Shown: in pieces, positions 1 to 64,000 of the stretch
Position numbering within the stretch: position 1 is the first letter of the stretch
How the letters are laid out: the number at the start of each line of letters is the position of its first letter
Origin: Auanema rhodensis
Lineage: Eukaryota > Animalia > Nematoda
Length of the DNA stretch: 64,000 nucleotides
NCBI GenBank assembly: GCA_964057225.1
Contig: OZ059898.1
Coordinates: forward strand, 4,092,001-4,156,000
Direction: 5' to 3'
Position numbers and translations under genes: made by a program
Notes under the pieces: generated by a model
What the model saw: only the letters and a program-made list of their open reading frames with translations
What the model was told of the DNA's origin: nothing
Database searches by the model: none

Positions 1-3000
1 GTGGTCATAAAGAGGGGTTGTCTCCTCATTCACTGCAGTTTGGTGTCCTGATTTTTGGATATTGTATTCTGTTTTGTGATACTAAATGCTATATTGATTA
101 ATATAATATGTCAACTATTAGTCAGTAGTTCATTATTAAGTTTTGTTTCAAATTTACGTTACATACCTTACACAGATTTACTAGTTCGATCCTTTGTAAT
201 AGTTCGATAACTGTTCTATGTAGAATTATCATATTTCAATTGAATTGAATTGAACTTTAATTTTAAAATTGTGATGCGGAGAGAAAATAAAAATATCATA
301 ACAGTACATATGTTCATAAACTTCTCTCTTCTGTATAAGTATTGTCAATATCCTGCTCCGGTCTTTCTAGTTATGCTAAATAGAATTAGTCATCATGAAA
401 TGCCGATATATGTGTATACATCATAATCGATATAATTCTCATTTTTTCATTATAATTGAAATAATTTATCCTTTTTCTTAATCTCCTTCATACTATTTCT
501 ACTTGTCATATCATAGCAGTGACAATCTGACTGATTTTCTTCTCCTGCTGTGATTTAGGGAAGGCGGGATCTGAAATATTCGTCTAACACCTGCTCAGAG
601 AATTTCTTTGTATTATATGGTTAGAAGATTTACTTGTAAATAATTTTATTGGTTTAAGATTTTTCTTAGACAAGGATTATGTTACTCAGTTTTATTAATT
701 TAATTCTATTCAAGTTTTAATCGACCAAACCTTTTTGTTGAGTTCCTTATAACAATGTTCTATAAGCAAGTTCTGTTAAATTGTTCCATGCCTTTCATGA
801 AAAAACTTGTGTCAATATCATGAGAACCGTTTTTCAGAGCTCTATACAGCTGATGTATAGCGGCATGATGATATTTCAGAATGACATGCTTTATATTCCC
901 ATTTTACTTACGTACTTACACTTCTCTTCACTTGTTAAATATTCCAATAGCCTATTTAACATCAGTCATGTCATTAATTTCACCATAAACACGTAATTCT
1001 ACCTCGGTTCAACTGTTTTTCTTATTCTTTTAAATTCTTTTTCTTTTCTTTTTTTTTCCTAGAAGACATTCATATCAGGCATGTAATGCATTATTCTTAT
1101 TTATTTCTTGTATTTCTTTTCTCTCTACACTCTTATACATATATGTACATATTCCACTAGTACTTGAGGTTTATACCATTTTTGCTTTTCGATTGATCAT
1201 CTCTAGTTGACCGGAACGCATTATCGCCATTTGTGGTTTTCGTCAACTAGCAAACTGAACAACATGAAAGGCTTTGTATCAATACAGATCTATCTTTAAT
1301 TCCAATGCTTTGAGCATTTTTCAACTTGTCAACTATTTATACTATTTCAATTCAGTTTGTCATACAAGAAATACTAAATAATATAAATTCGATTTGTAAA
1401 GTATTTTAAGTTCTTTTTGTTTAAATGTCTGAACATAATATAGTTAATACTATTTCTTTAGCTTTAACACAAACAGAGTTTTGAGTTTACTTGAAATGAA
1501 CGAATTCTCAATACTTTGATTGTGATACTGTTCAATCGTCAAGTTCAATATAATTTTGAATAAAGTATATAAAATTAAAAAATCATATATTATATTTTAA
1601 CTAAATATTATATATTTGGTTAATATATATATGCTCATTTACATACAAACCGTTTCAAATATTTTAAAGTGAAAATTAGCATAACGTTCACGTTCACGTG
1701 AAATATAAAAAATGTTTGTATCTCATTGTACAAAAATGGTTTGGCTTAACCGGTGGTGATGCAATCGAAATTTTAATGTGAGTTCTTTTAGTCTTTTTTT
1801 CCATATAAGCGTCTGATCCTTGTTTCGCATATCGCTTAAGTTTCTCGTTTTTTTTTCAAATTGTGGAAAAAAGTCGGTTTTATTCTGTTTAAGCTACTTT
1901 AAGCATGTACACCCCTTTCGCACTCTAGAGTTGTTCCTGGTTTCTTGTTTAGTTTTAAATATTTCTAATATTTTATTTTTTATAAAAAAAAAACAAAATA
2001 TTTGTTCTTATTAGATTGACAAATTCTTATATTTTTCTTTCTTATACTAATTGTTCTTATTCACGCTTTCTAGTGGATTGCTTCTCATCATGTTCTAAAT
2101 ATTGCTGGAAATGTTTGCTCAACAGAATTGTTTCTAGTTTTTAACCACTTACAATAGCAACATTCTTCTTCTTCTTACTAATTTTGTACTAATCAATCAT
2201 TCAATTATATTATAATAGTTTTTATATGAAACTACATATATGTATATATGTAGATACATAACTATTATTATAAAAAGTTAGTTTATTCTCTATTATCAAA
2301 TCGAAATAAACTCTTACCTATTCATATGATATTCATTTTTGAAGAATTATCTTTTAAATTCAGTATACTCAGCAGTTATTATTTCATTATTATCACTGAA
2401 AAAATAATGAATTAACGAAATAAGCCGAACAGTGTCCTCATCTTCATCTTCTTCTTCTGCTGGACTTTATTTGTTTTCCATGTGTTGGTTGGTAATCTGC
2501 AAATATTTCAGCCAGCCATCGTCGCCGTTAACCCCTTCTACCTTCCACTTTCACTCAATCTAAACTTTTGTTTCTCTTTTGTCTGTCTCTTAATTTTTTC
2601 ATATCTATCATTTCCATATATTTTGTTGATTCTTTAAGAAATAATTTTGGATCGATTTCTCAGCGTAAATGTCTAGACTGACTATTCGTGTTGAGACAAA
2701 AATTACACATTTCCTTGCATTGAAAAAATTCATGTGGTTTATGGCATTTATTGCTTATTTTCATAAATTTCTATAAATTCAAGGAAATTAGCTTTTTGTA
2801 AAACAATTCCCTTGGGGGAGGGAGAGGTGCATCTTGCTACTGTAAACGATTTAGCTCGTTTTTATATTTATCCTTCCATTTCTTATATTTTATATGCTAT
2901 GCTTGTGCATATGTTATATTCAGTATAGATACTATATATGTATATATGTATCTTCTTGTAAGTAATATTATATTGATCATTGCAAAATTTATTATCAATA

Positions 3001-6000
3001 ATGATATTATTTCATACTGAATGTTTAACAACATGAGAGCGAGGTTGTGAAGATCAAGACCGAGAAGAAAATCGGCTGTTAGTCTAGCAATTTTAGGAAG
3101 CATTTTGCATATTAATTGATGTTGATGGTTCAGGAACTTGCAGCTTTCCGGTCGATAGCCATAAGTGGCCAACCAATAGAGTTGACAACGAATAAGTATC
3201 CTTTGACATACCTATTTCTAACTATTTTGAACAAAAAACTCCAAATTATGGTGCTATCCTATTTTTTGTTAATTCAAAAACAACTAACAACGAGATATAG
3301 TATACTTTTTCATTAATGCGACATTTTCTATAAAAAATTTTGAAATATAAACACGTTTAAACTTTGAAATTCTAATTATTCCGTTTTGACTGAGATCTCA
3401 GGAATGTTGTTTGAGATTGTTTAAACAGTTTTTCTCGATTTGTTTCTTATTTAGCTTAGCTAGTTGTTCTTATATTTGTATAGAGAATCTAATATAAGGT
3501 CATAATTGTATATCTAATTCATTTATTAGATAACATTTTTTATTAAAATTGAAACAATAAATTAAAATTGTTATCAATTTCATTATTGATATTCTCTATT
3601 TTTCTATTGATAAATTGAACTAAATCTTATGCATATTATATATTTTAACTGTTGATGAATCTTCCATCTTGTCTGTGCAATAACTTGATGAAAGTATGCG
3701 AGGTGCTAATATTGACGCTGTACTCAAAGAAACTCTTCTTTTATCTTCTTTTCTTTATACATACATACATATATGCATCTGTTTTTCTTGTGACTTTAGT
3801 AGTCTTATTCAATTTTCAATATTCTTTTATACTAAACATTTCTTCATTCATATATTAAAGAACAATAGTATTATTCAAAATATAGCTTATAATATATTAT
3901 TAAAAAAGTTGAATAACAACAAACATTTTTTGATTACATCTCTCTGTCATATTTGAGCACGTTTTCTAATTTTCCATTTTCATTTTTTACTTTTTTTGTT
4001 CTCATAGCTAATAATTTCTATGCACTTTACTTAGCCATCGGAACATACATATATAAGATTAGGTTACTCTGTTAATCTCAAATTTCCAATGATGATTATT
4101 CTATTTTTTTCCTATTTCATATATTTATAACATTCTTTATATCCGTTTATGTATGTGCATACTTTTATTGGATAGTATTATCTGTCAATATAAGTGGCCA
4201 TCATACTGTTTTAATATTTACGATGGCAAACGATGAAATTCTTATCAAATAAGCATAAGTTCTTGAAATAAAATATAATTTTTTAAAGTTATTTGATGAA
4301 ACGTTGAATGATTAACTATATATTATTCCATTTTTAACATATTTCTAGTTAATTGGCAAATTATGCTATCATCATTCATATCTTCAATAATATATTCATA
4401 TATACTGAATAGAGACTAGATAGATAAGTTTATTCTTCTCTTAATCATTTATCTTCTTTTCAATTCTCTGAATCCTTGTCTTTCACTATCACCATCGTTT
4501 TGCTCATCTATTCATTTCTTACCTCTTTGTCTCTTCTGCTCTTTTAGCTCTTTGCCTCCAGTCTTGATTTTCGTGTCGACACACTTCACTCATACGGTTG
4601 CTGGGCTGATTGCAGAAAGAAATGAAGAGCTCCAGGAATCTGGCTCTGAGATACTGTTAGCTTCTTTACGTTATCATCCACCTCATTCTCTTTCTACTCC
4701 TTCTCTTGTTTTCTCTTAAATCCTCCTTGGTATTTTTCTATCTGGTATTCCTAAAGTTTAACAGTGGAAAGCTTCCACTTATTTTCAAAGTTTTTTTCTA
4801 CAACATTTTTTATTTTGTTATCATTTTCTTCACTTATTATGATCTTGTAATGTTTTTTCTGTTTATTATGTGGTGATTTCATTTTTTCATGTTTCATCTC
4901 TTGTTTTTTTGCTTATTTTTATTTGTATTAGTAATTAAATTTCGGAGATTCATGTAATATTAGGTAAAATTAAAATTTTATTTAAATTGGACTGAAATTA
5001 CCTTTATTAACACTTTTGAATATCTTCTCTAAGATATTTTGTTATGTAAATACATAGACATAACGAATAATCTCAGAAGTACATACATATCTTTCATATT
5101 TTATTATAATCACTTGTTGCTTGTTTAGTTCAATTATATGATTTTACATTTAAGGATAAACTTTAAATTATAATTTTATTACATAGATAGGATGGGAAAG
5201 TTAAAGATGTGCAAATGATTAACTTTATTGTCTTCTCTTTATCTATCCTTGTTTTCATATTTAATTTGTTAATTTCATTTTCTTTAATATCAACATAGTG
5301 TTAAACGATCCAAAGAGATCAACTGCTGCTTATAACTAATTTGTTTGCATTCTTCACAGTCCTACTTAAGATAAAGACGAAAAAAGTTGACTTCTTTTCT
5401 AGACTTGCGACTATTTTTCGTTTTCTCAAGCGTTGTTTAAGACATTTCTTCTTCGACTTTTTTAATTCTTATTATTGAGTTGACCACAAATCAGAAAAAA
5501 AATCCCAAATATATAAGTTTGTGCTTATCCTTTCCAGCTCTTTATGCTATATACAATATTTTTTTTTATATTTACAGTTTCATTTATAGTTTTGAATTAA
5601 CTATTCAGATTAGCAATAATATAATTTTTTTTATTAATTGGTCAATGTCTTGTGATATTCATTGATTATTATGACCGGAAACTAATTATGAGACATACAT
5701 TTTTGTTCCTTCGTTATCACATATATCATGTATTATAAATTCTATACAAATAATCTATTTTAACTATTAATAATCTTTTATTCTTATATCATAAGCTTAG
5801 TTATTCTCATTGAACTTTTTATGATGATATATTTAAATATAAAGATGCTTAGATTCAAAGAATGAAAAATTCTTCCTCTCGCATTCTTCTATTTTTTGGT
5901 TATAAATGATAATATTCTCATCATTTTACAATTTCCTTTTTTTTCTTTTTCATTCATTTGATATATCATAGTCTATCAATTTGTGAAATACATCTTTTGC

Positions 6001-6324
6001 GTCTGAATAATACAGAATATTGTATATTCTTCCAATTTGATTTGTTATTTCTCATCGTCTTAAGCCTTAACTTACTATATTACTATTTATGATCTCTAGT
6101 CTTCAGTACCTATATCGAACTATGTATAGATCACCTCCATTGATTCAATTTTTTTTGATGTTCTGTTCATGATGTTCTCTCACCCGTTTTTCTTGATTGA
6201 TATTTATTTCAAATACTCATAAAGAAGACTGGAAATATTCTTTCTTAATTTCATTTTTTTCGCTCTATACTTTTCTTTAATTCTTGTATTTAATCAAAAT
6301 TTTTTTAGTCGATGGATATTGAAA

Positions 6325-9300
6325 ATGGAACGTTTTAGTTATCAATATCCAAGAAATAATCGACTATCTGCTCTGCATAAGAGTCCATCCATGGTTCCAA
6401 TGAAGGTACGCTAACTTTTATAATATTTATAAATAACAATTTATTTTTCTTTTATACAGTTATTTGTAATTGAATGTTTCACTCTTCTTTTTAACTTTTT
6501 AAAATTTCTATTTAATGTAAATCTTAACATTACGAATCTTGATAAGGAATATTAAACATTTATTATCATTAACTTTCGAAAGATTTCTATTAACTTATTT
6601 GTGGTCTGTTTGTTCTTCTTTAATTGAATAAGATAGGCGATAGAGACATGATGTTTTCTATGACTTATGTCGGCTTTTAGAGAAATAAAAGGCCTAACAG
6701 ATAAGGGATTAGATACAGTCATGTAGGAGATAAAGAAAAGAAAACTAGTAATATCTATTTTACTCTTCATTGTTTTCTATGTGTTTTGTTTCAACCACAA
6801 ATGATAATGTGAATGCTTATATCTGATTGGTGGACAATTGAACCAATAAGAGATCGGTAAATACATTTGCTAATTGAGCAATTACTATAGTTGTTTCATA
6901 TGAAATACCTTTTTTTCTTTTCCTTTTCATTATCTTCAACATTTTTTTTTAATTTCATTATCATTTTATCTTTCTCATTGTTTTTTCTATAATGTTTTAT
7001 GAAGAAAATGAAAAAGAAATGGCGAAAAATTTAATTGCTATTGAAACATGACAGCCGTAGAAATAAGCATATCAAATACCCATCTTTTTCCATCATCATT
7101 GATCTTTTTTTAGACGTCCTGTTCGCGCATGTCGTCTTCCTTCGAAGGATACCGGCAGATTTCTCTCAAATTTCTCTCATATAGCGCTACACTCAGTTTT
7201 TTTTGTTTCAATTTCTCATTTTATGCAAATATTCTGAGTTTTTTGTTATTAATTCTTTTTATTTATTCACCCCGTTGAATAAAAAACACATAATTTGTAT
7301 GACACATGATCTTCATGTACAGAAATTCATCAAGTTGTCAGTTTGAGACAATTCAAAAACAATTTTTATACTATTATGATGATATTTTTTTGCATAATCT
7401 TAACATCTTAATCATTAATATCATAATACTCTGACTTGAAATCTATATATAATCTTTCATTTTCAATTAAATTTGTTATATCATTTCTAACTATATACTA
7501 TATAAATTATATAATCATAATATACTAACTTATATAAGATATTTTTATATTATGATTGAATAGTTTAAGTTTTTATTCAAATTTCCATCATTATTCATCA
7601 TGTTTTGTATATTTCAATGTAAAATTTATCAGTGTAAGAATAGTTTTTTTCTAAACTGATGATGAACTTCACTGAAAAAATTTTTTTTATTCAAAAAAAT
7701 TTCTATTTCTATTTGAGTATGTACATATATTGATCTATAGATTTTTTAGTCTTTTCAACCATTTCTTGTCTTTCTTCTAATTATTTTGTGTTTCCTCCCA
7801 CATTATTGGCGCCAATTTATCTGTCGTCGTCCTCTATCATCGTCTTCGTCGTGGCTACTGACATATTCCGTAGACGGTGGCCAGTTAACGCTGTCCGTTA
7901 AACCCACAATACTGCAACATAGGCTGGTCTGCTAACATATTGTGTCTCAAACTAACTATTTGTTACTCTTATGATGACTCGTAGCATCAAAAGGGTTTAA
8001 GCATAAAGCTGATTATCATTGTCTTTGTCTTGTTTCCTTTTTTGGCTTTCTTTGTCAGTTCTATGCGAAACTCGAAAAAAAAGTCTTTTAGACATTAATT
8101 TCTTAACCTATTAATGAATGTCGAAGACCCTAACTAATGTTGTTCAAGAAAATTCACGAATACGTTCAATTATATCTTGAGGAAAAGATTTGTTCAACAA
8201 ATTGAGAATAACTAGCTTCATCTCTTTTATTTTTCTAATTTTTCATTTTATATATCAACTGTATGTTGTCGAAAACATGAATTTATGTCTTTTCGTTTTT
8301 ATCAAAACACTTTTCGGCGGGTCACTGAAGATAAGTAATATTGTATTTTTTATATTATTTAGAAGAAATGTTGTTAATATACTATATGCATAATATATTT
8401 TAGTATTATATAATGTTATGTTAATCATTACTGATGGCTTATTCGAGGAAATATTTATATATATATATATATATACATAATATTTATTATTATATTCAAA
8501 ACATTCTTGATTATTCCTTATATGTATCTAAGCTTTCTTTTTCTTAGTTGTTGACTTCTTTATCAGAAACATGGATGGTCATCAGTTAGATTTTTGTTTA
8601 GTGTATTGGCTCATCGTTTTAGACTAATATGGACTCTTACACTGATCATTCTAGTAAACCCCTCAGGGCATGTTTTTCTGACCATAGACGTCAAAAACGT
8701 CGAAAGTTAGTTTGGCTATCCATTAGTGCTGTTCTGCCAACGAAGAAGAAATATCGAAGTTAATACAGAGAGTGAGAGAGATAATGTAGAAATAGAGGGG
8801 AAATAGAATTCTTATAAGAACTGAACCAAAACTGATTCCACACTACTCCAATATGAGTCATGTTTCATTTGGTTTCAAATCTGATATTTGACATTTTATT
8901 TTAAAATTCAGATTTATTATACCAACTCTCAATACCAACATCAGGATCTTTGAATGATCTTGCTTGATCACATCTGGAAGCTATATAGCTATAGATGACA
9001 AGCTTTATTCTTTAAAGTAAATATTTTCATCCATTCTCTATTTCTTTTCTTTTTTTTCTAATCCCAAGTTAATTTTTTTATTGAAACTTGTGATGATGAT
9101 CATCTAATCAAGCGTCTTTTCAATATGATTTATACATATGGTATTTGAGTTGTATGCAATAGTTACAACTGAAATTTAGTGATTATTTATTCAGCTGAAT
9201 ATGATTCATCGAAGCTCTGCAAATTTGGAATATTTTCATTGAACGGATATACTTTCTATTCGAAACTTCAATTTTTAAAATATATAAACATACAAATGAT

Positions 9301-12300
9301 AAAATAATATATAATATATTCGTTATATCTATATTATATATTTTTTTTGAAGTTTTAGCGTTTTATTAGCGTCAAAGTCATTCTTAAGACATCTCATCTT
9401 CATCAATTAATATCTAATTCTGTCTTGGATTGCCGCCTACATTTTCTGTTTTTCTTTTCTATCCAGATGTTTCTATATCAAAAGGGTTTGACCAATTTTC
9501 ATTCTGTTCCTTCCAATCTTTCCATAAAATCCTCAATTCATTCATTTCTTTTCAAGTTTTAAAGGATGTTCACACTAAATGAATGTGAATTTTTTGTATT
9601 TTTTTTAACCGTCGCTTCGATGAATATCATTTTCAGCTTTTTTTTGTATTTTTCCTTTTTTCTGTCTTACTAAATCATTTCTTTCATATTTATGAACATC
9701 ATGAATGGGGCAGTTTTTGTTGCCTAAAAGCTTACTGTTTCGTGGAAACATGCTTCATATCGCAGCATAATACACAAATTCTTTCTGACATTTTTCTGTC
9801 TGTAGCTGTTCTTTTTGCGTCTCGTCTTCTCTATTGCCTTTGGTTTTATATATCAGTATCCAATGTTTTATATCTGTTTCTTGGTTAATAGAAAATCACA
9901 CCTGTTTTTAAAGTTTTTAACTAAATAAAATTATATTTTATACTAAGCCTAATATATTTTTGTTCTTTTTCAGGGCAATCTAACTAAAAGCCTTCACGAA
10001 TTGCGGGCTTTTGAGGACTCGTTCGCAAACGAACACGATAATATTAGGTAATATTTCTTTCATTTAAATTATAAAATTAAAAAATATTATAGAACTTTTG
10101 AAAATTGTGAATATTATTTACCGAATAAACCATTATCCACATTCAACTTAGTTTCTAATAAAAAGCTAGACGAGCCTAATATTCTTCCAGTTGAATCTTC
10201 AGGTATTTCCATTTTTAATTTTTTTTCTTTTCATATCATTTTTCTCAACATTAAAGATTAATAGATCTTTTCTAAAATGTATCGTTCTGTGAATGTGTAT
10301 GAATGCCTTTTTCAAAATTTTGGTTTTCGCTCATACTTTAGTTTAATGTTTTCTTTATATAACAATGTAACATTTATGCTATTTGTATCAATTTACATGA
10401 TCACGCGGCTTAGCTATGCAATAATCAACAGTATTACTATATTTTTTTCTAATCTATATTTTAATTTATTTATTCAAAATTTTGAAATAAGCCAATGAAA
10501 TCATTATGAATATTATAGTCAAATGATATGGCTATTTCTTTGATATAAACAATTATTTACTTTAAGATTAATTTTACGTTGTTGTCTAAGTTCGCATAAA
10601 TTCGTATGATTCGGTAGCAGCACACACAGACAGACAGATACACACATGTATGTATATGTAGTCTGTATGTAAGTAGTTCTAAAAGGTGTGCACAAGAGAG
10701 AAATATATAAGAATATTGAAAATGAACTAATGTTTCAACATAATTATGATTTATGTTAATGATGTTGTTCAAACTAATGCTGCATAAAAGAATTCGCTGT
10801 ATTCATTTTTTTTTCAAACTTGAATTATCTATTTTCCGTTGTGAAATTTCAAGATAAATTTGTTTATTGTTACAGATGATCGTCCTGTATTGAGACGTAA
10901 GAGATTCACACGCAGACAAAGAAAATCTGTAACAATTGAGCCTGAGACTGGCTTGATTCTGGCTACTGGTCCACCATCCTCAAGTGAAGAAGAAGAGGAG
11001 GCTCTTCGCTCTTTTCGCAAAAAATCAGTTAGTTTTATACAATTATTAAAATCATTTTAGAATCTATTTTTTTTTCAATTTCTCTTTTTATATTTAGTTG
11101 AAACTCAACTTTTATTCTAAAAACACTTTTCTATTTTATTCTGAACATCTATTTTGTTTGGATGCGACTGATTCATTTTTCTAACTTCCAAAAGTTAAAG
11201 GTTTTCTCAAATAACCGCTCTGATTCATCCTCCCATTCGGAACTTTTTTCTTCTATATTTTACTTTTTTCCTATTCGATATTAGTATTTGACGATAACAG
11301 CTTATACATTTTCGTTTTTTATCTCAATTTTTTTCTTTTAGAAATAACTTAAGCAAATCAAAATATTACTTTTAAAAAAAGATATATTGTTTTCATATTA
11401 TAACTATTCGAATCACTTTCAAAGCTTATAATATATATGTATGTTGAAAAATTGACAGACAATCAAGATAAGATGATAAGATAGTTTGAATAAAAAGTTG
11501 TCTAAAATTATAATAAGATTAATTCCTGTAATATAACATTATGATTATCACTACTTTATTGATTTTTTTGATTTTTTTCCAATTTCATTGCTTTTTATGA
11601 TATTAGATACATATATATGTACGTTACTATATATCTTGTTAGAATCAACTTATGTGTACAAACATATGTTCATACACAGAACATCTAACAGTAACTTACA
11701 GTTCTTATCATTCCTTTTAATATTGCGAACATAGTCCGAATACTTCTTCATCAACTATCATCCAATTCTTCTTATCGTTCAATCAGTTTTATCTTCTTTT
11801 TTTTTTACTTCTTCCCACTTTTGCCTCTCTTATTTGTTTTTCTTTCAATTGCCGTTTCTTTTTAATTCTTTAAGCTTAATACTAAGTTTCATTTCTTGCT
11901 GCTATCATGTTGATAATTGCTAGTAGCTAGTATACACTGATTTCAAGTTTAAAATTTATTTTCATTCATGTACTTTAATTTATTTTTATTATTTCAGCCA
12001 CTACGACATTATCCTTCTAAAATTTTATCAGCTTCAACTGCTGAGCTTACTAATTTCAACAAAAGTAGTTGCTGTAAAGGCGTAACATCTTTTGAAAGTT
12101 CATCTGTTAACAAATTAATTCCAAGAGGTGAGGTTTTTTCTTCATCTATTCATCATCAAAATAATTTTATTGTTGATACTCATTCACATTTCGGACATTG
12201 TATTTGATTTTTATTTGTTGTTTTAAGGACCATCTGCAAGACGAGCTGGACGTCGTCTAGGAAAACATCAATTCAAAAACGCTGTTTCAACAAATAATTT

Positions 12301-15034
12301 AGATCAGATAGGGGAGTGTCAATTTCAATTAAAGTAAGATCATCTTCGTATTATTGTAATAGAGAGAGTTTTCTTTGTTAAAGATCTGAAAAGAGATCAA
12401 TGAGTGTTCGCGATCTCAATGGAGAAGAATGTGATTTTTCCAATCAGGATTCTGTAACGAAGTATAATAATTGGAAAGATTTTATGAATTAATGAGTATT
12501 TTTCAGATGGACTTCACAAATTTTGGCAGAGTTAGATTCTTTACCATCAAGTTGTATTGATTTAACAAAAGAATCACTTGATTCACAATCAAATGTCCAA
12601 TCAAAGAAATGGTCAACGGTATGTTTAATATTTGAGAGTCTTAATTGCTTCATTCTATTTTTTTTATTTGATTGTATCTATTTTATCTTAGCATTTTTTA
12701 CTATTATTTCAAACATTTCAGCTTCAATCTCCAACAGCTCCACCTCCTATTCCTCCGCATCTACTCTTGAATGCTCGTATGACACAGTCCACGTTCATGC
12801 CGTTAGGTGACGAATCATCTACAGCTTGGCATGAACCAGGCATGACAGCTTCCGTTCATTGTGACTGGAAACCAACATTTCGACGTCTGTCAACCATATC
12901 TAGTGCTTCTATGCTTCCAACTGTCACCGATGAACCTAGCTTGAAAGGTTGGAGTAGTCATGCATCCGTCAATTCAACGCCAGATATGCATTCAATCAAA
13001 CAACAAGCATTACCGCCTGGGATGAGCACAAGATCGTTCAGTGAAGATTCTGAGGATTGCCGGAGAGACGTAGAGGTTATTAATACAATAACTTCAAACC
13101 TAATTATTATATGTTTAAGGATTATACATCAACATTAGTTGGATCTTCAACTGATTCAGATACTGGAACTCCATTAGCTCTATCTCCAATACCATTAGAT
13201 GATGTATGTCTTACATATGTGCAATATTCTTATTTTTATTTTATTTTTAGATTCCTTTACTTATGTCAGAAAAAGTTTCAACAACACCCGAAAGTTCATC
13301 ATCTCCAGAAAGACGATCTATAGGTGTCCAAGGTCCTGAGACTCCACTTTTCTGTTCACAAATGACTGATCTCGACAGTCCAATGGTTAGAATTTTCAAA
13401 GAAATTGATAGTAAATTTGTTTTTTTTTTTTAGGGAAAAACTCATTTTGCTCCATTACAAATAATACTTTCTGATGAAGCAACTAACCAAAAGCATATTT
13501 TATCTACTTGTAGCATACCATCACCAGCAAAACGAACAACTATATCAACTAATACGAAAAATGAAGTTATTGATGAGATGTGTAGTGATGAACATCCTGA
13601 TCAATCATTTCAACAGGTAATATTATTTCTTATAATTTATATATGTTTAAGTATATATATATATAATATTATAGGATAAAAAACCTGCAATTCGAATGAG
13701 ACAACAAGAAAATATAATTTTTGAAGGAGAATCATCATTACTTGAAAGTATTGAACGTTTAAGTAAATCAACATTAGAAAAGGTTTTTCTTTTTTCTAAA
13801 CTATTTTTATTTTTTTTCTCTCAGAATGGTTCACGTTTAAGTCAATTGTCAACAGTTTCACGTACAGATGATGAACGTTATGCTAGTGAAGAAACTTTAA
13901 GCAAATGGAAAAAAAGAGTTAGTTCTATTAATTTTTCTTAAAAATTGTGGTAAGTATTTCATAAAATTTTTGACTCTTATTGGTCACACTACCCTCTCCT
14001 TTTTTTTTAAATTTGACGTGCTTGTGTGAATTTTTTTAATAAGTTTTCTGCGTAAAAAGTTCTTAGCAGGAGGCATAAGCCCGATAAGAGCCATATTTTT
14101 ATTTATTTCCTTAGTAATATTCAATCTTTAATAATTTTGCACATCACTTATCTATAGTGCTCATAAAATTCAAAGTATTCCTATAATCTATACAATAATC
14201 TTAATAATTTTTAGTTTATATTTAATATATAAAGTTTATATTAATTTATTCATTATATAGATATATAGATATTTCCATGTGTAAATTATATAACAATGAA
14301 GAAGCATACATATGTTTGCTCACTTCTTCTTTTTCGTTTCTCATCTTGTGACCATATGAGGCTATTATGCAAATGTAATCGTTCTTCAATAGGACCTTTG
14401 ATTGTGAATGTTGTCCGTTGGGTTTCTTACATGCAACTCGTAGCGTTTCGGCTAGGTTCCGTTTGAATTTTCTTTAGACTTCAATTACTCTTTATAATCT
14501 TTCTTATAACTTAATATTTAACGTTATACAAAACATTTACTGTTATATACTATTTTTTAAGTTTTATCGATTGAAAATATTTTTTTCTTACTTGAATTAC
14601 AGTTTAGAAAACTAGCACCCATTACAATCATTATACTATACATGCAATGTGGTTGCTGAAGAATATTCTATTATTGTGATTTATCTATTTTCTTTTCCAA
14701 TACTATTCATTCTAATTATTAGAAAATATATTATTTCATAATAATATCTGTCATATTTATAGTTATCATCATTTTAATTATCATGTTTTTTTTAACGGCA
14801 TGATTCACTATTTCACTAAAATGTTATAACAACTTCACTAGATTTAGTTGAAATTTTAATTTTAAAAATTTATTTATTTGGAAATTAAAATGCATCTAAT
14901 AGGCAGACAGACTGATAAATGTACTCAGTAGTGACACGATGCTAGTATGTTGTTCATTTTAGGTCTCCCTTCTTCTTTTATGTTGTGTGATAATCTCTTA
15001 TATCTCAATATTGATTTAATGTTCTCTCTCTTTC

Positions 15035-15078
<44 letters not shown>

Positions 15079-16536
15079 TTTATTTTCTTTCTCTCATACT
15101 TACTTACTTGCTCTTACTCTATATCTTCTCTTCATCTCTTCTCTATTATTTTGTTCACAATTACAAAATCCTTCTGTGCAATCATATGATGTTGCTCATG
15201 TCAAGATTTGTTTTCAAATACATGATTACGCTGCCACATACCCAAATGAAACACTCTATAACAGTTATAAGTACTTGTGAATACTATAAATGGGAGATGA
15301 ATCATCAGCAAAGTACCTCACAGAATATCTCCTTCAGTACAAAGAGTAATGAAGTGAATGCATAAAGACATATGTGACATATGCTGTTGTTGAAGAACAC
15401 ATCTTTCCTGAACTCTCCCTCTTCGCAACCCCATCATCTCTCACCTCTTTTCTTCTCGTTTACTATCATTTTATTCCTAATAGATAGATATGTATTATAT
15501 ATTACTAGTTCTTTTTTTTTATTTTATCATATTTTCATCAGATTTATCAAAATTTTGCTAATAAGTTCCATGAAGTACTCATTACATTCTCATTCAAACG
15601 ATTTATATTTTCTGACTCCTTGACTTTTCTTTCATTCAATTAGTGTACTAGTTGTTTTTCAGAACAACTAACAAAAAACTCCTGTTTTTTTTTTACTTTT
15701 TGGTCCTCCTATGTACTGACGAAAGGTTAATTATTCTCTTTGAATGTTCTAAATCCTAATATGTAAATCTTTTAATCCGTTTTTCTTTTATGACAATTTG
15801 ACTAAAATTCATTAAGATATATATATAAATTAGGTAAATTATTCTTAATGAAAGTTAATGAGAAGATGTTGAATCTCTTATTACTTTGACGACAGTATTC
15901 AAAACATCGGAATGCTTTTTATTCAAATTAAAGTTCTTTCATTGAACTGATTAAATATAAAATAGTTTCATGGCATATTATATTTTTTTATTTCTTCATG
16001 AAAATGAAGAATATCATCTTGTTTCCGAAATAGATTGGTCATCGACCAAACGAAGGCAAACACTGTCATGCCGTTGTTTTCTTCTCGTCGTAACTGAAAA
16101 TCTTTTTTTTCTTCACATCAAATCAATCCCTCTTTTGAATCTGAAATGTTTGGGTTCAATGAAAACTCTTTTTGTAATCTTTTTGAAGTTTATTTCAATT
16201 TTCTTAATTCAACTGTCATTTCATGTTAATTTCAAGCATTTCTGCCATTTATACCAGAATTAAAATACATATTTTCTAAAAACTGACGTTGAAAGAGCAG
16301 ATGTTTCTTTTGTTGAAATTGGTATTATTGTCTTTTTGAATTATATTCTTTGCAAGTGTATTATGAACATTCCATTTAAGCCTAAAACTGTAAGCAAAAC
16401 AAACCGTTTTACCATTTTTTCATAATAGAATCAGTTTAGCTAATACTTAACGCTTAACCAGATGTTTAACTTGTGTCTTCATCATATATCAAACGTTTTC
16501 ATTGATTTTCTAAAATTCACATAAAATCAACATTAC

Positions 16537-16573
<37 letters not shown>

Positions 16574-18088
16574 TTCATATAAAATTATATAATTTGGAAA
16601 TAATTTAAGACAAATTATATTTTCAATGATTTCCAAACAATTCATTTTCTCAAATGGTCTTTGTCGTAGCGATCTAATCAATGCTTCTTATTGGCTTCGT
16701 TTCCTTGACTGAACCATATTCGTACTTACCACTTCAAGCGATAACATAATATTAAAGTGTTAATTAAATAATTAAACCATATTATAATATGTAATATGAT
16801 TAAACTATATTGAAACTTTTTTTTTTAGTTTTTGACACAAAATATCCGGCATTGTTCAATTTAAAGTTGATTTTATTTTAGTGAAATACTATTAAAGTTT
16901 TTCATTTTATCTTAGAATATTTAGCTTCTTGGTATATTTTTGAAAATTCAACAAGCTTCTTTGTTCTTCTTGAATTTTGAAGTTTGCAAAAATTTTTATT
17001 CGGAGTTCAAGATGTCAAGAATAGTCATATCAGAATAATTGCTTGAGAAAGATTTGTTCTTCATATTCTGGCTCACTATAATGTTTGTTCTGAATCAGAT
17101 GTGAACAGAATGACCTTTCATCAACTTGCTAGCATTATATCTTCAGGAATTTAGCTGTCCTCTCCCTCTCTATCTCTCCTTTGTTTCTTGCTCTCTTCAT
17201 TCTGTTTATTTATCCTTCTCAGCTAACCATTCAGCCTGATAGCCCATCTTGATTAGCAGATGAGGGCCAAATGAAAGCTTAAACCATCATATAACATTGC
17301 GACTTATTATCTCAAGTCTATTTTATTTAAAAAATAATTATTTTTGTAGTAATCTTTAGATAAATTATAATATTTATAATAAGCTTTGACTACTATATGT
17401 ATTTATCTGAAAGAATTGTATTATATAACTATACTACAGTTATATACATATATATAGTAAATGGCATATACATTTATTAAAATATTATTAGAGACGATAA
17501 GATAAACTTAATCTTGATTACCAAACCAATGATTATATCTTTATTCATATTTTTCTTTTTTTTTCAATGAATTATTTTAATTTCTTATTAATTTTTATGT
17601 ATTATTTGTTATTATATATTAAAAAAGAATATTGAAAAAAAGCAATTGTGGTTTCATAAGTTCGATCTTGATCACTTTCTAATGCCATTCTACCGGTCTT
17701 TTTAAGTTCTTATCGAAATCGACCAATCTGTCACGGTCATCGATTCTCCTCTCATTCTTTTTCTTTCTATCTCTTCTTCATTTCTTTTCATATATTTCAT
17801 GTTAAGATATATGTATATATCTATATCAATCTATATAGTTATCTGTTTCGCTTCCTTGTCTTTTCAAGGAAACAAATGAAGGTTCATTTAGTTTTAATCA
17901 ATATTATCTTCATATACATAAGTATATCAAATCAATTTTATTTATTTTATAATCAACCATACACTTATGTTCATATAGTTTATATCACATTACCTAATTT
18001 CTATTTCAATGAACATATTCATCTAATACACCTACACATATACATGTTCTTTTCATTTTATATTTTCTCATATCTACATTTTATACAG

Positions 18089-18139
<51 letters not shown>

Positions 18140-18199
18140 TACATATAAAAGTATCCGGATACATACATGCAACAGTCACAATAGTTCTTTCTCTCTATT

Positions 18200-18232
<33 letters not shown>

Positions 18233-21200
18233 CTCCCTCTCTCTCTCTTGTTTCATACTCACGCACTCAGGAAAACACGAACATATCCTGTCTTTATTTA
18301 GAATTATTGATTTGTACATATAACTAATTATCAGTTTCTTTCATTCTAAAATAACATTTTTAATTTCAACTTCATATTTTTCATTTAGTACTATTAAACT
18401 CTTATACGTTTTCTATATATTGTTAAATATATGTTTTTTTTCTAAATAGTTAACCATACAATAATAATAATAGTAAGACATACTTTAACAATTTTATTTT
18501 AACATTGGTTCACTTTCACTATATTGACGTCACTTCCGAACATATGAGCACATATAGTAATCATAAGCAGATGAATCATTGTATTGTGTGCAGTGCAGTA
18601 TATGACTACTAAAAGGCATATTATATGATTCTTTCAACAAAAAAAAGAAAACTTCTTTAATTTTTTTATTTTTTATTCAAAAATCACTCTTAATTTCTGA
18701 AATCTATGTATATGTGTGAGTGTGTAATGAGAATGTTATTCTTTTGTTTTTTTTTCATTATTTCTTCTTTAAAAATGATCATTGACTGTGTCATTCGACC
18801 CTTATTTCTTTCTAAAAATAATCTTATATATTCTTTCATTTTTTTAGTTCTGAGTCATGAATATATATTTATATATTTATTGTCTTTTTCAAAAGTTTGA
18901 AGACGTTTTCATGAATGATTACAATATAATCCTTTAATTGAGGGTTAATCTAGTCATTGATCTATCCCTAATATATTAAACTCCATTTGAATTATAAATA
19001 TGGTATTGAATGCTCTTTTATTTTCAATTTCTAAAATAAATTATTATGAGAAATGATTATGATTTCCATGTTTTCATTTTCTTTTCTTTTTTGTATTATA
19101 GGCTTTAGAGAAAAAACAAGTTCAATTAAACATTTTGTCATTTCTATTCTCAAGATCTGAAATAGTTTCATAAATATGCAATCGGATTCTTGACGGATAT
19201 GGCTGAAAGTTTTATTTGAACCTTTTCTATCTTATTTTCGTTTCCCTTTAAACTTAAAGTCATACACATACATATATACTTTAAAGTTTTATCTTAATTG
19301 TTGTCACAAAACGCAAAGCTCATCTTCTCTTACTGAAACTTTAATTGTCTTCAGATTTTTTTCTTTTTATTACTGAAAAGCACTTGTTCAATTTTTTTCA
19401 AATCGAAATTACTTAAAACTTTTGCTTAGTGAAGCTAGTGAATTAGGCTTTGGTGATAATTGATCATATCTCCTGCATTCATTTTGTTGAAAATATTTTA
19501 TTTTCGAATTTGAAGTTTAAATATCTGTTTTATTCCTCTCAGCTTTAGTCTTTTTGAACTCTGAAACATCGTTTTCCAACATTAAATAATTCAGGATCAT
19601 ATTTCGAGTGTTGTTAGAACTATTCTAAACATTATATTCTTATTCTCACTTACACAAAGACATTTATAAACTTTATATATATATCTTAACATATGATCCT
19701 TTTCTAAGTTGATAAAAATCTAAAATGGTATCTTTATTTTATATATTCAACATTTAATGTTTCTTTTTTTCGAATTATTCAATAATGGAATATATTTGAC
19801 AAGGTGTAAACGAAGTTTCAGAATATTTCTTATTTATATAACTTATCATTCTGACTCATTCTTCTATAAAAGTATTTCCTCTTGAAAAACTTGATGTAAT
19901 AATATTTATATCTTATATATTTTCATAATATCATTATATCTCAATTGAAAAATCATGTTCTATTATGATTTTAAGTTTTATTAACTATACTATTAATTTC
20001 TTTTAAATCTTAATTAAATAGTTTATTAACATGATTTACTTTTTTCGTTCTTCTTTCTGACTATCCGAATTTCCAAGTTTTATAATCTGTTGAAAAGAAT
20101 CAGGTGAAATCAGAAGATGACACACCAGAAACAAGAAAATAAGGGATGGAATAAGAGAAAAAGTGGGATAGAGAGATCTATAAAGAATGCATACGAGGTA
20201 ATGAGAGAAAGAGAGATAACAGCTCCTTTACAGTCCACTTGTTGTTTTTCTCCCTTAATTCTCTCAATTTATCATAATATCTTAGTTCGGGTTCAATAGA
20301 AGTTTTATGACTGCACTCCAGACAAAAGGCAATCGTAACAGCATTGATATTTCTTCAACAATATAACATCAACAAACATTTTAGGAAGCAATTTTAAAGT
20401 TTGTCTGAAGTAAAATTTTAATGTTATGCATCAATTAATCATATTTTCTATTATTATATACTTTATTAATAATAATATTATATATTAATATTATATATTA
20501 TTATTTATTCGAGTAAATTTTCTTTCTTTACATGGTTTATTTGTTAACTTGTCTTCATCTGCTAGATCAATAACTTATCAAATCTCTTACATTCAAGACA
20601 ACGATATTGGCACAAAACTTCTGTTAGCACTCACCATTTTCGCCACCAGATTCATCATCATGTGGCTGATCGGTTTTCTTTTATCTTTTCCGACAAATCA
20701 TCCCATTTTTCGTCTCTTCAATTTGCACTTTTGGTTTTTATGATACTTTAACGAGCCACTAGCAATTCTTATATCTTTCGTTTGTCATCTTAGCTTCTGC
20801 ATTTGATCACTTTTTGTATTCCTTGTTTTGCTAATATCAAGCTCATAGATATATATTAAATAATCTTTACTATATGGAATTTTATTTATTCTATTCTCTA
20901 CTTTTATTTTTATTGTTTTCGTACTATGTAATTATATTCTTCTTTATCAGAACCGCATTTATATAATTCAGTCTTAATCATAAAATCGACATCCAAATCT
21001 GTCGCCGCCATTAATACGGGATCGTCTTTAATACTGATTTCAAATAGAGAATTTCCGGGAATACATTTATCTCTTAAATATCAGAAGTGGTGATGTTCCC
21101 ATCCCATCCTTGTGTATGTAAAGAAAAATAAACAATAATAAATAATATCCTAATATAGAAAAAAAATTTACATTAATCCTAAATAATATTATATTTAATT

Positions 21201-24200
21201 ATAGGCTGAATGTCGATATCGAACCGATCTGGGAAATTCAACTGCAGATACAAAACCATCCGTTGATAGAGTAATAGCTTCTCTCATAAAAACAGTTGAG
21301 GAGACTCGATTCACAGCACCTGATCGGCCTCAAAGTTTGGGTATACAGCAGCAATTAAAGCCGCAGGTTAGATGATGTTCACTAATGTTTCATCATTATA
21401 CTCAACGTTAATTTATGTATGTGTGTTTAACAAATAATATTTCCCAGGATGCTACAACGCAAACATCACCATATTCAATTTCTCGATCTTCATCGTTTGA
21501 TTGGATTCATGATATGTCTGAGGGTCGTCTACGCGATTTAAATACACCACTTTGCACCCCAAGGTTGTTCAATGATCAAATTTAATTTTTATGAATTATA
21601 AAATTTAGAATTGAAGCATTCGATGCTGTCAATTTTTTATCAAAGGCACCTGAGTCTTCTTCAGAGACAGATGATGCTGATCGTGAGGTAGCTGAAGTTA
21701 CGCGAAATGCAGAGCTGGGAGTTTGTAATGTAATACCTTTGGCTAATACTTCTACAAAGTTATCGACATCAGCTGAAAAAATAATCCGAAACAAGAAGTA
21801 ACTTATTTGAAAGAAGATTTAGCGTTTATTTTGAAATTTTCTAGTCTTTTCGCTGAAATGGAAGAAAGTTTAGCCATGCTTTTACAATATGGTGAAGACA
21901 ATAAACCACAACCAATGCCTCGTAAAATAGTACCGTCCAAAGAAGTAGAACCTAAACGAAGAGCTACTCAAGGTATATATATATAAGAATATTTATAATA
22001 TATATTTATATTATAGAAATACGTCGACCTCTTCCTCAATTTCCAATGGCTGAAAGCATTTATGATAATATGTCCAATAAAACAAAATCACATGGTATGT
22101 TAATACTATAAACTCAACAATTATTTAAAATTTTCTCTTTTTCTTATTCTATATAATTTTAGACAAAGATATATCATATATAAATCATAATCTAGAAAAA
22201 GGTTCAAATTCTTCAATCAAATTATCAAAAGAATCAATGAAAGAATCAATTGATTCTAAGGTAATATTATATAATATATAGATTGATCTTTAATATTTCA
22301 AGAATGATAAGCTTTCTGTAGCAGTAGCACAACGTTCTGGAAGCTGTGAATTGTTAAATCAAGTACATTATGTATGTTTTAATTATTTTATTCAATCTTA
22401 TTTCAATTTTTTTTAGTCACCAACATCTGGTTTGAAAGACAAATTAAAGCTTGCAGGTATGTATTTCTCAAAAATAATTTTCAAACATTTTTTTTTTGAA
22501 ATTGAAAAGTCTGTAATTATTTTTTCTTGAACGTTTTTGAGCATTATGTGATACACAGCTCATGTTCCGCTCACTATTTTCTTCTTTTTTTTTTTATTTT
22601 CATCAGATTAGTGGTTCCTCAACGACTTCTAGATATAGGATGCGCTAACAAAAAAAAATTTTCTTTCTTTTATTTTCCGTTTTCTCTCTCGGAAACATAC
22701 AATGTTTTGATTTCACTAAGCCTTCTTCTGTTTTCCCTTAGTATTTCACCTTGGACAACCAAAAAGATTGAGGCGCTCTACAACAGATTGCTTAGTTGAC
22801 TTTTTTCTTTCTGACCGTATGCTTCAACTACACTTTCCATTTTTTTCTTCAATAGTTAGCTATTTTCAAAATTATAATTATGATTAAAGATAATCATTGA
22901 GCTTTCTTGAGAAATAGTTTTTATTTTCGTTGGTTTTTAGCTATTTTTATCTTTTTTATTTCAAAAGACCAATAAGCTTAAGCTGTATTATTAGAAGTAG
23001 TTAAAGGTTTTTTTCTATTATTGTCACAAAAGCTTATTACATGTCTAACTACCATTACTTTCGTTTTTTCAATCTTTGTCTACAATCATCATTCCCCTTC
23101 TCAATTTTTGTAATACAACATTTACTAGAACTTAAAGGAAATATAGATCACGGTACAAACTAGACTTTAGGATTCTATTCTAAATTCTCTTTAGAATATG
23201 TTGGAGAAGTGCTCACGTTGCGCAAATTCTAATATGAATTATTTCTTTTTTTTATCGAAAAAATATTCGTTTGAGATCATATTTAAAATTTTCAAAAACT
23301 GAAGAAATAATTTTTTAAATATTTTAATTGAATAAGTAAAGGTTCAGTCAATTTTCAAGAGAAAAAATCTTTATATATGAATATTAAATTATTTATTTTC
23401 TTTATTTTCTAAGAAAGATTCACTTATTCTCATGATGTTATTCATGTTTCCTATTTGATTATCTATTCAACCATTTGTAGACTTTCCTTCTTTCATCTAA
23501 GATAAGCTTAACACTAACAATGATTTCTTAAATCAAATATAGTATGAATATGAGAGAATAAGGCGATGACAGATGAAAGTTTCTGTAGACCTGAAAAAGC
23601 AGGAAAAGGACTTCAGATTCTAAATATTCCTCACGTTTCACGCATTATTTACATTTCCCTAGTATGAACTATATTCAGAATATTTTTGTTCATACCGTAA
23701 TCTATCTAAATCTAAAAGTTTTTTTTTTCTATTAAAGTAATACAATTTTTTTTTCTTTTTCTCTTCTTTTTATCTAACAATAAAAGTAAAAAACTTATCT
23801 TCTTAAATAATTTATAAAAAATATATATTAGTAATAGTTACAACATATATATTTATTTATTGATGTTCAGTTATTCTTTAATTAAAACCATTTGTATCAA
23901 AAATTATATGTTAAGCTTTATCTCAATCATGTTAAACATTCATAGTTTATGTTATCTTCAGCCTAATATTTGATGAATCTGTGCATCAAATGTAATTCCG
24001 TTTGAGTTGAATTCTTATATCTCAACTTCGTTCTTTTCTTCGTCAAGAATTTATTTTGTCGACTATCGCAAACTCTCAAACAGGACACCTCCTCCTCTTC
24101 TTATCGCAGGACGAAAGATACACAGACGAACAATGTGATTTATTAAGTGAGCGAAAGACGTAGATAGAGGAAAAAGAGAGTTGAGAACAAAGTTATTTAG

Positions 24201-27200
24201 ATATTAGTGATGAGAAACTAGATGTGCATTATGTCATCAAAGTATAAGCAGAGAACTGAATTATCACTTTTGCTTCTCTGAACTCTTGCGTGATTTCATT
24301 GATACCTATAACATATATACATACATATGTATGTATATATGTCAGATGACAGTCTATATTGTTTAAATCTTGTGAGATTGAGTATATATTCATCTTGCTT
24401 CTTTGATTAAGCCCAACAGTTTACTCTCGCTAGTTTTTGATTTTAATGTCAGATAATTATTTTCTTACATAATATGAATCGTAGAAATATCAATATGATT
24501 CATTTGGGGGTAATGAATATATATATTTTTTTTTAAATTTATTTATATTTATATAGATTAAAGTTTTTGGATTCTTCTTATTGACAACCTTTTTAATCTT
24601 CTACTGCTTCCGCTAACTCTTAACACTTCTCACAAGAACAAAGTTGAGAAGTTATAGTTCGATGCTTCAAGTTTTCTTTTCTTTGTTAATGTCTACCTCA
24701 GTGTTATGTTTTATTATTTCGCTATTTTTTAAAACAAAACGTACAAGTACTTTACATACAACCTGAATCTTAACTGTCAATCTCGAAACTACTTTGAAAA
24801 GCTTTTGCCAGAGAAATAGTAGCTTAACGCAAATTTTTTTGAAAACTGGAAGAAAATGCTATTATTTTCATTATGAATTATTATTTCTTAATAAAAATAA
24901 GTAAAACCAGGCTATATTCTAACTAAACTATTTATAAATACTATTTATTTATTCTGATCAACATATGTACTTGACAGTTCTTTTCCATTTTGCTTTGTCA
25001 ATTATTTAATGTGTTTCAAATCTAATTATCTATTCTCGGAAGTAGCCTTTTATTCATATCTACTAACCCAATCAGTTCCTAAGCCGCTGCTCTTTTCTCC
25101 ACAAATGGTTTCCATTTCACTGTTCGGAAGCAATCACATCCCTCTATATTCTATTCAAGTCGCCCACTTTTGAACGACACATTAGGCATGGCTAGATAAA
25201 TAGGTTTTTCTTATTTGATCAAGATGGCTAACATGTATCTACATCTTCAAATTTTATCCCATCTTTCACTTTTTATTCTCAAATGTTCATTTTTTTTAGT
25301 CCAAAAATTTTTAATAAATTTGATTTTAAAGTCTATTTATATGAATATTTATACTATTTAATAATTACATTATAAACTAATGAATTACGTTGATATTCTT
25401 GGTGATTACTAACAACGTGATCATATCCGTATCTTCTTCATCTTCAAGTATCGTGTGTCTCTGTTTTAATTTTTCTCTTTACTGATTTCCGCCCACCTAT
25501 TCAACATTTTATATTTTTTCTGTAACTATTAAATATTTGATTTATAATATATAATATAAATTAAAATTTAACTTATTATATTCCTCAGTATTCAAATACT
25601 ATCCATCTTTCTCTATCTATCTATCTATCTATGCCCCCTCTCTCTCTACCTTTATCCCTTTTTCTCATTTTCCCGCGATGACGTAAGCTTTTTGTATATT
25701 GTTCAGATTATGCTTTCGTCTTCTGCGCCGCTATACTCACAAGATGATCGTTAGCTATTACGATCAAATTGACATACTGTTATTCTTACTATTTACGGAT
25801 GAATAATGAAAAATACCAAAACTAATTAGAGATTAAATGTTTTTTTTACTATTCATCATGTTGAATGAAGAACAATTTATGATCAAACGATTGTTAATTA
25901 TAACGATTGAAGCTTAACTAGTTAATTATCTTGATCTTAATAGAATCTTCATTCAATCAGTTCAATCTAGCATTTAAATCTTAGTGACTTCACATCAACT
26001 ACCCTGTTTCCAAAAATATTATATATAATGATTGAAACAAATCTTCATTGTTTTTTTTATTTGAATTTTTGAATTGAATACCAATGTAGATAAATTTCAA
26101 TTATGGGCGCCTTTGCATTCATACTTGAAGACCAGCTGGTCGAATCATCTGCTAGCTCTTCACCATGTACATATATTGCATCAGTAATGATGAAACTATC
26201 CAGAAATTCATAATAGTTTAGAAATCTTTATATAGTTCTTCATCAAACAAACTTTTATACTATATATGTATATATAGTATAAATATTATTTTATATTTTA
26301 AAATAAAAATATATCATTGACTTTTGCATTTCAATTCAAAACTATCTTTTCTTTTCTTATGTATACTTCATATTTTTCTATGCATTTTGCTTTGATTTCC
26401 GAACAATTTTCACTTTGACAAGGACATTTTAAAAAAATATCGAAAGAAGACGATGGTAGTCGGATTAATTTACATATTCTGTCGCTATCTTGTCTGACCT
26501 TCAAGCCATTAAATCTAAAAGAGAAGCCGTTACTGGAAGAATAGCGTTTCACCTGTCGATAAAGTGTCGAGATTCTGTCAGTTTGACGGCTTTTTTTGCC
26601 ATCCTTTTCATCCTGTTCTTTTCAGTTTCTTCTTCATATTTCTTATATTCTTTATTCAAATAGTTGATTAAATATATATTTTTTCAAATATTTTATCAAG
26701 TGTCTTATACTTTATGTTTATATTTGACCACATGGAAAATTTATATGATGGTCTTTTATTATCATAAATCTTTTTCTAACTTGGAAATTAAAATCTTTTG
26801 AAAATACTGTTTTTGAAAGTTATTTCAATAGCAATCCAAATTTGATTGATGTTTAATAGACTGATTGCGTATTCTCCTACATCGATTATAAATAAAGAAA
26901 CCGTAAAAGGTAAAAAAAACTGTTTTATATGAAACTTAATAATATATATTATCTATTTGAACTATTTTATCTTCTTAACTATCTAGTTAATTATTTCCTT
27001 TTTATATCGAATAGTTAACTAATAATTAATTATTTGAGTTACATCCTTTTATAGATGAATAATCGATGTAGTGATGAGGTAAAGAGTAAAATTTTCCGTT
27101 TTTATTCATTTACCGAGGGTCAATTGTTTAATTGGTTAACGTAGTTTGAGAGTGTAGAGTAGAAAGAGGAGGAGATAGAAGATATATGAAGAAAGGTATT

Positions 27201-30200
27201 CGGTAGCTGGATATGAAGAGAGAAAGAGAATGATGAAGGGGACAGACGTTCCATGGCCATACTGAGACGAGACACATGAAGACCATCATGTCTGAATGAC
27301 CTTCATCATCTTAGCTCTTCTTCTTACGCTCATAGACATGTAAGAAAGTTTTTTTTGTTTTGCCATCTTTTATGCTATATTCCTTACATGCTTCTCTTCG
27401 ATATATCAAGCAAACCAGATAGCTAATTGGTGTTACATATAAAGATATATCGTATTATCTTTCTTTAGAATATTCTTGTTAAGTCAACACAAAGCTTTTT
27501 GATAATGTTGTCTATTTGGTATATATTGTGGCAATCAAAGTGAAAACTTTGAAGACAATTCAGTTATTTATTAAAATACATATATTATACCAAAAATAAA
27601 ATATATCATTATGAAAGAAAGCTTTCATTTCTATTTATTTTAATTATACCTTTATGAACAAACTTATTTCATCAAACATGTTTCTAGTTCTTGTTGACAC
27701 CTTTTTTTGTAAATTAAAATTATTTTGTTTTGATAGTCTATTACATTCTTTTTTTTGCAATTTAAAAAGTTCAAAATTCTATTTTACTTATTTAATATTA
27801 TAGATTTCTTTTTTATTACTCATTTCTAAATGTTATTCACTTTCTATTACTTTTTTTTTATCAAAGCAACAAAATTTCTTATACTTATAATAATATAAAT
27901 CTAAATATTTTATTTCAATCTCACTTATATAGTTATTCTCAACATTTTCCTTGCTGAATAAGGTTTCTCTCGAGTCATAAGAAACAGCACGTGAATCTGT
28001 AATTCAACGAACAGCGTTGTGGTCAATTTCCATTACTGATTGAGCGTGTCATTGTCAATAGGAAATCTGCTAAGTTCGAATCGTAGTCAATGCTTCATTT
28101 CAGTTTTTCTGAATCATATAACCATAATGTGAATAGTTTGAATCGTATATCATTAAAATTATTTTCTAATTTAGCAGCCAATACTTTTTTTTAATCTAAT
28201 CATGTTTAACTGTAGTTCTTAGACTCACTGAATTCTTTTTCAACTGATTTTCAATCATTTCTTTCCAATAACCTTATATAAATTAGGTCAAACGAACTTA
28301 GACATAACTGTCTACCTCATCTTTCTTCTATTTCACTGTTTTATTCTATTTCTCTCTATTTCTCTCTCAGTACAACACTGACATATAATCAGAAACTCTT
28401 TTTCTGTATCCTTTGTCTTCGATGTTGCAACTTCCTAATTCTGAACATTTTCATTGTTCAATGACAGCGCCAATTTCAAAAATTAGTCTTATCAATTATT
28501 TGGCTGAAATGACCCTTTACTTCACTACTATTGAATTTAAAAAAAATTGTTGAAATGTTAATTTTTAATTATTTTATTATTCAGAGCAAGAAGCTCTTGA
28601 ATTGTGTCAGTGGTTACGTAAAGCCGGATTTCCTCAATACGCCAATCAGTACGAAGGTATGTGCTTAACTTTTATCAATTTCAAAACAAAATAAAAAAGA
28701 TTTTTATATTCAATTAATCAGAAAAATGTCTTTCTTTAAATCATTACTGTTCATCATCTTTTGGTAATACACGAACCAAGTCTTTCCGTAGTGTTCACCT
28801 TCTCTTGTTGTCTTTTTTTTTTTTGAAAATGTTCTTAATATCACTGTTGATCTATCATCAACTTCATTTCCATTCATTTCATTTCTTTTTCTTTTTTTTC
28901 ATCTTGTTTTTTATGTCCTTTCTGTTAATCATTTCTTGTTCACAATCATAGTCTATCAGAACCATCATTAGTCAAAGGCTTATAGAGAAATGATAAACAT
29001 TAGTGATGATCATTTCAATTTAATGAATTTCAAGATAATCACATATTCATAATAGAATAAGATAGATTTGATTAACACATCGATAAGAATGTATGTGATT
29101 TAGCTGTCATATTCTTCTATCAAATGCCGTAATATTCCTTTTGTAGTTTTAGATATCTAACATTCTTTAAGCTACAGACAAATTCATTCAACATCCTATA
29201 TGGACTTTATCTGGTTATGTTATCCCCTCTCTCCTCCCCCTTTAGCTTTATCTTTTTGTGTTGATTGAAAATGATTAACAATAGAATTTGATCGTATCAA
29301 ATTAGATTCTACATTTACAGTTCTTAAGAAGGCATTTTAAAAAAAAGTTCGTAATTTGCATTCATTCAATTCGAAAAAAAAAATCGCGTTTATTTGATAA
29401 ATTCATACATTTATATACTTTGTATTAGATCTATTTTGAATGTTTTATGTTATAATTATTATTCATTTACTTAAAAAAATAATATAATAATCAATATATG
29501 TTATATTATTATATTATAAACTTTTTTTACACATTATAAGTGTTCAACATATATTATATATTTTGAATTTTCTTTGTTATATTTGTTCTATATCTAATTT
29601 TGAGCATTTATTGTGAACAACAGAAATCACTGGCTTGTAATCTCTTGTAAAAGATGGTGATGAAAGAAAAGATAAAGCTTGACTAGGCACTTTGTGCGAT
29701 GTGAAGCTCATGGTCGTCTTAAGCGATGTCAACGATGACGCTGGTTTCTTTAGAAGCATAGCTTGAGGCGAATACCAAAAAGTCCGGTTTTTCATCACTA
29801 GAAAATTGGTCGATGGTGAGAAATAAAGACAAAGCTGACGACTATAAGAAAATCTGCATAAGTCGCGCTAATAATTGGTGCTAAGGTGACTAGGAAATAA
29901 GTGAAGATATCTTGTGAGGAAAAGAAGAAATGAAAAATGTGATAAAGACATATACGGATGGTGTGAAATGAATTGAATTTCTCTATCTAAATAGATAGAT
30001 TTTCTTCTCACATCATCTGCTCATCCAGATGTGTCAGTAGAAAACATTTAACTGGCAACAAAATGTTTGATACTCTGCCAATCATTTATTGTTCTCAGAT
30101 ATTTTATATCAAAAAATGTTTTTTTTTCTATTTCTCGCTTTCGAAAGACTACATATTTCATTACATGGCCTGTGACTTTTCGTTTTTCTTGTTTCTCTAC

Positions 30201-33200
30201 ATCTGGTTTGATTTTTCGTTGTTAAAAACACATGCTAAATAATTCTCATTATTTGAGCTCTCAAGCTCATATGAGTTGGTTTTTTTAGTGAAGCACATTC
30301 GTTTCGAATCAATTAATATTATTCTTAACTCTATGTAATTTGGATCTTATATGTATTCAGATGAGAACATTTAATTATAACATATAAAATCTTATTCTTT
30401 ACAAATATTTTTCTTACTTAACTTTATACTTTTCAGAAGGATTATTTCCAATAGACCTAGCTTCCGTGAAAAGTGATCACGAATTTTTGGAACCTGACAG
30501 TCTTCAAACTCTATTTCGTCGTTTAGATGCACTTAATCGATGTGCAATAATGCGTATTGATAACGTCGTTTTGAGGCGAAGGGTTCGTGGAATTACTTTA
30601 TATTCTCATCGTTGTCTTTCGTTTTGAGAATGTTAATTCTTTTAAATTTTCAGAACGATAACTACGCTTATGATATGTATAGTTGTGACGAGGACGATAA
30701 TGTAAGTTTCTACTAAAATAGTTTTTTTCTTTAATTATAAATTATTAAAGTTTTATCAAGTACATAACAGTTCAAATTTCATTGTTTACTTGATATTGAC
30801 CTGATTAGATGACATGTTATCTTGTCAATTTCTATTTCTCATTTGGGTCATTTCATAGTCATTGTTCGCTTTTTTTCATTTTTCTCATTATTTTCTTATT
30901 TATTTTATTAAACAAAAGTATAGACATAATATAATATAAGACCTATATAACTGCATAATTTATAAAAATAAATTAGAATTATATTGCTTACAAAGTTTCG
31001 ATTTATTTATTATATTTCGTATTATTATCTAAATTCATATTGGGATTTCAGGTTGCCCTTTCGGGAAATTGGCAATATCAGAGAAACTCACACACGTGGT
31101 CTCGTGTAGCCAATGAACCCATGTATGGTGCTGCTGGTCGTATAGTATCAACATCTCAAACAACATCAACATCAGAAGCATGCCGGTTAGTTTGTTCAGT
31201 TATTGATTTGTTTGTTAAATATTCTTCATATTCATACTGTTTTATTGAGTTTCTTCATTTTTCAGTGATCCGTATGCTGTCAAACCCAAACGCCATTCAC
31301 CATATGATGAGCGCTGTGATCAGCAACAGCATCATCGACGTTTGGACCGCTTTGACCAACATCAAAATACACAGCAGCTTCCGTCCAATTTGCAAGCTCA
31401 TTCTGATCTGTAAGTTTATTTTATAAGCTATCTATTTTAAGGAAAACAAATTATTAATTAGCTAGCCATTTGTTTTAAATCAAATTTTTGCATAATTGTT
31501 ACCTTTATGATTACAGACCTATATCAAAGTTATCTCGATCTCAAAGTGAGCGAATAAAAGATACAGCGAGAGCCTTTATGAAGAGAATGAATCCACGATC
31601 GGGAAGCAGGTAATAAATACCTTTTTCATCTTATGATCTTCTATTTCTGCTCTTTTTTTTAATTAATATCAACGTTATTCAGAAGAAGAAGGGAGTCAAG
31701 AACTCGAGATGCAAGTCAGCTAATTATATCTGAACCTGTTCTGGTTAGCTATGACTCTGCTAGCCCTGAATCTATGAATATGATGAAACAAGTACAACGC
31801 CCTAAAGCAATGCCAGGTATACTTAAAATATTACTGAAATTATCAGACATCAGATAAAATACAATAATTTAATTTTTTTTGATAATTTGATTTGCATGGA
31901 CCTTTTCTGATTTTTCCTTTTACATTTACCTTTTTTTTAACAAAATAACATGTTTGTTTTAAGCTGTTAAACGATATGCTAGTTTTTTTGATTTGTTTTT
32001 GCAACATGTGTTGCTCATATCAATGTTTGAAATCGAATTGATTTGGCCTTCCTTTTTTAGTTAATGTTTATCATATTTTTGTTATTTCTTTAGAACGAGG
32101 TCGTTCTATGGCTGATCGTCCATCACGCTCAAAATCAGCTGTGCGAAGACAAGGTGTATTACTTCTCACACCAGAATCCGCAGAATCCTCACCCAATGAT
32201 GATTCTCTTCGAAGCATGAGGCATCGAGACCGTAGTGTGCCTCCACGAGTCTATTGTGATAGTCCATCAACATACGGAAGTCATTCCGGTAATGGATATG
32301 ATCGATCAAGACGCGATCGTAGTGTATTTTGTGGTTACATGTATCATGATAGTCCTTTGTCAAGGTGAATTTTATAATTCTAATATGTCATACCTCATTA
32401 ACTCATTTTATTCAAATAACTGCTTTGTTCAGATCTAGAGCACCACATCTTAGAAATCCATACTTGGATACAACATCAAGCCCGTACTACGGTAGTGGTG
32501 CCTCTTCACCCATTTACAGTAGCCCATACAGCAACCGCTCTTTCGCAACACCTCCTTCTAGATCAAGACATCAACTAAATGTCCAAGCGGATGGTTACTT
32601 CTTGCATGGTATTTCCGTTTAATCTAATCTATTTAACAGTTTTGAACAAAAAATAACAGAGATTTTTTTCTTAGTAATCTGCATGATTTTCTTTTTTACA
32701 TAACATTGGAATACAATTGATCACAAATATTCTTATAAATATATTGTTTTTATTTAAATATATGGCATATTTAAGGATCTTCTTTTGAAATTTCACCGGA
32801 CATTCATGGTCGAAAGGCTAGACCTTTCACCAGTTCTCCATCTACTTCTGGAGTAATTCTCGCTCCTCAGTTACGCGTTGATACATTAAGAAATAAGGTG
32901 AACTTCCTTTTAAAAATATAAATTTTTTACTTTGTTTTTTTTTAGAGCCAATCTAGCTTAGAAAATACTGATGAAGAGCAGTGTAGTGCTGTACCAAGCA
33001 GTCAAAATAGACGTGATTCTGGTGTAGGATCCAGTTTGTCGCGTTCTCCAAGGTACGCTCAGAAGAAGAAAACGGTCTTTGATCTGAATTTTAGTGGTCC
33101 ATCTTCTCAACGAATACGGCAATCAGTCTTACCGTATTATCAAACATTGCCATCATCTTTGACAAGTAGTTGCAATAGCTCATCTATGGGTTCTTGGAGT

Positions 33201-35369
33201 GGAACAGCAAATAAACGAAGAATAACAACATCAGATCGTATGATGACAACATCTTTAACATCTTGGTAGGATTTGATTATATTTTTTTAATCTTACACGT
33301 CTTTTAGCACCGGTGAAGATATCTTCTTCTCGGATGAACAACTTTTATCCCTTGTTGACGGATTGAGCTGCAATGAATTGGTTAGTATTTTAATTATGTT
33401 AATATATAAAATTGAATAAAAAGAATAAGTTTATATCTTTCAATTTCAGACAAAGATGCGTAAATTGGCTTTTTTGAGTATGACTGCCATTCTAGAGAAA
33501 TATATGGGAGTATCGAATGCGATTAAATTTGATCAATTTAATTCATTAAATGGAAATAGTGGAACAAACGCTGGAGCTCAAAAAAATAACTGGACAGTTC
33601 AAAAATTGATCAAGAAAATAAAACAAATAGATACAAAATCTGGAAAAGAAACTGAAGATACAACCGTTTTTGGACAATCTTTGGAGACTGTATATAGACG
33701 AACTGGAAGATGTTTGCCACGAACAATTCTAGAGGTTTATTGTTTTACTAATTAAATTGTCTAAGATATTCCTTTAGATACTTCGTTATCTTCGTCAGAT
33801 GGCTCCAGACACTGTCGGAATGTTCCGTAAAAACGGTGTTAAATCTCGTATCAGCGAACTACGCACATTGTGTGATCGTGATACTGACTCTGACGTTTTT
33901 GTTGATGCTCAGCGCTTGGATGCAGGCCAAGTTCATGATGTAGCTGATCTATTAAAACAGTATCTTCGTGAATTACCTAATCCTCTGATGACATCTCGTT
34001 TATCCGAAGTTTTTGCTGGCATTTTTATGCATGTTCCTGATAATGAAAGGTACTAACAAAAAATATATGGTATATTACGTATAAAATTACATTTTAGTAT
34101 ACGGCTATCCGCTCTTCAATTTGCTGTATTACTTTTACCTGATGAAAATCGTGAAGCTTTACAAACTCTTTTGCTTTTCTTAGCTGATGTAGCTAAATAT
34201 TCCGAAATTAATAACATGCCAGCTCAGAATTTATCTGTGTGCTTCACACCGTCGTTATTCCACCTTAGTGCTTCACGATTAGATAAAATATCTGTTAATC
34301 GGTTAGAAATAGCTTTTGATCGAGTTTTCATAATTTGTTTTGTTTTACTTCAGTCGTCATAAAACGATAGGATCAGCTGGAATGCCTACGGAGCGTGAAA
34401 TGCGGGAAACTCGAGCTGCTCAAATGTGCTTAACTTTCATGATTCAACATGTTCGTTCAATTTTTTTGGTGCCTGAAACGGTTTCTGTTGATAGGTAAGC
34501 TTGAAACTTGTATTATCTTTATATATGCCTTTCTCAGAAACAGTTGTGAAGAAGAATCACCTCTTCTTAAAGATCTTAGCCTTCACGGTCCTCGTGCTTA
34601 CCTAATGGAACGTGTATCCGATTTAATACAGGTTTATAATAAATAATTGAATATTAATCATTTCCACAATATTGTAGGAAAATTCTGATCGTTGGAAAGG
34701 ATGGATAGTAGAAGGACACCTTGAGGGTGTTGAAATTAGTTCGAAGAAACCGTCAGATAATTATCCAATTCGTCCTCTACGTGTTTGGGTTGACGTACCT
34801 GCTCCACCGAAAGAAGTTATGTATCGTATTCTACGTGAACGCTCTGTATGGGATATTGATGTTATAAATTGGAGGACTATAGATACAGTTAATGCACCTG
34901 ATACTGATATTCACCAATATGTATTGAATGATACAATTGGGCATCCAACACGAGATTGTTATGTTGTTAGGTATGTTAATATCTAAAAATAAACCTGAAA
35001 TATGATCCAATAACGAACTTTAGACATCATCGATCGGATATGCCAGAGTTGCATGGAGCATGCGCAATTGCTGAGAGATCAGTACAATGTGGAGAAACAC
35101 AGTTACTAGGAGGGATTAGTGCTATTGTATTTGATATTCGCTTTTTAATTGAGCCTAAAAATGGTTATTCACGTGTAACATACATTGCTCGCGTTGATTT
35201 AAAGTAGCGTTTTCTCATTAAGTATTATTATTTTATTTTTTTCTGTTTTAGAGGCCGAAATTCAACGTGGTACAATAAAGTTCACGGAAATGTCTTGGCT
35301 CGACAAATGGCTCGGCTTCGTGATTCATTTAGAAAAACTGATGAATATGGTCCAGAAACTAAAGTTTGA
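6325..35369 (+). CDS. gei-1: DLC1/STARD13/crossveinless-c family SAM-RhoGAP-START protein, multi-exon, longest predicted isoform
   Basis: The core is unambiguous: SAM exon 28585-28656 (EQEALELCQWLRKAGFPQYANQYE), conserved RRDSGVGSSLSR near 33010, RhoGAP arginine finger GMFRKNG near 33820 and ADLLKQYLRELPNPL, START exons 34678-35369, C-terminus GPETKV*. Upstream exons (6325-6405, 9974-10047, 10093-10202, 10876-11027, clusters 11998-13917 and 21205-22456) splice GT-AG in a consistent phase with no stop into the SAM exon. Their linkage to the core is inferred from phase only. Confidence 0.85.
15021..15073. repeat. (TC)n microsatellite
   Basis: Directly visible interrupted TC dinucleotide run in a gei-1 intron. 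Confidence 0.9.
16542..16571. repeat. (TA)n microsatellite
   Basis: Directly visible TA run. Confidence 0.9.
18090..18248. repeat. (TA)n run followed by a compound (CT)n(TA)n(CT)n microsatellite
   Basis: Directly visible at about 18090-18136 and 18199-18248. Confidence 0.9.
21093..21113 (+). other. Candidate alternative first coding exon of gei-1 (MFPSHPC)
   Basis: ATG lies 8 nt after an ATATCAG acceptor (21084). The exon ends at a phase-0 GTATGT donor that matches the phase-0 exon at 21205. Confidence 0.5.
26849..26909 (+). other. Candidate alternative first coding exon of a short gei-1 isoform (MFNRLIAYSPTSIINKETVK)
   Basis: TTTCAATAG acceptor at 26831, ATG at 26849, and a phase-1 G|GTAAAA donor that matches the phase-1 SAM exon at 28585. 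Confidence 0.5.
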
Positions 35370-36528
35370 CCTGTTGTTTTTTCTGCTAAGGAACGGTTAT
35401 TGCAACGGGTTATCTTAATATGATGTTAATTTTTCTCCACCTCTTATTACATTGCATAGTTTCACCTTCCACAAAGTCATATCTTGTCATTGTTTAGGAT
35501 TGATCAAATCATAGATTAATTTCAATTGAGAAATCAATTTTCAACGAAAATTGTTTATAATTTTGTTTTCGTTTCATTATTTTCATGTACGATCCTGCTA
35601 TATCATCATGACTGCCGGGGAACTCCTCTTTTACTAATACGGGCTTCAAAGCTATACTGCTCAGTAATAATTTTCATTGTTAAGTTATATTTGTATATTT
35701 TATTAGTAAAGCGACAGATTCAGATACATTGTTCCAAACATTTCATAATTTGATAAGTATCGAGATATTAGGCATAACGCTCAATGATAATATTGTAAAC
35801 ATTATTATTATATACCCATTATTATGTAAACAAATTCAATCCCGGTTCTCAATTATATATATATTTATGTATATATATTTTTTTTATATTTCATTCAAAT
35901 AAACCAATTATTCAATTAAATTTCCAATTCCAAATACACTGATAAAGTAATAAAATAATTCAACTTTAAATATAGCATACTTTATTTAAGAAATTAAAGA
36001 AATATACATGAAGTACTTTCTATATCTGTTAATTTATATGTTATTATCATATTCTATGAAAAATAATAATAATAAGTCATATTTGTCTTATAACTGACAC
36101 TGTTTTATGCACATAGGTACTATTAAAAAAAACTTTATGTATAATAACAACTATATCCAGTCGAATGTGGAAACTAACGAACTAGAAAAGTCTGATTATC
36201 AAAAACGGAAAGTTCCAGATTCCTTAAGCTTTGTTCCATGTGTATAATAAAAAATCAAAGAAATCATCAAGAAAAGACTTAATCAGTAAAAATCAGTTCA
36301 GGTGAAAAGCGAGAAGCAGATGCTTATGGTCATTTTTAGTGGAATATTTTGAGAGGTTAAAATTTTTGATATGATTTCATAGCCGTGATTAGTAAATATA
36401 AACAAACAATATGAGCAACAAGAATAAGGCCGTGATTAACAAGCAGTTCAATTTTGTGCATAATGTACATAACATTTCGATTTGAATAAATATTGAGATC
36501 AAACAGTTTGGTAAGAAATAAAACTAGT

Positions 36529-39500
36529 TCATAACAAGTTACGTTTCGAAGAACGGGTCGGAATCTTAATAATTTTCTCGCAATTTTTCACATGCTTTCC
36601 ATTACTTTTAGAACAAGTATTGGTTGGGCTTATCCGGTGAAATCCATTTTTGCCTTTTTCTTTTGTTGGTAAAACATTGGCCGCAGATTCTAACGCTTCC
36701 ATTTCAGTATTAGAAGTTCTGAATATGGATAGAAATAAAGAATAGATAAAGGTTTCATACATGAAATTTTGGCCTTTGAGAAAAAAATTAAACTTCCACC
36801 ACTATTAACATAAATAGTGTAGAAATCAAAATAAAAACAAGAAAAACAGATGAAAATGATAATTTTTAGAGATCACAGAAAGCTCAATTCGAACAAATTT
36901 GAATGTTAATAATTTGTATGAAGATTGCAAACTTAGCTGAATGAGTTAACATTCAGAAAAAACAGGAAAATAAAAATATTAAATGAAAAATAATACTTAC
37001 TCGTCATCTTTTACGGGGGTTGGAACCTTTTCAGAAGAAACGTTTTCTTCTAATAAAACTTCTCTAGTGTCATCGATGGACATCAGTGACTGAATGGGAT
37101 ATAACTATATGAATACGAAAGCATCACAAACCTCTACCACTTCACAAAACGAATCCACTACTCTTTGACTGATAGGAACACCCATCATGCTTTGCTCCCA
37201 AATGTTTTCTAGTATTTGCCCTTGCGTTACTAATTCCCGATGTTTTTCTTTTTCCCGCTTTACTACTAAGTATAGTAAAGACCGTCCCTAAAATTTAATT
37301 TTTTTTTTAATTTTTTTAAATCCGTTTACCATATCTAATGATTTCTGTAGTCGTCCAGATTGCAAATTCAATCTAGAGTTTACGTAACCATCATCGTTAG
37401 TATCACAAGAGATTTGGGGTAAAATCATGGGTATTGCCTCCACATTAAGCTAAACCAAACATATAAAAAGAAGTGATACCATTATACCTTAATTTCATCG
37501 TGAGGATTTCTAATCAATGGTTTTCCATTGTTATCTGTTCGTTTAAGTTTCCAATACTCATATACATCTGATACAACAACTTTATCAATTCCAGAGCTAT
37601 AAATAAATTGTGAAAAGGTTGAATTAACGAATAACGTACGCTTTGCTTATGATTTCATAATCGACTTGTAAGTAAAAATGAGATTCAAGTCTCTGGAGTT
37701 CAATATTTTCTTTTCCTTCATAGTCTTCTTCAATTTGTTTCTAAATCAAACTGATACAAACAAAACGTGGATTATAACTTACTTTATCAGGAGATTTTGT
37801 CACTGAGTGCCTAGTACAGAAACTATGGAAACGTACAGCATCTACATTTGGATCAGGATCCTGGGAATGAAATGGGATTACACGTAGAAATTTTTTTTAA
37901 AACCTGATCTATCCTCATTTCTAGACCACTTCTTAACCCACAAGTAACATGAAAAGCAGTTCTACAAGAAGGAAAAGTGCATTGAATACAAGCGCCTTGT
38001 CTAGTATCACAAACACAGCATCTAAAAATATCAAAAGCTGATAATACCAAATTGGAAAATATACTTCATTTGCCAGCGTTCATCGGGAATTTCATCTAAA
38101 CTAGTAATAGGCTCTCGTAGTTCAGCATTTCCAAATCTAACAATAAATTTTCTAGTGTCAGTAGCATTAAAGGTAATAAACCTGCATTCTGGAATCCACA
38201 ATGCACAAGCTACATGAGCCCATCTACATTTATTGTCTTCCATTTTCTTCGTACATTTCAAAGCTCCTCCTCGAGTAGGACAGAGTAGGCAGGGTGGTGA
38301 AAATCCATAGCCCAACGCGCACTTTTGACATATCCATTCTTCTTCAGGTAAGGCAGTTAGACCGTAACATGACATATGGACACACATATTACACCCATCA
38401 CAGAAAACCATATTATCATCTGGTTCTGATTCAGCCTATATACAACAACCATAGGTAGGATAAAACTAATCAAACTAACTCCGCGACAAATGTCACAAGC
38501 AGCTTCTTCATCAACTTCATCGAAATTGGGAGAATGCAAAGGAGCTATAAGCAACTGATGAATCCTCTGAATAGATACGTTTATTTTGAGTAATAAGATA
38601 TTCAAACAACTTCATAACAATTCACTTCCAGAGTATTCATAACATTAAGAAATGTCATCATCGTTACTTTAGTTTTGCCATTTCTATCCCGATTCTGAAA
38701 AAAAAGTTTTTCTTTATAAAAAAGAAAAAATTTCACCTTGTTTAGTTCTTCGAGCCAAATCTCGTCTAATCTATCAGCTTGATATAATAAACGTTGGGGG
38801 AGAATTGTACAAGCGTGAGTAGCAGGAGAAACATAAGAAGATGGAGCAGATCCTTCCGGCCGTATACCAATATATTTAGTAGGCATTCGAAAAACGCCCT
38901 TCGTTGGAATATTTAAATCGTTCTCTGCTACTTTAAAAGCAGGTAAAGCTTTAGGATTCATAGGAACTTGGACTCCATGATTCCACTCTTCTCGCCACCT
39001 AAATCCAGAGTTCAAAATAACATATTTCTACACTTAATCAACCTATCAGTAAGTCTAAGCAAACCATTTCCCGGACCACTCTCCTCATCACTGTCTTCGC
39101 TTAAATCTTCATTGTTTCGAAGACTATGGATTAAATCAGTTCTATATAATTCTGCCGGACGACCATCTAAAATTAAGAAAAAACTAACTTAGAAAAGCGT
39201 GAAAGGGATTAAACCATTATGAACAACATAATATTTCTTTTTCTTTTTCAATAAATTTTCCTCTGCGCTATCTTCATCTCCTGAACTTTCGAAAGCTCTG
39301 AAACATAGGTAATGAAAAAAGAAAAAAAAACAGTAATACTTTTCACTTTCGTCATCCGAAGAGCATTCTGAAAAATCCACATCCGCATTATCCTCATCAC
39401 CAGATAAGGCCAAATTTAAATCGCCATGATCTTGAAACAAAAATTGTTTAGCATAGTATTCAGAATTAAAATTATTACGAGCTCTCGGTTCTTTCCGCAC

Positions 39501-39800
39501 CCGATTTACAATTTTTTCATTCAAACGCCTTCGTTTAGTAGAAACGGTTTCCTCACAATTCTCATCTTCACATTTATCGTTTGCTTTATGCCTTTTAGCA
39601 AATCGAATATCATTTTCATCTTCTAAAAATATTATATTGAAATATAGTTCTCCAATAATATTCTAACTCTTAGAATCCCCTTTTCTTAGTCGTCTTGGGG
39701 ACGTAGATGGATTGATAGTTTCCAGTTTTTTGCTTATTCGAAGTTTATTATTATTTTCAGTAGGCATTGCACCAGCGAATGAGGGAGCTGCTGGCGGCAT
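36529..39800 (-). CDS. phf-15: JADE-family PHD-zinc knuckle-PHD chromatin scaffold (HBO1 complex subunit)
   Basis: EPL1-like GRPAELYRTDLI and WREEWNHGVQVP; PHD1 CDICRG...FCDGCNMCVHMSCYG; GGALK...WAHVACALWIPE; PHD2 GACIQC...AFHVTC; YEYWKLKR and LLYLVVKREK after the PHDs; no bromodomain or PWWP seen. The start at 39800 follows a TTTCAG acceptor at 39864. Confidence 0.9.
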
Positions 39801-40039
39801 TCTTTGGCTTAAGATAGCCGAAGGCAAGCGTAATACATACGATAATATATTAATGTTCCAAATCTGAAATAAATACAAATTAAGACATATCCCTGCCATT
39901 CACTTGCTACTCATAAGTTTAAACATGTATATTCTTCATAATACTATGTCAGTTAAATTAAGCATAAAGCAAAAATTACAATATTCAAATTTTTTTCAAA
40001 AAAAAAATGAAAATTCGTGAATTGGCAAGAACAAGAAAA

Positions 40040-40100
40040 TTTAAAACGCACGATACGCGACGCGTGAGGTGGGCGGTCGTGGCGGCAGACTGCGAATCTA
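40040..40100. promoter_or_regulatory. Probable bidirectional promoter core between phf-15 and the CCCH gene
   Basis: CpG/GC-rich island (acgcgacgcgtgaggtgggcggtcgtggcggc) in an AT-rich gap of about 500 bp between divergent start codons. Confidence 0.55.
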
Positions 40101-40304
40101 AGTAACGTTTATATGTTGCATTTGTATACTATGCTATTGATCATTTAATAATAATTACATTTGAAAATACCTTTGGGCAAATTTATGTTTCTATATAGTA
40201 ATATAATACAAATATAATTTATAATTGTATAATTACTGGAATAGTTGTATATGTTTTTTCCATTGTTAGTGGTTTGTGGATGGTAGTAATTTTTTATGTT
40301 ACAG

Positions 40305-41326
40305 ATGGTAGAAGAGAAAATTGATACTAGTTCCTCTATAGCAACCGAAACCCCAATTGCTCAAGATGAACCTGTTTCTGGTTGTATTATTGCTCCTGAC
40401 GAGAAACCTATAGCCAATGGCTCGAATGCTGAAGGGACTAGTAGCGAAGAACGTCCGCGCGAAAAGGGTGGGCGTGGGGAGGACCGGGATGACGTCTGCC
40501 GCGACTTTTTGAAAAACATTTGTAATCGTGGCTCACGTTGCAAGTTCTATCATCCACCGGAAACCCAAGTGCGAAACGATGAAACTATCAATTTCTGCAT
40601 TGACTACCAGGTGTGACTTTGGCCTTTTTGTCTGCGTTTGCGTCTAAAAATTGTTATTAGTTTTCGCTTTTTTAGAATCGCGGGTGCATGCGAGACAACT
40701 GTCGATTTGTTCATGCTGCGCGCGAAGAAGTGGAGCGATACAAGCATACGCGCGAAGTTACTCTTCCGCTAGCTCGAGCCATTGCAGCTGTTACCCAAGG
40801 AGATACCATAGCTGGGATACCTGTTTGCAAAGAGTTTCAATCTGGGAAATGTGCTCGTGGTGCTGCCAGATGTCGTTATTGGCATGTAAACATCGAGGAC
40901 GAACGTGATCGACGGTTGCGCGGATTACCTCCAAGTGGTGGACCTGGCGGTAGATTTGGAGGTCCAGTTGGAGGCAACGGACGGTTTGGACCGGTTATGT
41001 TTGGAGGTCCAGTATTAAGTGGGATGAGAAGACCGGGACCTTCAATGGATGGACCATATGAGAAAAGACCTCGGTTGGAGGATCAGAGAATCATGGAGTT
41101 GGAAAGAAAAAATGCTGAACTAATGAAGGAACTTGAAGTCTTGAAAAGGGAATTGCAACGAGAGCATGAGCGCTACGAAGATCTATATGCTTTATTCCGA
41201 CAACAAGGAGGTGGTTTGGGGGGTGGCGCTGTACCTGCTCCAGCTATGACAAAACAAGGTGCTCCCCCTTCTGTGTATGCTCCGTATGGCGGATGGAATC
41301 CTAGTGCCATGAGTGGATGGCAGTGA
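40305..41326 (+). CDS. ZC3H10-like protein with three CCCH zinc fingers, Gly-rich region and coiled coil
   Basis: CRDFLKNICNRGSRCKFYH, CIDYQNRGCMRDNCRFVH and CKEFQSGKCARGAARCRYWH. Single intron 40611-40675. ATG follows directly on a TTACAG acceptor. Confidence 0.88.
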
Positions 41327-41801
41327 CGTGTATATTATCTATGTTCTTTCTTTTCCGTTATGATCTTATTCAGGCGTGTTGTTGTATGTTAAGGATCTTT
41401 GTTTTTTTTTGTTGATCAGTGAAAATAGGTTTTTGAGATTTTAGTTATGGGCAATAATTTTATTTACTTCAATTGCTTCTCTTTACTAGTAACGCTACAG
41501 GTATCTGAGCGGCAGTTCTATATTCACGTGTATGCGTTGTTAATTTCATTCCGTTGTTGCTCTTTTGTATTTAATGTTTTTGAAAGATTATAAATGATTT
41601 ACTGAATTATGCTCATATCAATATTATTATACTCTCGAAACAACCCGGTTTTCGATATAAAATCGAAAGAAAGATGGATGACTATGAATTCGAGTAAAAT
41701 TCTTTCTGGTATAACAGGCAATTCGAGTAGGCAATAACGATACATTGGAAAATATTAGTGCAAAGCATAGCACAGATTAATTTGGAATATATTTAGGTGG
41801 C

Positions 41802-42751
41802 TCACAGAATGCTGCAATGCTTCTTGATTCCTCTCTTTTTCGTCCTTCCACCACTTGCGCCCGCATCTAGCCCAGCTCCTCCAGCTCCTAGAGTTCCCCC
41901 TTTCCTCCTTTTTATTTCACGCATTAGGTCATAAAAGACCTGAACAAAAAATTAAGAGTAAATAACTTTTTAATAAGTCACCTTATCGACATTTTCTCTT
42001 CTTTTAGCAGATGTCTCAATGTACATAACTCCCCATTGCTCTGCTCTAAATCATATGACTTGACTTTTCGCCTTTTTAATGTTTCCGCATGCAAAAAAAA
42101 TCATTTATATACCTTTGTCTTGCTAGTTCCAAGGGAACCACCCTCTCTTCTTTCAAATCAGCTTTATTTCCAACCAAAATGATAGGTACAGAATTATCTG
42201 AGTTTTTCACACGGAGAATTTGTTCTCTGAAATGATAGTTTCATGATATAAACTAAATAGATAAGAACCTGAATTCATTTGTTGCTTCAAAAGACTCTAA
42301 ATCGAGAATGGAAAATACACATATGAAACCTTCTCCACTACGATAATAATTATCCCTAAATTAAATAGAAAAAAATAGAAAAAATAAAGCTAAAATAAAG
42401 CCATACCTAATAGCAGAGTAGTCTTCTTGACCAGCAGTGTCAAGGATATCTATTGAACATTCTTCTCCATCAAGAGCAACCTTTTTTCTGTATGAGTCAG
42501 CTTTCGTGGGCTCATATTCTTCCACAAACTGATATAAAAACATAATATTACATTAAAATAAAAGCCTTACTTCATCGTACATGAATTGAAGAGTAAGAGC
42601 CGATTTTCCTACTCCTCCACTACCTACCATAATGACCTAGTAAACATCTAATTTTAAAAAAAAATGCCTCATAGAAAGTTTTTACCTTATGAACAACAGG
42701 AACATTTCCACCTGGAGGAACCGCAGAACTTTGTTTTTTTATATTGGACAT
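41802..42751 (-). CDS. ral-1: Ral small GTPase
   Basis: Seven exons. GSGGVGKS P-loop, Ral effector region [33 protein letters not shown], and a polybasic tail ending in CAAX CSIL. Confidence 0.96.
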
Positions 42752-44402
42752 ACCTAAATCATATAGTTAGGAAAAACCAACTTATAATGCTAAAATAAAT
42801 GACTAATTGTATTGTAGTATAGAAACAAATGCCGTCCAATTAAAAATAAAGTCGCAAAGGTGTATCTTTACATTTTTGAATACACGAAATAGCATTAATG
42901 AATCATAAGAAACATGCGCAAATAAAGTTCAAAAGGTAAAAAGGTTTATACTATTTAACACGTTAGTATTCTTTTTTTAAAAACAATATATCGTATTCTA
43001 ACTGACGTGTATAAACAGAAGATAAGAAATTATAGAAATATGAACCAGATAAAAAATAAAAATTGGTAATGCTGTACTGTGCTATCAATATATTTGTTTC
43101 GTTCAAATAGTGTACATATAGAATGGGCACAAGGCTCGGGCCAAATATAACTTTGAAAAATAAACAATTTTTTGTTTTCTAACATAGGCATCGATAAATA
43201 GATTTGGAAATTGAGCAATCGATGCTAATGTTTTGAATTGTCCTCAATGACTAATAATGGCAAACTTTAATATTTAAACATTTGTTAGTAAGATATGCTC
43301 TAAAGAGCCAATTTAAATTGATATTATTCCACTTACCTTCTATATCATTATTGCGAGAGCTATTGTCTCCTTTGAAGAAGGATATTAATAGTAAGAACCG
43401 TCCTTTGATAAAGGACCATATTCGACGAAATAAATTGCCAGAAGGATGCATTACAATAATACAGCAACCATAAGGTAAAAAGCAAATATAAATAGCCTAT
43501 ATCAACTCAAGCCGTTCGAGTTGCTGTTGGCAACCGATTATAAATTATGTCCTCCTCACGTATTTCTAGGGGCGTGGCGAACAGCAACGCAGCAGTCTTT
43601 CGTGAGAACCTTATTTGGCTTTGGTAACAAGCTGTTGTCCAGTTGAGCGATAGTGACCTGTATGTGCTTTGGGTATTTGGCTATTTGAACAACTGCTCGT
43701 TAAATTAGCATCGTACTCTTTACCGGATAAGAAAATTTTATGATATAGGTGACCAGTGAAATATAGTTGCTGTATGAGAATGAAGTAAAAAGGTTCCGAT
43801 TATACTGTTAAAGAAACAATTTGAGATTCTGACGATCAGTCAATAATTCATAAAGCTCAAATATACTCAAGTAAATTATAATAGTACTATTATATGCAAC
43901 GAACCGGATAGTATTCTAGTTGCCACAAAAGGACTAGATGCTGTATACAATTCACATTTGAATCCGCTTATGTGGCAATGTTCAGAGTGAATACTACAGG
44001 TAATCCTGTTAGACCAGTAGTATAAATTTAAACAAAAAGAGAAACAGAAGTTCTACAATGGTATATAAACAAAGGCTTAAAAAAATGTTTGAAGAATGAA
44101 AATTTTAAATTGTTTATATTTGAATAATTGACCTTTTTTAGGAACCCTCAGCAGAATCAAATCATAAAAAATAGAAATGTATGCATTATTTGCGTAATTG
44201 TTTTCGATATGCTGATGAAATTCTGTCGAAAGATTGATGCATAATCGATGGTAATTTCCAAGAAAAAAGTGCGTTGAAATCTACAATTTCAGATTCCAGT
44301 AATGTGGTGGTTTAAAAAAAACATACGTATAAAATTAGTTCCAGATATATACAAGTATAGAATAATAACACTATATATTAATTAAAATAATTCGTTGCGC
44401 TA

Positions 44403-44433
<31 letters not shown>

Positions 44434-45477
44434 AATATTATTGACCGATATATATATATATATATGTTGCAGAAGATCCGCCTACTAAACGCTGCTACAT
44501 ATACACTGACGCTCTTTAATTTTAGTTGAAACTTTGAAGCGAAAACTATCTTTTTTTTTTCGTTTTTCACAGAGATTACTACAGATTACTAAGCAAATAG
44601 TACACAAAAATAAGAACATTGTGCAACACATTATTGATTGAATTTGTAGAACTATTTTTTGAAGAGAATTCTCAGTTTTTTAAAGACGAAATTTTACTGA
44701 TCGAGCCATAATGCTTCATCAAACTTGTGAACGAAAAAATCAAATAATGTGAAAAAGAAGAAATTATGAGCACTACTGAAAGAGTAAAATGTTGTAATCG
44801 AAAACTGAAAGCATCAAACCAGAAAGTAGTCAAAATATCTCATTAATCACGAAGAAAATTAGTTGTCTTCTATTATGAGACAGTACAGTTATAAATCATG
44901 AATTCTCAAAAAATAAAGTTCAAGCCATAAATAAAAGAGAAGCAAGTACATATAATGTTATAGTCTATTATTCTAGCTGTTCGCCGTTTTGTCCGAATAT
45001 GGACTAAAACCAAAAATAAACTGTGATGAGACCCCGCTCAAGCAGAAAAGAACAATCAACAAACCAGCTTGCTGAACTCTAAAATTAACACGAATATTGA
45101 ATTCAGAAAGGACTAGCAGTTGAATTCCCTGATGGGTTACATCCTAATTCAATATCAAATTTGACTAGATTTTTAAAAACTTTAGAATCACGATCTTACA
45201 ACTGCACGCACAATATAAATATAATACAAAAAAATGACAAGACTTTTCAATCAACGGTTCATGAGAACATTACAATGAATAATAAACGTCCAGCTACATT
45301 GATATTGAGCGCGAAATATCAATCGTTGGTGACCCATTTCCCAGAAATTATTTCCAGATGAAAAGAAACATTTACAACATATTTTAAAACTAAGCAATTG
45401 AGATATTATTTAAAAAAAAAAGATTTTGTTTTCTTGCTGAACATACAATGCACTAGCTTTTTAGCTTATAAATATAT

Positions 45478-46687
45478 TCATTTTTTCCGATATTGCTCAT
45501 TGTGTCTACAACCACGTCTTTTATTTGCAGTTTCTTTTTTAGAAGAAACATTATGATTTTCCTGTTTGGCCAAATCAGAACATGATGATTCTACTTGGTT
45601 TTGTAACTCATTGCTGGATCCAGAAGGTTGTTCAGTCTCAGGTTGAATCTACAAGAACATATAAAATAGGATTGCAACATATCAGACCTGTATGAGATAT
45701 TTTTGCCGTTCTTCATCTTCATCTATAATACCGCCATTCATTTTCTGTTTTCGATAAATCATATCCATTTGGCATTTCTCCGACTTCCATCTATGAATAG
45801 AACAGTGTATACAGCTATTTTCTAGCATGATTACTTGTTCCAGTCAAAATCAAAACTTTGTGAGCTACTCGAAACTGGTAATTCTGTTGCATCGTGAGTT
45901 AATTCCAAACAAAGATTTTCCTCTACAATTTCTCTACATACGGGACAAAGTAAATTCTTAAAAGAAATAAAATAAACAAAACTTGATTAATTGAACTAAC
46001 CAGCTTCAAATTTTGTTTCATTCCGTATGGCAACTTTTCTAGTTCAACGAGTAAATCTTTTTTTCGGTGGGTGATATATATCCTAAAAAACTACAGTTCA
46101 CGACAAAAATCAATTAAACCTGAAGCATGTCTCATGGAAATAATGATCACATGGTGTGGCATAAACTGTGGAGCTAGAAAGATGATCAAAACAAATGTGG
46201 CAAATAGATAGATCCTCATCTTTAATCGTAAATAGAAAATCATTACATAACTAGAAGAGAGCATTAAAGTTTTCCATATTTTTTAAAATTACCTGAAGTA
46301 TGTCAAATATAACATTTTCACCTGAATGCTCCTTCAGGAAATCATTCACATGTTTCTGAAGAATAAAACAATTTTCTTCAGAAATTCCTCTCGGATTTGA
46401 CACGATTACCACAGGCGTAACAGTAGGATACTAAAAAAAATATAGAGCGATTCGACATTTTAATTTAAATACATCGGCAGGGATTTCAAAAGTTAATTTA
46501 ACAAATGATAATATTCCTGATTCTTCGTTAGGCTTGACTTTAATTTTTATCAGAACATTAGAATTCCTGAAACTTTTTCATTAATACAAAACTTCAAGAA
46601 AAGAGACGTTTCATTGGGGTAGGCTACTTCGATTTCATCACCATATATAGATTGCAACACTTCGATTTCTGATTGCAAATCATTCAT
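45478..46687 (-). CDS. RNF25/AO7-like RWD domain plus RING-H2 E3 ubiquitin ligase
   Basis: N-terminal SEIEVLQSIYGDE and YP motif of RWD. RING CHIC...CDHYFHETC...CPVCRE followed by QKMNGGIID, a segment typical of RNF25. Confidence 0.85.
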
Positions 46688-47080
46688 TCTGCAAGTTAGC
46701 CCTGATTATCCCTTTATTCGCCAACCATCAGTAATCAATAATTGAAGTAACACAATTATAAGACTGCGAGAACAGTAATATATTATCAAAAGGTTTATTG
46801 AAACGATACAATTATACAATATTGGAATAGTTATTAACGACAACAAAGAGAACAGTGGGCATAACATCATTTGAATACAAAAACAACTTACTTTGAAGGC
46901 TGATGGAATTTACGAAATAAAGCAATAAATGCATCCCAAAAGCCGCCAATGAGCGCAGCTATTACACATGTTCGGAAGTCAAATGTGAGTTTATGTAGCT
47001 TACCTCGAATCCTATCGAAAATTCTTCAGAAAACAATAACAGTATAAATAGATGAGTTAAAGGTTATAACAAGATTAGGT

Positions 47081-48165
47081 TTACTTCGCAAAGCGTTCAA
47101 GACGAGCTTGCTTTGCTGCTTCGATCTTAAATTTATTTTTAACAGAGAAGAACTAATAAAATTTACCTTGCTATTGTTATTATCTGATCCAAATCGTGCG
47201 GCACGTTTAGCAAGCATACTCGAATCAACCTGAAAACATTTTTCTGTGTACATAAAAATTCAATTCATACCGTTCCAGCAGAACTGGTCTTTCCGTCAGA
47301 ATTGACAGGTATTCCAAATCTTGAAATAAATTAAAGTTTTGAAAAAAAAGAATAAATCAAACCTTTGAGCTCTTTTCAAAAGCTTCTCTTTGGCATCATT
47401 ATCAATATTAGAATTTACAACGCCGAATCTACAAAAAAAGATATACAAAAAATAATAGAAACAAAGAGCAACCTTTCGGCTCTTTTTGCCTTGACATTAT
47501 CTGCGTCACCAGATACGATTCCAAAACTTAAAATGTATACATGAACTATTAAGTATTTATTAACATCATACCGTTCAGCTCTACGTTTTTTAGCTTCATC
47601 ACTTGTCATATCTAAATTGCCAATTGGAAGTCCGAGCCTTTGCGCCCTCTTTACGCGCTCGTCCTTAGTTTCTTCTGCTGGGGCTTGAATTTTATTCTGA
47701 AAGATAATTAATTTTTAAGTTAAACAACTTCATCATACTTTTTCTTTTCCTGTATTATCAGCATCACTTTGTTCCATACCTGTCTTGATATCAGAAGATA
47801 TATCTCCCAAAACATCTGCCGCACTATTGAGAATATCATCTAAACACATGAAGAAATACAACATATAGAAGAGCAAATACCTGAAGGCAAAACGTCTGAA
47901 TCAACAGTTGGATCAAGGATAGCATCCTCTTCAGCCTTAAATACCACAATAATTGTTTCATATAAATTAAGCAATTCTACCTTTCTGATACTCTCAGCAA
48001 GTCTTTCTACTAAAATTGCTTTCTTTCCATCAGTGGGCAAATTTTTTTTTGATAAAGCCTCTTTTAGTTGAGCCATCTAAAAATAGGAAACAACAAATTT
48101 ACAACATAAGATTATAATTAAAGTACCGTCATTTTCTCTAAATCTTTAACACTATTAGTGCTCAT
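47081..48165 (-). CDS. SARNP/CIP29/Tho1-like SAP-domain mRNA export factor
   Basis: SAP domain (MTMAQLKEALSKKNLPTDGKKAILVERL) followed by six RxxRF/LG-type repeats (RAQRLG, RAERFG twice, RAQRFG, RAARFG, RLERFA). Confidence 0.88.
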
Positions 48166-48826
48166 GATATTGCTTGGAATACCTACAAAAGTAGCTTAAG
48201 ATAAAAAACATCAATATAAAGTAAATAAATAAAACAATATTTGTGTATTCTATTTAAAATTTTATATTACTTCAAGAAGTCCATAGAAGTATTTAGGACC
48301 GACATGAAGTAAATTACAAGCCAATATGAATGGAAAGCAAAATGGTCAAGCGCTTAGATCCGAAAAATTGATGCCAATATATGAAACAAGAATTGCGTAT
48401 TGTACGCAAACAGAAAATGCGCGCGAAGTTCAAAGCTCTAAGTAAAAACAGTCGATACATAAAAATTAACTAATATCACAAGCGGGAATGAAGATTATCT
48501 GAAAAGAAAGATGAGAGTTTTGTGGTAATGTAAAGCTTTTAATGCCACTTGCTTGTGAAGTAAATGTTTTAAACATATCGGAAGTTTTACTTTTTGGATG
48601 TTCTGACAGGATTGAATTATTCTTTATAAACACTTCATGTTGTCCGTTTGTGAGACTATTGATATGAGTTGTTACTTGCATTTTATTGGAGAGAGCCAAA
48701 ACTTAGAGGTTTGAATGATAAGACGACATTAGTTCTTAGCGATAAGCAAACCATTGCTCTCTGAGTTCCTTTTTTGTGGTGTTCTGTTTTATTGCTTCTT
48801 GAAAGCCTTTGCTCTGAGGATTCTAT

Positions 48827-50956
48827 ATGAAATATCTCATTTTATTCATTTTCAATCTTGGATTGGCTACTTGTTTAAATGGGAAGAGTGTTGGTACTGA
48901 TGTCATTGCTTATCTTGGAGTTCCATATTCAAAGCCTCCTGTAGGAGAGTTACGATTTTCTGTAAGTGTGAGCATATTATAGAGACGTATTATCTACTTT
49001 AAAAGGAATCATCTGCTATAACTTTTGACAACCAGAAAGAATATAAGACTTGGTCGGCTCGTTGTGTATCGTCTAATGTCGAGGAAGGATTTAGCGAAGA
49101 CTGTTTGTATTTGAACATTTTTATGAGAAAAGATACCTCGAAAAAGGTTTGTAGTACGAAAATTATTATGAAGTATTCACGATTTAAAGGTTAATGTTTT
49201 ACTACATATCACAAATGATGACGTATCAGAAGAGAAAATTGCGTCTCTCGTTTCTTCCAATTTGACGGTGGTGATTGCTCATATACGTGATGGAATTTTA
49301 GGTATTTTTTATATCCTTTTTTTGTTCAAGCTAGCGAATTAAGGACATTTGAATGATGCTCCATATGCTATAAGTGACGTAAAGAGCATTATCCATTTCC
49401 TTTATAACACAGAAGAACTTTTGGTAGGTGATATAACGATTTGGGGAGAAGGTTCTATTGCAGAGACGATAGCAGCCACTTTGCCGCATATAGGTAATTG
49501 GCAAAAAAAAATTTTTTTATGCGTGAGTTTAGCTGTCAAAGCTAGTATTCAAATTAATGGAAACGGAGCAACACGTACTAGATATAGAGATCATTATGGA
49601 AAGAGAGCAATGCATGAAGTGATAACCTATTCAGAGGTAACGTGATTTGGATTTCTTCTTAAGATTATATTTCAGTGTGATGTTCCTTCTGAAGAGCAAT
49701 CGATTGACTGCTTAAGAACAAAGTCATTAAAAGAATTGATGGAGGTCAATAATGATGTTTGGGTGAGTATGACACTACACACTATATATCATATTTGAAA
49801 GTAGATATCATTTCGGCCTTTTGGTACTCCTTTTCGAGCACTGCGTTCCTTCGTCCCAGAAAACAGTGTCCCAACTATTTACGGCATGTATAAACATCTG
49901 GGAAAAGGTTTTATTCGGTCTGTTTTCATGAAAAAATTGAATATCCAATAGATTATCTATACGAATCAAGAGACTTTACGGAAAAATACGACTATGATGT
50001 ATTTAAGCAGTTTTTAGCTGATCTCATTCCTGAATCTCAGTTCAAGTGTGAAGAATTTAATTTTTACACAATTTATCAGAGGTTTTAGAAATGCTCCCTT
50101 AGTTCGTCGAATGTTGCTCCATCATTACATATATTCAACAGGTGATAAGCGAAACTCATATCACTTATACCAGCAAATGGAAAACGTATGAATATGAATA
50201 TATTTGGTTTTGTAAAAATCATTTCAGATCCTTTTTGACAAAGATTTCCATGTTCCAACTGAAATGCTCATTAGATATTTACTAGAACATAAGGTTTTTT
50301 TCCATTTCCATCCGAAACAAGACTGAAAGAATTTTAGAATAAAGTTTGGCTTATGGAATATGATGTTGATACTCCTCTTAGATCATGCTTGCAAGATGGA
50401 ACACCCGAAAACTTGGAAGCATTCTGTACAAGGCTTCTGAGTTTCTTCACTAGATTTGCAGAAAAGGAGTATGTTATACTTGTCATTTGCAGAAAAAAAA
50501 AACAATTCTAGTGAACCCACTGCGTATTCATGTGATCCAAAAAATCCAAATTTCCCTGAAATGAGTTCATCGAAACGACCTTACTATATCGTACTACCGG
50601 TAAATAATTCTCATAATTTTGCATGATATGATTCTTTCAAGGAAAATGGCATTGCTGACTGGAGATTTAACTATCATCTTCCAGAATATGAATTATGGAT
50701 GAGTCTAGTTAGTAGTTTATTTTCTAATAATTCAGTACAAGATTATGTTGCAGATTCCAATGCTAGATAATTTGGAGCTCGTAGGGTTCCGTAAACCACA
50801 CTATAAGGAAAAGGAGCAGATACAGCCACTCAAAGTGGAAGATGATGTACAGGTAAAAAGTATTTTAATATCATTGATTAGCCTATTATATAGGGATGGC
50901 ATACAGAGGAAGCCGAGAAGGGTGCTAAACTATACCAGGAAAGAAATGAACTATAG
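48827..50956 (+). CDS. Type-B carboxylesterase-fold protein, predicted catalytically inactive, with signal peptide and C-terminal RNEL
   Basis: Signal peptide, YLGVPYSKPPVGELRF, SEDCLYLNIF signature, nucleophile elbow ITIWGEGSIA, and IDCLRTKSLKEL. Last exon 50894-50956 ends ...QERNEL*. Confidence 0.85.
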
Positions 50957-51062
50957 TTGAGATCTACTGTGTCAGTACAAAATAATAAGAATAAAAAATA
51001 ATCAAAAGAGAAAAACAGAGCAACTTAGTACAAAGAAAATTTTAAAATAATCTTTACATACC

Positions 51063-53175
51063 TTAAAGAAAATTAGGGCAGTTGGGAGAGCATCTGAAAA
51101 GCAGTTATTGTAAACGCTAAAACAAGTGCAACTTACAAACAGTTCATTCCTTTATTTTTACCCGCTGTGTAAGTGAAAGTTAGTTCTTCTCCTAAATTGT
51201 GTATAAAATAAATGAACAGTTAGAATATGAAGTACCAAATGAAATCTTTCTGTTGCAGAGAAATACTATATGATTAATAATCGGATTTTGAGCATTGTAC
51301 ACATTAATTGGTACCAAATTAGGATCACAAGAATGATTAAAAAACCTACAACAGTTATTTTAATTACAAAGTAAAACTGAGCCATGAAGCATACCTGGTT
51401 TCATTCCCTCGCTTCAAAGCATCTACGCAAAAATTAAGTTGCTCATCGTTATGACCCTAAAACGATAGATATACTGCAAATAAAAATGGGAATACATACA
51501 ACAATATCAAAAAGATATGAAACGTTATCTTCATCTATCTGAGAAACAGGTAAAATCTAAAAATTTAGGCAATATAGTTCAGGAAATTTAATTTTACTCA
51601 ACTTCACCGACGTACCGGCCTATGTAAGTTCGAGGCGCTAAGTTTTCAGCTGCTAGGATGCTCCAGCCTTTATTTGGACTATCGTAGAACAAAATGAGTT
51701 TAACTTTTCTTTTTTTCTGTAAATTGTTTATGAAGAGGAAAACAAAACTTGCATACATTTACAAAACTACTTGAGCACTTCCCTTGGCATGAACAGAGAA
51801 TGCCACAATCTACAATAAAGTCTCCTCGATTGATCCGTCCTGTGATTGATCCATTTTTCGTTTTTAGTTGACTTTTATGAGTATACTAAAGTGGACCTTG
51901 ATTATGTATTGCTTAGAATATACTTACTGCACTGGTACAACATTTCCTTGCGCCACACTCATCTTTGCAATCACACCGTGATAATTCTATATTATCATTT
52001 CGTAAAGCCACACTAGATAAATTTTCGAAATAAACTCGACACTCATCATTTAAGACGTATCCATTAATATACTATACAGTTACAAAATAATATGACTTTT
52101 CAAGTTAATAACAAACTTCGAAGCAAGGTAAAACACGATGAGTTGTCCAGTTTTCCACGTATAATTCTGCTTCGCCTTGTAAGTCATATATATCTGCTAA
52201 CGTTTTCTCAAACTTCCTCAGACAAAGAATGTAATCACTCCATTCCGAAAAATTTTTAGAATCCACTTCCTGAATTTGAACTTTTGTCAATGTTATGAAA
52301 AATATTACTTACAGTAAATTCTTTTCTCTTTGTATAATTAGGATACAATCTCTCAAAATCAGGACCATATTTTTTTTTCATGTGACCTGCTAACCGTGTT
52401 ATAATTTCTTCACGTTGTTCATATTCTGTAATCTGAAACAGAATACTTAGCTGTGAAAGAAAATAATATTATACAATGTTTGTATCAGCAAAATCAGATA
52501 CGCTAAGCCACCACTCCTGATTCATACTATTTAACTCATACCCTTTCCATAACACCCGATATGTATATTGATTGCATTCCTGAAACATCTTCTAAGCATA
52601 AACAGTTTTCAAAACTTGACAAACAAATCGCTTATTCAAGACTAGATCAATTTCATAGTCACCCTCTTTTGTTCCTTCAGGGGTATCCGAGACATATTCC
52701 TCTTCAAGCAGTTTATGCAATTTAACCTTGTCAGTACCAGTGTGGATAGGAGCAGCATTGAATTCTGTGATAGAGAAATAACAATCTTGCAATATAATTA
52801 AAACAACCTTTGAGAAATCCTTCAGTTTCACATAAGTCTTCGGTATTAATAGCTGAAAAAGACTTTAAACAATGCTTCATTTGCAGAATGTACCATTTTG
52901 TTCAAGAAGATATTCTCCCAGAGTTCGTGTTCGATTTTCAACCATACCATTGTCATACAATTCTCTGAAAGTACATATTACAAATTGTCGTACCATAAGT
53001 TACATATTCTTACTTAAAAGTCAAAAAACAATCTACAGTTTTATAAGTGTTAGTATATTTCTTTTTAAAATCGGTCCGCAACTCTGAACCAGATCTTGAA
53101 CTATAAACACGGGCAAAATATTATTTAAAAAATTTTAAAACATAAGTGTTGAATATACCTGTCAGTTGAATCCAT
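51063..53175 (-). CDS. SUV39H/Clr4-type histone H3K9 methyltransferase (chromo-preSET-SET-postSET)
   Basis: Chromodomain YEIDLVL...YRVLWKGY...EWW at about 52480-52660; Cys-rich pre-SET (CDCKDEC..KCC, DCGILCSC); SET motifs KGWSILA, YVGE, VDA..RGNETRFFNHSCDPN and GEELTFTY; post-SET CLCSPNC. Confidence 0.85.
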
Positions 53176-53676
53176 TTATGATAATATAATATTTCTAGAA
53201 CAAATAAGTAAGGTAAACCTCAATTTTAAAAAAATATTAATAATTGAAATAAAGTTATTCATTAAAACATAATAGTGAAATTATGTCTCGTATATTGGCG
53301 TCCTAAATGTAAATGGGCGGGAGACCCTGCTCAGTTCAGTTCCATGTGAAGAAGATTTTATTTAGAAACTGTACAATCACAATCAGAGTAAAATTAATTT
53401 TTCTATAGTTTCGGTTATATTGTTTCAAATATGCTTTCAAAACAATTTGTAATCATTATAATTGACTTGGCTATTTGAATTTTGAAATGAAAAGGATATT
53501 TGCGCGTTCAATATGATGCATTCTTTAACAAAAAGTTCCTCTGTGGCTCAGTTATACAATAATAATTTTTTAAAATTAAACACTATCATTTTATTTAATA
53601 ACAAAAAAATATCAAAGTTTATTCAATGAACCGTAGTGACCAGTTCTGCTAAGTACAATGAAATAATTAGTATAGA

Positions 53677-55624
53677 TTAAGAATCTTTTATGAAAGAAAT
53701 TCGCCATCGTTTTTTCTTCTCTCTGCTTTTATCACGAAGAGCACTTTTCGGTAGCTTTGGTTCTTCTTTATTTACAACAATGGACGAACCAGATGCTGAT
53801 GTTGCAACAATATTATCATTGAGACGAAAAGATGCCAATGATCTGTTGTTTCACCATTTTGAAATAATTAATGAAGCGGTGGAAGTAAATACCTGGATGT
53901 ATCATCTACTCTTGACTCATCAATCATGTTCAGCGAACGCAGTGATCTGGTATCATTTTGACAATTCTGAATAGCAGGATATAATTTCTTTACTATATAT
54001 GCGAGCTAACATTAGTAACATTCATATTTAAGGAACGGAGTGAGTGCCGATCTGATTCATTCATTTTTGCCATCATTTCCTTAAACTCAATATTGTGCTA
54101 GGGATAAAAAGAATAATTACTTCATATAACTCATTCCATACGACGTCAGCTACTTTAACTCCAGCTATAGGTTCTATGATACTTACCGATGCTTTACCAC
54201 GTATCTAAAAACATTACTATTTGAGAACATTGGGTATGTTTTGTTTTCGTTACAAAGTAAAGTTTCCTTTTTTTTAACTACGAAACGTTGAATACGACAA
54301 AAAAAGAATAACTGGGCCCTAGTGTCTGTGACATTTCAATGTTGCTTATATCCTATGTCTCCTTTTGTGTATATATTGTGTTGTCGGGAGCTAAGAAGAC
54401 AGTCTCTCTTACAAATGGCCCCCATGGGGAATGTTGGAATAGGACAAATCTGCTCATTTCCATCTATTTGGTGCCAATTTGTCAAATAAGGTCACATAGA
54501 TGGGGACACTCAAGAGTGTTAAATGCGTCTTTGACTTTAGCTTGAAGAACAGCGATTATTCAGGATCATTTTTTCGAAATAGTCAGAGTATTACTTTTAG
54601 AATGAATTCGCAAATACTGAACCTTGGTTTCTAAATCAATCATTTGTTGGAAGAAACCAATATTGGGGCATATAATATTGCGACATATCTGTACATGCTT
54701 ATAAGCATCGTGAAGAGTCATTCTAAACATATTGTTCAATTAAATGATCAATGAGATTTCTTTCACTTCTCTATACACATCAGGTAAGCAATAGCAAATG
54801 TTGCAGAACGTGATATTCCCATAGCACATAGAAGTAAGCATCTACCAGCTGTTTTACGAGTATCATCAATTTCCTAGAATTGTTGATATATTAAATATTT
54901 TATCGAGCTCTTACTTTGAAAACTGTGGTCCAAAATGGAGCTAACTCTGTTGATTCTTCGTCCATCAAAGGGATATGAACTACACGCATATGTGGTGGCG
55001 AAGACAGACGAAACCCAGGTATGAGGTTTATAGTACAGCTGAATTTTGCTAAAAAAAGTAAGCAAATAAGATGAATTTTTATTATGTTATAAATGTTTTT
55101 GCTTGTAAAACTATGTTCGTCGTAAGCTCACCAGCTTTTTAATGGCTAAGTAAGCGAGCTTAATCGGAAACGCTTGGCGAACTTCCGATATCCCTCAATC
55201 GACCGAGCATAAGGTTGGACTTAACCGGCACGATATGTTATTGAATACACTTCAACCCCTATCCATTTTCATATCTATAGAATTTTTCTGTAATTTTTTT
55301 CTATGTGATTCATGTCATTACATTGAACACGCAAAAACTATACAAAACTTGAATTGCATTAACAATTAATTCAAATTGCCTTTGATGAATAGTTTCTATA
55401 AATATTGCTTTCATGGCCTAAGAGAATAGCAAAACTTTATAATTTCAATTATTCGATATTTTCACGTTGTTAAGAATTTACATTTCCTTATTTTTCTGTA
55501 TTTAATAAACTAATCACTTACAGAGAACACGAGGAGATAATCCTGCTAATCCACCTACATACAGGAAAGGTCGAATTTGAGAGCACAGTCTGGATTCTTT
55601 GTGTATAACACGACGAGAAGTCAT
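53677..55624 (-). CDS. Atypical dual-specificity phosphatase (DUSP14/18-like; resembles C. elegans ZK757.2 as recalled from memory)
   Basis: Exon 1 55624-55522 (MTSRRVIHKESRLCSQIRPFLYVGG...) splices in phase 1 to 55048 (KFSCTINL...IPLMDEES). Cx5R loop LLLCAMGISRSAT followed by AYLM and ICPNIGFFQQM. Stop at 53677. Confidence 0.9.
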
Positions 55625-55632
55625 TGTATATT

Positions 55633-56670
55633 ATGTTATTCGTAACTTCTAATTATGTGAAGTCTTTCTCAATATCACGATTGTTCCTTCTAATTTTGAT
55701 TTCTTTTGTGATTGGAGGAACGTATGCTCTGAAATGCTATGCTTGTACTTTCTCATACAATGAAATATATGATTTGGACCACAAGTAAGTAAATTCATGT
55801 TTAGCAAACAATTGTATCAATTGTTTAAATTTTAAATTCTATAAAGTTATTAAAAAGAAAAGGAGAGGATCAAGAGAAATAGAGTTTCTTGAGCTTTTTT
55901 TAAGAGAATATGGGAAACACAGTGAAAGGTCTGAGGAGCGAAAGAAATTTAAAGCTACTGAAACAAAAATAATCGCAAGAACGAGAGATAAATGACAGTT
56001 TAATAATTTAATATGGAAAGCACTTTGCAAGGCAAATTACAAACATCTAGTTTGAGGCTGATTTCAGAGATGACGGCTGGTGCACGAACGAGTCACTAGT
56101 TCTTTTCGATCCCGAAGAAACGTCGAAAACGTGTGCCCCTTGGGAGAAGTTCTGTGTGGTACGTGATAGGCGAAAGACTAAATATGGGCGGAACTAGAAC
56201 TTGTGTTGTAAAAATACCGTATATTAAGATAATTTTTAAATAGTACTTTAAATAGAAAATTTTCGGTCAAGATCGACATAAACAAATTTTGTTGTATATA
56301 TTGTTTTTAGACAGCTGTTACAACTATAAACACTGTGTTTACATCAGTTTCAAGAGGGTGTGGAGAAAGATGTAGTGAATTATGTGAGTCAGACGGATAT
56401 GGTCATAATCAGGTAAAGAACTTCAAAACTAATTTTTCTAATGATATGATTTTTAACCGAAACTTGCAGGTAAACTGTGATGATTGCTGTGAAACTGACT
56501 TGTGTAATGCAAATTTTTCTGTTCAGTATTATCAAGAATTAATGGCCAGGTAACTAAATAATGAATTACTTGTAAAATAAATAATTTTCAGACAATATAC
56601 ATCATGGATAACACCTTTGTCAGGAGAATTAGCATGGAACCGAAAATCTGGGTTGAAATTTCCATATTAA
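55633..56670 (+). CDS. Secreted Ly6/uPAR (three-finger, quiver-like) protein
   Basis: Signal peptide then LKCYAC...WC...C...FC...SRGC...C...C...CDDCCETDLCN (12 Cys). Five exons in consistent phase; in-frame stop at 55606 upstream of the ATG. Confidence 0.88.
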
Positions 56671-58641
56671 ATATTTAATAAAAAAACTTTAAAAATTTGA
56701 TAGATGCTACATAATAATAAAAAAAAATATATATATATAAACAACCAAACATCATATATTGAGTTAGTTGAGTGCAAAATTCAATACCAAAAATGTTAAT
56801 ATTGGAAAAGTAGGAAGGCTGAATATAAAGGGTAATTTTCCATTGTAGTAATAGAAAGAATATAAGGGGAAAAAGTGAATGCATACTATTGCAAAGAATT
56901 TATATATCATACTAACTAGTAATTTTCATTCAAGAAAAGAAAAGTTAATTGTAAAGCATTTATGTATTTGTCTTTAAAATTATTTTTGAAGTACTATAAA
57001 AAATCTTAAAGATCTTTTAAGGTCTAACGATCATATAAAAAAATCAAATTGACTTGCTCATCAAAACGATGAATGTGTAGTAGAGTAGGATATTGCTATA
57101 AATCTGTGTATTACGGCTACGATTGCTTTTTCGGATTTTAGAAGGATTTTCTATGACAATGGAGCAATTATGCTAAGCTATTCATTCTAAATATAAGAGA
57201 AGATTTTGTACGAACAAATAAAGAAAACAAAATTAAAAACAAATATATACTAAATTGAACGAAAAGAAATTAATTCAACGAAATAGTCTCGAAGATATGT
57301 TAACTAATATTCCCATGGAATCGATAATATTCACGAATCAGGTGTTCTAGTCTCCCGTTTTCTATTGATTTTTTTTCTATTTATTTAAAAGAAAATTAAT
57401 AGCGAATGAGATAGAGTCTTTAAAATTAAACAGACCTGCCATATGCATATTGTTTCTTTTAAAAATGTAAAAGAAATAGTTTTTAAAAAGAAGTCATACA
57501 TGAAAAATTATAGTTAAGTTTAAGTCTAATCTTGTTGCATTCAATTGTGTGTTTGCAAGGGTCAAATCGCCCCTTGTAAAAGAGATTGAAAGTTCATATT
57601 TTTCTTCAAGTTGTTTGGTAGGCAAAAGCATAACTTCGAACCGAATCGACATCAAAGGATTTGACTAGGCAACTATCATGCCCATCTCTTCAAATGGCAA
57701 GCCCTCATCAGCCGGGTAAAGAGCAGAGCTGGGAGCACGATTAAAGCGAAAAGAATCAGACTATGAAACTAGTTATCGGAACTCCAGATCAGAAATACGA
57801 AGAGCAGTGGCAAACAGAGTAGTTAGCCATTAATAGGAAAAGAAATATGGACAGAAAAGAGGTCTGATGCATAGCAGGCAGATAGAGGAACAGACATCTG
57901 CTTTGCTAGCTACAAGAACAAACGGAACAATTCCACTGATTTTCTCATAATAAACATCAGAATATAGCGCATAGGTAGAATACATGTATCGAAAGCAAAA
58001 ATAACTGATTAATCAGGTATAAAAATAATTGATCTCAACATTTTCATAATTCACAACCAAAATAATGAAAAAAATCCAGTTGAGATGACACGAATTCGTT
58101 TCATAGATAGCTAGAGGCATTTTCTTCAAGCCATTGTATTTTGGCTAGACGATCTATAAGTCATAAGTTGTTTTTTTCACTCAAGTATTTCGAAAAACAT
58201 TCTTGTAGTTTTATAACTGGCATTATGTCGAAAATCTAGATGACGGATATGAAAGTTGGACCAAACGAAATGTTCTAACAGCAGAAGCAAAACCAATTCC
58301 CTAAGGATTGTACACTGCCTATGAACTAACTTCAGCTTTCATATTAAAATGAGTACTCAAGCTTGAATACCCTGCAAGTCATTAGAAAACAGGTTAACAA
58401 GCTAAAATGCATTTCTATAGCTTGCTAATACAAATTCTCCTTATTAGGCAAAATTAAGATAGAAGATCATGATTAAACTATTATATTTATTCAAAAAGCT
58501 GAACAGTTTGAGAAAAAAAAAAGCCAAACCGGTAAATTATTTTTATAACTTTTAGTTTATCCTCCTTGAAACCATGTTTTCAACATGGAAATAACAACGA
58601 CAGCTTCATACATTTCATTTTGAAAATAAACCCATTTGTGA

Positions 58642-58669
58642 CATTTGTTTGGGGATCCCCAAACAAATG
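58642..58669. repeat. Perfect 28-bp palindrome
   Basis: catttgtttgggga|tccccaaacaaatg, arms exactly reverse-complementary with no spacer. Confidence 0.95.
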
Positions 58670-59230
58670 ATACTAATTCTCAACATTTTCACACAAATAT
58701 TAATATATTTATAAAGAGTTTATTATAATTGTATTGATATTTATTTGATTTTCATTCTTATAAGATTTTCAAGCTCTTAACCGTAACTAATATTCACAGT
58801 GATAGAAAACATTGGACTGTAAATTTGTTACGTACGCAGTGAAAAATGCACAACTCAAATAGCACCATACAAACAAAGTAATGCTTAAATCTAGAGTGAC
58901 ACAGTTAACCAAACGGATCCCTAATTTTAAAAGTTAATAGTGAATAATCTTGAAATATTTCTACACAAAAGCTGTTATATACAATTAATTTAAATGCGAT
59001 GCATTAACGCTCATGAATAATGGTCACAAAATATTTTTAAATTCTTCATAGCGTATGAATAGGCTCACTCATGCTTCGTTATCTTGTATATTTATGCTCA
59101 CGTTTATATAGGTTTAAACCTTCAAGCCTTGAATCTCTCCTAGAAATTGAAATTACTGTGTTTTATTCATATTCTATTCTTTATTATATATCTTATTTCG
59201 CGTAACATTAAGCATTGATTTTTTTCAGGA

Positions 59231-61957
59231 ATGAGTGATGATATAGAAGAAAAACATGAAAGTTCATTAACAAGTAGAATAGACAACCAAACCAATAGCA
59301 CTGCTACCTTACAATCTGATGTTGTTCAACCTTCAACTTCGAGGGTAGTTTCCAATTCCTCAGAGTTGTCTGAAACAAAACATTCTAATGATGTTTTTCC
59401 TATTATGAAACTTCCTATACCTGCTTTTAGATATGTTTTGAAGTCTCTTAGGTACTTTTTTATCGTATTTATATATACCGGCTCTGATCTTAATAGGTTT
59501 GCCGATTGTGTGAATTTACTAGAAGCAATGCCAACATATGAACTACAGGGGCTTTTGTCAGAAAAGAAGAGAATGATTAATCGAAGGATAGAGAGATATA
59601 ATAATTTTTCATGGTAAGTAGCTTTATATTTAAACGGTAATATAAGGATAAGAAACAAATACAGGACAAGAAAAGTTGGATGCTATAAATGGGAGCACAT
59701 ATCAAATCGAATGGGACACAGCATGGTTTACTTAGAGAGTGACCATTCCGTGTTTGTTAACTTTTGTATAATTTAACTCAAATAAAGATTATTTAAGTTA
59801 TATATTTGGAGGAGGGAATTTAGAACAGCTTGAAGATCTGGATGATGATGAGCATGCGTCATTTAATGATTTATGGAAAATGAATTTAGTAATAACTTGA
59901 TTGAAAGATTTCGAATATTCTCAATATGATTTACAGGGAACTATGAAATGCGAACGGGTATTTGTTCGCTCAACTCCTTATCCTCTTCCAAAGTACTACG
60001 CAGTTATGGTTCCTTATGAGGTAAGAAGTTGATTTTTATTTGGCTTGTTACATATTGTTCTAAGAAATATCTAGTTCTGCACGGTGGAAGACAGCCGTTA
60101 CCTGGAAGAATATTATCTAGACGTTTTAATTCTTGTACTAATGAAGTTCATTTATTTAATCCGGAGCTTCGCTGTTGGACTAGAGTAACGATCATTAATT
60201 GTTTAATTATGTTTTTTTTATACTTTCTAAGATTCACACAACCGAAGATAGTCCCAGTTTATCGGGTCATTGTGGAGTTATGCATGGGGACAATTTGATT
60301 TTGTACGGTGGATACTTGAGCTTTCAAGAAATTAATACATCTTTTCGGTTTTGAGTATATAAGTATATTCATATTTGAATTAATATTTTTAAGAGTTCTG
60401 AATTTAAAGTCAAAAAGATGGATAAGCCCAAAACTACCGAACGTCGCGGAGTATATTTCTTTGAAATCTTCTTATTTTTATTTCTTGTTTTTAAGGAAGT
60501 ATGATATCGACAGCTACTTTCGTCTACCTCCAGGTCCAAATCAGTTTCCTTGGTTTATCATTTCAGTAATAATATATTTTAGTTTTATTTTTAGCTTTGA
60601 ACCAGCTTCTTGCTCTTTAATCTATATAAAACCTGGTTTGCTTCTCTTATTAGGCGAACTCAGATTACCCGTCTATTCATCGAGTAATGGTGTTCTAATT
60701 TATTTTGATCCTGATAATATAGAAAGTACACCGTGGAATTGGAGGAATATAAAGGTTTTGAAATTAAAGTTTTTATTTATATATTTTTTTTCAGATCAAA
60801 GGGAAATGGTGGGAAGAGCGTGTTCATCATCAGGATCAACGTAATTCTTCAAGGCCTCGAAATTGCAGTTTTCCCAAGGTATACAACTTTTGAGAAATGA
60901 ATACAAAATTTTCATCAGGTAGTTGCAATGTATACCGATCAAGCCATTCGTTTAATCACCGTAGGATTGCCACGTAAATTCAGCAAAGTTTGAACTTGCA
61001 TACATTCACAATTTTATTTATAATCTTAGGAATCTTCATCGTACCTATTTAATGAAACGGATGGTAGAAGGCGTAGATTGATGAGTATATTGGAGTATGT
61101 ATTTTACATTTATATTTTAATTATTTCAATTTATAGTACAATCGTCTCACAAGTCGAACACGAAGTAGATGAAGCATATGAGAAAAATGTGATGGAAGAT
61201 AAAATAGAGAAGGTAAAACATTAATTTATTTTCTTTACGTTTCATTATTTTTAGACGGATTTTCATCTTTTAGTTGACGGTCTTTCAGTCATTGTAGTAA
61301 ACGGGTTACTTAGAAGAGATCGTTTGAAAAAGTATGAGTTTTAAGCTTTTGAATGAAACTTTTGAATTCAGATCTGCCATGCGTAATAAACTGACAACTC
61401 TAAGTGATATCAAAGTTCAAATATATGCAGACCCAAATCACCCTTCACAGAAACTGTGTGATTTTGACGACGGTGATCTATTCGACTTGAAAAGGACAAT
61501 TTTCCAAGAATTTGAAAGATGCCGTGAGTTTTCCTCCTCGCTCTTACTTGTGAAAAACTAAGTATTTCATGTTTCTTAGATGCTTCCCACTTTCGTAATC
61601 CCCCGTTCGCAAGCATACCAAGATATTTGTGTTATCATTCGTTCACTGGTAAACCTAAACTAGTATCCTACAGTGCTTTGATATCGCTAAGTCAAGATTT
61701 CGATAAGCTTGAAGAGATAACGTAAGAGTTCATATCAACTTGTTCAACTGATCATTTTCTCTAGCTACATCGCTGGAGAACCAAGTTTTCGTGGATCTCC
61801 TCCTGGATTTCGTTTCGAACTATGTGCAACAAAAGATGAAGTCATTCTTCAAGGGGGGGCTGCTTTAAATGGAGTGGATATATCGAAGCTACCAAGCTTT
61901 ATGTATGTTATGACGCCCGCTCCTTTCATAATTGAATCACAAGCTAATGAAGAATAA
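59231..61957 (+). CDS. FBXO42-like F-box plus kelch-repeat protein
   Basis: F-box-like FPIMKLPIPAFRYVLKSL, then kelch blades RMGHSMVY...LYIFGG...FNDLWKM, PLPK...LVLHGG...NEVHLF and SGHCGV...LILYGG. Internal exon boundaries in the 3' half are less certain. Confidence 0.78.
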
Positions 61958-62310
61958 TATCATTAAAGACGTTCTTTTCAAAATATAAAACTAATGATTA
62001 TAATAATGTGATAATCGAATTTATTTAATCTTCATATGAATGTAATCTAATTTTTTTATCATTTTTTGAGTATGTGTAAATTAATTGTTGCCGTTTACAC
62101 TGGTATCTCGTACATAAGTCTTACTGAACTCATTATTTATCAAAATAACTATTATTCAGCTTTATATATTTTATTAATAAATAATTTATATATCATTTTC
62201 ATATTACAACAGCTAGATTACTGTTCATCGTTTGAAATACATCTTTTAAGTGTTGTGATTGTTGAATTTTGTATTTTGCAGACTATCGATATCGACGATC
62301 GCTTTTAAGC

Positions 62311-62968
62311 ATGGTATGTTAATCATCTAATTCAAAAAACAAATTTAATTTCTTTAGAGTGCAAATCTTCAAATATGTGCTATACCTGATGAACTAAAGG
62401 AGCGTTTAAGAATGTTCCGGTTTTCAAAAAGTCAAACTATGAATGCTCTTATAGGTTAATAGACTGAACTAAAATACTTATAAATTCAACAATGCGTTTT
62501 CCAAATGATTTTTTTTAGTTAAAATTGATAAGCAGGAACAGAAACTCATGGTCGAAGAATTTCTTGAAGTATTACTGTTGAGAAAATTCATAATTTGCTA
62601 TTAAACTATTTTAGGATTGTGACTTGGACGATATAACAAATGAATTGCCACAGCAGCAACCTCGGTTTTTGCTTTTAAGCTTTTCTAGAAAACACGGTGA
62701 CGGCAGAGTTTCTTATCCAATGTGTCTAATATTTTATAGTCCCTCTGGTTGGCTTAAATACACAATGTTCTCGTTAACTGATATTATTTTAGGATGTAGT
62801 CCTGATCAACAAATGTTATATGCTGGAAGTCGTAACACTCTAGTTCAGGAATGTGAGCTCACAAAGGTAATATTTTTTAATATCATTTAATAAATCACAA
62901 TATTTAAGAACTTTGAAATTCGTGATATTGAAGAATTGACTCATGAGTATATAGATTCTAAAGTTTGA
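62311..62968 (+). CDS. GMF: Glia maturation factor (ADF-H domain, Arp2/3 debranching factor)
   Basis: Six exons, the first being ATG only. [13 protein letters not shown]...[29 protein letters not shown]...[10 protein letters not shown]. Confidence 0.93.
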
Positions 62969-63181
62969 TATTTAATTCTTTTGTAACATATATGTTATGC
63001 CGATATATTAATTTTTATAAATTTGGCATCAATTTTTTAAAATTAATTTTCTTTTCTTTATTTTCGCATTTTACTTTGTTCGGGGGTGGTTGAGAACTTT
63101 ATTAGGATTGATTAAAAAGACCTGATGTATTGATTACTATTGTGAACGGTATGAATATTTTTATTCGATATACTCGTTGCG

Positions 63182-63824
63182 TTAGTTCTGCTTAAATCGT
63201 TCTGATTTCAAGGCAAAAATCTGTTCCTTTAGCTCTATGACTTCTCGTCGAATTTTGCAGTAGCGGCGAAAATATACATCTAAATTTGTCGTGCAAACGT
63301 GATAAGTTTAATACCAAGACTCACTACTTCTTCGTTTTTCCATATCAAGCTTTTGTCGCAGACGTTGCTCTTCTGTGTGCCTGATTTGTGATCGAACTGC
63401 TTCTATCTCATCTGTATTGCAATAACTATTAATGATAAATAGTATTCAGCCTCACTTTTTTCTCTGTTCAACGCCTCTCTCTGTTGTTTGAAATGTTCAG
63501 ATGCCATATCTATTAAACCAATAATTTTATTAAAAGCGGGATCAGATGGTGGTGAAGGCTGGCTATTCTCGGAAGAACTACCGCGATCCGAGAAGGCACG
63601 TTGGTTGGGGGAAAGCTGGAAATTTAATATAAAACACCGTTAAAAAAGAAAAACTCACACTGCGATCTATCTTATTCATGTTTTCAAGTACGTCACTATC
63701 TCCTCCTTCCGAATTAGAAATCGTCGATGTATTTGTCTTAGAAAGGCTAACCGAGTTACTACTTTCAGTTTCCATACAACCTAGCTGTTCGGCTATGATT
63801 AATTCAGAACCATCAATATTCCCC
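63182..63824 (-). CDS. 3' exons of an unidentified Ser-rich and coiled-coil protein; 5' end near or beyond the window edge
   Basis: Phase-consistent exons GNIDGSELII...METESSNS...; DMASEHFKQQREALNREK; EIEAVRSQIRHTEEQRLRQKLDMEKRR; YCKIRREVIELKEQIFALKSERFKQN*. No recognisable domain. Confidence 0.6.
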
Positions 63825-64000
63825 CTGAAAAATATATATTATTATTATATGTTTAAATGTTTAAAAAAAGTTTGTTTAAACGAATATTTTCAAAAAATCA
63901 ATATGATATGGTATATGGTTCATTAAAAACAAGAGCTATAAAGAACATGATGACGTATGTGCAATATCGACTATGTTTTGCTCTCGTCATTTTGATAGTT

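Follow-up and report, generated by a model that had tools for sequence, protein, structure and literature searches.

In Auanema rhodensis, a DUSP phosphatase gene and a Ly6/three-finger gene very probably form a real and ancient head-to-head (5'-overlapping) protein-coding pair, in which both mRNAs begin within positions 55522-55784 of the window (the whole 64,000-nt stretch of DNA analysed, positions 4,092,001 to 4,156,000 of contig OZ059898.1), the leaders are mutually antisense and the promoters converge. In the explanation proposed here, the first coding exons of the ZK757.2-type phosphatase and of the Ly6 protein would constitute one 263-nt block bounded by outward-facing 5' splice sites, and the mature 5' ends of both mRNAs would be set inside this block, either through initiation or through trans-splicing. 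Because both mature mRNAs would start inside the block, each leader would be the antisense of the partner's first coding exon; the promoter of each gene would lie within the first exon or the first intron of the other (convergent promoters).

Two first coding exons separated by 8 nt

Every coordinate given in the initial annotation of this locus was found again in the letters of the window. The phosphatase start codon is the CAT at 55622-55624 (ATG at 55624 on the minus strand) and the Ly6 start codon is the ATG at 55633-55635 on the plus strand, and they are separated by an 8-nt spacer (55625..55632, TGTATATT read on the plus strand). In-frame stops stand directly 5' of both ATGs (TAA at 55633-55631 on the minus strand and TAA at 55606-55608 on the plus strand); as had been claimed, no 5' extension is open to either ORF and both are genuine first coding exons. 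The divergent orientation of the genes is evidenced by the RNA joints that flank 55522-55784, which correspond to CT..AC introns for the minus gene and to GT..AG introns for the plus gene.

The minus-strand gene comprises 8 exons and encodes a DUSP of 278 aa, a model confirmed by RNA contigs from four runs, whose spliced forms give 7 of 7 introns. Exon 1 (55522..55624, 34 codons plus 1 nt) ends in the donor CT|GTAAGT, and the joint 55048|55522 (CT..AC, skipping 473 nt) was seen in all four runs. Based on RNA joints and reading frames, exons 2-4 are located at 55048-54915, 54873-54767 and 54722-54623, and exons 5-8 at 54204-54121, 54079-54011, 53966-53893 and 53842-53680, followed by the stop codon at 53679-53677. 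Judged by its sequence, this gene is the orthologue of Caenorhabditis elegans ZK757.2 ("DUSP14-like"; UniProt P34680): all 8 exons are colinear with ZK757.2 residues 1-292, exon 1 is identical to residues 1-34 at 26 of 34 positions, and the active-site loop LLLCAMGISRS is common to both proteins. Within this loop the motif HCxxGxxRS takes the form CAMGISRS (Cx5R, then Ser) and the His before the Cys is replaced by Leu, as in all orthologues examined, ZK757.2 included. Searches with the window proteins were run per exon, the exons being joined solely for checking reading frames; Pfam DSPc (PF00782) matched exon 3 with 36.6 bits (cut-off 33.5, profile positions 66-98) and exon 4 with 21.8 bits (profile positions 101-132), and reached 94 bits in a full-length orthologue. 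PDB sequence searches returned just nectin for exon 5 (28 aa), at an E of about 1 and irrelevant, and weak matches to poxvirus-type DUSPs (14-16 bits) for exon 2. The C-terminus may carry a DUSP14/18/21-type motif, the 'DUSP14' in source names being the one link to it.

The plus-strand gene comprises 5 exons and encodes a Ly6/three-finger protein of 167 aa, and here too the RNA contigs confirm the model, the spliced forms giving 4 of 4 introns. Exon 1 (55633..55784) encodes the signal peptide together with cysteines 1 and 2 (LKCYAC) and ends in the donor AA|GTAAGT; it is confirmed by the joint 55784|56068 (GT..AG), present in three RNA runs, and has orthologues in six other sequences. RNA joints and frames place exons 2-5 at 56068-56158, 56311-56412, 56470-56549 and 56592-56667, with the stop codon running to 56670. 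The protein has a signal peptide followed by a cysteine framework that ends in CCxxDLCN (MLFV..GGTYA|LKCYAC ... NCDDCCETDLCN), with 12 cysteines. When searched singly against Pfam, the very short Ly6 exons of the window gave no matches; in a strongylid orthologue, whose four exons downstream of the signal-peptide exon share 68-88% identity with those of the window, PF00087 (Toxin_TOLIP) scored 24.8 bits (cut-off 21.2) and QVR 22.6 bits, under its cut-off of 27.3. A word search with exon 1 (51 aa), using a length window that left out full-length relatives, found no matches. A hydrophobic GPI signal at the C-terminus is common among Ly6 proteins and does not define them; the C-terminus found here, QYTSWITPLSGELAWNRKSGLKFPY, is not hydrophobic and is kept in the strongylid protein. 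From these sequence features, the protein is probably secreted.

The start-to-start arrangement in other nematodes

Synteny, which had been suggested as a check, showed the pair locked start to start in Auanema, Caenorhabditis bovis, Haemonchus, a second strongylid and Pristionchus, with start-to-start distances ranging between -20 and +13 nt in six nematode sequences besides the window. Since the same orthologue pair stands start to start in these six sequences, the arrangement is far beyond chance expectation. Relative to the A of the phosphatase ATG, the A of the Ly6 ATG is found at -9 in the window, at -14 in Auanema JU1783 and at +19 in C. bovis, and at +1 in Pristionchus fissidentatus, P. 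pacificus, H. contortus and the strongylid RNA contigs, so that in these last four the ATGs overlap in a CATG palindrome. The gene ranges given by NCBI for the pair overlap at three loci (L003, L006, and L008). Altogether, the lock is shown to be conserved across clade V nematodes. It is not indispensable, since Mesorhabditis spiculigera has it in relaxed form, with Ly6 about 700 nt off and the phosphatase ATG behind TTTTTTCAG, and it was sought and not found in Steinernema and Gnathostoma.

Automatic annotations tend to truncate one of the partners, as would be expected because the promoters and leaders are mutually embedded. In C. bovis the model has been shortened to an internal Met, in Auanema JU1783 the start of the model falls short of the candidate ATG by about 70 nt, and in a strongylid contig the phosphatase was called from Met-55.

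Transcript overlap and splice elements within the block

Both genes are expressed, as the initial annotation presupposed, spliced RNA contigs being present for each. The whole of the RNA evidence consists of assembled contigs that carry no strand information. RNA is unbroken across the 263-nt block 55522-55784, whose ends are the donors of both first exons, and in three runs (X1-X3) one contig of 933-937 nt passes from the phosphatase exons through the block into the Ly6 exons, so that one contig spans both spliced mRNAs and the predicted antisense RNA overlap is borne out. No RNA lies directly beyond the block, 55396-55521 and 55785-55948 being empty because the neighbouring depth bins are accounted for by the block itself; the depth of the bin 55358-55554 equals that of 55522-55554 plus one other contig record, with nothing left over. 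In C. elegans, outron signal is absent from ordinary poly(A) RNA-seq (PMC3730107). Because RNA is continuous within the block and absent just beyond it, the overlap of the two RNAs is 30 nt or longer, the minimum coverage that a contig path built on 31-mers must share, and both 5' ends lie inside 55522-55784; a minor fraction of molecules could supply the bridging 31-mers. The overlap probably measures 100-260 nt within 55522-55784, and not the about 125 nt at 55524-55648 that had been proposed. It is confined to the 5' ends of the transcripts, as judged from unstranded contigs and from first introns that carry no RNA next to the block.

Evidence on the phosphatase leader comes from run X4, in which the Ly6 contig has a depth of 4.2 and lacks its 5' portion, and the 34x phosphatase contig still extends to 55730, 106 nt beyond its ATG, an argument which presumes that the coverage at 55625-55730 stems from phosphatase RNA rather than from sparse Ly6 reads. 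The top candidate for a minus-strand (trans-)splice acceptor, ATTTCAG|AG (55735-55729), falls within the Ly6 codons Ala-Leu-Lys-Cys and would open an exon at 55728, and position 55730 is the last base common to the genome (..TTTCAG) and to SL1 (..TTTGAG). Possibly, then, the phosphatase is (trans-)spliced at this site; its leader would measure about 104 nt or more, starting at 55728-55730 or nearby and perhaps carrying SL1, and the 5' end of Ly6 would be placed at 55522 or beyond.

The initial annotation offered a more exact model, according to which the octamer ACTTACAG (55516-55523; CTGTAAGT on the minus strand) is at once the phosphatase intron-1 donor and, as TTACAG|, an SL or cis acceptor for Ly6 at 55523, TAATTAG (55650) serves as the phosphatase acceptor, and the transcripts share 55524-55648. 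Taken as a whole, this model is improbable. Use of the donor (CT|GTAAGT, 55522/55521) is proven by the RNA joint, and for the plus strand it can be said that TTACAG|AG is the best AG 5' of the Ly6 ATG, that ACTTACAG|AG is retained in Auanema JU1783 and H. contortus, that the genome holds 1,267 canonical SL1 copies, and that the plus strand, as stated, has no ATG from 55416 to 55632, gaps that long being just 2% of the ATG gaps in the window. The lack of RNA to the left of 55522 also means that any Ly6 transcript starting within the intron would need a cut at or after 55522. Against the model, no plus-strand joint or loose end occurs at 55524 in the contigs, which are blind to SL junctions (loose ends bearing SL1 number zero in the window RNA contigs and in L010-L014, and assembly clips such 22-nt tips). 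Moreover, the AG arises automatically from the Leu-Ser codon pair (CTC T|) that precedes GTAAGT. The antisense AG depends on a CT|GT context, which occurs in three of six species (A. rhodensis, Auanema JU1783 and Haemonchus). C. bovis (..TTACAC), P. fissidentatus and P. pacificus have lost it and still keep the lock, and for this reason a shared splice element is not required. On the minus strand, TAATTAG, which ends at 55649, is weak as an acceptor when set against ATTTCAG at 55729, and the X4 contig reads past it to stop at 55730, beside the better site; its use is unlikely.

Slightly less probable still are leaders of a few to about 15 nt, with the long contig derived from rare pre-mRNA, outron or read-through and an overlap that would matter in primary transcripts alone. 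Leaders of trans-spliced nematode mRNAs are often very short, weak AGs are available at 55617 and 55620 (plus) and at 55646 and 55649 (minus), and contigs take in low-abundance words and report no local depth. This explanation must contend with the fact that the contigs otherwise lack intron and outron sequence from either gene, bar one 3.2x piece in X1, and that the X4 contig extends to 55730 with Ly6 nearly absent. It is also at odds with other species: in a Pristionchus-like RNA contig the phosphatase has an unspliced leader of 110 nt, antisense to Ly6 exon 1, and 24 equally chimeric phosphatase/Ly6 contigs were found in a strongylid. That a misassembly or wrong gene models merely juxtapose unrelated ORFs is refuted by the complete match of RNA contigs and window across the junction (no differences in four runs), the single copy of the locus in the 181-Mb assembly and the recurrence of this neighbourhood in six further sequences, produced by independent projects; nothing was found in its favour.

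If the promoters converge as proposed, the first introns could harbor control sequences. The Ly6 promoter or outron probably resides in phosphatase intron 1 (55049..55521), which at 473 nt is the longest of that gene's constitutive introns, and upstream control of the phosphatase may reside in intron 1 of Ly6 (55785..56067, 283 nt), also the largest of its gene and without any RNA contig found in it. Within the phosphatase intron, a block of about 48 nt (55143..55190) with the inverted repeat ATCGGAA..TTCCGAT is shared with Auanema sp. JU1783, the remainder of the intron being unalignable, which makes it a candidate control element; it was sought outside Auanema and not found. A low-depth X1 contig (55193-55395, 3.2x) starts right after this block. 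The sequence TATAAATA at 55397 was considered as a meaningful element and dropped, as it is not kept in Auanema JU1783. An Rfam scan of 53000-57500 returned nothing.

Relation to known systems and biological meaning

The pair belongs to a known class, that of head-to-head cis-antisense (convergent-promoter) pairs, and is an unusually tight and ancient member of it. Head-to-head cis-natural antisense pairs have been defined (PMC9477841), and mammalian convergent promoters initiate 5'-overlapping antisense RNAs (PMC11735407). As in those systems, each gene would be transcribed through the start region of its partner, from facing promoters no more than a few hundred nt apart. In contrast to them, both partners are protein-coding here and overlap over their first coding exons, the starts are 8 nt apart (window) or share CATG (relatives) in a layout kept across nematode families, and where the mature 5' ends fall may be determined by trans-splicing. 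Promoters of C. elegans also initiate bidirectionally, with reverse-strand starts usually about 120 bp upstream and diverging transcripts that do not overlap (Chen et al., 2013, PMC3730107). The likeness lies in the use of one short region by divergent genes and in the removal of outrons, by which the mature 5' end differs from the TSS; the difference is that the starts would lie downstream of each other here and the transcripts converge, since 8 nt leaves no room for anything else. ZK757.2 itself was described as DUSP14-like and NHR-23-dependent in spermatogenesis, and worms with a STOP-IN mutation in exon 1 are viable and have normal broods (PMC9635660). No mention of a head-to-head layout of the ZK757.2/Ly6 pair was found in the searchable literature, and ZK757.2 had no match in the TSS supplements of Kruesi 2013.

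The lock would persist mainly because moving either gene would break the promoter or leader of its partner, and regulatory coupling may exist in addition. A stronger proposal, that the lock has been a functional unit since the base of clade V, with convergent transcription or a 100-260-bp mRNA duplex enforcing a switch (for instance, sperm-expressed phosphatase vs somatic Ly6) or feeding endogenous small-RNA/ADAR pathways, is tentative and rather doubtful. The RNA contigs show no A-to-G or other differences, a result uninformative on editing because rare variants are dropped by assembly.

Head-to-head overlapping transcription is well known, and coding pairs with abutting start codons kept across long-separated nematode families are rare; this pair illustrates a mutual embedding of promoters and leaders that would be able to freeze a gene neighbourhood. 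Should C. elegans ZK757.2 have the same neighbour, it would provide a simple testbed for transcriptional interference versus co-regulation at convergent promoters, and exon-1 edits, such as the published STOP-IN allele, would change the leader of the partner. If the functional-unit proposal proves true, the pair would offer a conserved and genetically tractable animal model for coding-coding 5' antisense control.

Two expressed genes with neighbouring start codons

The only public runs that contain the stretch are four runs of one study (X1-X4), available as assembled unstranded contigs, which are RNA since spliced sequence is present in them. Their joints define seven introns on the minus strand (CT..AC) and four on the plus strand (GT..AG), giving a model of 8 exons and 278 codons for the minus-strand phosphatase and of 5 exons and 167 codons for the plus-strand Ly6/three-finger gene (Ly6); these spliced contigs evidence that both genes are real and expressed. 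Re-reading of the sequence reproduced all coordinates of the initial annotation. The phosphatase ATG at 55624 (minus strand; CAT at 55622-55624 on the plus strand) and the Ly6 ATG at 55633 (plus strand) are separated by an 8-nt spacer, each with an in-frame TAA directly upstream (55633-55631, minus; 55606-55608, plus). No alternative in-frame Met precedes the essential part of either ORF (DUSP fold; signal peptide and first cysteines), thus these are the start codons.

Proteins of the window were searched exon by exon, not as joined proteins. The phosphatase is colinear in 8/8 exons with residues 1-292 of Caenorhabditis elegans ZK757.2, its exons 3 and 4 match consecutive stretches of Pfam DSPc, and identity of its exons to the protein of Auanema sp. 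JU1783 is ~95%. ZK757.2 is called DUSP14-like and NHR-23-dependent in spermatogenesis; worms with a STOP-IN mutation in its exon 1 are viable and have normal broods (PMC9635660). The active-site loop is LLLCAMGISRS (54769-54873, minus strand); the usual DUSP His before the catalytic Cys is replaced in every orthologue seen (proteins P0005-P0052), including ZK757.2, by Leu or, in some clade III/IV relatives, by Phe. A 418-nt intron (54205-54622, minus strand) is alternatively retained: in the major form 54623 is joined to 54204 (contig depth about 40-59), and the unspliced form (contigs 54177-54652, depth 8-16; stop at 54566-54568) would encode a protein of 162 aa that lacks the conserved C-terminal half.

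The Ly6 protein contains a signal peptide, twelve cysteines and a CCxxDLCN ending, with no hydrophobic GPI tail in the window sequence. Beyond the signal-peptide exon, its exons show 68-88% identity to a strongylid protein, an orthologue which passes Pfam Toxin_TOLIP and falls just short of QVR. A conserved, non-hydrophobic C-terminal tail, QYTSW..PL.GE..WNRK..FKFPY (56592-56667, plus strand; L010:101-571:-), is common to the strongylid and Pristionchus orthologues.

Overlap of the leaders and splice signals

In X1-X3, a single contig (933-937 nt) extends from phosphatase exons 4-3-2 through 55522-55784, the block bounded by both first-exon donors, into Ly6 exons 2-5. Because introns of both strands cannot occur in a single RNA, this contig represents two merged mRNAs, and a path of 31-letter words passes between mRNAs only where 30 nt or more of coverage is common to both. 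As the ATGs are 8 nt apart, such shared coverage means that at least one leader spans the start codon and coding sequence of the partner. The block alone explains the adjoining depth bins to the decimal (33/197 positions x depth 46.5 = 7.79), so that there is no RNA directly outside it, at 55396-55521 or 55785-55948, and the mature 5' ends of both mRNAs fall within 55522-55784. Unprocessed RNA was under the detection level, in agreement with C. elegans, in which ordinary poly(A) RNA-seq is reported to show no outron signal (PMC3730107).

In X4, Ly6 is represented by a contig of depth 4.2 whose 5' part is missing, and the 34x phosphatase contig still reaches 55730. This points to a phosphatase leader some 104-106 nt long that is antisense to Ly6 codons 1-32. 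The phosphatase/Ly6 RNA ratio in this run differs about eight-fold from that of the others. Another minus-strand gene nearby (52624-53190; four short introns) has a depth of 43 in X4 and about 3 in X1/X2 (~13-fold) and is absent from the X3 contigs; since it is much higher in X4, this run is a different kind of sample, perhaps in sex or stage.

The RNA joint proves that the octamer ACTTACAG at 55516-55523 (CTGTAAGT on the minus strand) is the phosphatase intron-1 donor. Regarding its proposed second role as a plus-strand acceptor, no joint or loose end at 55524 was detected in the contigs, whose assembly clips 22-nt spliced leader (SL) tips; the plus strand is without ATG from 55416 to 55632. 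Auanema JU1783 and Haemonchus retain the antisense AG of the octamer, which C. bovis and the two Pristionchus genomes lack; it lies outside the conserved features of the head-to-head start codons (the lock). On the plus strand, the sequence across the spliced junction of phosphatase exons 2 and 1 (55048/55522) is ..ATTTTGAG/AGAAC and has TTTGAG in common with the SL1 3' end, so that an SL1-Ly6 junction at 55524 and the antisense of the phosphatase mRNA would begin to differ only at the 7th upstream base. This likeness is probably chance and would mislead unstranded read counting.

The minus-strand acceptor initially proposed, TAATTAG at 55650, is unlikely; the X4 contig runs past it. A far better candidate is ATTTCAG/AG (55735-55729, minus strand), inside Ly6 codons Ala-Leu-Lys-Cys. 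The X4 contig end at 55730 is the final base common to the genome (..TTTCAG) and canonical SL1 (..TTTGAG), and provides a lead, as this is the result expected from a word graph if SL1-joined and genome-colinear reads part there; a cap site near 55730-55740 would give an identical contig end. The genome contains 1,267 copies of the canonical 22-nt SL1, most of them in a tandem array whose period is 251-252 nt (G000:C3:6741531-6768501 and beyond). A phosphatase leader from 55728 would be free of upstream ATGs; the next ATG on the minus strand is at 55756 and would open a uORF in the phosphatase frame ending at TAA 55651-55649.

The lock in other nematodes

Orthologues were found across nematodes by a profile-free search with phosphatase exon 2 followed by word searches with its matches, and look-ups of these gave genomic loci and RNA contigs, except for P0001 and P0004, to which no contig could be assigned. 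Synteny of the pair was confirmed, with the lock present in six other sequences and the Ly6 orthologue on the opposite strand. Expressed as the A of the Ly6 ATG relative to that of the phosphatase ATG, the position is -9 in the window, -14 in Auanema sp. JU1783, +1 in Pristionchus fissidentatus, P. pacificus, Haemonchus contortus and a second strongylid (RNA contigs L010-L013), and +19 (inferred) in Caenorhabditis bovis. At +1 a CATG palindrome is common to both start codons; the overlap of the NCBI gene ranges is 2 nt for P. pacificus and H. contortus, and 8 nt in the annotation of P. fissidentatus. C. bovis has lost the CATG, and its sole Met before the Ly6 signal peptide is inside the phosphatase coding sequence. 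In all these sequences phosphatase exon 1 measures 103 nt and Ly6 exon 1 ends at the same codon, with a donor-to-donor block of 202-263 nt. Strongylid RNA (24 contigs, many runs) displays the same two-mRNA chimera as the window, and in a Pristionchus-like RNA contig (L014) the phosphatase has an unspliced leader of 110 nt, antisense of nearly all Ly6 exon 1, with no SL on it.

In relatives, one of the two genes is truncated in automatic gene models: Ly6 is called from the NEMYD Met in C. bovis (L009, 4921), losing the signal peptide and two cysteines, and begins about 70 nt short of the candidate ATG in Auanema JU1783 (L007, 4918), and in L010-L013 the phosphatase is called from Met-55.

In Mesorhabditis spiculigera Ly6 is still a divergent neighbour, about 700 nt off, and the phosphatase ATG is preceded by TTTTTTCAG; no Ly6 gene was found near the phosphatase at the loci examined in Steinernema carpocapsae or Gnathostoma spinigerum. 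By this distribution, the lock dates back at least to the common ancestor shared by Pristionchus, strongylids and Auanema/Caenorhabditis. Probably the CATG state is ancestral and the window a slightly relaxed derivative.

Promoters and persistence of the arrangement

The best reading of the pair is that of head-to-head cis-antisense genes with convergent promoters, a known class (PMC9477841, PMC11735407) unlike the usual divergent C. elegans promoter, in which reverse starts lie about 120 bp upstream (PMC3730107). Each promoter would sit in the first exon or first intron of the partner; with 473 and 283 nt, these first introns exceed all other constitutive introns of their gene (41-152 nt). 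In phosphatase intron 1, a 48-nt block (55143-55190) is about 80% conserved with Auanema sp. JU1783, the other intron sequence being unalignable; it holds an inverted repeat, ATCGGAA..TTCCGAT (GGAA cores), and may be the Ly6 promoter or mark the start of its outron. Directly after this block begins an X1 RNA contig of low depth (55193-55395).

No paper describing this layout was found in the literature searched. The layout is unusual in its age and in bringing two coding genes together start codon to start codon. Interference, dsRNA or co-regulation may couple the two genes, the sole hint being the shift of the RNA ratio in X4. With convergent promoters the genes would be mutually embedded, so that any break or insertion between them would harm a leader or a promoter. 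This embedding is not absolute, since the Mesorhabditis state is relaxed, and would be the most economical cause of the persistence of the lock.
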